Source: Eledone cirrhosa (lineage: Eukaryota). From it: 64,000 nt of DNA. The notes below the pieces were generated by a model that made no database searches, was not told the DNA's origin, and worked only from the letters and a program-made list of their open reading frames with translations. A program made the translations under genes and the position numbers. Positions 1 through 64,000 of the stretch are shown piece by piece (positions within the stretch are counted from its first letter, which is position 1; each line of letters opens with the position of its first letter). Where the stretch lies: the NCBI GenBank assembly GCA_964016885.1, contig OZ024763.1, forward strand, positions 23,436,001-23,500,000, read 5' to 3'.

Positions 1-153
1 GTTTATGGTATAAATGGAGTCATTAGACTAATATTCTATTTAAAATAACAGAATGATTTCCAGCCTCGGATTTTAAGAATGATATAAATAAAATTGAAAA
101 TAGTAAAAGTAAATAGTGAAGATTTAGGCCAGTATATACGTATGCCCCGACGG

Positions 154-327
<174 letters not shown>

Positions 328-539
328 GCGTATGTATAAACCTTATGCATTTCTACAGTATTTTGACCAAAGACATAGGTTACTTATGTACTCCGGATGG
401 TCATGGGCACTGTCATTTTTCCAGATATTGATTATAGCCCCCCCCCACACACACACACACCCCGCGCCCGGCAGATAACCACTTTAACCACACCACTTCC
501 TTGGAGTTGACTTAAGCACTGCAGTGCAATGCAACAAAA

Positions 540-790
540 CGTCACAACTTCTGGAGTTTGCAACCGATTTTCACAAAACTTGACACATGGGCTACGTTTG
601 TTCTACAGATGAATGTGAACTCTCAGAATTGGCACATATTGGGTAGGAGACCTCTGAGGGCAGGAACCCCCTTTTGAAAAAAGCCGATGATTTTGTAAAA
701 GTATAGTTTTCAAAGCAGCACTGAAGTATTGACATAAATGGTATACACAATTGCTATTTAATATCCGAGCAACGCCGGGTACCTCTGCTA

Positions 791-792
<2 letters not shown>
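540..792 (+). mobile_element. Non-autonomous Helitron-like element, 3' part
   Basis: Ends in a GC-rich hairpin TCCGAGCAACGCCGGG (764-779), a short spacer, then CTAG|T (788-792), the canonical Helitron 3' end. The same terminus recurs at 41291-41319. 5' boundary approximate. Confidence 0.65.
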
Positions 793-834
<42 letters not shown>

Positions 835-974
835 CTATATGTGTGTGTATATATATATATATGTGTGTGTATGTGTGACAAAGCAGATTGCTGTTCTATA
901 GAAGGTGTCTTGCTCTAATAACTGCTATTTACTTCTTCCAGTTTTGCTGCTACAGACATAGTTGTGACTGCATA

Positions 975-1405
975 CCTATACTGTCACCACTACTACTACT
1001 GTCACTACTACTACTACTGTTACCCCTATTACTACTGTCACTACTACTACTGTTACCACTACTACTGTCACTACTACTGTCAATACTACTACTACTGTCA
1101 ATACTACTACTACTACTGTCACTACTACTACTGTTACCACTACTACTACTGTCACTACTACTACTACTACTGTTACCACTACTACTACTACTGGCACTAC
1201 TACTACTACTGTCACCATTACTACTACTGCCACCACTACTACTGCCTTTACTACCGTCACCCCCCCCCCCTCCATCACCATCATTGCTTCATTAGTCACC
1301 ACATGCCTCTGCCTTCTACCTGAAACCCTCGCCTTCACCCTCCTACTCTCCCAATTAACTGACCACCACCACCACCACCACCATCGTCACCACCACCAAC
1401 AACAA
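975..1405. repeat. Cryptic (CTA/CAC)n trinucleotide low-complexity repeat
   Basis: Repeated ctactactactgtca units. Confidence 0.92.
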
Positions 1406-1552
1406 AACTTTGTTTTCTTACTACAATGACTGTTGCTTGCTTCCATTTTGTCAAATATATTCATTCTATTTTTGTTGTACCTGATTTATCTCACTTGCAT
1501 ATACAGGTGACACAAACTGGCTCAAACTGAACCCCTTTTGTTACTATATTTC

Positions 1553-1840
1553 TAAAACACTGTCTATGTCATTAACCCTTTCATTACCATATTTCTAATG
1601 AAAGACACTGTCTATGTCATTAACCCTTTCATTACCATATTTCTAATGAAAGACACTGTCTATGTCTTTAACCCTTTCATTACCATATTTCTAATGAAAG
1701 ACACTGTCTATGTCTTTAACCCTTTCATTACCATATTTCTAATGAAAGACAGTGTCTTTGTCTTTAACCCTTTCATTACCATATTTCTAATGAAAGACAC
1801 TGTCTATGTCTTTAACCCTTTCATTACCATATTTCTAATG
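1553..1840 (+). repeat. 48-bp minisatellite, ~6 copies
   Basis: Unit aaagacactgtctatgtc(a/t)ttaaccctttcattaccatatttctaatg, seen as a 16-aa period in ORF 1598..1855. Confidence 0.95.
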
Positions 1841-2287
1841 ATGGAAGGTTTTTAGCTAAATATGAACATTTAACATTTTACTAATCGTATATGGATTTTA
1901 AAGAGGGTGCTGAGATATTGGTTGTAGGGAAAGAAGGGGTCAGTGTGGAGAGTTGTAGGGATATTTTCGTGGTATTGGAAAAAGGGATTTCGGAGACGAG
2001 GGGAAAGAGATTTTTTGGTGGTATTAGAAAAAAGGGATCAAAGAAAAAGGTTGCTAAGATATTTTGGTGGTAAGGAAAATAAGTGGGAAAGGAGGAAGGG
2101 ATGTAAAGGGGGGAGGGATGGGGGATTATCTAGTCAGCTGACCTTTCTTTCATCTAATTCTTGTTTAACTTGCTTATCTCTCAAATATTTAGTTTCTTTT
2201 CAAAATAGAATTGTCCATTGAAAGAGAGTTTTGTCTTCCATGTTAGCTTTTGATAAGAGGTCCCTGGCAAATATTGTCTTTTAGGGG

Positions 2288-2500
2288 ACACACACACAAA
2301 CACACACACACTGTTTCTCTCTCACACACACAGACACATGTGTCCCCTCTCTCTCTCACACACACTGTTTCTCTCTCTCTCACACACACACACTGTTTCT
2401 CTCTCACACACACACTGTTTCTCTCTCGCACACACACTGTTTCTCTCTCTCTCACACACACACACACACACTGTTTCTCTCTCTCTCACACACACACACA
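2288..2500. repeat. Compound microsatellite ctgtt(TC)n(CA)n, ~8 units
   Basis: Read directly. Confidence 0.9.
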
Positions 2501-3174
2501 TGATAAGCATAGGATTGGTGTTTGGCTTGGCAAACACCAATCCTATCTTTGCTTCATCATCATGTATGTATGTGTGCGTAAACATGCACACACACATATA
2601 TGGATATCACATGTTTATCTGTATATATATATATATGTATATATATATATGCACCCCTCTCCCGTCCCTCCATCCAAACAACACTATGACTACATCACAT
2701 TAAATATTAAAGTCTTTACTGTAATACTGCAAAATTTCACCACAATCTGTCCAGTGATTCTTTCCTGAGACATTCTAACCACATGTCCATAGTATCGCAC
2801 CTATGATCTGTTTTTAGATACTTTCTAGTCTATCATTAAAGGAAGTTAAGAGTTAAACACCAAAGAGTTGTAAACTTTCACACCAAACTAGGAAACACTG
2901 TAAACATTTGAATTAATAAGCCAATTTTAAGATATTTTCTGCTAAACTGTGACAGGATATTGAGACTTAAATAATAAAGAAATTTAATGTTTCAATATTT
3001 TTTTACAATTAGTTTTATTGAATGCAGTCATCCGAACATTATATCCTGCCATTTCTCAATGAAACTGACCAAATTTTTTCTAAAGAATGTTTATTGTATT
3101 CTTTGTTAATATATATGTGTGTATGTTTGTATATATATATATATAATGGTGACGTTGATGATGATGATATATAT

Positions 3175-3500
3175 AGCACATGGCTTCGTGGTTAGAGCAT
3201 TGGCCTTGCAATCGAAAGGTTGTGAGTTCAATTCTCAGCAGACCGGGTGATGTATTGTTTCCTTGAGCAAGACACTTTATTTCACATTGCTCCAGTTTAC
3301 TCAGCTGTAGAAACGAGATGATAGGGACTGGGGTCCCTATCATTCCACTGCAAAGTTGTCGTGGAGGTGCTACGGAAAAAAAGCACCCAGCACTCACTGT
3401 AAATGAGGTTGGTGTTAAGAAGGGCATCCAGAATCAGTTCCCGTCCCACCCTTGCAAGCAGAGAACAGCGGACGTAAAATGAAATGATGATGATGAATGA
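3175..3500 (+). mobile_element. tRNA-derived SINE with an RTE-LINE-derived 3' tail
   Basis: A box TGGCTTCGTGG, B box GAGTTCAATTC, central ccttgagcaagacacttta. The tail ggttggtgttaagaagggcatccag...ggacgtaaa(atg)n matches the RTE 3' UTR at 35449-35593. Confidence 0.85.
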
Positions 3501-3647
3501 TGATATCATCATCATCATTGTGTTTAACTTCCACTTTCCCTGCTCTCTCTCTCTCTCCCTCTCTCTCTCTCTCTATATATATATATAAAAACGTTAACAC
3601 ACACATGCACACATATATGCATACACTATATATATATATATATATAA

Positions 3648-3866
3648 CAAAGGAGGTGTGGTAAGGAACCAGGTGGACCATAACGCACCAGAGTACTCAA
3701 TACTTAGTGTAGTAGAGTGGGTAATAGGAAAATGTTTAACCCTGACGGTAGAGCTCAAGCCGTTTCGACGGCTATTTCTGGACTCCAGAAATAGCCATCT
3801 ACTACTCTAAGTATTGAGTACTCTGGTGCATTATGGTCCACCTGCTTCCCTACCACACCTCCTTCA
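3648..3866. mobile_element. Palindromic element with the 3' half of a hammerhead (minus strand) in its spacer
   Basis: Arms ~3651-3716 and ~3798-3863 are inverted. The spacer reverse complement is a 13-bp hairpin + gtc GAAAC GG..CC GTC. Same family as 37701-37890. Flanked by (TA)n. Confidence 0.7.
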
Positions 3867-3967
3867 TTATATATATATATATATATATCTATGTATGTAT
3901 ACAAAAGATACATACACACACACACACATAGAGAGAGATATGCGCATGCATATATATATATATGTAT

Positions 3968-4375
3968 ATATAGCCAAGAATAAGTGACTATATTTAGCTT
4001 TTGTTCTAGAAAAGGCCTTTGACAGAGTACTTTGATCCATTATCTGGTGGTCCTTAAGGAAATTAGGTGTAGAAGAATGGCTTATGAGAGCAGTGCAAGC
4101 CATGTGTAGAGAATCTGTCAGTAAAGTGAGAGTAGTGAGTTTAGTGAGAAATTCAAGGTACAGGTAGGAGTTCATCAAGGTTCAGTTCTTAGCCCACTGC
4201 TGTTCATCATAGTTCTCCAAGCCATAACAGAGGAGTTTAAAATGGGCTGCCCATGGGAACTTCTCTATGCAGATGATTTGGTCCTTATAGCCGAATCCAG
4301 TAAAGAACTAGAAAATATGTTCCAGTTATGGAGTCAAAAGGTTTGAGAGTAAACAGCCAAAACTAAAGTAGATTT
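3968..4375 (+). pseudogene. Degenerate RTE LINE reverse transcriptase fragment
   Basis: Translates, with stops and frameshifts, to LYLAFV..EKAFDRV..SIIWWSLRKLGVEEWL..VGVHQGSVLSPLLFIIVLQAITEEFK.GCPWELLYADDL, matching ORF 33642..34724. Confidence 0.92.
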
Positions 4376-4379
4376 GATA

Positions 4380-4545
4380 TTATGTGAGATAAAGCCTTTT
4401 CCATGAAAATACAATAGTATATATAGAGTAATGTAAATGTTATGTGAGATATTATATGATGTAAAGCCTTTACTATGAAAATACAATAGTATATATAGAG
4501 TAATGTGAGATAAAGACTTTACTGTGAAAATATAATAGTATATAG
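4380..4545 (+). repeat. Short degenerate tandem repeat, ~3 copies
   Basis: Recurring atgtgagata...tgaaaatacaatagtatatataga. Confidence 0.7.
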
Positions 4546-4562
4546 AAAGAATAAAAGAAGGT

Positions 4563-4775
4563 AGTGCCCCAGCATGGCCACTGAAACCAGTAAATAATAT
4601 AAAAAGGGGGTGCCCCAGCATGGCCATAGTCTAAGGGTTGAAACCAGTGCCCCAGCATGGCCATAGTCTAAGGGTTGAAACCAGTGCCCCAGTATGGCCA
4701 CAGTCTAATGATTAAAACCAATAAAACAAGAATACAAAGCAGTGCCCCAGCATGGCCCTAGTCTGATGCCTGAAA
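4563..4775 (+). repeat. ~37-bp tandem of gtgccccagcatggcca, 5 copies, probably an amplified SINE tail
   Basis: Motif at ~4564, 4610, 4646, 4684 and 4742. Confidence 0.85.
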
Positions 4776-4891
4776 GCAATCGACCACGTCAGAGGCATTG
4801 GGGCGAGAAAGAGGTGACCCCTGCTATTAAGCTATGTATAATTATATCTATTTTAAAACGGTTGTTCTGGGCTATAAGTAGGTATTAACGC

Positions 4892-5271
4892 CATCATCAT
4901 CATTATCAACACCACTACTACCACCATCACCACCACCACCACCACCATCACCACCAACACTACTACCACCATCACCACCACTATCATCACCACCACCACC
5001 ATCACTATCAACACCACCACCACTACTACCACCAACACCACTATCGCCACCACCACCACCACCACTACCACCACCACCATCACCACCACTATCATCACCA
5101 CCACCACCATCACTATCAACACCACCACCACTACTACCACCAACACCACCACCACCACCACCACCACTACCACCACCACTATCACCACCACCACCATCAC
5201 CACTATCATCACCACTATCATTACCACCACCACCACCACCACTATCATCAACACCACCACCACTATCATCA
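4892..5271. repeat. (CAC/CAT/TAC)n low-complexity repeat
   Basis: Read directly. Confidence 0.95.
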
Positions 5272-5449
5272 GTGATGGTGGTTGTGTGGTGTTGGTGGTG
5301 GAGGAGGGGGTGGGTTAGTCCTCCATTTGGTTATCTCATTACATACCTGCATCAGGTAAGAAGAAAGCTGTCTTTGGTTACTCTGAAGTTTAAAGGTGGC
5401 GCTCCTTGCATTCCGATGAAGGGTAGGGGTGGTGGAGAGGGGGCAGTTA

Positions 5450-5727
5450 GTGTGAGGTGGTGTGTGTGAGAGGGGCAATTGGAGGGAGAGAGAGTGGTGG
5501 TGTGGGAGAGAGAGAGAGTGGTGTGTGAGAGAGAGAGGGGGAGTGGTGTGTGTGTGAGAGAGAGATGGGGAGAGAGAGTGGTGGTGTGTGAGAGAGAGAG
5601 GGAGTAGTGTGTGAGAGAGAGAGAGTGGTGGTGTGTGAGAGGGAGAGAGAGAGGGAGTGGTGTGTGAGAGAGAGAGGGGGAGAGAGAGAGGGAGTGGGAT
5701 GGAGGTGGAGGGTGAGAGAGAGAGAGA
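5450..5727. repeat. Compound (GA)n/(GT)n microsatellite
   Basis: Read directly. Confidence 0.9.
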
Positions 5728-5847
5728 TCAACTTGGCTAGTTAAATGTATCTTTTTCTATCCACCTACATATAATTATATATATATATATAAACGGAAAA
5801 AATGAAACGAAATTTCATTTCCCACTCTTAGTACGGCTGTTACTTAA

Positions 5848-6322
5848 ATATAAGTATGTATACGTACATACATATATGTATACAGACGTACAGTAGTATG
5901 TATATATATATATACATACATGCACACATATATATATGTACGTATGGATTCACCGAACATTTATTATAATGCTCGGTGTGTTTGTAAACAAACATCCCGT
6001 ATTAAGCCGTAGTGTCCAGCAACCATCGTTGCTCGTTTGTTCAACACTGACAAAGGAACGCTGTACTAGTTTCAAGCTTATTAGCTATCGTCAGCAACGT
6101 ATACCTTCCAACGTATAGCGTTCCTTTGTCAGTGTTGAACAAACGAGCAACGATGGTTACTAGACACTATGGCTTAATACGGGATGTTTGTTTACAAACA
6201 CACCGAGCATTATAATAAATGTTCGGTGAATCCATACGTACATATATATATGTGTGCATGTATGTATATATATATACATAATACTGTACGTCTGTATACA
6301 TATATGTATGTACGTATACATA

Positions 6323-6330
<8 letters not shown>
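5848..6330. repeat. Long inverted repeat, arms ~215 bp, spacer ~48 bp
   Basis: 5848-6066 is the reverse complement of ~6113-6330 with a few substitutions. Both arms give the same ORF text. Confidence 0.95.
6059..6099 (-). ncRNA. Minimal type I hammerhead ribozyme
   Basis: Reverse complement: cgttg CTGACGA t-agct-aata-agct-t GAAAC ta GTA cagcg. Stem I cgttg/cagcg, palindromic stem III ACTAGT. Confidence 0.85.
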
Positions 6331-6357
<27 letters not shown>

Positions 6358-6519
6358 CAAAATATTAACAAATGAAGATATTCACATAATCAAAATATAT
6401 GCTTTATTATATATATTTCGAAGGTACTGTGTTGTTTTTTCAGTACGTCCTCGTCAGATAAAATATATGATTTGATATATGGTTCATTGAGTGATCAATG
6501 AACCATATTAATCTTTGGT

Positions 6520-6563
<44 letters not shown>

Positions 6564-6714
6564 TATATAACAAAAATTAAATTAAGGATGTCATGTCTGA
6601 GAAACATGTGCCATAACTTCTGTAGAATATGCTCAAAGATTCCAATAAATAGATCCGAGCATTTATATCAACTAGAAATCGATATATATATATATAGAGT
6701 AATAAATATATATA

Positions 6715-6872
6715 GAGTAAATAAATTTGAAGACTAAAATCCAAAGAGGGCTTGATAAGGATAAATATATGTCAAATATATAAGAACCGTAGAGCAAATA
6801 TTTATTAAAATAACAGATTAAAGTTTAAGCAAAGAATCGCTGCTTTCACCCTTAGTGGAATCTTCTGAAACT
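6715..6872 (-). mobile_element. Dispersed element beginning with a CAGAAGA-core hammerhead motif (6822-6872)
   Basis: Homologous to 8220-8390 and 46534-46700. Reverse complement: agttt CAGAAGA t-tcc-actaa-ggg-t GAAAGCA..TGCTT aaact. Confidence 0.75.
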
Positions 6873-7144
6873 AACAAAGTCAATCTGTGAACGCAGAAGT
6901 GAATATTTCAAAAAACGTTGCAACCGGAGGAAGACAGGAAGACGATACTTTGGTTCGTGGAAACGTTCCCTGGCAAAGAACGGGAAAAAACGAATATAAT
7001 ACGTCATTATTTGGAGCAGTGAAAAGCAATTACATGCGACGACAAAGCCACGTTTATGGTATAAAAGAAGTCGTAGACTAATGTTCTAATATTTTAATAA
7101 ATATATATAAATATATAAATATATATATATATAAATATATATAT

Positions 7145-7535
7145 GGAGGCACATGGCTTAGTGGTTAGAGCATTGACCTTGCAATCGAAAGGTTGTGAGT
7201 TCAATTCTCAGACCAGGTGATGTGTTGTTTCCTTGAGCAAGACACTTTATTTCACATTGCTCCAGCTTACTCAGCTGTAGAAACGAGATGATAGGGACAA
7301 CCTCATTTACAGTGAGTGCTGGGTGCTTTTTTGCCATGGCACCTCCACGACCACTTTGCAGTGGAATGATAGGGACCCCAGTCCCTATCATCTCATTTCT
7401 ACAGCTGAGTAAACTGGAGCAATGTGAAATAAAGTGTCTTGCTCAAGGAAACAACACATCACCCAGTCTGAGAATTGAACTCACAACCTTTCGATTGCAA
7501 GGCCAATGCTCTAACCACTAAGCCATGTGCCTCCA
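7145..7535. mobile_element. Two tRNA-SINE copies in tail-to-tail inverted arrangement
   Basis: 7145-7297 (+) SINE head with A/B boxes. 7298-7535 (-) is a longer copy of the same SINE as 3175-3500. Confidence 0.9.
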
Positions 7536-7605
7536 TTATGTACAAAAATATATATTATATATTAATACAGGTTAGGAGGCAAGGGTGTGTGGTTACTGAA
7601 AACGA

Positions 7606-7770
7606 AGTGTTGGAAGGTAATCAGGAGACAAAGAAGAGGAGAAAAGTTTCCCTTTGTCAGCTGTTTACTACAGATCTTGGATGTTTCGGCATTTAAAACA
7701 GTAAATGCAGAAACATCCAAGATCCGTAGTAAACAGCTGACAAAGGGAAACTTTTTTACCTTCCAACACT
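7606..7770. repeat. Palindrome centred on a hairpin flanked by GTTTC and GAAAC
   Basis: aaaagtttccctttgtcagctgtttactacagatcttggatgtttc is inverted as gaaacatccaagatccgtagtaaacagctgacaaagggaaactttt. Confidence 0.9.
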
Positions 7771-7867
7771 ATATATATATATATATATAGTTGTGTATAG
7801 TGGTAGCTATGGTGCTTCCATAGGCGGTATGCTAAAATTAGCACTCGATATTCGTCAGAGTAGAGTA

Positions 7868-8210
7868 TAGATATTATAAAGAAAACGAAAAACCAGTGAT
7901 GCATCTGGACTTAGTTTATTTTGTGTTACAAATGTTTCGCCGACATGTAGCTCGAGTCATGGTCCTTGTATGGATGTGACTGATTCTACTTCTGCGGGTT
8001 CTTTCAGACACGGGTGTTATGTCTGGAGCAAATTTTAGTCATAAAATTTGCTCCAGACGAAACACCCGTGTCTGAAAGAACCCGCAGAAGTAGAATCAGT
8101 CACATCCATACAAGGACCATGACTCGAGCTACATGTCGGCGAAACATTTGTAACACGAAATAAACTAAGTTCAGATGCATCACTGATTTTTCATTTTCTT
8201 TATAATATAT
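7868..8210. repeat. ~340-bp near-perfect palindrome with a 4-nt loop (8038-8041) and a hammerhead-like motif in each arm
   Basis: Arms are reverse complements. Right arm: cgtgt CTGAAAGA ...long insert... GAAAC attt GTA acacg (8067-8157). Confidence 0.9.
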
Positions 8211-8240
8211 ATATATTTATTTATTAAAATAACAGATTAA

Positions 8241-8291
8241 AGTTTAAGCAAAGAATCGCTGCTTTCACCCTTAACGGGATCTTCTGAAACT
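8241..8291 (-). ncRNA. Hammerhead-like motif with a CAGAAGA core
   Basis: Reverse complement: agttt CAGAAGA t-ccc-gttaa-ggg-t GAAAGCA gcgattctt TGCTT aaact. Confidence 0.7.
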
Positions 8292-8384
8292 AAAAAAATA
8301 TTTGCTCTATGGTTCTTATATATTTGATATATATTTATCCTTATTGAGCCCTCTTTGGATTTTAGTCTTCAAATTTATTATTAT

Positions 8385-8430
<46 letters not shown>

Positions 8431-8574
8431 TGCAACTCAGTTTCGAGTAATGCCATCGCTTGGTACTTAAGCTTGAGCATCACAGATGTAGCTTCCTAGA
8501 CTTGCTAGGGACTTGCCTATAGCCAGCAATATCATGCAATGCCTGTGCTTGAAGCTGCTTTTTTAAGTGAGGAA

Positions 8575-8700
8575 AGGCGTGTAGCTGAGTGGTTAGAGAA
8601 CTGGGTTCGCAATCGTGAGGTTGTCAGTTCGATTCCTGGACCGGGCGATGCGTTATGTCCTTGAGCAAGACACTTTATTTCACATTGCTCCTTCTACCTG
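8575..8700 (+). mobile_element. tRNA-derived SINE head
   Basis: A box TAGCTGAGTGG, B box GTTCGATTCC, then ccttgagcaagacactttatttcacattgctcc. Confidence 0.85.
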
Positions 8701-8952
8701 GAGTTGCGACCCATAGATAGCACTAGCAACTGGAAAGACCAACGGAAACATTATTTCCTCGGTCCAATTTGACGAAAGTCGATCGACAAAAAAAAGAAAA
8801 AGGCTTTGCACGGAGCCAATCCCACTCTCTGAATATCAAATACATTTACCCAAAAAAGAAAAAACTGGTCTAGTGAGTAGGTGTTTATTTTATGTCTCTC
8901 CTTTGTTCTGTACTACACCATCTTGTTTTTGTGTGTTGTGTGTTTAACAACT

Positions 8953-9079
8953 TTCCGGAACCAACCGACCGGAAGTTTATAATAAATTGAAGTGAAAACC
9001 AGCAGGTGCGTGTGTTTTTATTGGCAGCATGACCCTACCAAAGTATAACAATATCTGTTTCAACATACATCTTCAGAAG
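8953..9079 (-). mobile_element. Dispersed element starting with a degenerate hammerhead-like motif
   Basis: Reverse complement CTGAAGA tgtatgtt GAAAC agatatt GTT. Homologous to 35939-36060 (+). Confidence 0.6.
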
Positions 9080-9194
9080 TGTGTGTATGTTTGTATATAA
9101 AGTGTATGTATGTATAAAGTGTATGAATATATATAAAGTGTATGTGTGTATAAAATGTATGTATGTATGTGTATATAAAGTGTATGTATGAATA

Positions 9195-9714
9195 TATAAT
9201 AATAATGAAATTATTGTGTACAGTGCTCAGGTGCACTACAACTCATCAAAGGTGCATGTATAGTACATAGAATAATGTACAAATGTCAGGAAAATGAACA
9301 GTGTATGGGTCATGATATAATAATAATAACAATAATGAAATATTGTGTACAGTGCCCAGGTGCACCACAACTCATCAAAAAAGTGCATGTACAGTACATA
9401 GGGCAATGCACAAACATCAGTAAAATGAACAGTGCATGAGTCATGATACACACGTGTACATGTGTATGGAAGGGGTACATCAGGTGTAGTTTTGGCGTAT
9501 TTCGGGAAGCATGAGTGTCTTAAAGGATGCAGTGTCTCGGCAGCTAACAATTGATGCAGGCAGTTTGTTCCATGCTTCAGCAACTCTGAGCGTGAAAAAA
9601 TGTCTACGAAAGTCATGGGAGCTGTGCTGTTTTCTGATCTTGTAGGCATGTCCACGTGTGTTAGACACATGGAGATCAAAGAGGCGCTCAGGGTTGCAAT
9701 TGGCGAGATGGTTA
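9195..9714 (-). mobile_element. CR1/L2/Jockey-group LINE 3' end (ORF2 C-terminus and 3' UTR, duplicated tail)
   Basis: TRGHAYKIRK..RRHFFTLRVAEAWNKLP is the typical C-terminal motif of CR1-group ORF2. The (TTA)n-ended tail is present twice (~9197-9315 and ~9317-9445). Confidence 0.85.
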
Positions 9715-10085
9715 TGAAGTGTATGTATGTATAAAGTGTATGTATGTATGTGTATATAAAGTGTATGTATGTATAAAGTGTATGTATAAAGTGTATGTAT
9801 GTGTAAAGTGTATGTATGTATGTGTATATGAAGTGTATGTATGTATAAAGTGTATGTATGTATATGAAGTGTATGTATATATGTATGAAGTCTATGTATG
9901 TGTATATAAAGTGTATATATGTATGTGTGAAGTATACGTATGTGTATATAAAGTGTATATATGTATGTATGAAGTGTATGTATGTGTATATAAAGTGTAT
10001 ATATGTATGAATATATGAAGTGTATGTATGTATGAAGTGTGTATGTGTGTCTGTATAAAGTGTATGGAATTATATGTATGTGTAA
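9715..10085. repeat. tataaagtgtatgtatg-type minisatellite, also at 9080-9195 and interrupted by the LINE
   Basis: Read directly. Confidence 0.9.
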
Positions 10086-10204
10086 TATCACTTATATGGA
10101 GTCTAATTTAGTGTTTAGACACAAGTCAAGCTTAAGAAAGCAGAGCTATCATTAAAGTGTTCCAGTTATGACCATCCAGTCTTTTTCTATATCTATAATC
10201 CCTT

Positions 10205-13200
10205 TTTTTCTTTTCTCAGAAGATAGTACGCAGGGGCTATATCGAGGGAGATTTGGCTGCTATTTCTTTCTTTTCTTAGATGGTAGGTAGGGGACTATAT
10301 TAAGGGAGATTTGGCTGCTATTTCTTTCTTTTCTTAGATGGTAGGTAGGGGGCTATATCGAGGGAGATTTGGCTGCTATTTCTTTCTTTTCTTAGATGGC
10401 AGGTAGGGGGTATATTGAGGGAGATTTGGCTGCTATTTCTTTCTTTTCTTAGATGGTAGGTAGGGGGTATATTGAGGGAGATTTGGCTGCTATTTCTTTC
10501 TTTTCTTAGATGGTATGTAGAGGGCTATATCGAGGGAGATTTGGCTGCTATTTCTTTCTTTTCTTAGATGGTAGGTAGGGGGCTATATCGAGGGAGATTT
10601 GGCTGCTATTTCTTTCTTTTCTTAGATGGTAGGTAGGGGGCTATATCGAGGGAGATTTGGCTGCTATTTCTTTCTTTTCTTAGATGGTAGGTAGGGGGCT
10701 ATATCGAGGGAGATTTGGCTGCTATTTCTTTCTTTTCTTAGATGGTATGTAGGGGGTATATTGAGGGAGATTTGGCTGCTATTTCTTTCTTTTCTTAGAT
10801 GGTAGGTAGGGGGCTATATCGAGGGAGATTTGGCTGCTATTTCTTTCTTTTCTTAGATGGTAGGTAGAGGGCTATATCGAGGGAGATTTGGCTGCTATTT
10901 CTTTCTTTTCTTAGATGGTAGGTAGGTAGGGGGTATATCGAGGGAGATTTGGCTGCTATTTCTTTCTTTTCTTAGATGGTAGGTAGGGGACTATATCGAG
11001 GGAGATTTGGCTGCTATTTCTTTCTTTTCTTAGATGGTAGGTAGGGGGCTATATCGAGGGAGATTTGGCTGCTATTTCTTTCTTTTCTTAGATGGTAGGT
11101 AGGGGGCTATATCGAGGGAGATTTGGCTGCTATTTCTTTCTTTTCTTAGATGGTAGGTAGGGGGCTATATCGAGGGAGATTTGGCTGCTATTTCTTTCTT
11201 TCTTTTCTTAGATGGTAGGTAGGGGGCTATATCGAGGGAGATTTGGCTGCTATTTCTTTCTTTTCTTAGATGGTAGGTAGAGGGCTATATCGAGGGAGAT
11301 TTGGCTGCTATTTCTTTCTTTCTTAGATGGTAGGTAGGGGGCTATATCGAGGGAGATTTGACTGCTATTTCTTTCTTTTCTTAGATGGTAGGTAGGGGGT
11401 ATATTGAGGGAGATTTGGCTGCTATTTCTTTCTTTTCTTAGATGGTATGTAGGGGTATATTGAGGGAGATTTGGCTGCTATTTCTTTCTTTTCTTAGATG
11501 GTATGTAGGGCTATATCGAGGGAGATTTGGCTGCTATTTCTTTCTTTTCTTAGATGGTAGGTAGGGGGCTATATCGAGGGAGATTTGGCTGCTATTTCTT
11601 TCCTTTCTTAGATGGTAGGTAGGGGGCTATATCGAGGGAGATTTGGCTGCTATTTCTTTCTTTTCTTAGATGGTAGGTAGGGGACTATATCGAGGGAGAT
11701 TTGGCTGCTATTTCTTGCTTTTCTTAGATGGTATGTAGGGGTATATTGAGGGAGATTTGGCTGCTATTTCTTTCTTTTCTTAGATGGTAGGTCGGGGGCT
11801 ATATCGAGGGAGATTTGGCTGCTATTTCTTGCTTTTCTTAGATGGTAGGTAGGGGGCTATATCGAGGGAGATTTGGCTGCTATTTCTTTTTTTTCTTAGA
11901 TGGTAGGTAGGGGGCTATATCGAGGGAGATTTGGCTGCTATTTCTTGCTTTTCTTAGATGGTATGTAGGGGTATATTGAGGGAGATTTGGCTGCTATTTC
12001 TTTCTTTTCTTAGATGGTAGGTAGGGGGCTATATCGAGGGAGATTTGGATACTATTTCTTTCTTTTCTTAGATGGTAGGTAGGGGGCTATATCGATGGAG
12101 ATTTGGCTGCTATTTCTTTCTTTTCTTAGATGGTAGGTAGGGGTATATATCGAGGGAGATTTGGCTGCTATTTCTTTCTTTTCTTAGATGGTAGGTAGGG
12201 GGCTATATCGAGGGAGATTTGGCTGCTATTTCTTTCTTTTCTTAGATGGTAGGTCGGGGGCTATATCGAGGGAGATTTGGCTGCTATTTCTTTCTTTTCT
12301 TAGATGGTAGGTAGGGGACTATATCGAGGGAGATTTGGCTGCTATTTCTTTCTTTTCTTAGATGATAGGTAGGGGGCTATATCGAGGGAGATTTGGCTGC
12401 TATTTCTTTCTTTTCTTAGATGGTAGGTAGGGGGCTATATCGAGGGAGATTTGGCTGCTATTTCTTTCTTTTCTTAGATGGTAGGTAGGGGGCTATATCG
12501 AGGGAGATTTGGCTGCTATTTCTTTCTTTTCTTAGATGGTAGGTAGGGGGCTATATCGAGGGAGATTTGGCTGCTATTTTTTTCCTTTCTTAGATGGTAG
12601 GTAGGGGGCTATATCGAGGGAGATTTGGCTGCTATTTCTTTCTTTTCTTAGATGGTAGGTAGGGGGCTATATCGAGGGAGATTTGGCTGCTATTTCTTTC
12701 TTTTCTTAGATGGTAGGTAGGGGGCTATATCGAGGGAGATTTGGCTGCTATTTCTTTCCTTTCTTAGATGGTAGGTAGGGGGCTATATCGAGGGAGATTT
12801 GGCTGCTATTTCTTTCTTTTCTTAGATGGTATGTAGGGGTATATATCGAGGGAGATTTGGCTGCTATTTCTTTCTTTTCTTAGATGGCAGGTAGGGGGTA
12901 TATTGAGGGAGATTTGGCTGCTATTTCTTTCTTTTCTTAGATGGTAGGTAGGGGGTATATTGAGGGAGATTTGGCTGCTATTTCTTTCTTTTCTTAGATG
13001 GTATGTAGAGGGCTATATCGAGGGAGATTTGGCTGCTATTTCTTTCTTTTCTTAGATGGTAGGTAGGGGGCTATATCGAGGGAGATTTGGCTGCTATTTC
13101 TTTCTTTTCTTAGATGGTAGGTAGGGGGCTATATCGAGGGAGATTTGGCTGCTATTTCTTTCTTTTCTTAGATGGTAGGTAGGGGGCTATATCGAGGGAG

Positions 13201-16200
13201 ATTTGGCTGCTATTTCTTTCTTTTCTTAGATGGTATGTAGGGGGTATATTGAGGGAGATTTGGCTGCTATTTCTTTCTTTTCTTAGATGGTAGGTAGGGG
13301 GCTATATCGAGGGAGATTTGGCTGCTATTTCTTTCTTTTCTTAGATGGTAGGTAGAGGGCTATATCGAGGGAGATTTGGCTGCTATTTCTTTCTTTTCTT
13401 AGATGGTAGGTAGGTAGGGGGTATATCGAGGGAGATTTGGCTGCTATTTCTTTCTTTTCTTAGATGGTAGGTAGGGGACTATATCGAGGGAGATTTGGCT
13501 GCTATTTCTTTCTTTTCTTAGATGGTAGGTAGGGGGCTATATCGAGGGAGATTTGGCTGCTATTTCTTTCTTTTCTTAGATGGTAGGTAGGGGGCTATAT
13601 CGAGGGAGATTTGGCTGCTATTTCTTTCTTTTCTTAGATGGTAGGTAGGGGGCTATATCGAGGGAGATTTGGCTGCTATTTCTTTCTTTCTTTTCTTAGA
13701 TGGTAGGTAGGGGGCTATATCGAGGGAGATTTGGCTGCTATTTCTTTCTTTTCTTAGATGGTAGGTAGAGGGCTATATCGAGGGAGATTTGGCTGCTATT
13801 TCTTTCTTTCTTAGATGGTAGGTAGGGGGCTATATCGAGGGAGATTTGACTGCTATTTCTTTCTTTTCTTAGATGGTAGGTAGGGGGTATATTGAGGGAG
13901 ATTTGGCTGCTATTTCTTTCTTTTCTTAGATGGTATGTAGGGGTATATTGAGGGAGATTTGGCTGCTATTTCTTTCTTTTCTTAGATGGTATGTAGGGCT
14001 ATATCGAGGGAGATTTGGCTGCTATTTCTTTCTTTTCTTAGATGGTAGGTAGGGGGCTATATCGAGGGAGATTTGGCTGCTATTTCTTTCCTTTCTTAGA
14101 TGGTAGGTAGGGGGCTATATCGAGGGAGATTTGGCTGCTATTTCTTTCTTTTCTTAGATGGTAGGTAGGGGACTATATCGAGGGAGATTTGGCTGCTATT
14201 TCTTGCTTTTCTTAGATGGTATGTAGGGGTATATTGAGGGAGATTTGGCTGCTATTTCTTTCTTTTCTTAGATGGTAGGTCGGGGGCTATATCGAGGGAG
14301 ATTTGGCTGCTATTTCTTGCTTTTCTTAGATGGTAGGTAGGGGGCTATATCGAGGGAGATTTGGCTGCTATTTCTTTCTTTCTTTTCTTAGATGGTAGGT
14401 AGGGGGCTATATCGAGGGAGATTTGGCTGCTATTTCTTTCTTTTCTTAGATGGTAGGTAGAGGGCTATATCGAGGGAGATTTGGCTGCTATTTCTTTCTT
14501 TTCTTAGATGGTAGGTAGAGGGCTATATCGAGGGAGATTTGGCTGCTATTTCTTTCTTTGTTAGATGGTAGGTAGGGGGCTATATCGAGGGAGATTTGAC
14601 TGCTATTTCTTTCTTTTCTTAGATGGTAGGTAGGGGGTATATTGAGGGAGATTTGGCTGCTATTTCTTTCTTTTCTTAGATGGTATGTAGGGGTATATTG
14701 AGGGAGATTTGGCTGCTATTTCTTTCTTTTCTTAGATGGTATGTAGGGCTATATCGAGGGAGATTTGGCTGCTATTTCTTTCTTTTCTTAGATGGTAGGT
14801 AGGGGGCTATATCGAGGGAGATTTGGCTGCTATTTCTTTCCTTTCTTAGATGGTAGGTAGGGGGCTATATCGAGGGAGATTTGGCTGCTATTTCTTTCTT
14901 TTCTTAGATGGTAGGTAGGGGACTATATCGAGGGAGATTTGGCTGCTATTTCTTGCTTTTCTTAGATGGTATGTAGGGGTATATTGAGGGAGATTTGGCT
15001 GCTATTTCTTTCTTTTCTTAGATGGTAGGTCGGGGGCTATATCGAGGGAGATTTGGCTGCTATTTCTTGCTTTTCTTAGATGGTAGGTAGGGGGCTATAT
15101 CGAGGGAGATTTGGCTGCTATTTCTTTTTTTTCTTAGATGGTAGGTAGGGGGCTATATCGAGGGAGATTTGGCTGCTATTTCTTGCTTTTCTTAGATGGT
15201 ATGTAGGGGTATATTGAGGGAGATTTGGCTGCTATTTCTTTCTTTTCTTAGATGGTAGGTAGGGGGCTATATCGAGGGAGATTTGGATACTATTTCTTTC
15301 TTTTCTTAGATGGTAGGTAGGGGGCTATATCGATGGAGATTTGGCTGCTATTTCTTTCTTTTCTTAGATGGTAGGTAGGGGTATATATCGAGGGAGATTT
15401 GGCTGCTATTTCTTTCTTTTCTTAGATGGTAGGTAGGGGGCTATATCGAGGGAGATTTGGCTGCTATTTCTTTCTTTTCTTAGATGGTAGGTCGGGGGCT
15501 ATATCGAGGGAGATTTGGCTGCTATTTCTTTCTTTTCTTAGATGGTAGGTAGGGGACTATATCGAGGGAGATTTGGCTGCTATTTCTTTCTTTTCTTAGA
15601 TGATAGGTAGGGGGCTATATCGAGGGAGATTTGGCTGCTATTTCTTTCTTTTCTTAGATGGTAGGTAGGGGGCTATATCGAGGGAGATTTGGCTGCTATT
15701 TCTTTCTTTTCTTAGATGGTAGGTAGGGGGCTATATCGAGGGAGATTTGGCTGCTATTTCTTTCTTTTCTTAGATGGTAGGTAGGGGGCTATATCGAGGG
15801 AGATTTGGCTGCTATTTCTTTCCTTTCTTAGATGGTAGGTAGGGGGCTATATCGAGGGAGATTTGGCTGCTATTTCTTTCTTTTCTTAGATGGTAGGTAG
15901 GGGGCTATATCGAGGGAGATTTGGCTGCTATTTCTTTCTTTTCTTAGATGGTAGGTAGGGGGCTATATCGAGGGAGATTTGGCTGCTATTTCTTTCCTTT
16001 CTTAGATGGTAGGTAGGGGGCTATATCGAGGGAGATTTGGCTGCTATTTCTTTCTTTTCTTAGATGGTATGTAGGGGTATATATCGAGGGAGATTTGGCT
16101 GCTATTTCTTTCTTTTCTTAGATGGTAGGTAGGGGGCTATATCGAGGGAGATTTGGCTGCTATTTCTTTCTTTTCTTAGATGGTAGGTAGGGGGTATATT

Positions 16201-19200
16201 GAGGGAGATTTGGCTACTATTTCTTTCTTTTCTTAGATGGTAGGTAGGGGGCTATATCGAGGGAGATTTGGCTGCTATTTCTTTCTTTTCTTAGATGGTA
16301 GGTAGGGGGCTATATCGAGGGAGATTTGGCTGCTATTTCTTTCTTTTCTTAGATGGTAGGTAGGGGGCTATATCGAGGGAGATTTGGCTGCTATTTCTTT
16401 CCTTTCTTAGATGGTAGGTAGGGGGCTATATCGAGGGAGATTTGGCTGCTATTTCTTTCCTTTCTTAGATGGTAGGTAGGGGGCTATATCGAGGGAGATT
16501 TGGCTGCTATTTCTTTTTTTTTCTTAGATGGTAGGTAGGGGGCTATATCGAGGGAGATTTGGCTGCTATTTCTTGCTTTTCTTAGATGGTATGTAGGGGT
16601 ATATTGAGGGAGATTTGGCTGCTATTTCTTTCTTTTCTTAGATGGTAGGTAGGGGGTATATCGAGGGAGATTTGGCTGCTATTTCTTTCTTTTCTTAGAT
16701 GGTAGGTAGGGGGCTATATCGAGGGAGATTTGGCTGCTATTTCTTTCTTTTCTTAGATGGTAGGTAGGGGGCTATATCGAGGGAGATTTGGCTGCTATTT
16801 CTTTCTTTTCTTAGATGGTAGGTAGGGGGCTATATCGAGGGAGATTTGGCTGCTATTTCTTTCTTTTCTTAGATGGCAGGTAGGGGATTATATCGAGGGA
16901 AATTTGGCTGCTACTTCTTTCTTTTCTTAGATGGCAGGTAGGGGGCTATATTGAGGGAGATTTGGCTGCTATTTCTTTTCTTTTTTTTCGATGGTAGGTA
17001 GGGGAGTATATTGAGGGAGATTTGGCTGCTATTTCTTTCTTTTCTTTCGATGGTAGGTAGGGGTATATTGAGGGAGATTTGGCTGCTATTTCTTTCTTTT
17101 CTTAGATGGCAGGTAGGGGGGGTATATGGAGGGAGATTTGGCTGCTATTTCTTTCTTTTCTTAGATGGTAGGTAGGGGCTATATTGAGGGAGATTTGGCT
17201 GCTATTTCTTTCTTTTCTTAGATGGTAGGTAGGGGGTATATTGAGGGAGATTTGGCTGCTATTTCTTTCTTTTCTTAGATGGTAGGGGGTATATTGAGGG
17301 AGATTTGGCTGCTATTTCTTTCTTTTCTTAGATGGTAGGTAGGGGGCTATATCGAGGGAGATTTGGCTGCTATTTCTTTCTTTTCTTAGATGGTAGGTAG
17401 GGGGCTATATCGAGGGAGATTTGGCTGCCATTTCTTTCCTTTCTTAGATGGTAGGTAGGGGGCTATATCGAGGGAGATTTGGCTGCTATTTCTTTCTTTT
17501 CTTAGATGGTATGTAGGGGTATATTGAGGGAGATTTGGCTGCTATTTCTTTCTTTTCTTAGATGGTAGGTAGGGGGTATATTGAGGGAGATTTGGCTACT
17601 ATTTCTTTCTTTTCTTAGATGGTATGTAGGGGTATATTGAGGGAGATTTGGCTACTATTTCTTTCTTTTCTTAGATGGTAGGTAGGGGACTATATCGAGG
17701 GAGATTTGGCTGCTATTTCTTTCTTTTCTTAGATGGTATGTAGGGGGTATATTGAGGGAGATTTGGCTGCTATTTCTTTCTTTTCTTAGATGGTAGGTAG
17801 GGGGCTATATCGAGGGAGATTTGGCTGCTATTTCTTTCTTTTCTTAGATGGTAGGTAGGGGGCTATATCGAGGGAGATTTGGCTGCTATTTCTTTCTTTT
17901 CTTAGATGGTATGTAGGGGTATATTGAGGGAGATTTGGCTGCTATTTCTTTCTTTTCTTAGATGGTAGGTAGGGGGCTATATCGAGGGAGATTTGGCTGC
18001 TATTTCTTTCTTTTCTTAGATGGTAGGTAGGGGGCTATATCGAGGGAGATTTGGCTGCTATTTCTTTCCTTTCTTAGATGGTAGGTAGGGGGCTATATCG
18101 AGGGAGATTTGGCTGCTATTTCTTTCTTTTCTTAGATGGTAGGTCGGGGGCTATATCGAGGGAGATTTGGCTGCTATTTCTTTCCTTTCTTAGATGGTAG
18201 GTAGGGGGCTATATCGAGGGAGATTTGGCTGCTATTTCTTTTTTTTCTTAGATGGTAGGTAGGGGGCTATATCGAGGGAGATTTGGCTGCTATTTCTTGC
18301 TTTTCTTAGATGGTATGTAGGGGTATATTGAGGGAGATTTGGCTGCTATTTCTTTCTTTTCTTAGATGGTAGGTAGGGGGCTATATCGAGGGAGATTTGG
18401 CTGCTATTTCTTTCTTTTCTTAGATGGTAGGTAGGGGGCTATATCGAGGGAGATTTGGCTGCTATTTCTTTCTTTTCTTAGATGGTAGGTAGGGGGCTAT
18501 ATCGAGGGAGATTTGGCTGCTATTTCTTTCTTTTCTTAGATGGTATGTAGGGGGTATATTGAGGGAGATTTGGCTGCTATTTCTTTCTTTTCTTAGATGG
18601 TAGGTAGGGGGCTATATCGAGGGAGATTTGGCTGCTATTTCTTTCCTTTCTTAGATGGTAGGTAGGGGGCTATATCGAGGGAGATTTGGCTGCTATTTCT
18701 TTCTTTTCTTAGATGGCAGGTAGGGGGTATATTGAGGGAGATTTGGCTGCTATTTCTTTCTTTTCTTAGATGGTAGGTAGGGGGTATATTGAGGGAGATT
18801 TGGCTGCTATTTCTTTCTTTTCTTAGATGGTATGTAGAGGGCTATATCGAGGGAGATTTGGCTGCTATTTCTTTCTTTTCTTAGATGGTAGGTAGGGGGC
18901 TATATCGAGGGAGAGTTGGCTGCTACTTCTTGCTTTTCTTAGATGGTATGTAGGGGTATATTGAGGGAGATTTGGCTGCTATTTCTTTCTTTTCTTAGAT
19001 GATAGGTAGGGGGTATATTGAGGGAGATTTGGCTGCTATTTCTTTCTTTTCTTAGATGGTAGGTAGGGGGCTATATCGAGGGAGATTTGGCTGCTATTTC
19101 TTTCTTTTCTTAGATGGTAGGTAGGGGGTTATATCGAGGGAGATTTGGCTGCTATTTCTTTCTTTTATTAGATGGTAGGTAGAGGGCTATATCGAGGGAG

Positions 19201-22200
19201 ATTTGGCTGCTATTTCTTTCTTTTCTTAGATGGTAGGTAGGTAGGGGGTATATCGAGGGAGATTTGGCTGCTATTTCTTTCTTTTCTTAGATGGTAGGTA
19301 GGGGACTATATCGAGGGAGATTTGGCTGCTATTTCTTTCTTTTCTTAGATGGTAGGTAGGGGGCTATATCGAGGGAGATTTGGCTGCTATTTCTTTCTTT
19401 TCTTAGATGGTATGTAGGGGTATATATCGAGGGAGATTTGGCTGCTATTTCTTTCTTTTCTTAGATGGTAGGTAGGGGGCTATATCGAGGGAGATTTGGC
19501 TGCTATTTCTTTCTTTTCTTAGATGGTAGGTAGGGGGCTATATCGAGGGAGATTTGGCTGCTATTTCTTTCTTTTCTTAGATGGTAGGTAGGGGGCTATA
19601 TCGAGGGAGATTTGGCTGCTATTTCTTTCTTTCTTTTCTTAGATGGTAGGTAGGGGGCTATATCGAGGGAGATTTGGCTGCTATTTCTTTCTTTTCTTAG
19701 ATGGTAGGTAGAGGGCTATATCGAGGGAGATTTGGCTGCTATTTCTTTCTTTCTTAGATGGTAGGTAGGGGGCTATATCGAGGGAGATTTGACTGCTATT
19801 TCTTTCTTTTCTTAGATGGTAGGTAGGGGGTATATTGAGGGAGATTTGGCTGCTATTTCTTTCTTTTCTTAGATGGTATGTAGGGGTATATTGAGGGAGA
19901 TTTGGCTGCTATTTCTTTCTTTTCTTAGATGGTATGTAGGGCTATATCGAGGGAGATTTGGCTGCTATTTCTTTCTTTTCTTAGATGGTAGGTAGGGGGC
20001 TATATCGAGGGAGATTTGGCTGCTATTTCTTTCCTTTCTTAGATGGTAGGTAGGGGGCTATATCGAGGGAGATTTGGCTGCTATTTCTTTCTTTTCTTAG
20101 ATGGTAGGTAGGGGACTATATCGAGGGAGATTTGGCTGCTATTTCTTGCTTTTCTTAGATGGTATGTAGGGGTATATTGAGGGAGATTTGGCTGCTATTT
20201 CTTTCTTTTCTTAGATGGTAGGTCGGGGGCTATATCCAGGGAGATTTGGCTGCTATTTCTTGCTTTTCTTAGATGGTAGGTAGGGGGCTATATCGAGGGA
20301 GATTTGGCTGCTATTTCTTTTTTTTCTTAGATGGTAGGTAGGGGGCTATATCGAGGGAGATTTGGCTGCTATTTCTTGCTTTTCTTAGATGGTATGTAGG
20401 GGTATATTGAGGGAGATTTGGCTGCTATTTCTTTCTTTTCTTAGATGGTAGGTAGGGGGCTATATCGAGGGAGATTTGGATACTATTTCTTTCTTTTCTT
20501 AGATGGTAGGTAGGGGGCTATATCGATGGAGATTTGGCTGCTATTTCTTTCTTTTCTTAGATGGTAGGTAGGGGTATATATCGAGGGAGATTTGGCTGCT
20601 ATTTCTTTCTTTTCTTAGATGGTAGGTAGGGGGCTATATCGAGGGAGATTTGGCTGCTATTTCTTTCTTTTCTTAGATGGTAGGTAGAGGGCTATATCGA
20701 GGGAGATTTGGCTGCTATTTCTTTCTTTTCTTAGATGGTAGGTAGGGGACTATATCGAGGGAGATTTGGCTGCTATTTCTTTCTTTTCTTAGATGATAGG
20801 TAGGGGGCTATATCGAGGGAGATTTGGCTGCTATTTCTTTCTTTTCTTAGATGGTAGGTAGGGGGCTATATCGAGGGAGATTTGGCTGCTATTTCTTTCT
20901 TTTCTTAGATGGTAGGTAGGGGGCTATATCGAGGGAGATTTGGCTGCTATTTCTTTCTTATCTTAGATGGTAGGTAGGGGGCTATATCGAGGGAGATTTG
21001 GCTGCTATTTCTTTCCTTTCTTAGATGGTAGGTAGGGGGCTATATCGAGGGAGATTTGGCTGCTATTTCTTTCTTTTCTTAGATGGTAGGTAGGGGGCTA
21101 TATCGAGGGAGATTTGGCTGCTATTTCTTTCTTTTCTTAGATGGCAGGTAGGGGGCTATATCGAGGGAGATTTGGCTGCTATTTCTTTCCTTTCTTAGAT
21201 GGTAGGTAGGGGGCTATATCGAGGGAGATTTGGCTGCTATTTCTTTCTTTTCTTAGATGGTATGTAGGGGTATATATCGAGGGAGATTTGGCTGCTATTT
21301 CTTTCTTTTCTTAGATGGTAGGTAGGGGGCTATATCGAGGGAGATTTGGCTGCTATTTCTTTCTTTTCTTAGATGGTAGGTAGGGGGTATATTGAGGGAG
21401 ATTTGGCTACTATTTCTTTCTTTTCTTAGATGGTAGGTAGGGGGCTATATCGAGGGAGATTTGGCTGCTATTTCTTTCTTTTCTTAGATGGTAGGTAGGG
21501 GGCTATATCGAGGGAGATTTGGCTGCTATTTCTTTCTTTTCTTAGATGGTAGGTAGGGGGCTATATCGAGGGAGATTTGGCTGCTATTTCTTTCCTTTCT
21601 TAGATGGTAGGTAGGGGGCTATATCGAGGGAGATTTGGCTGCTATTTCTTTCTTTTCTTAGATGGTAGGTAGGGGCTATATCGAGGGAGATTTGGCTGCT
21701 ATTTCTTTCCTTTCTTAGATGGTATGTAGGGGTATATTGAGGGAGATTTGGCTGCTATTTCTTTCTTTTCTTAGATGGTAGGTAGGGGGTATATCGAGGG
21801 AGATTTGGCTGCTATTTCTTTCTTTTCTTAGATGGTAGGTAGGGGGCTATATCGAGGGAGATTTGGCTGCTATTTCTTTCTTTTCTTAGATGGTAGGTAG
21901 GGGGCTATATCGAGGGAGATTTGGCTGCTATTTCTTTCTTTTCTTAGATGGTAGGTAGGGGGCTATATCGAGGGAGATTTGGCTGCTATTTCTTTCTTTT
22001 CTTAGATGGCAGGTAGGGGATTATATCGAAGGAAATTTGGCTGCTACTTCTTTCTTTTCTTAGATGGCAGGTAGGGGGCTATATTGAGGGAGATTTGGCT
22101 GCTATTTCTTTTCTTTTCTTTCGATGGTAGGTAGGGGAGTATATTGAGGGAGATTTGGCTGCTATTTCTTTCTTTTCTTTCGATGGTAGGTAGGGGTATA

Positions 22201-25200
22201 TTGAGGGAGATTTGGCTGCTATTTCTTTCTTTTCTTAGATGGCAGGTAGGGGGGGTATATTGAGGGAGATTTGGCTACTTTTTCTTTCTTTTCTTAGATG
22301 GTAGGTAGGGGGCTATATTGAGGGAGATTTGGCTGCTATTTCTTTCTTTTCTTAGATGGTAGGTAGGGGGTATATTGAGGGAGATTTGGCTGCTATTTCT
22401 TTCTTTTCTTAGATGGTAGGGGGTATATTGAGGGAGATTTGGCTGCTATTTCTTTCTTTTCTTAGATGGTAGGTAGGGGGCTATATCGAGGGAGATTTGG
22501 CTGCTATTTCTTTCTTTTCTTAGATGGTAGGTAGGGGGCTATATCGAGGGAGATTTGGCTGCTATTTCTTTCCTTTCTTAGATGGTAGGTAGGGGGCTAT
22601 ATCGAGGGAGATTTGGCTGCTATTTCTTTCTTTTCTTAGATGGTATGTAGGGGTATATTGAGGGAGATTTGGCTGCTATTTCTTTCTTTTCTTAGATGGT
22701 AGGTAGGGGGTATATTGAGGGAGATTTGGCTACTATTTCTTTCTTTTCTTAGATGGTATGTAGGGGTATATTGAGGGAGATTTGGCTACTATTTCTTTCT
22801 TTTCTTAGATGGTAGGTAGGGGACTATATCGAGGGAGATTTGGCTGCTATTTCTTTCTTTTCTTAGATGGTATGTAGGGGGTATATTGAGGGAGATTTGG
22901 CTGCTATTTCTTTCTTTTCTTAGATGGTAGGTAGGGGGCTATATCGAGGGAGATTTGGCTGCTATTTCTTTCTTTTCTTAGATGGTAGGTAGGGGGCTAT
23001 ATCGAGGGAGATTTGGCTGCTATTTCTTTCTTTTCTTAGATGGTATGTAGGGGTATATTGAGGGAGATTTGGCTGCTATTTCTTTCTTTTCTTAGATGGT
23101 AGGTAGGGGGCTATATCGAGGGAGATTTGGCTGCTATTTCTTTCTTTTCTTAGATGGTAGGTAGGGGGCTATATCGAGGGAGATTTGGCTGCTATTTCTT
23201 TCCTTTCTTAGATGGTAGGTAGGGGGCTATATCGAGGGAGATTTGGCTGCTATTTCTTTCTTTTCTTAGATGGTAGGTCGGGGGCTATATCGAGGGAGAT
23301 TTGGCTGCTATTTCTTTCCTTTCTTAGATGGTAGGTAGGGGGCTATATCGAGGGAGATTTGGCTGCTATTTCTTTTTTTTCTTAGATGGTAGGTAGGGGG
23401 CTATATCGAGGGAGATTTGGCTGCTATTTCTTGCTTTTCTTAGATGGTATGTAGGGGTATATTGAGGGAGATTTGGCTGCTATTTCTTTCTTTTCTTAGA
23501 TGGTAGGTAGGGGGCTATATCGAGGGAGATTTGGCTGCTATTTCTTTCTTTTCTTAGATGGTAGGTAGGGGGCTATATCGAGGGAGATTTGGCTGCTATT
23601 TCTTTCTTTTCTTAGATGGTAGGTAGGGGGCTATATCGAGGGAGATTTGGCTGCTATTTCTTTCTTTTCTTAGATGGTATGTAGGGGGTATATTGAGGGA
23701 GATTTGGCTGCTATTTCTTTCTTTTCTTAGATGGTAGGTAGGGGGCTATATCGAGGGAGATTTGGCTGCTATTTCTTTCCTTTCTTAGATGGTAGGTAGG
23801 GGGCTATATCGAGGGAGATTTGGCTGCTATTTCTTTCTTTTCTTAGATGGTAGGTAGGGGGCTATATCGAGGGAGATTTGGCTGCTATTTCTTTCCTTTC
23901 TTAGATGGTAGGTAGGGGGCTATATCGAGGGAGATTTGGCTGCTATTTCTTTTTTTTCTTAGATGGTAGGTAGGGGGCTATATCGAGGGAGATTTGGCTG
24001 CTATTTCTTGCTTTTCTTAGATGGTATGTAGGGGTATATTGAGGGAGATTTGGCTGCTATTTCTTTCTTTTCTTAGATGGTAGGTAGGGGGTATATCGAG
24101 GGAGATTTGGCTGCTATTTCTTTCTTTTCTTAGATGGTAGGTAGGGGGCTATATCGAGGGAGATTTGGCTGCTATTTCTTTCTTTTCTTAGATGGTAGGT
24201 AGGGGGCTATATCGAGGGAGATTTGGCTGCTAATTCTTTCTTTTCTTAGATGGTAGGTAGGGGGCTATATCGAGGGAGATTTGGCTGCTATTTCTTTCTT
24301 TTCTTAGATGGCAGGTAGGGGATTGTATCGAGGGAAATTTGGCTGCTACTTCTTTCTTTTCTTAGATGGCAGGTAGGGGGCTATATTGAGGGAGATTTGG
24401 CTGCTATTTCTTTTCTTTTCTTTCGATGGTAGGTAGGGGAGTATATTGAGGGAGATTTGGCTGCTATTTCTTTTCTTTTCTTAGATGGCAGGTAGGGGGG
24501 GTATATTGAGGGAGATTTGGCTACTTTTTCTTTCTTTTCTTAGATGGTAGGTAGGGGGCTATATTGAGGGAGATTTGGCTGCTATTTCTTTCTTTTCTTA
24601 GATGGTAGGTAGGGGGTATATTGAGGGAGATTTGGCTGCTATTTCTTTCTTTTCTTAGATGGTAGGGGGTATATTGAGGGAGATTTGGCTGCTATTTCTT
24701 TCTTTTCTTAGATGGTAGGTAGGGGGCTATATCGAGGGAGATTTGGCTGCTATTTCTTTCTTTTCTTAGATGGTAGGTAGGGGGCTATATCGAGGGAGAT
24801 TTGGCTGCTATTTCTTTCCTTTCTTAGATGGTAGGTAGGGGGCTATATCGAGGGAGATGTGGCTGCTATTTCTTTCTTTTCTTAGATGGTATGTAGGGGT
24901 ATATTGAGGGAGATTTGGCTGCTATTTCTTTCTTTTCTTAGATGGTAGGTAGGGGGTATATTGAGGGAGATTTGGCTACTATTTCTTTCTTTTCTTAGAT
25001 GGTTTGTAGGGGTATATTGAGGGAGATTTGGCTACTATTTCTTTCTTTTCTTAGATGGTAGATAGGGGACTATATCGAGGGAGATTTGGCTGCTATTTCT
25101 TTCTTTTCTTAGATGGTATGTAGGGGGTATATTGAGGGAGATTTGGCTGCTATTTCTTTCTTTTCTTAGATGGTAGGTAGGGGGCTATATCGAGGGAGAT

Positions 25201-28200
25201 TTGGCTGCTATTTCTTTCTTTTCTTAGATGGTAGGTAGGGGGCTATATCGAGGGAGATTTGGCTGCTATTTCTTTCTTTTCTTAGATGGTATGTAGGGGT
25301 ATATTGAGGGAGATTTGGCTGCTATTTCTTTCTTTTCTTAGATGGTAGGTAGGGGGCTATATCGAGGGAGATTTGGCTGCTATTTCTTTCTTTTCTTAGA
25401 TGGTAGGTAGGGGGCTATATCGAGGGAGATTTGGCTGCTATTTCTTTCCTTTCTTAGATGGTAGGTAGGGGGCTATATCGAGGGAGATTTGGCTGCTATT
25501 TCTTTCTTTTCTTAGATGGTAGGTCGGGGGCTATATCGAGGGAGATTTGGCTGCTATTTCTTTCCTTTCTTAGATGGTAGGTAGGGGGCTATATCGAGGG
25601 AGATTTGGCTGCTATTTCTTTTTTTTCTTAGATGGTAGGTAGGGGGCTATATCGAGGGAGATTTGGCTGCTATTTCTTGCTTTTCTTAGATGGTATGTAG
25701 GGGTATATTGAGGGAGATTTGGCTGCTATTTCTTTCTTTTCTTAGATGGTAGGTAGGGGCTATATCGAGGGAGATTTGGCTGCTATTTCTTTCTTTTCTT
25801 AGATGGTAGGTAGGGGGCTATATCGTGGGAGATTTGGCTGCTATTTCTTTCTTTTCTTAGATGGTAGGTAGGGGGCTATATCGAGGGAGATTTGGCTGCT
25901 ATTTCTTTCTTTTCTTTGATGGTAGGTAGGGGTATATATCGAGGGAGATTTGGCTGCTATTTCTTTCTTTTCTTAGATGGTAGGTAGGGGGCTATATCGA
26001 GGGAGATTTGGCTGCTATTTCTTTCTTTTCTTAGATGGTAGGTAGAGGGCTATATCGAGGGAGATTTGGCTGCTATTTCTTTCTTTTCTTAGATGGTAGG
26101 TAGGGGACTATATCGAGGGAGATTTGGCTGCTATTTCTTTCTTTTCTTAGATGATAGGTAGGGGGTTATATCGAGGGAGATTTGGCTGCTATTTCTTTCT
26201 TTTCTTAGATGGTAGGTAGGGGGCTATATCGAGGGAGATTTGGCTGCTATTTCTTTCTTTTCTTAGATGGTCGGTAGGGGGCTATATCGAGGGAGATTTG
26301 GCTGCTATTTCTTTCTTTTCTTACATGGTAGGTAGGGGGCTATATCGAGGGAGATTTGGCTGCTATTTCTTTCCTTTCTTAGATGGTAGGTAGGGGGCTA
26401 TATCGAGGGAGATTTGGCTGCTATTTCTTTCTTTTGTTAGATGGTATGTAGGGGTATATATCGAGGGAGATTTGGCTGCTATTTCTTTCTTTTCTTAGAT
26501 GGTAGGTAGGGGGCTATATCGAGGGAGATTTGGCTGCTATTTCTTTCTTTTCTTAGATGGTAGGTAGGGGGTATATTGAGGGAGATTTGGCTGCTATTTC
26601 TTTCTTTTCTTAGATGGTAGGTAGGGGACTATATCGAGGGAAATTTGGCTGCTATTTCTTTCTTTTCTTAGATGGTATGTAGGGGTATATTGAGCGAGAT
26701 TTGGCTGCTATTTCTTTCTTTTCTTAGATGGCAGGTAGGGGGTATATTGAGGGAGATTTGGATGCTATTTCTTTCTTTTCTTAGATGGTAGGTAGGGGGC
26801 TATATCGAGGGAGATTTGGCTGCTATTTCTTTCTTTTCTTAGATGGTAGGTAGGGGGCTATATCGAGGGAGATTTGGCTGCTATTTCTTTCTTTTCTTAG
26901 ATGGTAGGTAGGGGGCTATATCGAGGGAGATTTGGATGCTATTTCTTTCGTTTCTTAGATGGTAGGTAGGGGGCTATATCGAGGGAGATTTGGCTGCTAT
27001 TTCTTTCCTTTCTTAGATGGTAGGTAGGGGGCTATATCGAGGGAGATTTGGCTGCTATTTCTTTCTTTTCTTAGATGGTATGTAGGGGTATATATCGAGG
27101 GCGATTTGGCTGCTATTTCTTTCTTTTCTTAGATGGTAGGTAGGGGGCTATATCGAGGGAGATTTGGCTGCTATTTCTTTCTTTTCTTAGATGGTAGGTA
27201 GGGGGTATATTGAGGGAGATTTGGCTGCTATTTCTTTCTTTTCTTAGATGGTAGGTAGGGGACTATATCGAGGGAGATTTGGCTGCTATTTCTTTCTTTT
27301 CTTAGATGGTATGTAGGGGTATATTGAGCGAGATTTGGCTGCTATTTCTTTCTTTTCTTAGATGGTAGGTAGGGGGTATATTGAGGGAGATTTGGATGCT
27401 ATTTCTTTCTTTTCTTAGATGGTAGGTAGGGGGCTATATCGAGGGAGATTTGGCTGCTATTTCTTTATTTTCTTAGATGGTAGGTAGGGGGCTATATCGA
27501 GGGAGATTTGGCTGCTATTTCTTTCTTTTCTTAGATGGTAGGTAGGGGGCTATATCGAAGGAGATTTGGCTGCTATTTCTTTCCTTTCTTAGATGGTAGG
27601 TAGGGGACTATATTGAGGGAGATTTGGCTGCTATTTCTTTCTTTTCTTAGATGGTAGGTAGGGGGCTATATCGAGGGAGATTTGGCTGCTATTTCTTTCC
27701 TTTCTTAGATGGTAGGTAGGGGGCTATATCGAGGGAGATTTGGCTGCTATTTCTTTTTTTTCTTAGATGGTAGGTAGGGGGCTATATCGAGGGAGATTTG
27801 GCTGCTATTTCTTGCTTTTCTTAGATGGTATGTAGGGGTATATTGAGGGAGATTTGGCTGCTATTTCTTTCTTTTCTTAGATGGTAGGTAGGGGGTATAT
27901 CGAGGGAGATTTGGCTGCTATTTCTTTCTTTTCTTAGATGGTAGGTAGGGGGCTATATCGAGGGAGATTTGGCTGCTATTTCTTTCTTTTCTTAGATGGT
28001 AGGTAGGGGTATATATCGAGGGAGATTTGGCTGCTATTTCTTTCTTTTCTTAGATGGTAGGTAGGGGTATATTGAGGGAGATTTGGCTGCTATTTCTTTC
28101 TTTTCTTAGATGGTAGGTAGGGGGTATATTGAGGGAGATTTGGCTACTATTTCTTTCTTTTCTTAGATGGTATGTAGGGGTATATTGAGGGAGATTTGGC

Positions 28201-31200
28201 TACTATTTCTTTCTTTTCTTAGATGGTAGGTAGGGGACTATATCGAGGGAGATTTGGCTGCTATTTCTTTCTTTTCTTAGATGGTATGTAGGGGGTATAT
28301 TGAGGGAGATTTGGCTGCTATTTCTTTCTTTTCTTAGATGGTAGGTAGGGGGCTATATCGAGGGAGATTTGGCTGCTATTTCTTTCTTTTCTTAGATGGT
28401 AGGTAGGGGGCTATATCGAGGGAGATTTGGCTGCTATTTCTTTCTTTTCTTAGATGGTATGTAGGGGTATATTGAGGGAGATTTGGCTGCTATTTCTTTT
28501 TTTTCTTAGATGGTAGGTAGGGGGCTATATCGAGGGAGATTTGGCTGCTATTTCTTTCTTTTCTTAGATGGTAGGTAGGGGGCTATATCGAGGGAGATTT
28601 GGCTGCTATTTCTTTCCTTTCTTAGATGGTAGGTAGGGGGCTATATCGAGGGAGATTTGGCTGCTATTTCTTTTTTTTCTTAGATGGTAGGTAGGGGGCT
28701 ATATCGAGGGAGATTTGGCTGCTATTTCTTGCTTTTCTTAGATGGTATGTAGGGGTATATTGAGGGAGATTTGGCTGCTATTTCTTTCTTTTCTTAGATG
28801 GTATGTAGGGGTATATTGAGGGAGATTTGGCTACTATTTCTTTCTTTTCTTAGATGGTATGTAGGGGTATATTGAGGGAGATTTGGCTACTATTTCTTTC
28901 TTTTCTTAGATGGTAGGTAGGGGACTATATCGAGGGAGATTTCGCTGCTATTTCTTTCTTTTCTTAGATGTTATGTAGGGGGTATATTGAGGGAGATTTG
29001 GCTGCTATTTCTTTCTTTTCTTAGATGGTAGGTAGGGGGCTATATCGAGGGAGATTTGGCTGCTATTTCTTTCTTTTCTTAGATGGTAGGTAGGGGGCTA
29101 TATCGAGGGAGATTTGGCTGCTATTTCTTTCTTTTCTTAGATGGTATGTAGGGGTATATTGAGGTAGATTTGGCTGCTATTTCTTTCTTTTCTTAGATGG
29201 TAGCTAGGGGGCTATATCGAGGGAGATTTGGCTGCTATTTCTTTCTTTTCTTAGATGGTAGGTAGGGGGCTATATCGAGGGAGATTTGGCTGCTATTTCT
29301 TTCCTTTCTTAGATGGTAGGTAGGGGGCTATATCGAGGGAGATTTGGCTGCTATTTCTTTCTTTTCTTAGATGGTAGGTCGGGGGCTATATCGAGGGAGA
29401 TTTGGCTGCTATTTCTTTCCTTTCTTAGATGGTAGGTAGGGGGCTATATCGAGGGAGATTTGGCTGCTATTTCTTTTTTTTCTTAGATGGTAGGTACGGG
29501 GCTATATCGAGGGAGATTTGGCTGCTCTTTCTTGCTTTTCTTAGATGGTATGTAGGGGTATATTGAGGGAGATTTGGCTGCTATTTCTTTTTTTTCTTAG
29601 ATGGTAGGTAGGGGGCTATATCGAGGGAGATTTGGCTGCTATTTCTTTCTTTTCTTAGATGGTAGGTAGGGGGCTATATCGAGGGAGATTTGGCTGCTAT
29701 TTCTTTCTTTTCTTAGATGGTAGGTAGGGGGCTATATCGAGGGAGATTTGGCTGCTATTTCTTTCTTTTCTTAGATGGTAGGTAGGGGTATATATCGAGG
29801 GAGATTTGGCTGCTATTTCTTTCTTTTCTTAGATGGTAGGTAGGGGGCTATATCGAGGGAGATTTGGCTGCTATTTCTTTCTTTTCTTAGATGGTAGGTA
29901 GAGGGCTATATCGAGGGAGATTTGGCTGCTATTTCTTTCTTTTCTTAGATGGTAGGTAGGGGACTATATCGAGGGAGATTTGGCTGCTATTTCTTTCTTT
30001 TCTTAGATGATAGGTAGGGGGCTATATCGAGGGAGATTTGGCTGCTATTTCTTTCTTTTCCTAGATGGTAGGTAGGGGGCTATATCGAGGGAGATTTGGC
30101 TGCTATTTCTTTCTTTTCTTAGATGGTAGGTAGGGGGCTATATCGAGGGAGATTTGGCTGCTATTTCTTTCCTTTCTTAGATGGTAGGTAGGGGGCTATA
30201 TCGAGGGAGATTTGGCTGCTATTTCTTTCTTTTCTTAGATGGTATGTAGGGGTATATATCGAGGGAGATTTGGCTGCTATTTCTTTCTTTTCTTAGATGG
30301 TAGGTAGGGGGCTATATCGAGGGAGATTTGGCTGCTATTTCTTTCTTTTCTTAGATGGTAGGTAGGGGGTATATTGAGGGAGATTTGGCTGCTATTTCTT
30401 TCTTTTCTTAGATGGTAGGTAGGGGACTATATCGAGGGAGATTTGGCTGCTATTTCTTTCTTTTCTTAGATGGTATGTAGGGGTATATTGAGGGAGATTT
30501 GGCTGCTATTTCTTTCTTTTCTTAGATGGTAGGTAGGGGGTATATTGAGGGAGATTTGGCTACTATTTCTTTCTTTTCTTAGATGGTATGTAGGGGTATT
30601 TTGAGGGAGATTTGGCTACTATTTCTTTCTTTTCTTAGATGGTAGGTAGGGGACTATATCGAGGGAGATTTGGCTGCTATTTCTTTCTTTTCTTAGATGG
30701 TATGTAGGGGGTATATTGAGGGAGATTTGGCTGCTATTTCTTTCTTTTCTTAGATGGTAGGTAGGGGGCTATATCGAGGGAGATTTGGCTGCTATTTCTT
30801 TTTTTTCTTAGATGGTAGGTAGGGGGCTATATCGAGGGAGATTTGGCTGCTATTTCTTTCTTTTCTTAGATGGTATGTAGGGGTATATTGAGGGAGATTT
30901 GGCTGCTATTTCTTTCTTTTCTTAGATGGTAGGTAGGGGGCTATATCGAGGGAGATTTGGCTGCTATTTCTTTCTTTTCTTAGATGGTAGGTAGGGGGCT
31001 ATATCGAGGGAGATTTGGCTGCTATTTCTTTCCTTTCTTAGATGGTAGGTAGGGGGCTATATCGAGGGAGATTTGGCTGCTATTTCTTTTTTTTTCTTAG
31101 ATGGTAGGTAGTGGGCTACATCGAGGGAGATTTGGCTGCTATTTCTTGCTTTTCTTAGATGGTATGTAGGGGTATATTGAGGGAGATTTGGCTGCTATTT

Positions 31201-32250
31201 CTTTCTTTTCTTAGATGGTAGGTAGGGGGCTATATCGAGGGAGATTTGGCTGCTATTTCTTTCTTTTCTTAGATGGTAGGTAGGGGGCTATATCGAGGGA
31301 GATTTGGCTGCTATTTCTTTCTTTTCTTAGATGGTAGGTAGGGGGCTATATCGAGGGAGATTTGGCTGCTATTTCTTTCCTTTCTTAGATGGTAGGTAGG
31401 GGGCTATATCGAGGGAGATTTGGCTGCTATTTCTTTCTTTTCTTAGATGGTATGTAGGGGTATATATCGAGGGAGATTTGGCTGCTATTTCTTTCTTTTC
31501 TTAGATGGTAGGTAGGGGGCTATATCGAGGGAGATTTGGCTGCTATTTCTTTCTTTTCTTAGATGGTAGGTAGGGTGTATATTGAGGGAGATTTGGCTGC
31601 TATTTCTTTCTTTTCTTAGATGGTAGGTAGGGGACTATATCGAGGGAGATTTGGCTGCTATTTCTTTCTTTTCTTAGATGGTATGTAGGGGTATATTGAG
31701 CGAGATTTGGCTGCTATTTCTTTCTTTTCTTAGATGGTAGGTAGGGGGTATATTGAGGGAGATTTGGATGCTATTTCTTTCTTTTCTTAGATGGTAGGTA
31801 GGGGGCTATATCGAGGGAGATTTGGCTGCTATTTCTTTTGTTTTCTTAGATGGTAGGTAGGGGGCTATATCGAGGGAGATTTGGCTGCTATTTCTTTCTT
31901 TTCTTAGATGGTAGGTAGGGGGCTATATCGAGGGAGATTTGGCTGCTATTTCTTTCCTTTCTTAGATGGTAGGTAGGGGGCTATATCGAGGGAGATTTGG
32001 CTGCTATTTCTTTCTTTTCTTAGATGGTAGGTAGGGAGCTATATCGAGGGAGATTTGGCTGCTATTTCTTTCCTTTCTTAGATGGTAGGTAGGGGGCTAT
32101 ATCGAGGGAGATTTGGCTGCTATTTCTTTTTTTTCTTAGATGGTAGGTAGGGGGCTATATCGAGGGAGATATGGATGCTATTTCTTTCTTTTCTTAGATG
32201 GTAGGTAGGGGGCTATATTGAGGGGGAATTGGCTGCTATTTCTTTCTTTT
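10205..32250 (+). repeat. Satellite array A: 58-bp monomer, ~380 copies, ~22 kb
   Basis: Consensus gtagggggctatatcgagggagatttggctgctatttctttcttttcttagatggtag, period 58. Copy number estimated from length/58. Confidence 0.99.
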
Positions 32251-32251
32251 C

Positions 32252-33436
32252 GACATATTCTTTGGGAAGACTTCTATTTAGGAATTATAATAGAGAGGGG
32301 TGGACATATTGTATAGGAAGCTAACATAGCCTTTAGCTACCTTAGCTTTGAATTTGTTACCATAGCCTTAGGTTGGTCTTCCTATAGAATATGTCCAGCC
32401 CTCTCTATATTATAATACCTACAGTAAAGCTTTGAATTTGTTACCATAGCCTTGAATTACCTTAGCCTTGAGTTTGTTACCATATCTCTTAGTTTCCTCT
32501 CTATTATAATTCCTACATAGAAGTCTCCCTATAGAATATGTCCACCACTATCTATTATATAATTCCTCCAGTAAAGCTTTGGATTCGTTACCATAGCCTT
32601 GAGTCAGCTTAGCTTTGAATTCGTTACCATAGCCTCGAGTCAGCTTAGGTTTGAGTTCGTTACCATAGCGTTAGGTTGGTCTTCCTATAGAATATGTCCA
32701 GCCGTCTCTTTTCAACAAAAATTGGCTGACTTTTCAGCAAAAGTTGACTAAACTTTCAACAAGAATTGGCTAAATTTTCAGTAAAAATTGGCTGAATTTT
32801 CAACAAAAATTGGCTGAATTTTCAACAAAGATTGGTTGAATTTTCAACAAAAATTGGCTAAATTCTCAGCAAAAATTGGCTGAATTTTCAGCAAAAATTG
32901 GTTAAATTTTCAACAAAAATTGGCTAAATTTTCAACAAAAATTGGCTAAATTTTCATTAAAAATTGGCTGACTTTTCAGCAAAAGTTGGCTAAATTTTCA
33001 ACAAAAATTGGCTGAAATTTCAATAAGCCCTTAGCTTCCTCTCTATTATAATTCCTACATAGAAGTCTCCTGATAGAATATGTCCACCACTCTCTATTAT
33101 ATAATTCCTACAGTAAAGCTTTGAATTCGTTACCATTACCTTGGGTCACGTTAGCTTTGAGTTTGTTACCATAGCTTAGAAGCCTTCCCATACAATATGG
33201 ACATATTCTATGGGAAATCTTCTATGTAGGAATTATAATAGAGGAAGCTAAGGTCAAGGCTAGGGTATCTAAAGGCTATGGTAACGAATTCAAAGCTTTA
33301 CTGTAGGAATTATATAATAGAGAGTGGTCGACATATTCTATAGGGAGACTTCTATGTAGGAATTATAAGGCTAAGGTAGCTAAATGCTATGGTAATGAAT
33401 TCAAAGCTAAGGTAACTTAAGGCTATGGTAACGAAC
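32252..33436. mobile_element. Foldback/MITE-like modular element with an internal 22-bp minisatellite (32708-33025)
   Basis: Modules gacatattct..taggaattataatagag and ttgaattcgttaccatagcc occur in both orientations around ~14 copies of aattttcaacaaaaattggct(a/g). Confidence 0.6.
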
Positions 33437-33631
33437 ACTTGACCAATATGTCACACAGTGGAATTGAACCTGGGGCCTCATGCAGTCTTCTCAGCCATGG
33501 GGCCATGCTACAACCACTATATATGTGTATGTCTGTGTGTATATATATACGTGTATATTGAATATATATATATATATATTTGTGTATATATATATATAGT
33601 TGCTGAAATGCTGAAATATATATATATATAT

Positions 33632-35593
33632 AGTTGCTGAAATGCTGAAAGCATCTGGAACGGTGGGACACACTATGGTCACCCGGATAGTAAACCAAGT
33701 CATACAGAATGGGGCCGTTCCGAAGGACTGGCGTAGCAGCATCATCATTAACTGCTACAAGGGTAAAGGAGATGCTCTAGATAGGGGTATCTATAGAGGC
33801 ATTAAATTAATCGACCAGGTCATGAAGGTTACAGAAAAAGTAATAGCACAACTAATCAGAGAACGAATTGATCTAGATGAAATGCAGTTCGGGTTTGTGT
33901 CAGGTAAAAGTACCACAGATGCTCTTTTCATTGTACGACAACTACAGGAGAAGTACCTAGCTAAAAGTAAACCCCTATACTTAGCTTTTGTTGACTTGGA
34001 GAAAGCCTTTGACAGAGTCCCCCGCTCCATTATCTGGTGGGCTCTTAGAAAACTAGGTCTTGACGAATGGCTTGTGAGAGCTATACAAGCCATGTATAAA
34101 GAAACAGTCAGCAAGGTTAGAATTAACAACGAATATAGTGAAGAGTTTAGCGTAAAAGTTGGTGTGCATCAGGGCTCCGTTCTTAGCCCCCTACTATTTA
34201 TTATTGCCCTTCAGGCTATAACAGAGGAGTTCAAGACCGGCTGCCCATGGGAACTCCTATATGCAGATGATCTAACGCTCATAGCTGAATCAATGGCTGA
34301 ACTAGAGAAGAAATTCCAAACATGGAAGCATGGCCTAGAATCAAAAGGCCTTAAAGTTAACTTGTCTAAGACTAAAGTTCTAGTTTGTAGGAAGGAAAAT
34401 AGGGCATCGGTCTCATCTGGGAAATGGCCATGCTCAGTGTGTAGGAAAGGAGTAGGCAGAAACTCCATTTTATGTCCCAAATGCAAAGTATGGGTGCATA
34501 AAAGATGTAGTGGGATCACAGGTAAGCTAACTAAGAATATAGATTTTATATGTGGCCGGTGCTCTGGTGCAATAAGTAGCAGCAAGTGCCCATTGAATAC
34601 TAGCTCATTCCATTGCACAGATGGTTCTATAGAAATAGTGGACACCTTCCGTTACCTGGGTGACAAAATCAGCAGTGGAGGAGGGTGCTCTGAAAGTACA
34701 GTAGCTAGAGTCAGAACGGGATAGAAAAAGTTCAGAGAGCTTATACCACTATTGGCCGCTAAAGGGTTCTCTCTAAAAATGAAAGGCAGGCTGTATGATA
34801 CCTGCATACGAACAGCAATGTTACATGGCAGTGAGACCTAGGCATTGTGTGCAGAGGATATACGCAGACTGGAGAGAAATGAAGCTTGCATGCTCCGCTG
34901 GATGTGTAATAGTAATATACGTGAACGGCAAAGCATAAACGAACTAAGGGAGAAATTAGGAATAAGAGGGATCAGATGTTGTTTACTCGAGAGAAGACTA
35001 CGTTGGTACGGTCACGTGATGCGCATGAAAGACAACAGCTGTATAAAAAAGTGCAGGGCGATAAAAATAGACGGTAGCCACGGAGTAGGCAGACCCAGAA
35101 AAACCTGGGACAACTTAATAAATTCCGACCTCACACAGTTACACCTCTCCAAGACAATGTCACTGGACTGAGATATTTGGCGCTACACAGTCATTCAGAA
35201 GACCCGCCTTGCCTAAGTACAAAGCAAAACCTACAGTCAATAGGCACCTCTAACAAAATACACCCCGTCCCATTACCCCCACCCCATCCACACCACCCCC
35301 TTAAATGTGAAGTTATGTTGGTACCACAACATCCAGTCCGAAACAAATGAGGGCGTGTAGGTGTCACAACAAAAAAACACACAGACCACACTGTAGTGTA
35401 GCCGTGTAGGTAACACGGTAAAAACCTCCCAGTCCACACTGTAAACGTGGTTGGTGTTAGGAAGGGCATCCAGCCGTAGAAAACCCGCCAGACAGTCCTA
35501 TACGAGCAGGACAACAAATCTTGTCTCAAGTGGGGAAACTCCCGTCCAAACACATGCAAGCGTGGAAGATGGACGTTAAACGATGATGATGAT
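33632..35593 (+). mobile_element. 5'-truncated RTE-clade LINE (RT, PHD-like finger, C-terminus, 3' UTR, (GAT)n tail), inactivated by stops
   Basis: RT motifs QFGF, FVDLEKAFDRV, GVHQGSVLSP, LLYADD and FRYLG; RTE C-terminal RLRWYGHVMR..GRPRKTW; in-frame stops at ~34722, ~34839 and ~35169. Confidence 0.97.
33642..34724 (+). pseudogene. RTE LINE ORF2 reverse transcriptase domain (360-aa open stretch)
   Basis: ORF track translation with non-LTR RT motifs. Confidence 0.95.
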
Positions 35594-35780
35594 TTGTGTA
35601 TATATATATTTGTGTATATATATATATTTGTGTATATTTGTGTATATATATATATTTGTGTATATATGTATATATATATATATTTGTATATATATGCATG
35701 TGTGTGTATATGTGTATATATTTGAATACATATATATATATGTGTATATATATATGTATACATATATATATACCCAAATA

Positions 35781-35826
<46 letters not shown>

Positions 35827-35905
35827 TATATAGACGCAAATATATATATATATACACACAAATATATATATATATATATTCAAATATATACACGTATATA
35901 TGCAC
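35594..35905. repeat. (TA)n-rich compound microsatellite
   Basis: Read directly. Confidence 0.95.
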
Positions 35906-35934
35906 TCGATTTTGAATTTATTGTGCAAGATTTC

Positions 35935-36139
35935 TTATCTGAAGACGTATGTAGAAACAGACACTATTATACTTTGGTAGGGTCATGCTGCCAATAAAAA
36001 CACATGCACCTGTTGTTTTCACTTCAATTTATCATAAACTTCCGGTTGGTTGGTTCAATTACTGGAAGCTTGTTTATATATTGTCAAAGCTCTTTCGTCA
36101 GACATTCAGGTGCGTGTGGTTTTATTTCTGTTTACCTTT

Positions 36140-36145
<6 letters not shown>
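35935..36145 (+). mobile_element. Dispersed element starting with a degenerate hammerhead-like motif
   Basis: CTGAAGA cgtatgta GAAAC at 35939-35958. Homologous to 8953-9079 (-). Confidence 0.6.
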
Positions 36146-36191
<46 letters not shown>

Positions 36192-36205
36192 TTTTTTATA
36201 GAAGG

Positions 36206-36256
36206 AGCTTCTACAGGACTAGTACTGTTTCATTCAGATGAAATCTTCAGGAAGCT
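36206..36256 (-). ncRNA. Type I hammerhead ribozyme (mirror copy)
   Basis: Exact reverse complement of 36482-36532. Confidence 0.85.
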
Positions 36257-36481
36257 GGGTGTCATATTAAGTTCTGGTATTTATACATTTAGGTAGTGGT
36301 AAGGGAGGGGTGGTGGATGGGGGTTGGGGGGTTAGGGGGGGGAGGAAGGAATGGTATTTAGATACACAGGACCACTTCATGGCACAGGCCGTTTTTTCTT
36401 TGGGGAGTGGTCAACCCCCATCCACCACCCCTCCCTTACCACTACCTAAATGTATAAATACCAGAACTTAATATGACACCC

Positions 36482-36532
36482 AGCTTCCTGAAGATTTCAT
36501 CTGAATGAAACAGTACTAGTCCTGTAGAAGCT
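36482..36532 (+). ncRNA. Type I hammerhead ribozyme
   Basis: agcttc CTGAAGA t-ttca-tc-tgaa-t GAAAC ag-tactagtc-ct GTA gaagct. 6-bp stem I, stem III acag/ctgt, predicted cleavage after 36526. Confidence 0.88.
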
Positions 36533-36674
36533 CCTTCTATAAAATTTTTTTTACTCTGCCATGTATTGAGTACCTTACTTACTGTGGTTATCCCCGACTC
36601 AACCTGGGACCTACGTATATATATATATATATATATAATATAAGATCAAAAGATGGTTAAAGGAGTTCCATATA

Positions 36675-36741
36675 TTTTATTATGCGCATTTCAAAAACAA
36701 ACATCATCATGCAATAATATTTGTGTTTTCATCAGATAAAA
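36675..36741 (-). ncRNA. Minimal type I hammerhead ribozyme (mirror copy)
   Basis: Reverse complement of 37106-37172. Confidence 0.85.
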
Positions 36742-37105
36742 CAGGAGAACATGATATGAAGGCTAAAAAACACTTGAGGATAGTGAAGTTTTAAATCAAC
36801 ATATGAAAAGTGGTTTTAGATTGATGTGTGATATTGGGAGAAATATTTTATTTAGAGAGGGGGGGGGTGGAAAGGATGAAAAGGGGGTTGACCACTCCCC
36901 AAAGAAAAAACGGCCTGTGCTATGAAGTGGTCCTGTGTATCTAAATACCATTCCTTCCTCCTTCCCTTTTCATCCTTCCCCCCCCCCCTCTCTAAATAAA
37001 ATATTTCTCCCAATATCACACATCAATCTAAAACCACTTTTCATATGTTGATTTAAAACTGCACTATCCACAAGTGTTTTTTAGCCTTCATATCATGTTC
37101 TCCTG

Positions 37106-37172
37106 TTTTATCTGATGAAAACACAAATATTATTGCATGATGATGTTTGTTTTTGAAATGCGCATAATAAAA
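37106..37172 (+). ncRNA. Minimal type I hammerhead ribozyme
   Basis: ttttat CTGATGA [36-nt stem II hairpin] GAAAT gcgc ATA ataaaa. 6-bp stem I, palindromic stem III ATGCGCAT. Confidence 0.88.
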
Positions 37173-37295
37173 TATATGGAACTCCTTTAACCATCTTTTG
37201 ATCTTATATTATGCATACTCCAGTCCTACAAACTGTAGAGTGCTTCTTATCCGATATCTGCATTGCTTTATTGTACTACAATAAAACTCACCTCC

Positions 37296-37339
<44 letters not shown>

Positions 37340-37349
<10 letters not shown>

Positions 37350-37700
37350 TGTGTGTGTATATATACAATCCAACTGTAGAAATCAAGCCAAAATCAGTTC
37401 CTGTATGAGCAAGACATGGTCAGCTGACCAGACACTGCCCACAACAGGACAACCCGTCTAACCCATGGTAGCGTTGAAGAACGGATGTTAAAATTTCATA
37501 TTTGATGAGCCAATGTATATATCATCATCATCATCACCGTTTTACGTCCGTTCTTCCACGCTACCATGGGTTAGACGGGTTGTCCTGTTGTGGGCAGTGT
37601 CTGGTCGGCTGACCATGTCTTGCTCATACAGGAACTGATTTTGGCTTGATTTCTACAGCTGGATGTGTATATATATATATACACACACAATCATATATAT
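37340..37700. repeat. Inverted duplication of an RTE/SINE 3' tail, including flanking microsatellite
   Basis: 37340-37492 is the reverse complement of ~37538-37700. The sequence matches the RTE tail at 42995-43125. Confidence 0.9.
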
Positions 37701-37889
37701 GAACTCCTGCCGTTTCGACGACAGCTAGATTCTAGATTCTTCGAACAGTTTGGATCTAGCTGTCAAAACAGCCAGAGCTCAGCTGTCGGGGTCATGACTC
37801 TTTTCCTATTACCCACTCTACTACCCTAAGTATCGAGTACTCTGGTGTGTTATGGTCCACCAGGTATCTTACCACACTCTCTTTGTTGT

Positions 37890-37892
<3 letters not shown>
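37701..37892 (+). mobile_element. Element with a fold-back hammerhead remnant, same family as 3648-3866
   Basis: gccgtttcgac-gacagctagat..atctagctgtc-aaaacagc..gctgtc, then ttttcctattacccactctactaccctaagtatcgagtactctggtg. Confidence 0.7.
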
Positions 37893-37943
<51 letters not shown>

Positions 37944-37966
37944 AAAGTACAGCATATTCGAAGTTC

Positions 37967-38191
37967 GAGCAGCAGCCAAGCCAACGAATGCCTTCAGCAG
38001 TGCAGCCAAGCCAACGAATGCCTTCAGCAGTGCAGCCAAGCCAACGAATGCCTTCAGCAGTGCAGCCAAGCCAACGAATGCCTTCAGCAGTGCAGCCAAG
38101 CCAACGAATGCCTTCAGCAGTGCAGCCAAGCCAACGAATGCCTTCAGCAGTGCAGCCAAGCCAACGAATGCCTTCAGCAGTGCAGCCAAGC
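37967..38191 (+). repeat. Perfect 30-bp minisatellite, ~7 copies
   Basis: Unit gcagccaagccaacgaatgccttcagcagt. Confidence 0.97.
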
Positions 38192-38339
38192 ACTCGACGA
38201 GGAATAGACCACAGTTTAAAGGGCTTTGCAAATTGAAAATAGTCGCCGCTAATTCAGCTGCGTGATCTGTAGCAACGAAAGAACTGATTAGTGAGAAAAA
38301 AATACACACACACACATACATACACTCACATATATGTAT

Positions 38340-38382
<43 letters not shown>

Positions 38383-38823
38383 TACATACATATATGCACA
38401 CATCTGTATATATAACATACCTGGACCGTCACTTTGAAATTATTGAATATCTAAGTGAGGTTTCTGTGAATCCGAAATCAACAAAATCCGCTTGTGGTGT
38501 ATACAAGTTAGGTTTCTGGAAGATCGAACAGAGGACTTACTTTCTCAACAGGCTTTCGTTCTAACACAAAACCAGGTGTGATAGCACATGTTACTCCAAA
38601 TGATATCCGACGTATGAGTATCCAACAAAAGTTGATGTGAGAAAGTGAACTGATGTTGAACTAGCTACACAAAGTTTTGTTTTAAGTGGTGAAGGCTTGT
38701 GTAGGACCAACCACACTTTTTGGAACTGACGACACATATCTTCGGTGCAAATGTCTGCCACGGAAAATACGACAACTCTCAGCTTTTTAAGCCTCAGAGT
38801 TTAACCTCCGTATAAAATAAAAT

Positions 38824-38854
<31 letters not shown>

Positions 38855-38974
38855 GTTTACGTCTGCTTTTCCCTGCTTGCAAGGGTGGGACAAAATATAT
38901 ATATATATATCATCATCATCGTTTTATGTCCATTCTTCCATGCTAGCTTGAGTTATATATATATAATATTAATA

Positions 38975-39152
38975 ATTGTTTCTACTTTAGGCACAAGGCC
39001 AGCAATTACCCATTGCATTACTGGTACTTTATTTTATCGACCCCGTAAGGATGAAAGGCAAAGTCAACCTCGGCGGGATTTGAACTGAGATCTTAAAGGG
39101 ACGTAACTATGCTGGAAAGCATGGCGTCCGACCCTCTACCGATACTGCCAAT
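38975..39152 (-). mobile_element. tRNA-derived SINE of a second family
   Basis: Reverse complement: A box TGGCAGTATCGG, B box GTTCAAATCC, core ttgcctttcatccttacggggtcgataaaataaagtaccag, tail ggccttgtgcctaaagtagaaac. Confidence 0.85.
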
Positions 39153-39300
39153 CTACCGTAATAATAATAATGATACTATTTATAGTTATGTATATACTAT
39201 AAACAGGAAAGGTCAGTAATTTATTACTACCTTATCACCAATAAGTATCTATATGATTGTTCAGTTGAATAGGAGGTTAATTATATGTACAAACATTGAT

Positions 39301-39352
39301 AATGCTCCGATGACTCCAAACGAAAGTTTGGAAAAAACAATTGTCAGCGATT
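39301..39352 (+). ncRNA. Degenerate minimal hammerhead (CCGATGA core, G12 mutated to A)
   Basis: aatgct CCGATGA c-tccaaac-gaaa-gtttgga-a AAAAC aatt GTC agcgatt. Confidence 0.6.
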
Positions 39353-39583
39353 AAATGATTTTAACAAAACTTTGATATTTGTGTAATTTATATATATAAA
39401 AACTATTTGTATGGCCGTTGACTCTACTGACTCCCTCCGCCCTTTGCCGGATCTTGTATTTCATCCCTCACAATGTCCAAATATTACCCTCGTTTAGTAT
39501 TACCTGATGTAGTTGCCGACGACCCGACCATGAGGCTGGTTGTACTGGGTTACATGTTACCAGTAGCACTCGAGAGTGACCTG

Positions 39584-39617
<34 letters not shown>

Positions 39618-39627
39618 CAGGTCGCAT

Positions 39628-40016
39628 TTTCATCATTTCATTTCATTTTACGTCCGCTTTTCCCTGCTTGCAAGGGTGGGACGGGAACTGATTCTGGCTT
39701 GATTTCTACAGCTGGATGCCCTTCCTAACACCAACCTCATTTACAGTGAGTGCTGGGTGCTTTTTTTCCGTGGCGCCTACACGTCGACTTTACAGTGTGG
39801 GCTGGGTTTTTTTTGCCGTGGCACCTCTACGACCACTTTGCAGTGGAATGATAAGGACCCCAGTCCCTATCATCTCATTTCTACAGCTGAGTAAACTGGA
39901 GCAATGTGAAATAAAGTGTCTTGCTCAAGGAAACAACACATCACCTGGTCTGAGAATTGAACTCACAACCTTTCGATTGCAAGGCCAATGCTCTAACCAC
40001 TAAGCCATGTGCCCCC
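39628..40016 (-). mobile_element. tRNA-derived SINE with RTE tail, same family as 3175-3500
   Basis: Near-identical reverse complement of 3175-3500 with a small internal duplication. Confidence 0.9.
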
Positions 40017-40066
40017 ATATATATATATATATTATAATTTTAGCCTGATAGTGGGGTAAACCCCAC

Positions 40067-40108
<42 letters not shown>

Positions 40109-40150
40109 AGAAAAAAAGAGAATCAGTGTTGCGACGAATGGAATTTATTG

Positions 40151-40271
40151 GACATATTACAATCATTTCTATGGCGACCAGCTCGAGGACCTTGCGATTT
40201 TCAGAGTCAGGTTTGATCATCACATTGATCGTGCCTCGAGCTGGTCGCCAGAGAAACAATTGTAATTAGTC
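40151..40271. repeat. Hairpin tggcgaccagctcgagg/cctcgagctggtcgcca followed by GAAAC AATT GTA
   Basis: 17-bp perfect stem. The arms extend imperfectly through ttacaat/attgtaa. Confidence 0.85.
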
Positions 40272-40626
40272 AAAAATATGGTGAAAGCTTCTATTTCTAA
40301 TTTCAAACTCGCTCGCTGTTTCAAAGCATATCATAATCTATAAAGCTCAGTGTGTGGTCATGCTCCTTCGTTATAGAAATCTACGATATAGAATTTCTTC
40401 AATTGAAATTTACGATTCAGTATTCGAAATAGTTTCGATTGCGTCTTGACGCAGATCATTTTTTCAATTTCACCCACAATTACGCAAAAAATAGATAAAA
40501 CTCAATATTTTACGATTTTTCTCTCTCATTTAAACTGCTGAACTCTTTCTACTACCATTCAAAATCTATACAACTTCATACTTTCTGCTACTTTCTCTTT
40601 CCAAGCTTGATGGTGATACTGTCCGT

Positions 40627-41032
40627 TCACACCACTCCCTACTGTCTTAAATTTAGAAAACACATATCCTCTATGAGGTTACTAAACCTGCTAGAAACAG
40701 CAGCTAACTCTCCCCCATATCACACCCCTCCCTACTGTCTTAAATTTAGAAAACATATCTTCTATGAGGTTACTAAACCTGCTAGAAACAACAGCTAACT
40801 CTCCCTCATATCACAACCCTCCCTACTGTCTTAAATTTAGAAAACATATCTTCTATGAGGTTACTAAACCTGCTAGAAACAGCAGCTAACTCTCCCCCAT
40901 ATCACACCACTCCCTACTGTCTTAAATTTAGAAAACACATATCCTCTATGAGGTCACTAAACCTGCTAGAAACAACAGCTAAGTCTTCCTCATATCACAA
41001 CCCTCCCTACTGTCTTAAATTTAGAAAACACA
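40627..41032 (+). repeat. ~90-bp minisatellite, ~4.5 copies, homologous to the reverse complement of satellite A
   Basis: agaaacagcagctaactctcccccatatcacacccctccctactgtcttaaa aligns with agaaatagcagccaaatctccctcgatatagccccctacctaccatctaag. Confidence 0.9.
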
Positions 41033-41034
41033 CA

Positions 41035-41319
41035 GACAACCATGCAGAACAACTCCATCGCAGCTCTGTTGTTCGGCGGGCATCGTCTACGCGCGTGTTG
41101 CGCAAGTACTGTGAAACAATAAATTTCAACACTTTTTTGCACAGAGATAATATCCATAGGCGAAACTACAATTGTCACTGCTGGCGCAGCTCCTGCTTCC
41201 AGGTCTGCAATTCATTCACCCAGTGCCTGGCAGACAAAAAAGTGCTGCCATAAAATGGGTGGTGCAACCTAACTTTGGTAACTGAATGACCCCGAGCAAC
41301 GCCGGGCTTTAATGCTAGT
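41035..41319 (+). mobile_element. Helitron-like element 3' end
   Basis: CCCGAGCAACGCCGGG hairpin (41291-41306), then CTAG|T (41315-41319). 5' boundary uncertain. Confidence 0.6.
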
Positions 41320-41334
41320 ACATATATAAATACC

Positions 41335-42190
41335 GCAGTGTCATAGTGCTGCAGCATACTGTGTCACTCAGGCTTTCCATTTCCATAGTGTGCCACCCTA
41401 GCTCCACTGTGCCATAGTGCGGCACACTAGCTTCAAAGGGCCATATTTTGCTACACTACCTTCCCAGCGCAATACTGTCCCACCCTAGTTCCATATTGTG
41501 TCACTCAAGCTTTCCATTTCCATAGTGTCTCACCCTAACTCCGCTGTGCCACAGTGTGGCATATTATCTCCGAAGCGCAGTATTTTGCCACCCTGGCTTC
41601 CCAGCGGCGTACTGTCCCACCCTAGTTTTATATTTCCATACTATGTCGCTCAGATTTTCATTTCAAAAGTGTGCCACCCTAGCTCCACTGTGCCATAGTG
41701 CGGTATACTAGCTTCAAAGTGCCATATTTCCCCACACAATCTCCCCAGTGGAGTACTTACCCACCCTAGTTCAATATTGTGTCACTGAAGCTTTCCATTT
41801 CCAAAGTGTGTCACCCTAGCTCCGCTGTGCCATAGTGCAGCACACTAGCTTTTTTTTTGCCGTATTTTTCCACTCTACCTTCCCAGGGTCACACTGCCCC
41901 ACCCTAGTTCGATATTGTGTCACTCAGGCTTTCCATTTCCATAGTGTGCCATCCAAGCTCCACTGTGCCATAGTGCAGCACACTAGCTCTGATGTGTCGT
42001 ATTTTGCTACCCTAGCTTCCCAGTGATGTACTGTCCACCCTAGTTCCATATTGCCATACAGTGTCACTCAATTTTTCCATTTCCATAGTCTGCCACCCTA
42101 TCTCCGTTGTGCCATAGTGTGGCACATTATCTCCGATGCGCCGTATTTTGCTACCCTGGCTTCCCAGTGGGATACTGTCAGTTCCATAAT
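41335..42190 (+). repeat. Old diverged ~140-bp tandem repeat, ~6 copies
   Basis: ttccatttccatagtgtgccaccctag-like motif at ~41375, 41513, 41657, 41793, 41931 and 42076. Confidence 0.9.
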
Positions 42191-42826
42191 TGAGATGGAG
42201 GGTTTGTGGTTTGTCTACCACAAACCCACCATCTCAATTTTACATTTGAAAAGCATAAGAACTGTGAAACCGGTAAAGGAAATAAATAAGAATTCTTAAA
42301 AAGACTCCAGTTGGTTGCATTTCGATTTCTTTTCTTTTTATATATATATATATATATATATGACCAAAAGTTAAACAAGACAACCAAGACTGGAATTGAA
42401 CCATGAGCACAGTTGAGGTATGTCATACATCAATTTATATATTTTATCTGATGAGGACGTACTGAGGAAACAGCAGAGTACCTCTGAAATATTTATAATA
42501 AAATATATTTGATTACATGAATGTCTATATTTATTAATATTTTGAATTAATATATATATATATATATATATATATGCATATATATCACAAACTCATGCTT
42601 ATGCACGTGTTCAAGTATAGCTTTTTTTACAAAACGTTTTTTTTTTCCAATTCACGTAGACACGCGCCATCATCCAATTTTCTAAAAAAACAAATCATAT
42701 ACAAAACGCCAGCACCAACAGTTTTGCAAGAGATGTCAACATGTATGGACCTGATATTTTTATCTAAAGACATTTTTTCCAATTCCATCCTGCCCGTCCC
42801 CTCAATCTATTTTATTTCTCATTCTT

Positions 42827-42862
42827 TCTTCTGATGAAGGACTAGTGTCCGAAACGTTAAGA
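42827..42862 (+). ncRNA. Minimal type I hammerhead ribozyme (Penelope pseudo-LTR type)
   Basis: tctt CTGATGA a ggac-tagt-gtcc GAAAC GTT aaga, palindromic stem III AACGTT. Confidence 0.85.
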
Positions 42863-42976
42863 CCCTCTTCCTGCTATATCAAGTGTTAACCTAATATATC
42901 CCTTCCATATACTGTACCGATTGTGTTGTAATTTCTGTTTACCTTTTACATACATATATACATATATATATATAAT

Positions 42977-45487
42977 CATCATCATCATCATCATCATCAC
43001 CGTTTTACGTCCGTTCTTCCACGCTAGCATGGGTTAGACGGGTTGTCCTGTTGTGGGCAGTGTCTGATCGGCTGACCATGCCTTGCTCATACAGGAACTG
43101 ATTTGGCTTGATTTCTACAGCTGGATGCCCTTCCTAACACCAACCTCATTTACAGTGAGTGCTGGGTGCTTTTTTGTGGCACCTACACGTCCACTTTACA
43201 GTGTGGGCTGGGTGCTTTTTTGCCGTGGCTCCTCCACGGCCACCTTGCGGTGGGGGGTGTGGGGCATATTGTCTATATGCTTCAGCTTGTACCCATGGGA
43301 GGTCGGGTACTCTGTATTACTGCGTGACGCCAGAAGTCACGGTCGTGTGTCATTGCCTTTGAGAGGTGTAATTGTATAAGGTTGGCTTTTATCACCTCAT
43401 CCCAGGTCATCTTGGGTCTCCCCACTCCGCGGTTTCCATCAACTTCTAGTGCTCTGCACCTTTTTATGCAGCTGTCATCCTTCATACGCATCACATGTCC
43501 ATACCAGCACAACCGCCTCTCCTGCACACAGCATTTGATTCCTCTTATGCTCAGTCTCTCTCTCAATTCATTTATGCTTTGTTGTTCACATATATTACTG
43601 TTACACATCCATCGGAGCATGCAGGCTTCGTTTCTCTCTAATCTACGTAAGTCTTCCACCTTCAGCGCCCAGGTCTCACTACCATGCAACATTGCTGTTC
43701 GGATACACGCATCATACAGTCTGCCTTTCATTCAGAGGGAGAAGCCTTTTGCAGCTAGCAGTGGTAGTAGTTCCCTAAACTTCTTCCATCCCGTTCTTAC
43801 CCTAGTTATTGTACTTTCTGAACACCCACCTCCGCTGCTAATTCGGTCACCTAGGTAGCAGAAGCTGTCTACTGTTTCTACAGAGCCCTCCCAGAGATTG
43901 GTGGTACTTGTTTCCTGTGGCTGTTTGCTGCTTGCTGTCTCAGCACAGCTGCTGCATGTGAAGCCTACATTCTTAATTAAGCTTCCTGAGATCCCGCTAC
44001 ATCTCTTGTGTACCCATTGTTTGCATTTGGGGCAGAGAATGGAGTTCCTACCTACACCTTTTCTACATACTGAGCAAGGCCATTTCCCTGAGGGGATTTG
44101 GGTTCTGTTTTCTCGTCTACTTACAAGGACCTTAGTCTTTGTCATGTTGACTTTGAGACCCTTTCTTTCTAGTCCCTGCTTCCAAGTTTGGAATTTATTC
44201 TCTAGTTCTACCATAGATTCAGCTATGAGTGCGAGGTCATCAGCATACAGGAGTTCTCATGGACATCCAGTCTTAAACTCCTCCGTTATTGCCTGCAGGA
44301 CTATGATGAACAGGAGGGGGCTAAGAACAGAGCCCTGGTGGACCCCAACCTGTACGCTAAATTCCTCGCTATACTCATTGCTAATCCTAACTTTGCTGAC
44401 TGCTCCCCTATACATGGCTTGTACCGCTTTCACAAGCCATTCATCTACTCCTAGTTTTCTAAGAGCCCACCAGATTACAGCACGTGGAACTCTGTCAAAG
44501 GCTTTCTCAAGGTCGACAAATGCCAAGTAGAGTGGCTTACTTTTAGCTAGGTACTTTTCCTTTAATTGCCTCACAAGGAAGAGGGCATCAGTGGTGCCTC
44601 TTCCTGGTACAAACCCAAATTGCATCTCGTCTATTTTCACCCGGTCCCTAATCAACTGTGCTATAACTCTTTCTGTTACTTTCATGACCTGGTCCATCAA
44701 CTTTATACCTCTATAGTTTCCTCTATCTAGTGCATCGCCTTTACCTTTGTAGCAGTTGACAATGATGCTACTGCACCAATCTTTTGGTATGACACCTTCT
44801 AGTATTACCTGGTTAACAGTACGTGTGGTTATAGTGTGACCTACAGACCCAGATGCCTTCAGCATCTCGGCAGCTATACCCGATGGACCGGTTGCCTTCC
44901 CCATCTTCATATCTTTGATTGCCTTACTTACTACACTGCTGCTGACTTGTACTGCTGGCCCCTCTATAGGGTCTACTTGGGGTAGGGTCTCTTCTTCTCA
45001 TGCATTCTCCTCATTTAGTAATCTATCATAATGACTCTTCCATGCATCTTTCTTCTCAGCACTTGTGAGGGCAAGCTCACCTTTATCATTCCGGATACAC
45101 TTCTCTCCAATGACATCACAACTATCTCTGACACACTGCCTCGCAATCTTGAATACCTCCTGTTTCTGGTCCCCACGTTGCAAAACATGCTTGAATTTTC
45201 TATCCTCTGCTTCCCTCCTAGCTAAGTATACTTGTCGCCTAGCTTCCCTCTTGGTCTCTATGTAGTGTACCCTGCTCCCCCCGTTCTTCCATTCTTTCCA
45301 TGCCTGTCTCTTGGCCTTAACTGCTTCATCTACCTTATTGTTCCACCACCAAGTCACTCTCCTCCTGCTTGAGGTCTTACTCCAGCCACAGACCTCATCC
45401 GTCGCCTCTAGTAAATTATTTTTTAGGAACTCCCAGTTCTCTTCTACATTAAATGTCTCTATCTGTTCTTCTTTACTGTTCTTTACC
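42977..45487 (-). mobile_element. 5'-truncated RTE-clade LINE, second subfamily, inactivated by in-frame stops
   Basis: Collinear same-frame ORFs 44998..45357, 44257..44910, 43732..44214 and 43282..43731 (TWWWN linker, RT motifs, C4HC3 finger, RLCWYGHVMR..GRP); 3' UTR and (GAT)n tail. Confidence 0.97.
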
Positions 45488-45546
45488 GTCTAACCCATGC
45501 TAGCGTGGAAAATGGACGTTAAACGAAGATGATGATGATGATGATA
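45485..45546 (+). mobile_element. Short RTE 3'-terminal fragment, inverted at the 5' junction of the LINE
   Basis: ccgtctaacccatgctagcgtggaaaatggacgttaaacg(atg)n. Confidence 0.85.
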
Positions 45547-45547
45547 T

Positions 45548-45583
<36 letters not shown>

Positions 45584-46041
45584 GCATCTATATATGTGCA
45601 TATATAGATAGATGGGTGTGTTGATGAACAGATAAATAGATAGATAGACAGACAGATATATAGATATAGAGTCAGCTAGATCAATTGACATGAATCCATC
45701 CAGAAAGATGGACAGATAGCTTGATCTGTAATATAGATAACAGTTAAGTATGTAAAGTCAATAGCATGATAGAAGATTTAATTAAGTCTCATTTATTCAT
45801 ACATATATTTCATCTTTGTATAAAAGCAGCCACTGTTTCAATGTTATGTCTTTGTTGTTTATGGATTTCTACATTTTATCTTACATTCCTTCATTTTATT
45901 ATCCTTGTTATTTAATAAACTCTCTAGTATTAAATATATTTACTATATAAACCTTCATATATATATATATATATATATATACTGTCTGGATGAAGTCCAG
46001 CTTTTAGACATTGGTGGTATTGACTGGAGGGAATCTATAAT

Positions 46042-46135
46042 GTTGGTTTCTACTTTAGACACAAGGCCAGTAGTTTGGTGGAAGAGGAAAGTCGATTAAG
46101 TCTACCCTAGTGTGTTACTGGTACTTTAATAATAA
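46042..46135 (-). mobile_element. SINE 3' fragment containing one monomer of satellite B
   Basis: gtttctactttagacacaaggccag...ttactggtacttta matches the SINE at 38975-39035. The internal part is nearly identical to the 53-bp monomer. Confidence 0.88.
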
Positions 46136-46146
46136 TAAATAATAGT

Positions 46147-46206
<60 letters not shown>

Positions 46207-46419
46207 GATAACAAGTTATCATTTTAGGTAATCCAGTTAGAGGTTGTGAGTACTTTGTACTATGGATAGTTTTAATGTACAGTGTTGTTTGACTCAACAA
46301 GAGGTTTCCTTAGTTAGGTAGCGAGTTTGCGAGAATTCCCATGTAGGTCATTCTTGGAGTAATAGTAGTGAAAGAGTGAAGAATAACATGGTCGGCTGTA
46401 CAAAAAGGGTTTTATTTAC

Positions 46420-46532
46420 AGTATTAACAATTGTTTCATTGATCAGATGAGTCTAAAGGCCACTGATCACTCGAAATTGCGTCACTCAACCCTAAATACA
46501 GTGTGTGTCTCTGATCAAATCATCGGAATACT
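46420..46532 (-). ncRNA. Minimal hammerhead with a CCGATGA core and extended stem II
   Basis: Reverse complement: agtatt CCGATGA t-ttgatcaga..(~60 nt)..tctgatcaa-t GAAAC aatt GTT aatact. Confidence 0.78.
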
Positions 46533-46533
46533 C

Positions 46534-46584
46534 AGTTTCAGAAGATCCCGTTAAGGGTGAAAGCAGCGATTTTTTGCTTAAACT
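46534..46584 (+). ncRNA. Hammerhead-like motif with a CAGAAGA core, start of dispersed element 46534-46700
   Basis: agttt CAGAAGA t-ccc-gttaa-ggg-t GAAAGCA gcgattttt TGCTT aaact. Confidence 0.72.
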
Positions 46585-46707
46585 TTAATCTGTTAATTTA
46601 ATAAATATTTGCTCTAGGGTTCTTATATATTTGATATATATATTTATCCTTATTGAGCCCACTTTAGATTTTAATCTTCACATTTATTATTATTACTATA
46701 TATATAT

Positions 46708-46968
46708 ATCATCATCATCATCATCTTCGTTTAACGTCCATTTTCCACGGTAGCATGGGTTAGACGGGAGTTATTCCACTTGAGGCAAGGCTGGTCGGGT
46801 GACCGTGTCTCGCTCATGTAGGACTATCTGGCAGGTTTTCTACGGCTGGATGCCCTTCCTAACACCATCCACATTTACAGTGTGGAACAGGGAACTTTTT
46901 ACCGTGTTACCTACATGGCCACATTACAGCGTGGACTGTGTGTTTTTTTCTCGTGACACCTACACGAT
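46708..46968 (-). mobile_element. RTE LINE 3' UTR and tail, continued at 48509
   Basis: Homologous to the reverse complement of 35355-35593. Confidence 0.9.
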
Positions 46969-46985
46969 CTCGATCTCATTTATCT

Positions 46986-47028
<43 letters not shown>

Positions 47029-47029
47029 G

Positions 47030-47135
47030 ACAGACACTGGTTTCTTGGAGATGCAGGACATGGCAGCGATGATGAGGGACAGAGAACACTGGAGAGAACT
47101 CGTCCATGGATCTCGGGAATTTTACCTTCCCTAGA
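47030..47135 (+). mobile_element. Very short 3' end of another RTE-type LINE
   Basis: Encodes DTGFLEMQDMAAMMRDREHWRELV, the DR..WR C-terminal motif of RTE-group ORF2. Confidence 0.55.
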
Positions 47136-47669
47136 TATAGAGATATATATATAATAATAATAATAACAATAATAATAATAATAATGTTTTCTTTATTAAC
47201 CACAAGGGTTTACATAAAGTAGACATTAAGGACAGTACAGGACAATACAGGACGGTACAAATGGGCATTTCTGCGTGTAAAAAAAACAGAGGATGTATAA
47301 AATAAAATATTCGCTTGCGAAAGAGAAGGGAGGGAGAGAGACACATTTAGAGAAGGGAGGGAGAGAGACAATCTTCTCTCTGCTGTAGTGACGATTGAGG
47401 AAGAAGAAGACGGAATGAGTGGGAGTGACCTATGAAAATTCTTTTTCGTAGCCATGTTTTTTTTGTTTAAAATAAATATTGGGCACAAAACCCCCAATAA
47501 GTGGTTATTTAACCCCGAAGGGCCAAATAACGGGCAGAAAGACTCCTCTCACGAGGAGGAGGGTGTTTTTGTCTACAAGTTGGTTAAAGTTTTAAACAAT
47601 TTACAATTGTTATAGCGGTCAAAATTTACAATACCTTACAGAGCCGAGCCTCCGTCAACCATAGCATTC

Positions 47670-48440
47670 AATAATAATAATAATAATAATGTTTTCTTTA
47701 TTAACCACAAGGGTTCACATAAAGTAGACATTAAGGACAGTACAGGACAATACAGGACGGTACAAATGGGCATTTCTGCGTGTAAAAAAACAGAGGTTGA
47801 AATAAAATAACAAAGAAAAATTCCCCAATAGGGGGGAGACTTCCAAGGGACATTTGTGGAGAAAGCCCATTAAAAGACCACAGTGGCCCTGACCACCAGG
47901 GCAAGTGCCCTCTCCCAGTTTTCCACCTTTAATTTACAGACACATACTCAGAGAAGGCCCATTCATTCGGGCCATACTTGCTTCTCTCACCCATCTTTCA
48001 ACAAAATGCTGGGAAGAGAGCACTTCCCTCTCTACCCTGATTTTCCTTTTCAAATGAAATTTGAAAAAGTTAATCAGGGCATCACCGAAGAGGTAAGTGC
48101 TCGTCTTCAGCCCTTTCAAACGTGTCCACCATACTATCTCTTTCGCCATGGCCACCAGACAGATAAAAACTGCCTGCCCTTCCAGGCTAAAGGAAGGGGG
48201 CGGGGCAATCCTCACGATGGACTCAGCTGATAGCTGGATAGGTCCTACACGTGACAGCAATGCTCGGACACTGGACGAGTGCGTGCAGGACGGTTCCGTC
48301 GCCCTGCGCGCATCTCGGACATGCCCGGCTGACGGCACCTCCATGCCTGTAGAGTTTATCCCGAACTGGCAAAGCTCCTCGGTAGCACTACCAGGCCAGG
48401 GATTTCTGGAAGTTGTCCATAGGCCCCGGCCCGAAAGTCC
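47670..48440 (-). mobile_element. L1/Tx1-clade LINE 3' end (ORF2 CCHC zinc finger, C-terminus, 3' UTR, (TTA)n tail)
   Basis: Reverse complement reads DNFQKSLAW*CYRGALPVRDKLYRHG..CPRCAQGDGTVLHALVQCP, then a frameshift into ..AKEIVWWTR..FVERW. The tail is duplicated at 47152-47310. Confidence 0.85.
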
Positions 48441-48508
48441 TATTATTTCTTCATTACGTTTATTGAGTAGTGATGCACGTTTCGCTATTGATCAGCTCAA
48501 GGTTCGAT

Positions 48509-48902
48509 CTGTATGTTTTTTTGTCGTGACACCTACACGACCTCTTTAGTTTGGACTGGATGTTGTGGTACCAACTTTACAGAGAAAGGGTGGTGTTGTT
48601 GGGAGTTGGAGGGTGGAGTAGGGTTAGTGGATTGGGGTGTATATTTGGTTAAGAGGTGCCTACTGACTGTAGGTTTCGCTTTGTACATAGGTCTTCTATA
48701 TTATTGCGTGGCGCCAAAGTTCTTGGTCCAGTGACATTGTCTTAGAGAGGTGCAAGTGTGTAAGGTCGGAATTTATCAAATTGTCCCAGGTTTTTCTGGG
48801 TCTACCTACTCTGTAACTTCCATCAATTTTGATCACCCTGCACTTTTTTATACAGCTGTCGTCTTTCATGTGCATCACGTGACCATACCAGCATAGTCTT
48901 CT
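48509..48902 (-). mobile_element. RTE LINE C-terminus and proximal 3' UTR, same subfamily as 33632-35593
   Basis: RRLCWYGHVMHMKDDSCIKKCRVIKIDGSYRVGRPRKTWDNLINSDLT. Confidence 0.93.
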
Positions 48903-49002
48903 ATATATATATATATATATACAGTAAATGTTGATGCAATTCATTCAAACCCTCTATGTACGTTTCCCATATAGGAATGACAGAGTATATTTAGAATAAG
49001 AA

Positions 49003-52000
49003 ACAATTTGATGGAAGAGGAAAGTGGATTAAGTCTACCCCAGTGTATTAGGCCAGTAGTTTGGTGGAAGGGGAAAGTGGATTAAGTCTACCCCAGTGTA
49101 TTAGGCCAGTAGTTTGGTGGAAGGGGAAAGTGGATTAAGTCTACCCCAGTGTATTAGGCCAGTTGTTTGGTGGAAGGGGAAAGTGGATTAAGTCTACCCC
49201 AGTGTATTAGGCCAGTAGTTTGGTGTAAGGTGAAAGTGGATTAAGTCTACCCCAGTGTATTAGGCCAGTAGTTTGGTGGAAGGGGAAAGTGGATTAAGTC
49301 TACCCCAGTGTATTAGGCCAGTAGTTTGGTGGAAGGTGAAAGTGGATTAAGTCTACCCCAGTGTATTAGGCCAGTAGTTTGGTGGAAGGGGAAAGTGGAT
49401 TAAGTCTACCCCAGTGTATTAGGCCAGTAGTTTGATGGAAGGGGAAAGTGGATTAAGTCTACCCCAGTGTATTAGGCCAGTAGTTTGCTGGAAGAGGAAA
49501 GTGGATTAAGTCTACCCCAGTGTATTAGGCCAGTAGTTTGGTGGAAGGGGAAAGTGGATTAAGTCTACCCCAGTGTATTAGGCCAGTAGTTTGGTGGAAG
49601 AGGAAAGTGGATTAAGTCTACCCCAGTGTATTAGGCCAGTAGTTTGGTGTAAGGGGAAAGTGGATTAAGTCTACCCCAGTGTATTAGGCCAGTAGTTTGA
49701 TGGAAGGGGAAAGTGGATTAAGTCTACCCCAGTGTATTAGGCCAGTAGTTTGGTGGAAGAGGAAAGTGGATTAAGTCTACCCCAGTGTATTAGGCCAGTA
49801 GTTTGGTGGAAGGGGAAAGTGGATTAAGTCTACCCCAGTGTATTAGGCCAGTAGTTTGGTGGAAGAGGAAAGTGGATTAAGTCTACCCCAGTGTATTAGG
49901 CCAGTAGTTTGGTGGAAGGGGAAAGTGGATTAAGTCTACCCCAGTGTATTAGGCCAGTAGTTTGGTGGAAGAGGAAAGTGGATTAAGTCTACCCCAGTGT
50001 ATTAGGCCAGTAGTTTGGTGGAAGGGGAAAGTGGATTAAGTCTACCCCAGTGTATTAGGCCAGTAGTTTGGTGGAAGAGGAAAGTGGATTAAGTCTACCC
50101 CAGTGTATTAGGCCAGTAGTTTGGTGGAAGGGGAAAGTGGATTAAGTCTACCCCAGTGTATTAGGCCAGTAGTTTGGTGGAAGAGGAAAGTGGATTAAGT
50201 CTACCCCAGTGTATTAGGCCAGTAGTTTGGTGGAAGGGGAAAGTGGATTAAGTCTACCCCAGTGTATTAGGCCAGTAGTTTGGTGGAAGAGGAAAGTGGA
50301 TTAAGTCTACCCCAGTGTATTAGGCCAGTAGTTTGGTGGAAGGGGAAAGTGGATTAAGTCTACCCCAGTGTATTAGGCCAGTAGTTTGGTGGAAGAGGAA
50401 AGTGGATTAAGTCTACCCCAGTGTATTAGGCCAGTAGTTTGGTGGAAGGGGAAAGTGGATTAAGTCTACCCCAGTGTATTAGGCCAGTAGTTTGGTGGAA
50501 GAGGAAAGTGGATTAAGTCTACCCCAGTGTATTAGGCCAGTAGTTTGGTGGAAGGGGAAAGTGGATTAAGTCTACCCCAGTGTATTAGGCCAGTAGTTTG
50601 GTGGAAGGGGAAAGTGGATTAAGTCTACCCCAGTGTATTAGGCCAGTAGTTTGGTGGAAGGTGAAAGTGGATTAAGTCTACCCCAGTGTATTAGGCCAGT
50701 AGTTTGATGGAAGAGGAAAGTGGATTAAGTCTACCCCAGTGTATTAGACCAGTAGTTTGGTGGAAGAGGAAAGTGGATTAAGTCTACCCCAGTGTATTAG
50801 GCCAGTAGTTTGATGGAAGAGGAAAGTGGATTAAGTCTACCCCAGTGTATTAGACCAGTAGTTTGGTGGAAGAGGAAAGTGGATTAAGTCTACCCCAGTG
50901 TATTAGGCCAGTAGTTTGGTGGAAGGTGAAAGTGGATTAAGTCTACCCCAGTGTATTAGGCCAGTAGTTTGGTGGAAGGTGAAAGTGGATTAAGTCTACC
51001 CCAGTGTATTAGGCCAGTAGTTTGGTGGAAGAGGAAAGTGGATTAAGTCTACCCCAGTGTATTAGACCAGTAGTTTGGTGGAAGAGGAAAGTGGATTAAG
51101 TCTACCCCAGTGTATTAGGCCAGTAGTTTGGTGGAAGAGGAAAGTGGATTAAGTCTACCCCAGTGTATTAGGCCAGTAGTTTGATGGAAGGGGGAAGTGG
51201 ATTAAGTCTACCCCAGTGTATTAGGCCAGTAGTTTGATGGAAGAGGAAAGTGGATTAAGTCTACTCCAGTGTATTAGACCAGTAGTTTGATGGAAGGTGA
51301 AAGTGGATTAAGTCTACCCCAGTGTATTAGGCCAGTAGTTTGGTGGAAGAGGAAAGTGGATTAAGTCTACCCCAGTGTATTAGACCAGTAGTTTGGTGGA
51401 AGGGAAAAGTGGATTAAGTCTACCCCAGTGTATTAGACCAGTAGTTTGATGGAAGGGGGAAGTGGATTAAGTCTACCCCAGTGTATTAGGCCAGTAGTTT
51501 GATGGAAGAGGAAAGTGGATTAAGTCTACCCCAGTGTATTAGGCCAGTAGTTTGGTGGAAGAGGAAAGTGGATTAAGTCTACCCCAGTGTATTAGGCCAG
51601 TAGTTTGGTGGAAGAGGAAAGTGAATTAAGTCTACCCCAGTGTATTAGACCAGTAGTTTGATGGAAGGGGGAAGTGGATTAAGTCTACCCCAGTGTATTA
51701 GGCCAGTAGTTTGATGGAAGGTGAAAGTGGATTAAGTCTACCCCAGTGTATTAGGCCAGTAGTTTGGTGGAAGAGGAAAGTGGATTAAGTCTACCCCAGT
51801 GTATTAGGCCAGTAGTTTGGTGGAAGAGGAAAGTGGATTAAGTCTACCCCAGTGTATTAGGCCAGTAGTTTGGTGGAAGAGGAAAGTGGATTAAGTCTAC
51901 CCCAGTGTATTAGGCCAGTAGTTTGGTGGAAGAGGAAAGTGGATTAAGTCTACCCCAGTGTATTAGGCCAGTAGTTTGGTGGAAGAGGAAAGTGGATTAA

Positions 52001-55000
52001 GTCTACCCCAGTGTATTAGGCCAGTAGTTTGGTGGAAGAGGAAAGTGGATTAAGTCTACCCCAGTGTATTAGGCCAGTAGTTTGATGGAAGGGGGAAGTG
52101 GATTAAGTCTACCCCAGTGTATTAGGCCAGTAGTTTGATGGAAGAGGAAAGTGGATTAAGTCTACCCCAGTGTATTAGACCAGTAGTTTGATGGAAGGTG
52201 AAAGTGGATTAAGTCTACCCCAGTGTATTAGGCCAGTAGTTTGGTGGAAGAGGAAAGTGGATTAAGTCTACCCCAGTGTATTAGACCAGTAGTTTGGTGG
52301 AAGGGAAAAGTGGATTAAGTCTACCCCAGTGTATTAGACCAGTAGTTTGATGGAAGGGGGAAGTGGATTAAGTCTACCCCAGTGTATTAGGCCAGTAGTT
52401 TGATGGAAGAGGAAAGTGGATTAAGTCTACCCCAGTGTATTAGGCCAGTAGTTTGGTGGAAGAGGAAAGTGGATTAAGTCTACCCCAGTGTATTAGGCCA
52501 GTAGTTTGGTGGAAGAGGAAAGTGAATTAAGTCTACCCCAGTGTATTAGACCAGTAGTTTGATGGAAGGGGGAAGTGGATTAAGTCTACCCCAGTGTATT
52601 AGGCCAGTAGTTTGATGGAAGGTGAAAGTGGATTAAGTCTACCCCAGTGTATTAGGCCAGTAGTTTGGTGGAAGAGGAAAGTGGATTAAGTCTACCCCAG
52701 TGTATTAGGCCAGTAGTTTGGTGGAAGAGGAAAGTGGATTAAGTCTACCCCAGTGTATTAGGCCAGTAGTTTGGTGGAAGAGGAAAGTGGATTAAGTCTA
52801 CCCCAGTGTATTAGGCCAGTAGTTTGGTGGAAGAGGAAAGTGGATTAAGTCTACCCCAGTGTATTAGGCCAGTAGTTTGGTGGAAGAGGAAAGTGGATTA
52901 AGTCTACCCCAGTGTATTAGGCCAGTAGTTTGATGGAAGGTGAAAGTGGATTAAGTCTACCCCAGTGTATTAGGCCAGTAGTTTGATGGAAGGTGAAAGT
53001 GGATTAAGTCTACCCCAGTGAATTAGGCCAGTAGTTTGGTGGAAGAGGAAAGTGGATTAAGTCTACCCCTGTGTATTAGGCCAGTAGTTTGATGGAAGGT
53101 GAAAGTGGATTAAGTCTACCCCAGTGTATTAGGCCAGTAGTTTGGTGGAAGAGGAAAGTGGATTAAGTCTACCCCAGTGTATTAGGCCAGTAGTTTGGTG
53201 GAAGAGGAAAGTGGATTAAGTCTACCCCAGTGTATTAGGCCAGTAGTTTGGTGGAAGAGGAAAGTGGATTAAGTCTACCCCAGTGTATTAGGCCAGTAGT
53301 TTGGTGGAAGAGGAAAGTGGATTAAGTCTACCCCAGTGTATTAGGCCAGTAGTTTGATGGAAGGTGAAAGTGGATTAAGTCTACCCCAGTGTATTAGGCC
53401 AGTAGTTTGATGGAAGGTGAAAGTGGATTAAGTCTACCCCAGTGTATTAGGCCAGTAGTTTGGTGGAAGAGGAAAGTGGATTAAGTCTACCCCAGTGTAT
53501 TAGGCCAGTAGTTTGGTGGAAGAGGAAAGTGGATTAAGTCTACCCCAGTGTATTAGGCCAGTAGTTTGATGGAAGGTGAAAGTGGATTAAGTCTACCCCA
53601 GTGTATTAGGCCAGTAGTTTGGTGGAAGAGGAAAGTGGATTAAGTCTACCCCAGTGTATTAGGCCAGTAGTTTGGTGGAAGAGGAAAGTGGATTAAGTCT
53701 ACCCCAGTGTATTAGGCCAGTAGTTTGATGGAAGGGGAAAGTGGATTAAGTCTACCCCAGTGTATTAGGCCAGTAGTTTGATGGAAGGTGAAAGTGGATT
53801 AAGTCTACCCCAGTGAATTAGGCCAGTAGTTTGGTGGAAGAGGAAAGTGGATTAAGTCTACCCTAGTGAATTAGGCCAGTAGTTTGATGGAAGGTGAAAG
53901 TGGATTAAGTCTACCCCAGTGTATTAGGCCAGTAGTTTGGTGGAAGAGGAAAGTGGATTAAGTCTACCCCAGTGTATTAGGCCAGTAGTTTGGTGGAAGA
54001 GGAAAGTGGATTAAGTCTACCCCAGTGTATTAGGCCAGTAGTTTGGTGGAAGAGGAAAGTGGATTAAGTCTACCCCAGTGTATTAGGCCAGTAGTTTGGT
54101 GGAAGAGGAAAGTGGATTAAGTCTACCCCAGTGTATTAGGCCAGTAGTTTGGTGGAAGAGGAAAGTGGATTAAGTCTACCCCAGTGTATTAGGCCAGTAG
54201 TTTGGTGGAAGAGGAAAGTGGATTAAGTCTACCCCAGTGTATTAGGCCAGTAGTTTGATGGAAGGGGAAAGTGGATTAAGTCTACCCCAGTGTATTAGGC
54301 CAGTAGTTTGATGGAAGGTGAAAGTGGATTAAGTCTACCCCAGTGTATTAGGCCAGTAGTTTGGTGGAAGAGGAAAGTGGATTAAGTCTACCCCAGTGAA
54401 TTAGGCCAGTAGTTTGATGGAAGGTGAAAGTGGATTAAGTCTACCCCAGTGAATTAGGCCAGTAGTTTGGTGGAAGAGGAAAGTGGATTAAGTCTACCCC
54501 AGTGTATTAGGCCAGTAGTTTGGTGGAAGAGGAAAGTGGATTAAGTCTACCCCAGTGTATTAGGCCAGTAGTTTGATGGAAGGGGAAAGTGGATTAAGTC
54601 TACCCCAGTGTATTAGGCCAGTAGTTTGATGGAAGGTGAAAGTGGATTAAGTCTACCCCAGTGTATTAGGCCAGTAGTTTGATGGAAGGTGAAAGTGGAT
54701 TAAGTCTACCCCAGTGCATTAGGCCAGTAGTTTGATGGAAGGTGAAAGTGGATTAAGTCTACCCCAGTGTATTAGGCCAGTAGTTTGATGGAAGGTGAAA
54801 GTGGATTAAGTCTACCCCAGTGAATTAGGCCAGTAGTTTGATGGAAGGGGAAAGTGGATTAAGTCTACCCCAGGGTATTAGGCCAGTAGTTTGATGGAAA
54901 GTGAAAGTGGATTAAGTCTACCCCAGTGAATTAGGCCAGTAGTTTGGTGGCAGAGGAAAGTGGATTAAGTCTACCCCAGTTATTAGGCCAGTAGTTTGAT

Positions 55001-58000
55001 GGAAGGTGAAAGTGAATTAAGTTTACCCCAGTGTATTAGGCCAGTAGTTTGATGGAAGGTGAAAGTGGATTAAGTCTACCCCAGTGTATTAGGCCAGTAG
55101 TTTGATGGAAGGGGAAAGTGGATTAAGTCTACCCCAGTGTATTAGGCCAGTAGTTTGATGGAAGGTGAAAGTGGATTAAGTCTACCCCAGTGAATTAGGC
55201 CAGTAGTTTGGTGGCAGAGGAAAGTGGATTAAGTCTACCCCAGTGTATTAGGCCAGTAGTTTGATGGAAGGTGAAAGTCGATTAAGTCTACCCCAGTGTA
55301 TTAGGCCAGTAGTTTGATGGAAGGTGAAAGTGGATTAAGTCTACCCCAGTGTATTAGGCCAGTAGTTTGATGGAAGGGGAAAGTGGATTAAGTCTACCCC
55401 AGTGTATTAGGCCAGTAGTTTGTTGGAAGGTGAAAGTGGATTAAGTCTACCCCAGTGTATTAGGCCAGTAGTTTGATGGAAGGTGAAAGTGGATTAAGTC
55501 TACCCCAGTGTATTAGGCCAGTAGTTTGATGGAAGGTGAAAGTGGATTAAGTCTACCCCAGTGAATTAGGCCAGTAGTTTGGTGGCAGAGGAAAGTGGAT
55601 TAAGTCTACCCCAGTGTATTAGGCCAGTAGTTTGATGGAAGGTGAAAGTGGATTAAGTCTACCCCAGTGAATTAGGCCAGTAGTTTGATGGAAGGGGAAA
55701 GTGGATTAAGTCTACCCCAGGGTATTAGGCCAGTAGTTTGATGGAAGGTGAAAGTGGATTAAGTCTACCCCAGTGAATTAGGCCAGTAGTTTGGTGGCAG
55801 AGGAAAGTGGATTAAGTCTACCCCAGTGTATTAGGCCAGTAGTTTGATGGAAGGTGAAAGTGGATTAAGTCTACCCCAGTGTATTAGGCCAGTAGTTTGA
55901 TGGAAGGTGAAAGTGGATTAAGTCTACCCCAGTGTATTAGGCCAGTAGTTTGATGGAAGGGGAAAGTGGATTAAGTCTACCCCAGTGTATTAGGCCAGTA
56001 GTTTGATGGAAGGTGAAAGTGGATTAAGTCTACCCCAGTGAATTAGGCCAGTAGTTTGGTGGCAGAGGAAAGTGGATTAAGTCTACCCCAGTGTATTAGG
56101 CCAGTAGTTTGATGGAAGGTGAAAGTGGATTAAGTCTACCCCAGTGTATTAGGCCAGTAGTTTGATGGAAGGTGAAAGTGGATTAAATCTACCCCAGTGT
56201 ATTAGGCCAGTAGTTTGATGGAAGGGGAAAGTGGATTAAGTCTACCCCAGTGTATTAGGCCAGTAGTTTGATGGAAGGCGAAAGTGGATTAAGTCTACCC
56301 CAGTGAATTAGGCCAGTAGTTTGGTGGCAGAGGAAAGTGGATTAAGTCTACCCCAGTGTATTAGGCCAGTAGTTTGATGGAAGGTGAAAGTTGATTAAGT
56401 CTACCCCAGTGTATTAGGCCAGTAGTTTGATGGAAGGTGAAAGTGGATTAAGTCTACCCCAGTGAATTAGGCCAGTAGTTTGGTGGAAGAGGAAAGTGGA
56501 TTAAGTCTACCCCAGTTTATTAGGCCAGTAGTTTGGTGGAAGAGGAAAGTGGATTAAGTCTACCCCAGTGTATTAGGCCAGTAGTTTGGTGGAAGGTGAA
56601 AGTGGATTAAGTCTACCCCAGTGTATTAGGCCAGTAGTTTGATGGAAGGGGAAAGTGGATTAAGTCTACCCCAGTGTATTAGGCCAGTAGTTTGATGGAA
56701 GGTGAAAGTGGATTAAGTCTACCCCAGTGTATTAGGCCAGTAGTTTGGTGGAAGAGGAAAGTGGATTAAGTCTACCCCAGTGAATTAGGCCAGTAGTTTG
56801 ATGGAAGGTGAAAGTGGATTAAGTCTACCCCAGTGAATTAGGCCAGTAGTTTTGTGGAAGGGGAAAGTGGATTAAGTCTACCCCAGTGTATTAGGCCAGT
56901 AGTTTGATGGAAGAGGAAAGTGGATTAAGTCTACCCCAGTGTATTAGGACAGTAGTTTGGTGGAAGAGGAAAGTGGATTAAGTCTACCCCAGTGTATTAG
57001 GCCAGCAGATTGATGGAAGAGGAAAGTGGATTAAGTCTACCCCAGTGTATTAGGACAGTCGTTTGGTGGAAGAGGAAAGTGGATTAAGTCTACCCCAGTG
57101 TATTAGGCCAGTAGTTTGGTGGAAGAGGAAAGTGGATTAAGTCTACCCCAGTGTATTAGGCCAGCAGATTGATGGAAGAGGAAAGTGGATTAAGTCTACC
57201 CCAGTGTATTAGGACAGTAGTTTGGTGGAAGAGGAAAGTGGATTAAGTCTACCCCAGTGTATTAGGCCAGTAGTTTGGTGGAAGAGGAAAGTGGATTAAG
57301 TCTACCCCAGTGTATTAGGCCAGTAGTTTGGTGGAAGAGGAAAGTGGATTAAGTCTACCCCAGTGTATTAGGCCAGTAGTTTGATGGAAGAGGAAAGTGG
57401 ATTAAGTCTACCCCAGTGTATTAGGCCAGTAGTTTGGTGGAAGAGGAAAGTGGATTAAGTCTACCCCAGTGAATTAGGCCAGTAGTTTGGTGGCAGAGGA
57501 AAGTGGATTAAGTCTACCCCAGTGTATTAGGCCAGTAGTTTGATGGAAGGTGAAAGTCGATTAAGTCTACCCCAGTGTATTAGGCCAGTAGTTTGATGGA
57601 AGGTGAAAGTGGATTAAGTCTACCCCAGTGTATTAGGCCAGTAGTTTGATGGAAGGGGAAAGTGGATTAAGTCTACCCCAGTGTATTAGGCCAGTAGTTT
57701 GATGGAAGGTGAAAGTGGATTAAGTCTACCCCAGTGAATTAGGCCAGTAGTTTGGTGGCAGAGGAAAGTGGATTAAGTCTACCCCAGTGTATTAGGCCAG
57801 TAGTTTGATGGAAGGTGAAAGTCGATTAAGTCTACCCCAGTGTATTAGGCCAGTAGTTTGATGGAAGGTGAAAGTGGATTAAGTCTACCCCAGTGTATTA
57901 GGCCAGTAGTTTGATGGAAGGGGAAAGTGGATTAAGTCTACCCCAGTGTATTAGGCCAGTAGTTTGTTGGAAGGTGAAAGTGGATTAAGTCTACCCCAGT

Positions 58001-61000
58001 GTATTAGGCCAGTAGTTTGATGGAAGGTGAAAGTGGATTAAGTCTACCCCAGTGTATTAGGCCAGTAGTTTGATGGAAGGTGAAAGTGGATTAAGTCTAC
58101 CCCAGTGAATTAGGCCAGTAGTTTGGTGGCAGAGGAAAGTGGATTAAGTCTACCCCAGTGTATTAGGCCAGTAGTTTGATGGAAGGTGAAAGTGGATTAA
58201 GTCTACCCCAGTGAATTAGGCCAGTAGTTTGATGGAAGGGGAAAGTGGATTAAGTCTACCCCAGGGTATTAGGCCAGTAGTTTGATGGAAGGTGAAAGTG
58301 GATTAAGTCTACCCCAGTGAATTAGGCCAGTAGTTTGGTGGCAGAGGAAAGTGGATTAAGTCTACCCCAGTGTATTAGGCCAGTAGTTTGATGGAAGGTG
58401 AAAGTGGATTAAGTCTACCCCAGTGTATTAGGCCAGTAGTTTGATGGAAGGTGAAAGTGGATTAAGTCTACCCCAGTGTATTAGGCCAGTAGTTTGATGG
58501 AAGGGGAAAGTGGATTAAGTCTACCCCAGTGTATTAGGCCAGTAGTTTGATGGAAGGTGAAAGTGGATTAAGTCTACCCCAGTGAATTAGGCCAGTAGTT
58601 TGGTGGCAGAGGAAAGTGGATTAAGTCTACCCCAGTGTATTAGGCCAGTAGTTTGATGGAAGGTGAAAGTGGATTAAGTCTACCCCAGTGTATTAGGCCA
58701 GTAGTTTGATGGAAGGTGAAAGTGGATTAAATCTACCCCAGTGTATTAGGCCAGTAGTTTGATGGAAGGGGAAAGTGGATTAAGTCTACCCCAGTGTATT
58801 AGGCCAGTAGTTTGATGGAAGGTGAAAGTGGATTAAGTCTACCCCAGTGAATTAGGCCAGTAGTTTGGTGGCAGAGGAAAGTGGATTAAGTCTACCCCAG
58901 TGTATTAGGCCAGTAGTTTGATGGAAGGTGAAAGTTGATTAAGTCTACCCCAGTGTATTAGGCCAGTAGTTTGATGGAAGGTGAAAGTGGATTAAGTCTA
59001 CCCCAGTGAATTAGGCCAGTAGTTTGGTGGAAGAGGAAAGTGGATTAAGTCTACCCCAGTTTATTAGGCCAGTAGTTTGGTGGAAGAGGAAAGTGGATTA
59101 AGTCTACCCCAGTGTATTAGGCCAGTAGTTTGGTGGAAGGTGAAAGTGGATTAAGTCTACCCCAGTGTATTAGGCCAGTAGTTTGATGGAAGGGGAAAGT
59201 GGATTAAGTCTACCCCAGTGTATTAGGCCAGTAGTTTGATGGAAGGTGAAAGTGGATTAAGTCTACCCCAGTGTATTAGGCCAGTAGTTTGGTGGAAGAG
59301 GAAAGTGGATTAAGTCTACCCCAGTGAATTAGGCCAGTAGTTTGATGGAAGGTGAAAGTGGATTAAGTCTACCCCAGTGAATTAGGCCAGTAGTTTTGTG
59401 GAAGGGGAAAGTGGATTAAGTCTACCCCAGTGTATTAGGCCAGTAGTTTGATGGAAGAGGAAAGTGGATTAAGTCTACCCCAGTGTATTAGGACAGTAGT
59501 TTGGTGGAAGAGGAAAGTGGATTAAGTCTACCCCAGTGTATTAGGCCAGCAGATTGATGGAAGAGGAAAGTGGATTAAGTCTACCCCAGTGTATTAGGAC
59601 AGTCGTTTGGTGGAAGAGGAAAGTGGATTAAGTCTACCCCAGTGTATTAGGCCAGTAGTTTGGTGGAAGAGGAAAGTGGATTAAGTCTACCCCAGTGTAT
59701 TAGGCCAGCAGATTGATGGAAGAGGAAAGTGGATTAAGTCTACCCCAGTGTATTAGGACAGTAGTTTGGTGGAAGAGGAAAGTGGATTAAGTCTACCCCA
59801 GTGTATTAGGCCAGTAGTTTGGTGGAAGAGGAAAGTGGATTAAGTCTACCCCAGTGTATTAGGCCAGTAGTTTGGTGGAAGAGGAAAGTGGATTAAGTCT
59901 ACCCCAGTGTATTAGGCCAGTAGTTTGATGGAAGAGGAAAGTGGATTAAGTCTACCCCAGTGTATTAGGCCAGTAGTTTGGTGGAAGAGGAAAGTGGATT
60001 AAGTCTACCCCAGTGTATTAGGCCAGTAGTTTGGTGGAAGAGGAAAGTGAATTAAGTCTACCCCAGTGTATTAGGCCAGTAGTTTGGTGGAAGAGGAAAG
60101 TGGATTAAGTCTACCCCAGTGTATTAGGCCAGTAGTTTGGTGGAAGAGGAAAGTGGATTAAGTCTACCCCAGTGTATTAGGCCAGTAGTTTGGTGGAAGA
60201 GGAAAGTGGATTAAGACTACCCCAGTGTATTAGGCCAGTAGTTTGGTGAAAGAGGAAAGTGGATTAAGTCTACCCCAGTGTATTAGGCCAGTAGTTTGGT
60301 GGAAGAGGAAAGTGGATTAAGTCTACCCCAGTGTATTAGGCCAGTAGTTTGGTGGAAGAGGAAAGTGGATTAAGTCTACCCCAGTGTATTAGGCCAGTAG
60401 TTTGGTGGAGGAGGAAAGTGGATTAAGTCTACCCCAGTGTATTAGGCCAGTAGTTTGATGGAAGGTGAAAGTGGATTAAGTCTACCCCAGTGTATTAGGC
60501 CAGTAGTTTGGTGGAAGAGGAAAGTGGATTAAGTCTACCCCAGTGTATTAGGCCAGTAGTTTGATGGAAGGTGAAAGTGGATTAAGTCTACCCCAGTGTA
60601 TTAGGCCAGTAGTTTGATGGAAGGTGAAAGTGGATTAAGTCTACCCCAGTGTATTAGGCCAGTAGTTTGATGGAAGGTGAAAGTGGATTAAGTCTACCCC
60701 AGTGTATTAGGCCAGTAGTTTGGTGGAAGAGGAAAGTGGATTAAGTCTACCCCAGTGTATTAGGCCAGTAGTTTGATGGAAGGTGAAAGTGGATTAAGTC
60801 TACCCCAGTGTATTAGGCCAGTAGTTTGGTGGAAGAGGAAAGTGGATTAAGTCTACCCCAGTGTATTAGGCCAGTAGTTTGATGGAAGGTGAAAGTGGAT
60901 TAAGTCTACCCCAGTGTATTAGGCCAGTAGTTTGATGGAAGGTGAAAGTGGATTAAGTCTACCCCAGTGTATTAGGCCAGTAGTTTGGTGGAAGAGGAAA

Positions 61001-64000
61001 GTGGATTAAGTCTACCCCAGTGTATTAGGCCAGTAGTTTGATGGAAGGTGAAAGTGGATTAAGTCTACCCCAGTGTATTAGGCCAGTAGTTTGATGGAAG
61101 GTGAAAGTGGATTAAGTCTACCCCAGTGTATTAGGCCAGTAGTTTGATGGAAGGTGAAAGTGGATTAAGTCTACCCCAGTGTATTAGGCCAGTAGTTTGG
61201 TGGAAGAGGAAAGTGGATTAAGTCTACCCCAGTGTATTAGGCCAGTAGTTTGATGGAAGGTGAAAGTGGATTAAGTCTACCCCAGTGTATTAGGCCAGTA
61301 GTTTGGTGGAAGAGGAAAGTGGATTAAGTCTACCCCAGTGTATTAGGCCAGTAGTTTGATGGAAGGTGAAAGTGGATTAAGTCTACCCCAGTGTATTAGG
61401 CCAGTAGTTTGGTGGAAGAGGAAAGTGGATTAAGTCTACCCCAGTGTATTAGGCCAGTAGTTTGGTGGAGGAGGAAAGTGGATTAAGTCTACCCCAGTGT
61501 ATTAGGCCAGTAGTTTGGTGGAGGAGGAAAGTGGATTAAGTCTACCCCAGTGTATTAGGCCAGTAGTTTGGTGGAGGAGGAAAGTGGATTAAGTCTACCC
61601 CAGTGTATTAGGCCAGTAGTTTGGTGGAGGAGGAAAGTGGATTAAGTCTACCCCAGTGTATTAGGCCAGTAGTTTGGTGGAGGAGGAAAGTGGATTAAGT
61701 CTACCCCAGTGTATTAGGCCAGTAGTTTGGTGGAGGAGGAAAGTGGATTAAGTCTACCCCAGTGTATTAGGCCAGTAGTTTGGTGGAAGGTGAAAGTGGA
61801 TTAAGTCTACCCCAGTGTATTAGGCCAGTAGTTTGGTGGAAGAGGAAAGTGGATTAAGTCTACCCCAGTGTATTAGGCCAGTAGTTTGGTGGAAGGTGAA
61901 AGTGGATTAAGTCTACCCCAGTGTATTAGGCCAGTAGTTTGGTGTAAGGTGAAAGTGGATTAAGTCTACCCCAGTGTATTAGGCCAGTAGTTTGGTGGAA
62001 GAGGAAAGTGGATTAAGTCTACCCCAGTGTATTAGGCCAGTAGTTTGGTGGAGGAGGAAAGTGGATTAAGTCTACCCCAGTGTATTAGGCCAGTAGTTTG
62101 GTGTAAGGTGAAAGTGGATTAAGTCTACCCCAGTGTATTAGGCCAGTAGTTTGGTGGAAGAGGAAAGTGGATTAAGTCTACCCCAGTGTATTAGGCCAGT
62201 AGTTTGGTGGAGGAGGAAAGTGGATTAAGTCTACCCCAGTGTATTAGGCCAGTAGTTTGGTGGAGGAGGAAAGTGGATTAAGTCTACCCCAGTGTATTAG
62301 GCCAGTAGTTTGGTGGAGGAGGAAAGTGGATTAAGTCTACCCCAGTGTATTAGGCCAGTAGTTTGGTGGAGGAGGAAAGTGGATTAAGTCTACCCCAGTG
62401 TATTAGGCCAGTAGTTTGGTGGAGGAGGAAAGTGGATTAAGTCTACCCCAGTGTATTAGGCCAGTAGTTTGGTGGAAGGTGAAAGTGGATTAAGTCTACC
62501 CCAGTGTATTAGGCCAGTAGTTTGGTGGAAGAGGAAAGTGGATTAAGTCTACCCCAGTGTATTAGGCCAGTAGTTTGGTGGAAGGTGAAAGTGGATTAAG
62601 TCTACCCCAGTGTATTAGGCCAGTAGTTTGGTGTAAGGTGAAAGTGGATTAAGTCTACCCCAGTGTATTAGGCCAGTAGTTTGGTGGAAGAGGAAAGTGG
62701 ATTAAGTCTACCCCAGTGTATTAGGCCAGTAGTTTGGTGGAGGAGGAAAGTGGATTAAGTCTACCCCAGTGTATTAGGCCAGTAGTTTGGTGGAGGAGGA
62801 AAGTGGATTAACTCTACCCCAGTGTATTAGGCCAGTAGTTTGGTGGAGGAGGAAAGTGGATTAAGTCTACCCCAGTGTATTAGGCCAGTAGTTTGATGGA
62901 AGGGGAAAGTGGATTAAGTCTACCCCAGTGTATTAGGCCAGTAGTTTGGTGGAGGAGGAAAGTGGATTAAGTCTACGCCAGTGTATTAGGCCAGTAGTTT
63001 GGTGGAAGAGGAAAGTGGATTAAGTCTACCCCAGTGTATTAGGCCAGTAGTTTGATGGAAGGGGAAAGTGGATTAAGTCTACCCCAGTGTATTAGGCGAT
63101 TAGTTTGGTGGAAGAGGAAAGTGGATTAAGTCTACCCCAGTGTATTAGGCCAGTAGTTTGGTGGAAGAGGAAAGTGGATTAAGTCTACCCCAGTGTATTA
63201 GGCCAGTAGTTTGGTGGAAGAGGAAAGTGGATTAAGTCTACCCCAGTGTATTAGGCCAGTAGTTTGATGGAAGGGGAAAGTGGATTAAGTCTACCCCAGT
63301 GTATTAGGCCAGTAGTTTGATGGAAGGTGAAAGTGGATTAAGTCTACCCCAGTGTATTAGGCCAGTAGTTTGATGGAAGGTGAAAGTGGATTAAGTCTAC
63401 CCTAGTGTATTAGGCCAGTAGTTTGATGGAAGGTGAAAGTGGATTAAGTCTACCCCAGTGTATTAGGCCAGTAGTTTGGTGGAAGGTGAAAGTGGAATAA
63501 GTCTACCCCAGTGCATTAGGCCAGTAGTTTGATGGAAGGTGAAAGTGGATTAAGTCTACCCCAGTGTATTAGGCCAGTAGTTTGATGGAAGGTGAAAGTG
63601 GATTAAGTCTACCCCAGTGAATTAGGCCAGTAGTTTGATGGAAGGGGAAAGTGGATTAAGTCTACCCCAGGGTATTAGGCCAGTAGTTTGATGGAAAGTG
63701 AAAGTGGATTAAGTCTACCCCAGTGAATTAGGCCAGTAGTTTGGTGGCAGAGGAAAGTGGATTAAGTCTACCCCAGTTATTAGGCCAGTAGTTTGATGGA
63801 AGGTGAAAGTGAATTAAGTCTACCCCAGTGTATTAGGCCAGTAGTTTGATGGAAGGTGAAAGTGGATTAAGTCTACCCCAGTGTATTAGGCCAGTAGTTT
63901 GATGGAAGGGGAAAGTGGATTAAGTCTACCCCAGTGTATTAGGCCAGTAGTTTGATGGAAGGTGAAAGTGGATTAAGTCTACCCCAGTGAATTAGGCCAG
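49003..64000 (+). repeat. Satellite array B: 53-bp monomer, over 280 copies, runs off the window end
   Basis: Consensus ggccagtagtttggtggaagaggaaagtggattaagtctaccccagtgtatta, period 53. Confidence 0.99.

What the first reader, a model, noticed from the sequence alone, without database searches (positions are those of the whole stretch)
7606..7770. Half-hammerhead palindrome centred on stem II (recurrent architecture)
The hairpin gcattta/taaatgc is flanked by GTTTC and GAAAC. Both strands read hairpin-GAAAC..GTA, but the CUGANGA half is replaced by the inverted 3' half. The same architecture recurs in unrelated sequences at 8007-8073, 37701-37790, 40151-40271 and partly at 3744-3796. Inference: during insertion the cDNA folds back on the stem II hairpin and self-primes, so ribozyme structure dictates where palindromes form. 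I do not recall this being described.
Basis: inference. Interest (0 to 1): 0.72.

Follow-up and report, generated by a model that had tools for sequence, protein, structure and literature searches.

The report
Penelope palindromes centred on RNA ends
This palindrome is two copies of the end of a small non-coding jumping element joined head to head, a known Penelope-type footprint, and it is centred not on a ribozyme hairpin but on the predicted cut site of a hammerhead ribozyme whose parts are in a scrambled order, which likely marks where the copied RNA began.

Summary
The palindrome (7564-7770) is real, but its hairpin is not hammerhead stem II. None of 33 ordinary copies of the family has the hairpin or a CUGANGA upstream; CUGANGA lies downstream, inside both arms. 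The locus is a Penelope-like insertion in (TA)n: one arm with a 42-nt tail, one without, joined head to head. That layout is published. The family (727-nt non-coding monomer) carries a hammerhead in the scrambled S-G-C order, supported by compensatory changes in a sister family; the longer arm starts exactly at the predicted cut. Copy ends pile up just after that site (11 of 63, p=2e-4), but the sister family repeats this only weakly (6 of 99, p=0.05). Fold-back self-priming is not supported; two separately primed cDNAs running off the RNA's 5' end fit better. Across 59 random palindromes there is no clear general enrichment. The scan noted both the scrambled ribozyme and the RNA-start idea before, on other DNA.

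The parts
7564..7701 (-). Tail-bearing arm of family A (monomer positions 590-727); its 5' end (7701) is the first base after the predicted ribozyme cut
7564..7605 (-). 42-nt one-sided tail between the family's two fixed 3' ends (monomer 685 and about 727)
   Evidence: tail described in PMC8557442 and PMC11167929
7702..7770 (+). Tail-less arm (monomer 596-685) with a 21-nt deletion; shares rare variants with the left arm
7689..7708 (.).
7683..7690 (-). Block G (GAAA core) of the predicted S-G-C hammerhead; mirrored at 7706-7717 on +
7731..7750 (+). Block C: stem I strand plus decayed CUGANGA core (7737-7743); mirrored at 7647-7666 on -
7545..7563 (.). AT/TA-rich left flank (target); no discrete target duplication can be read
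7771..7789 (.). (TA)n right flank, shared with the neighbouring family B insertion
3613..3900 (.). Family C head-to-head insertion, turning inside stem II of a U3-A8 type I hammerhead
37701..37890 (+). Family C (second subfamily), same layout; forward arm starts near position -18 from GAAAC
7866..8213 (.). Family B palindrome; turns about 30 nt upstream of its hammerhead-like motif, and the GAAAC beside the centre is not conserved in the family
40110..40274 (.). Family D palindrome; the inverted arm joins inside the CUGAGGA core of a type I hammerhead with a long stem II

Best explanation
The palindrome is a head-to-head pair of short copies of a 727-nt non-coding element, likely made when a Penelope-type reverse transcriptase copied one RNA twice, from its two fixed start points onto the two ends of a cut in a TA repeat, and the two cDNAs were joined where they ran off the RNA's 5' end. 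Shown: two fixed 3' ends, one-sided tail, TA flanks, partial tandems, arms that share rare variants, and 5' ends that cluster. Inferred: in family A the RNA end is made by self-cleavage of a hammerhead in S-G-C order (predicted cut = window 7701), whose stem II region is probably splinted by an upstream strand. In family C the end is more likely a transcription start at a T[CT]AGT motif inside loop II, which leaves only the 3' half of the hammerhead in the template. The centre therefore marks an RNA end, not a hairpin that primes.
For: Two fixed 3' ends (685, about 727) occur in palindromic and ordinary copies alike. Of 6 directly joined head-to-head loci among 74 family A loci, 8 of 12 arms start 0 to +13 nt after the predicted cut (read). 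Pattern-anchored sample: 11 of 63 ends at 0..+14, 1 at -15..-1, rate ratio 4.7, p=2e-4; without TA-flanked ends 8 against 10 elsewhere, p=2e-4. S-G-C fold: stem I 92% paired in 46 A copies and 96% in 72 A2 copies, with two compensated pairs between the families, GUU against GUC at the cut, and a flipped pair in the splint helix; 0 descriptor hits in 600 kb of random genome and in 5 shuffles of it. Family C: 17 of 30 tail-anchored copies end at -30..-9 from GAAAC (rate ratio 14, p=6e-10), 11 of them at -20..-16; 8 of 16 inverted arms end at -16..-20; both subfamilies keep T[CT]AGT with the A at -18. In 5 of 30 C copies the tail-less arm is the longer one. One C junction holds a captured piece of an RT-like ORF.
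Against: The sister family A2 repeats the pile-up only weakly: 6 of 99 at 0..+14 (rate ratio 2.5, p=0.053), none in the last 30 copies fetched, and 4 of the 6 are TA-flanked where microhomology can mimic a peak. Most copies read through the site (31 of 63 in A and 71 of 99 in A2 extend beyond -80). The A window was chosen after seeing the data, and two loci count twice. The covariation rests on one contrast between two families; stem II is only 2 bp as drawn; RNAfold cannot show the pseudoknots and prefers a long stem III. No autonomous partner of family A was found. The ORF tied to family C has no Pfam or PDB match; calling it a Penelope RT rests on recalled motifs. In vitro, uncut RNA was the main template of a Poseidon element (PMC11167929).
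Confidence: 0.65

Rival explanations
1. Fold-back self-priming (first reader; Arkhipova 2013 in general form): the cDNA snaps back on a hairpin and copies itself.
For: The two arms share rare variants (CTGACAA in 3 of 47 segments, C for T in 3 of 70). Family A has a native long hairpin (stem III) around the site, and family C has a long stem II. Self-priming was proposed in PMC3846280.
Against: The hairpin is absent from 33 of 33 ordinary copies. The native 5' strands of those stems are not kept: the inner arms are exact inversions of the downstream side. The second arm stops at a fixed site also used by non-palindromic copies. In L002, L005, L066 and 5 of 30 C copies the tail-less arm holds bases that the tail-bearing arm lacks.
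Confidence: 0.1
2. Twin priming as above, but the cDNAs stop because the enzyme stalls at folded or protein-bound RNA, or pairs with TA-like patches; no cut or start site is involved.
For: Ends spread over 15-25 nt; many copies read through; a second, weaker cluster lies at -50..-36 (9 of 162, p=0.06) and is almost all TA-flanked; A2 replicates poorly.
Against: A step at the predicted cut in A and A2 together: 17 ends at 0..+14 against 2 at -15..-1. Stalling is expected at the 3' foot of a hairpin, not inside its loop (general knowledge). The sharp -18 mode in C sits on a motif kept in two subfamilies whose stems differ.
Confidence: 0.2
3. The palindromes are copies of a few palindromic master elements or ordinary MITEs.
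For: One junction recurs in about 9 of 30 C copies, and one in 4 of 29 D copies (by eye).
Against: Most junctions differ; only 3 of the 40 places scored for A are palindromic at this site; ends are asymmetric (tail); arms match each other better than other copies.
Confidence: 0.05

Closest known systems
Insertions of endonuclease-bearing Penelope-like elements (PMC8557442, PMC3846280; passages read)
   Same: Inverted 5'-truncated copy, one-sided 30-40 nt tail, partial tandems, (TA)n targets, palindrome at the inverted junction.
   Different: Family A is non-coding. In the passages read, the junction is not tied to a ribozyme cut site or a transcription start.
Type-SGC hammerhead ribozymes (HRIMA-1 and variants; Eckert et al. 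2023, PMC10085705; passages read)
   Same: Block order S-G-C, all core bases, short linker from stem I to stem II, crossing helices.
   Different: Published examples come from metatranscriptomes, not animal genomes. Here the linker is 6-7 nt, stem II is 2 bp or is replaced by a splinted junction with an upstream hairpin, and cleavage is untested.
Minimal hammerheads of Penelope pseudo-LTRs, including the U3-A8 variant (Cervera and de la Pena 2014, PMC4209133; parts 1-2 of 4 read)
   Same: Family C has the U3-A8 core and a long stem II; family D has a type I core with a long stem II.
   Different: Loop II is about 35 nt in C, and most genomic copies begin inside it.
Poseidon_Ac internal initiation (Frangieh et al. 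2024, PMC11167929; parts 1-2 of 4 read)
   Same: Two adjacent RT start sites explain the tail.
   Different: That work found uncut RNA to be the main template; the parts read do not treat inverted joints.
Animal non-LTR retrozymes (bioRxiv 10.64898/2026.07.22.740005; part 1 of 5 read)
   Same: Non-coding tandem monomer with a hammerhead, tied to Penelope elements.
   Different: Retrozymes are defined by type I hammerheads; A and A2 have the S-G-C order and monomers of 727 and about 800 nt.

Membership tests
Penelope-like element insertion | Inverted 5'-truncated copy at the 5' end | tested here: met
Penelope-like element insertion | One-sided 30-40 nt tail from two fixed 3' ends | tested here: met
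   42 nt; ends at 685 and about 727
Penelope-like element insertion | Partial tandems and (TA)n targets | tested here: met
   period 727; TA flanks
Penelope-like element (autonomous) | ORF with RT and GIY-YIG endonuclease | tested here: not met
   Family A monomer is non-coding and no adjacent ORF was found. Family C lies beside RT-like ORFs in 12 of 19 loci, named from recalled motifs only (searches gave no match).
Naiad clade association | Motif lies in the 3' end of an N-terminal-endonuclease element | not tested
   Claimed in earlier scan notes; Craig et al. list 'half-core' cases in a supplement that I did not read.
Type I/II/III hammerhead (family A) | CUGANGA, stem II, GAAA in circular order | tested here: not met
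   0 of 33 copies have CUGANGA upstream; no Rfam hammerhead hit in the window at E<=1
Type-SGC hammerhead | Block order S-G-C with intact core | tested here: met
   46 A and 72 A2 copies; the window copy lacks the 5' half of S and has a mutated core
Type-SGC hammerhead | Stems I and III with covariation | tested here: met
   Stem I: two compensated pairs between A and A2; stem III core invariant, its extension differs but pairs; one contrast only
Type-SGC hammerhead | Stem II and the stem I-II interaction helix | tested here: inconclusive
   2 bp GG/CC only; an upstream strand can pair with both sides instead
Type-SGC hammerhead | Site-specific self-cleavage | not testable with these tools
   Indirect only: pile-up of ends
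MITE | Fixed terminal inverted repeats and a target duplication in all copies | tested here: not met
   3 of 40 scored places palindromic; asymmetric ends; variable junctions
Non-LTR retrozyme | Type I hammerhead in each tandem unit | tested here: not met
   S-G-C order
Non-LTR retrozyme | Circular RNA | not testable with these tools
   No RNA holder listed

The most novel reading that the evidence does not exclude
Palindrome centres of Penelope-type insertions are a fossil map of the template RNA's 5' end. In family A that end is cut by an active, splinted S-G-C hammerhead, a ribozyme layout published only from environmental RNA; in family C it is a promoter start inside loop II that switches off the upstream ribozyme copy.
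Probability: 0.4. Interest if true: 0.7.

Novelty: new variant of a known kind. Interest (0 to 1): 0.45.

Why it matters
How Penelope-like elements make their inverted ends, and what their hammerheads do, are stated open questions (PMC8557442). If centres mark RNA 5' ends, thousands of genomic copies give base-level predictions that 5' RACE or an in vitro reaction can test. A working S-G-C hammerhead in an animal genome would extend that layout beyond metatranscriptomes. The palindrome itself is ordinary.

Tried and rejected
Rfam scan: only hairpin-driven microRNA matches below their thresholds, no hammerhead. Exact palindrome pattern: only the window itself. Reading CTGACGA-AGG-GAAAC as a minimal type I core: no stem II and a C-C clash in stem III (by inspection), dropped. 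Canonical CUGANGA within 36 nt upstream of family C: 18 diverse matches, no shared context; the true core is U3-A8. Family D as a MITE: rejected, it has a tail and variable junctions. First hazard script used wrong coordinates and the second stopped at indels; both were replaced. Genome-wide enrichment: 10 of 59, p=0.05; 7 of 104 bins further out along the same arms. Pfam and PDB gave nothing for the ORF; the Atlas was unavailable. No ORF of note between the arms of L066 and L067. Literature searches listed no paper that ties palindrome centres to a ribozyme cut or start site, or reports S-G-C hammerheads in retroelements; subscription journals are not covered, and no supplements were read.

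Full report
Observation. The window lies on contig C24 of a 3.0-Gb animal genome. The left arm runs 42 nt further than the right (7564-7605), and the right arm has a 21-nt deletion. Both sides abut TA-rich tracts. The four other sites are real inverted repeats, but each has one degenerate GAAAC.

The family. A search with 7600-7775 scored 40 places, of which 3, the window included, are palindromic at this site. Further copies came from a 17-base anchor (63 matches) and two fetches. The element is a 727-nt non-coding monomer that forms partial tandems and has two fixed 3' ends, at 685 and about 727. The inverted copy, the one-sided tail and the TA targets are the published footprint of Penelope-like elements (PMC8557442, passages; PMC3846280, passages). 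The two ends correspond to two RT start sites in PMC11167929 (parts 1-2 of 4).

Of 33 ordinary copies that span the site, none has CUGANGA in the 60 nt upstream and none has the hairpin's 5' arm. The hairpin is the innermost part of the inversion. CUGANGA lies downstream of GAAAC, inside both arms; in the window it has decayed to CTGACAA in both.

What the ribozyme is. Ordinary copies read, in order: a stem III strand, a GUU triplet and a stem I strand; then GAAA with the other stem III strand; then the other stem I strand with CUGANGA. I noted this crossed order. An earlier scan note (e1-8670900) pointed to its name, type SGC (PMC10085705, passages), reported there from metatranscriptomes. 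A descriptor scan of the 1.44 Mb then held found it only in family A copies and in one diverged element; it found 0 in 600 kb of random genome and 0 in 5 shuffles. The diverged element defines family A2 (about 800-nt monomer, 206 exact anchor matches). Stem I is 92% paired in 46 A copies and 96% in 72 A2 copies, with two compensated pairs between the families, and the triplet is GUC in A2. An upstream strand can pair with both sides of stem II, with a flipped pair between the families. As drawn without it, stem II is 2 bp. This is one contrast between two families, and cleavage is untested.

Where copies end. The window's longer arm starts at the first base after the predicted cut. In A, 11 of 63 anchored segments end at 0..+14 and 1 at -15..-1 (rate ratio 4.7, p=2e-4); the excess remains without TA-flanked ends (8 against 10, p=2e-4). 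The window was chosen after seeing A, two loci count twice, and 31 of 63 read beyond -80. A2 was the independent test. The first 69 segments gave 6 ends (p=0.009), the next 30 gave none, and the total is 6 of 99 (p=0.053); 4 of the 6 are TA-flanked. Together: 17 ends after the cut against 2 before it. I take this as moderate support.

The other sites. 3744 and 37701 are one family (C; 6,064 exact anchor matches), found beside RT-like ORFs in 12 of 19 loci. Pfam and PDB do not name that ORF, so the Penelope label rests on recalled motifs. Long copies show a type I hammerhead with the U3-A8 core and a long stem II (variant described in PMC4209133; lead from e1-9560118). In the first 30 tail-anchored copies, 17 end at -30..-9 from GAAAC (rate ratio 14, p=6e-10), 11 of them at -20..-16, and 3 read through. 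Of 16 inverted arms, 8 end at -16..-20. Both subfamilies keep T[CT]AGT with the A at -18, which resembles an initiator (consensus recalled; Penelope has an internal promoter, PMC2377424, passages). At 40151 (family D) the inverted arm joins inside a CUGAGGA core, but 13 of 23 copies scored keep the core (two spurious rows dropped, six copies missed by the pattern, sample biased by the query). At 8007 (family B) the GAAAC beside the centre varies in the family, and the hammerhead-like motif lies further down the arm (by eye).

No general rule. In 60 evenly spaced 10-kb stretches, 59 palindromes were found. Ten have GAAAC within 40 nt of the centre, against 9.5% of random points (p=0.05). Six of the ten belong to two hammerhead families. 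The effect is family-specific.

Mechanism. Shown: the arms share rare variants, so they come from one template. The second arm stops at a site that ordinary copies also use. In L002, L005, L066 and 5 of 30 C copies each arm holds bases that the other lacks, so neither arm is a copy of the other. The native 5' strands of the stems are not kept. Inferred: two cDNAs are primed separately at the two start sites, run to the RNA's 5' end, and are joined with small losses. That end is likely a ribozyme cut in A (about 0.5) and a transcription start in C (about 0.6). Stalling or TA microhomology is the main rival. No RNA run was listed for a direct test.

Novelty. The palindrome is a known footprint, and self-priming was proposed for it in 2013. 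The tie between centres and RNA 5' ends, and an S-G-C hammerhead in an animal retroelement, did not appear in six literature searches, which miss subscription journals; the Naiad 'half-core' list in the supplement of PMC8557442 was not read and may bear on it. The scan has noted both ideas before on other DNA; those notes are not evidence. Verdict: new variant of a known kind, interest 0.45.

Noticed in passing
   Followed up: no
L131:1386-1493: A 108-nt piece of an RT-like ORF captured at the head-to-head junction of a family C insertion; 99% identical to an ORF in L197.
   Followed up: partly
L267:1391-1528, L276:537-677, L303:5323-5427: A further hammerhead family whose palindromes turn at the 5' edge of, or inside, the CUGAUGA core.
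   Followed up: no
window 8060-8160 and L091-L117: Family B has a hammerhead-like motif with one extra base in the first core strand and about 70 nt in stem II; its copies share a sharp 5' boundary about 22 nt before the unconserved GAAAC (by eye).
   Followed up: partly
window 7570-7580 and 7606-7620: A similar short motif precedes each of family A's two 3' ends, as for the twin hairpins in earlier notes.
   Followed up: no
family A and A2, 36-50 nt upstream of the predicted cut: A second, weaker cluster of 5' ends in the loop of the conserved upstream hairpin, nearly all TA-flanked (9 of 162).
   Followed up: partly
window 10233-32251 and 49007-64000: Two satellites, 58 bp x 382 and 53 bp x 283, each 95% homogeneous.
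   Followed up: no
window 7143-7536 and about 39800-40010: A tRNA-like SINE, present as an inverted pair at 7143-7536.
   Followed up: no
window 42448-42471 and 42831-42855: Two ordinary type I hammerhead cores of other repeat families.
   Followed up: no
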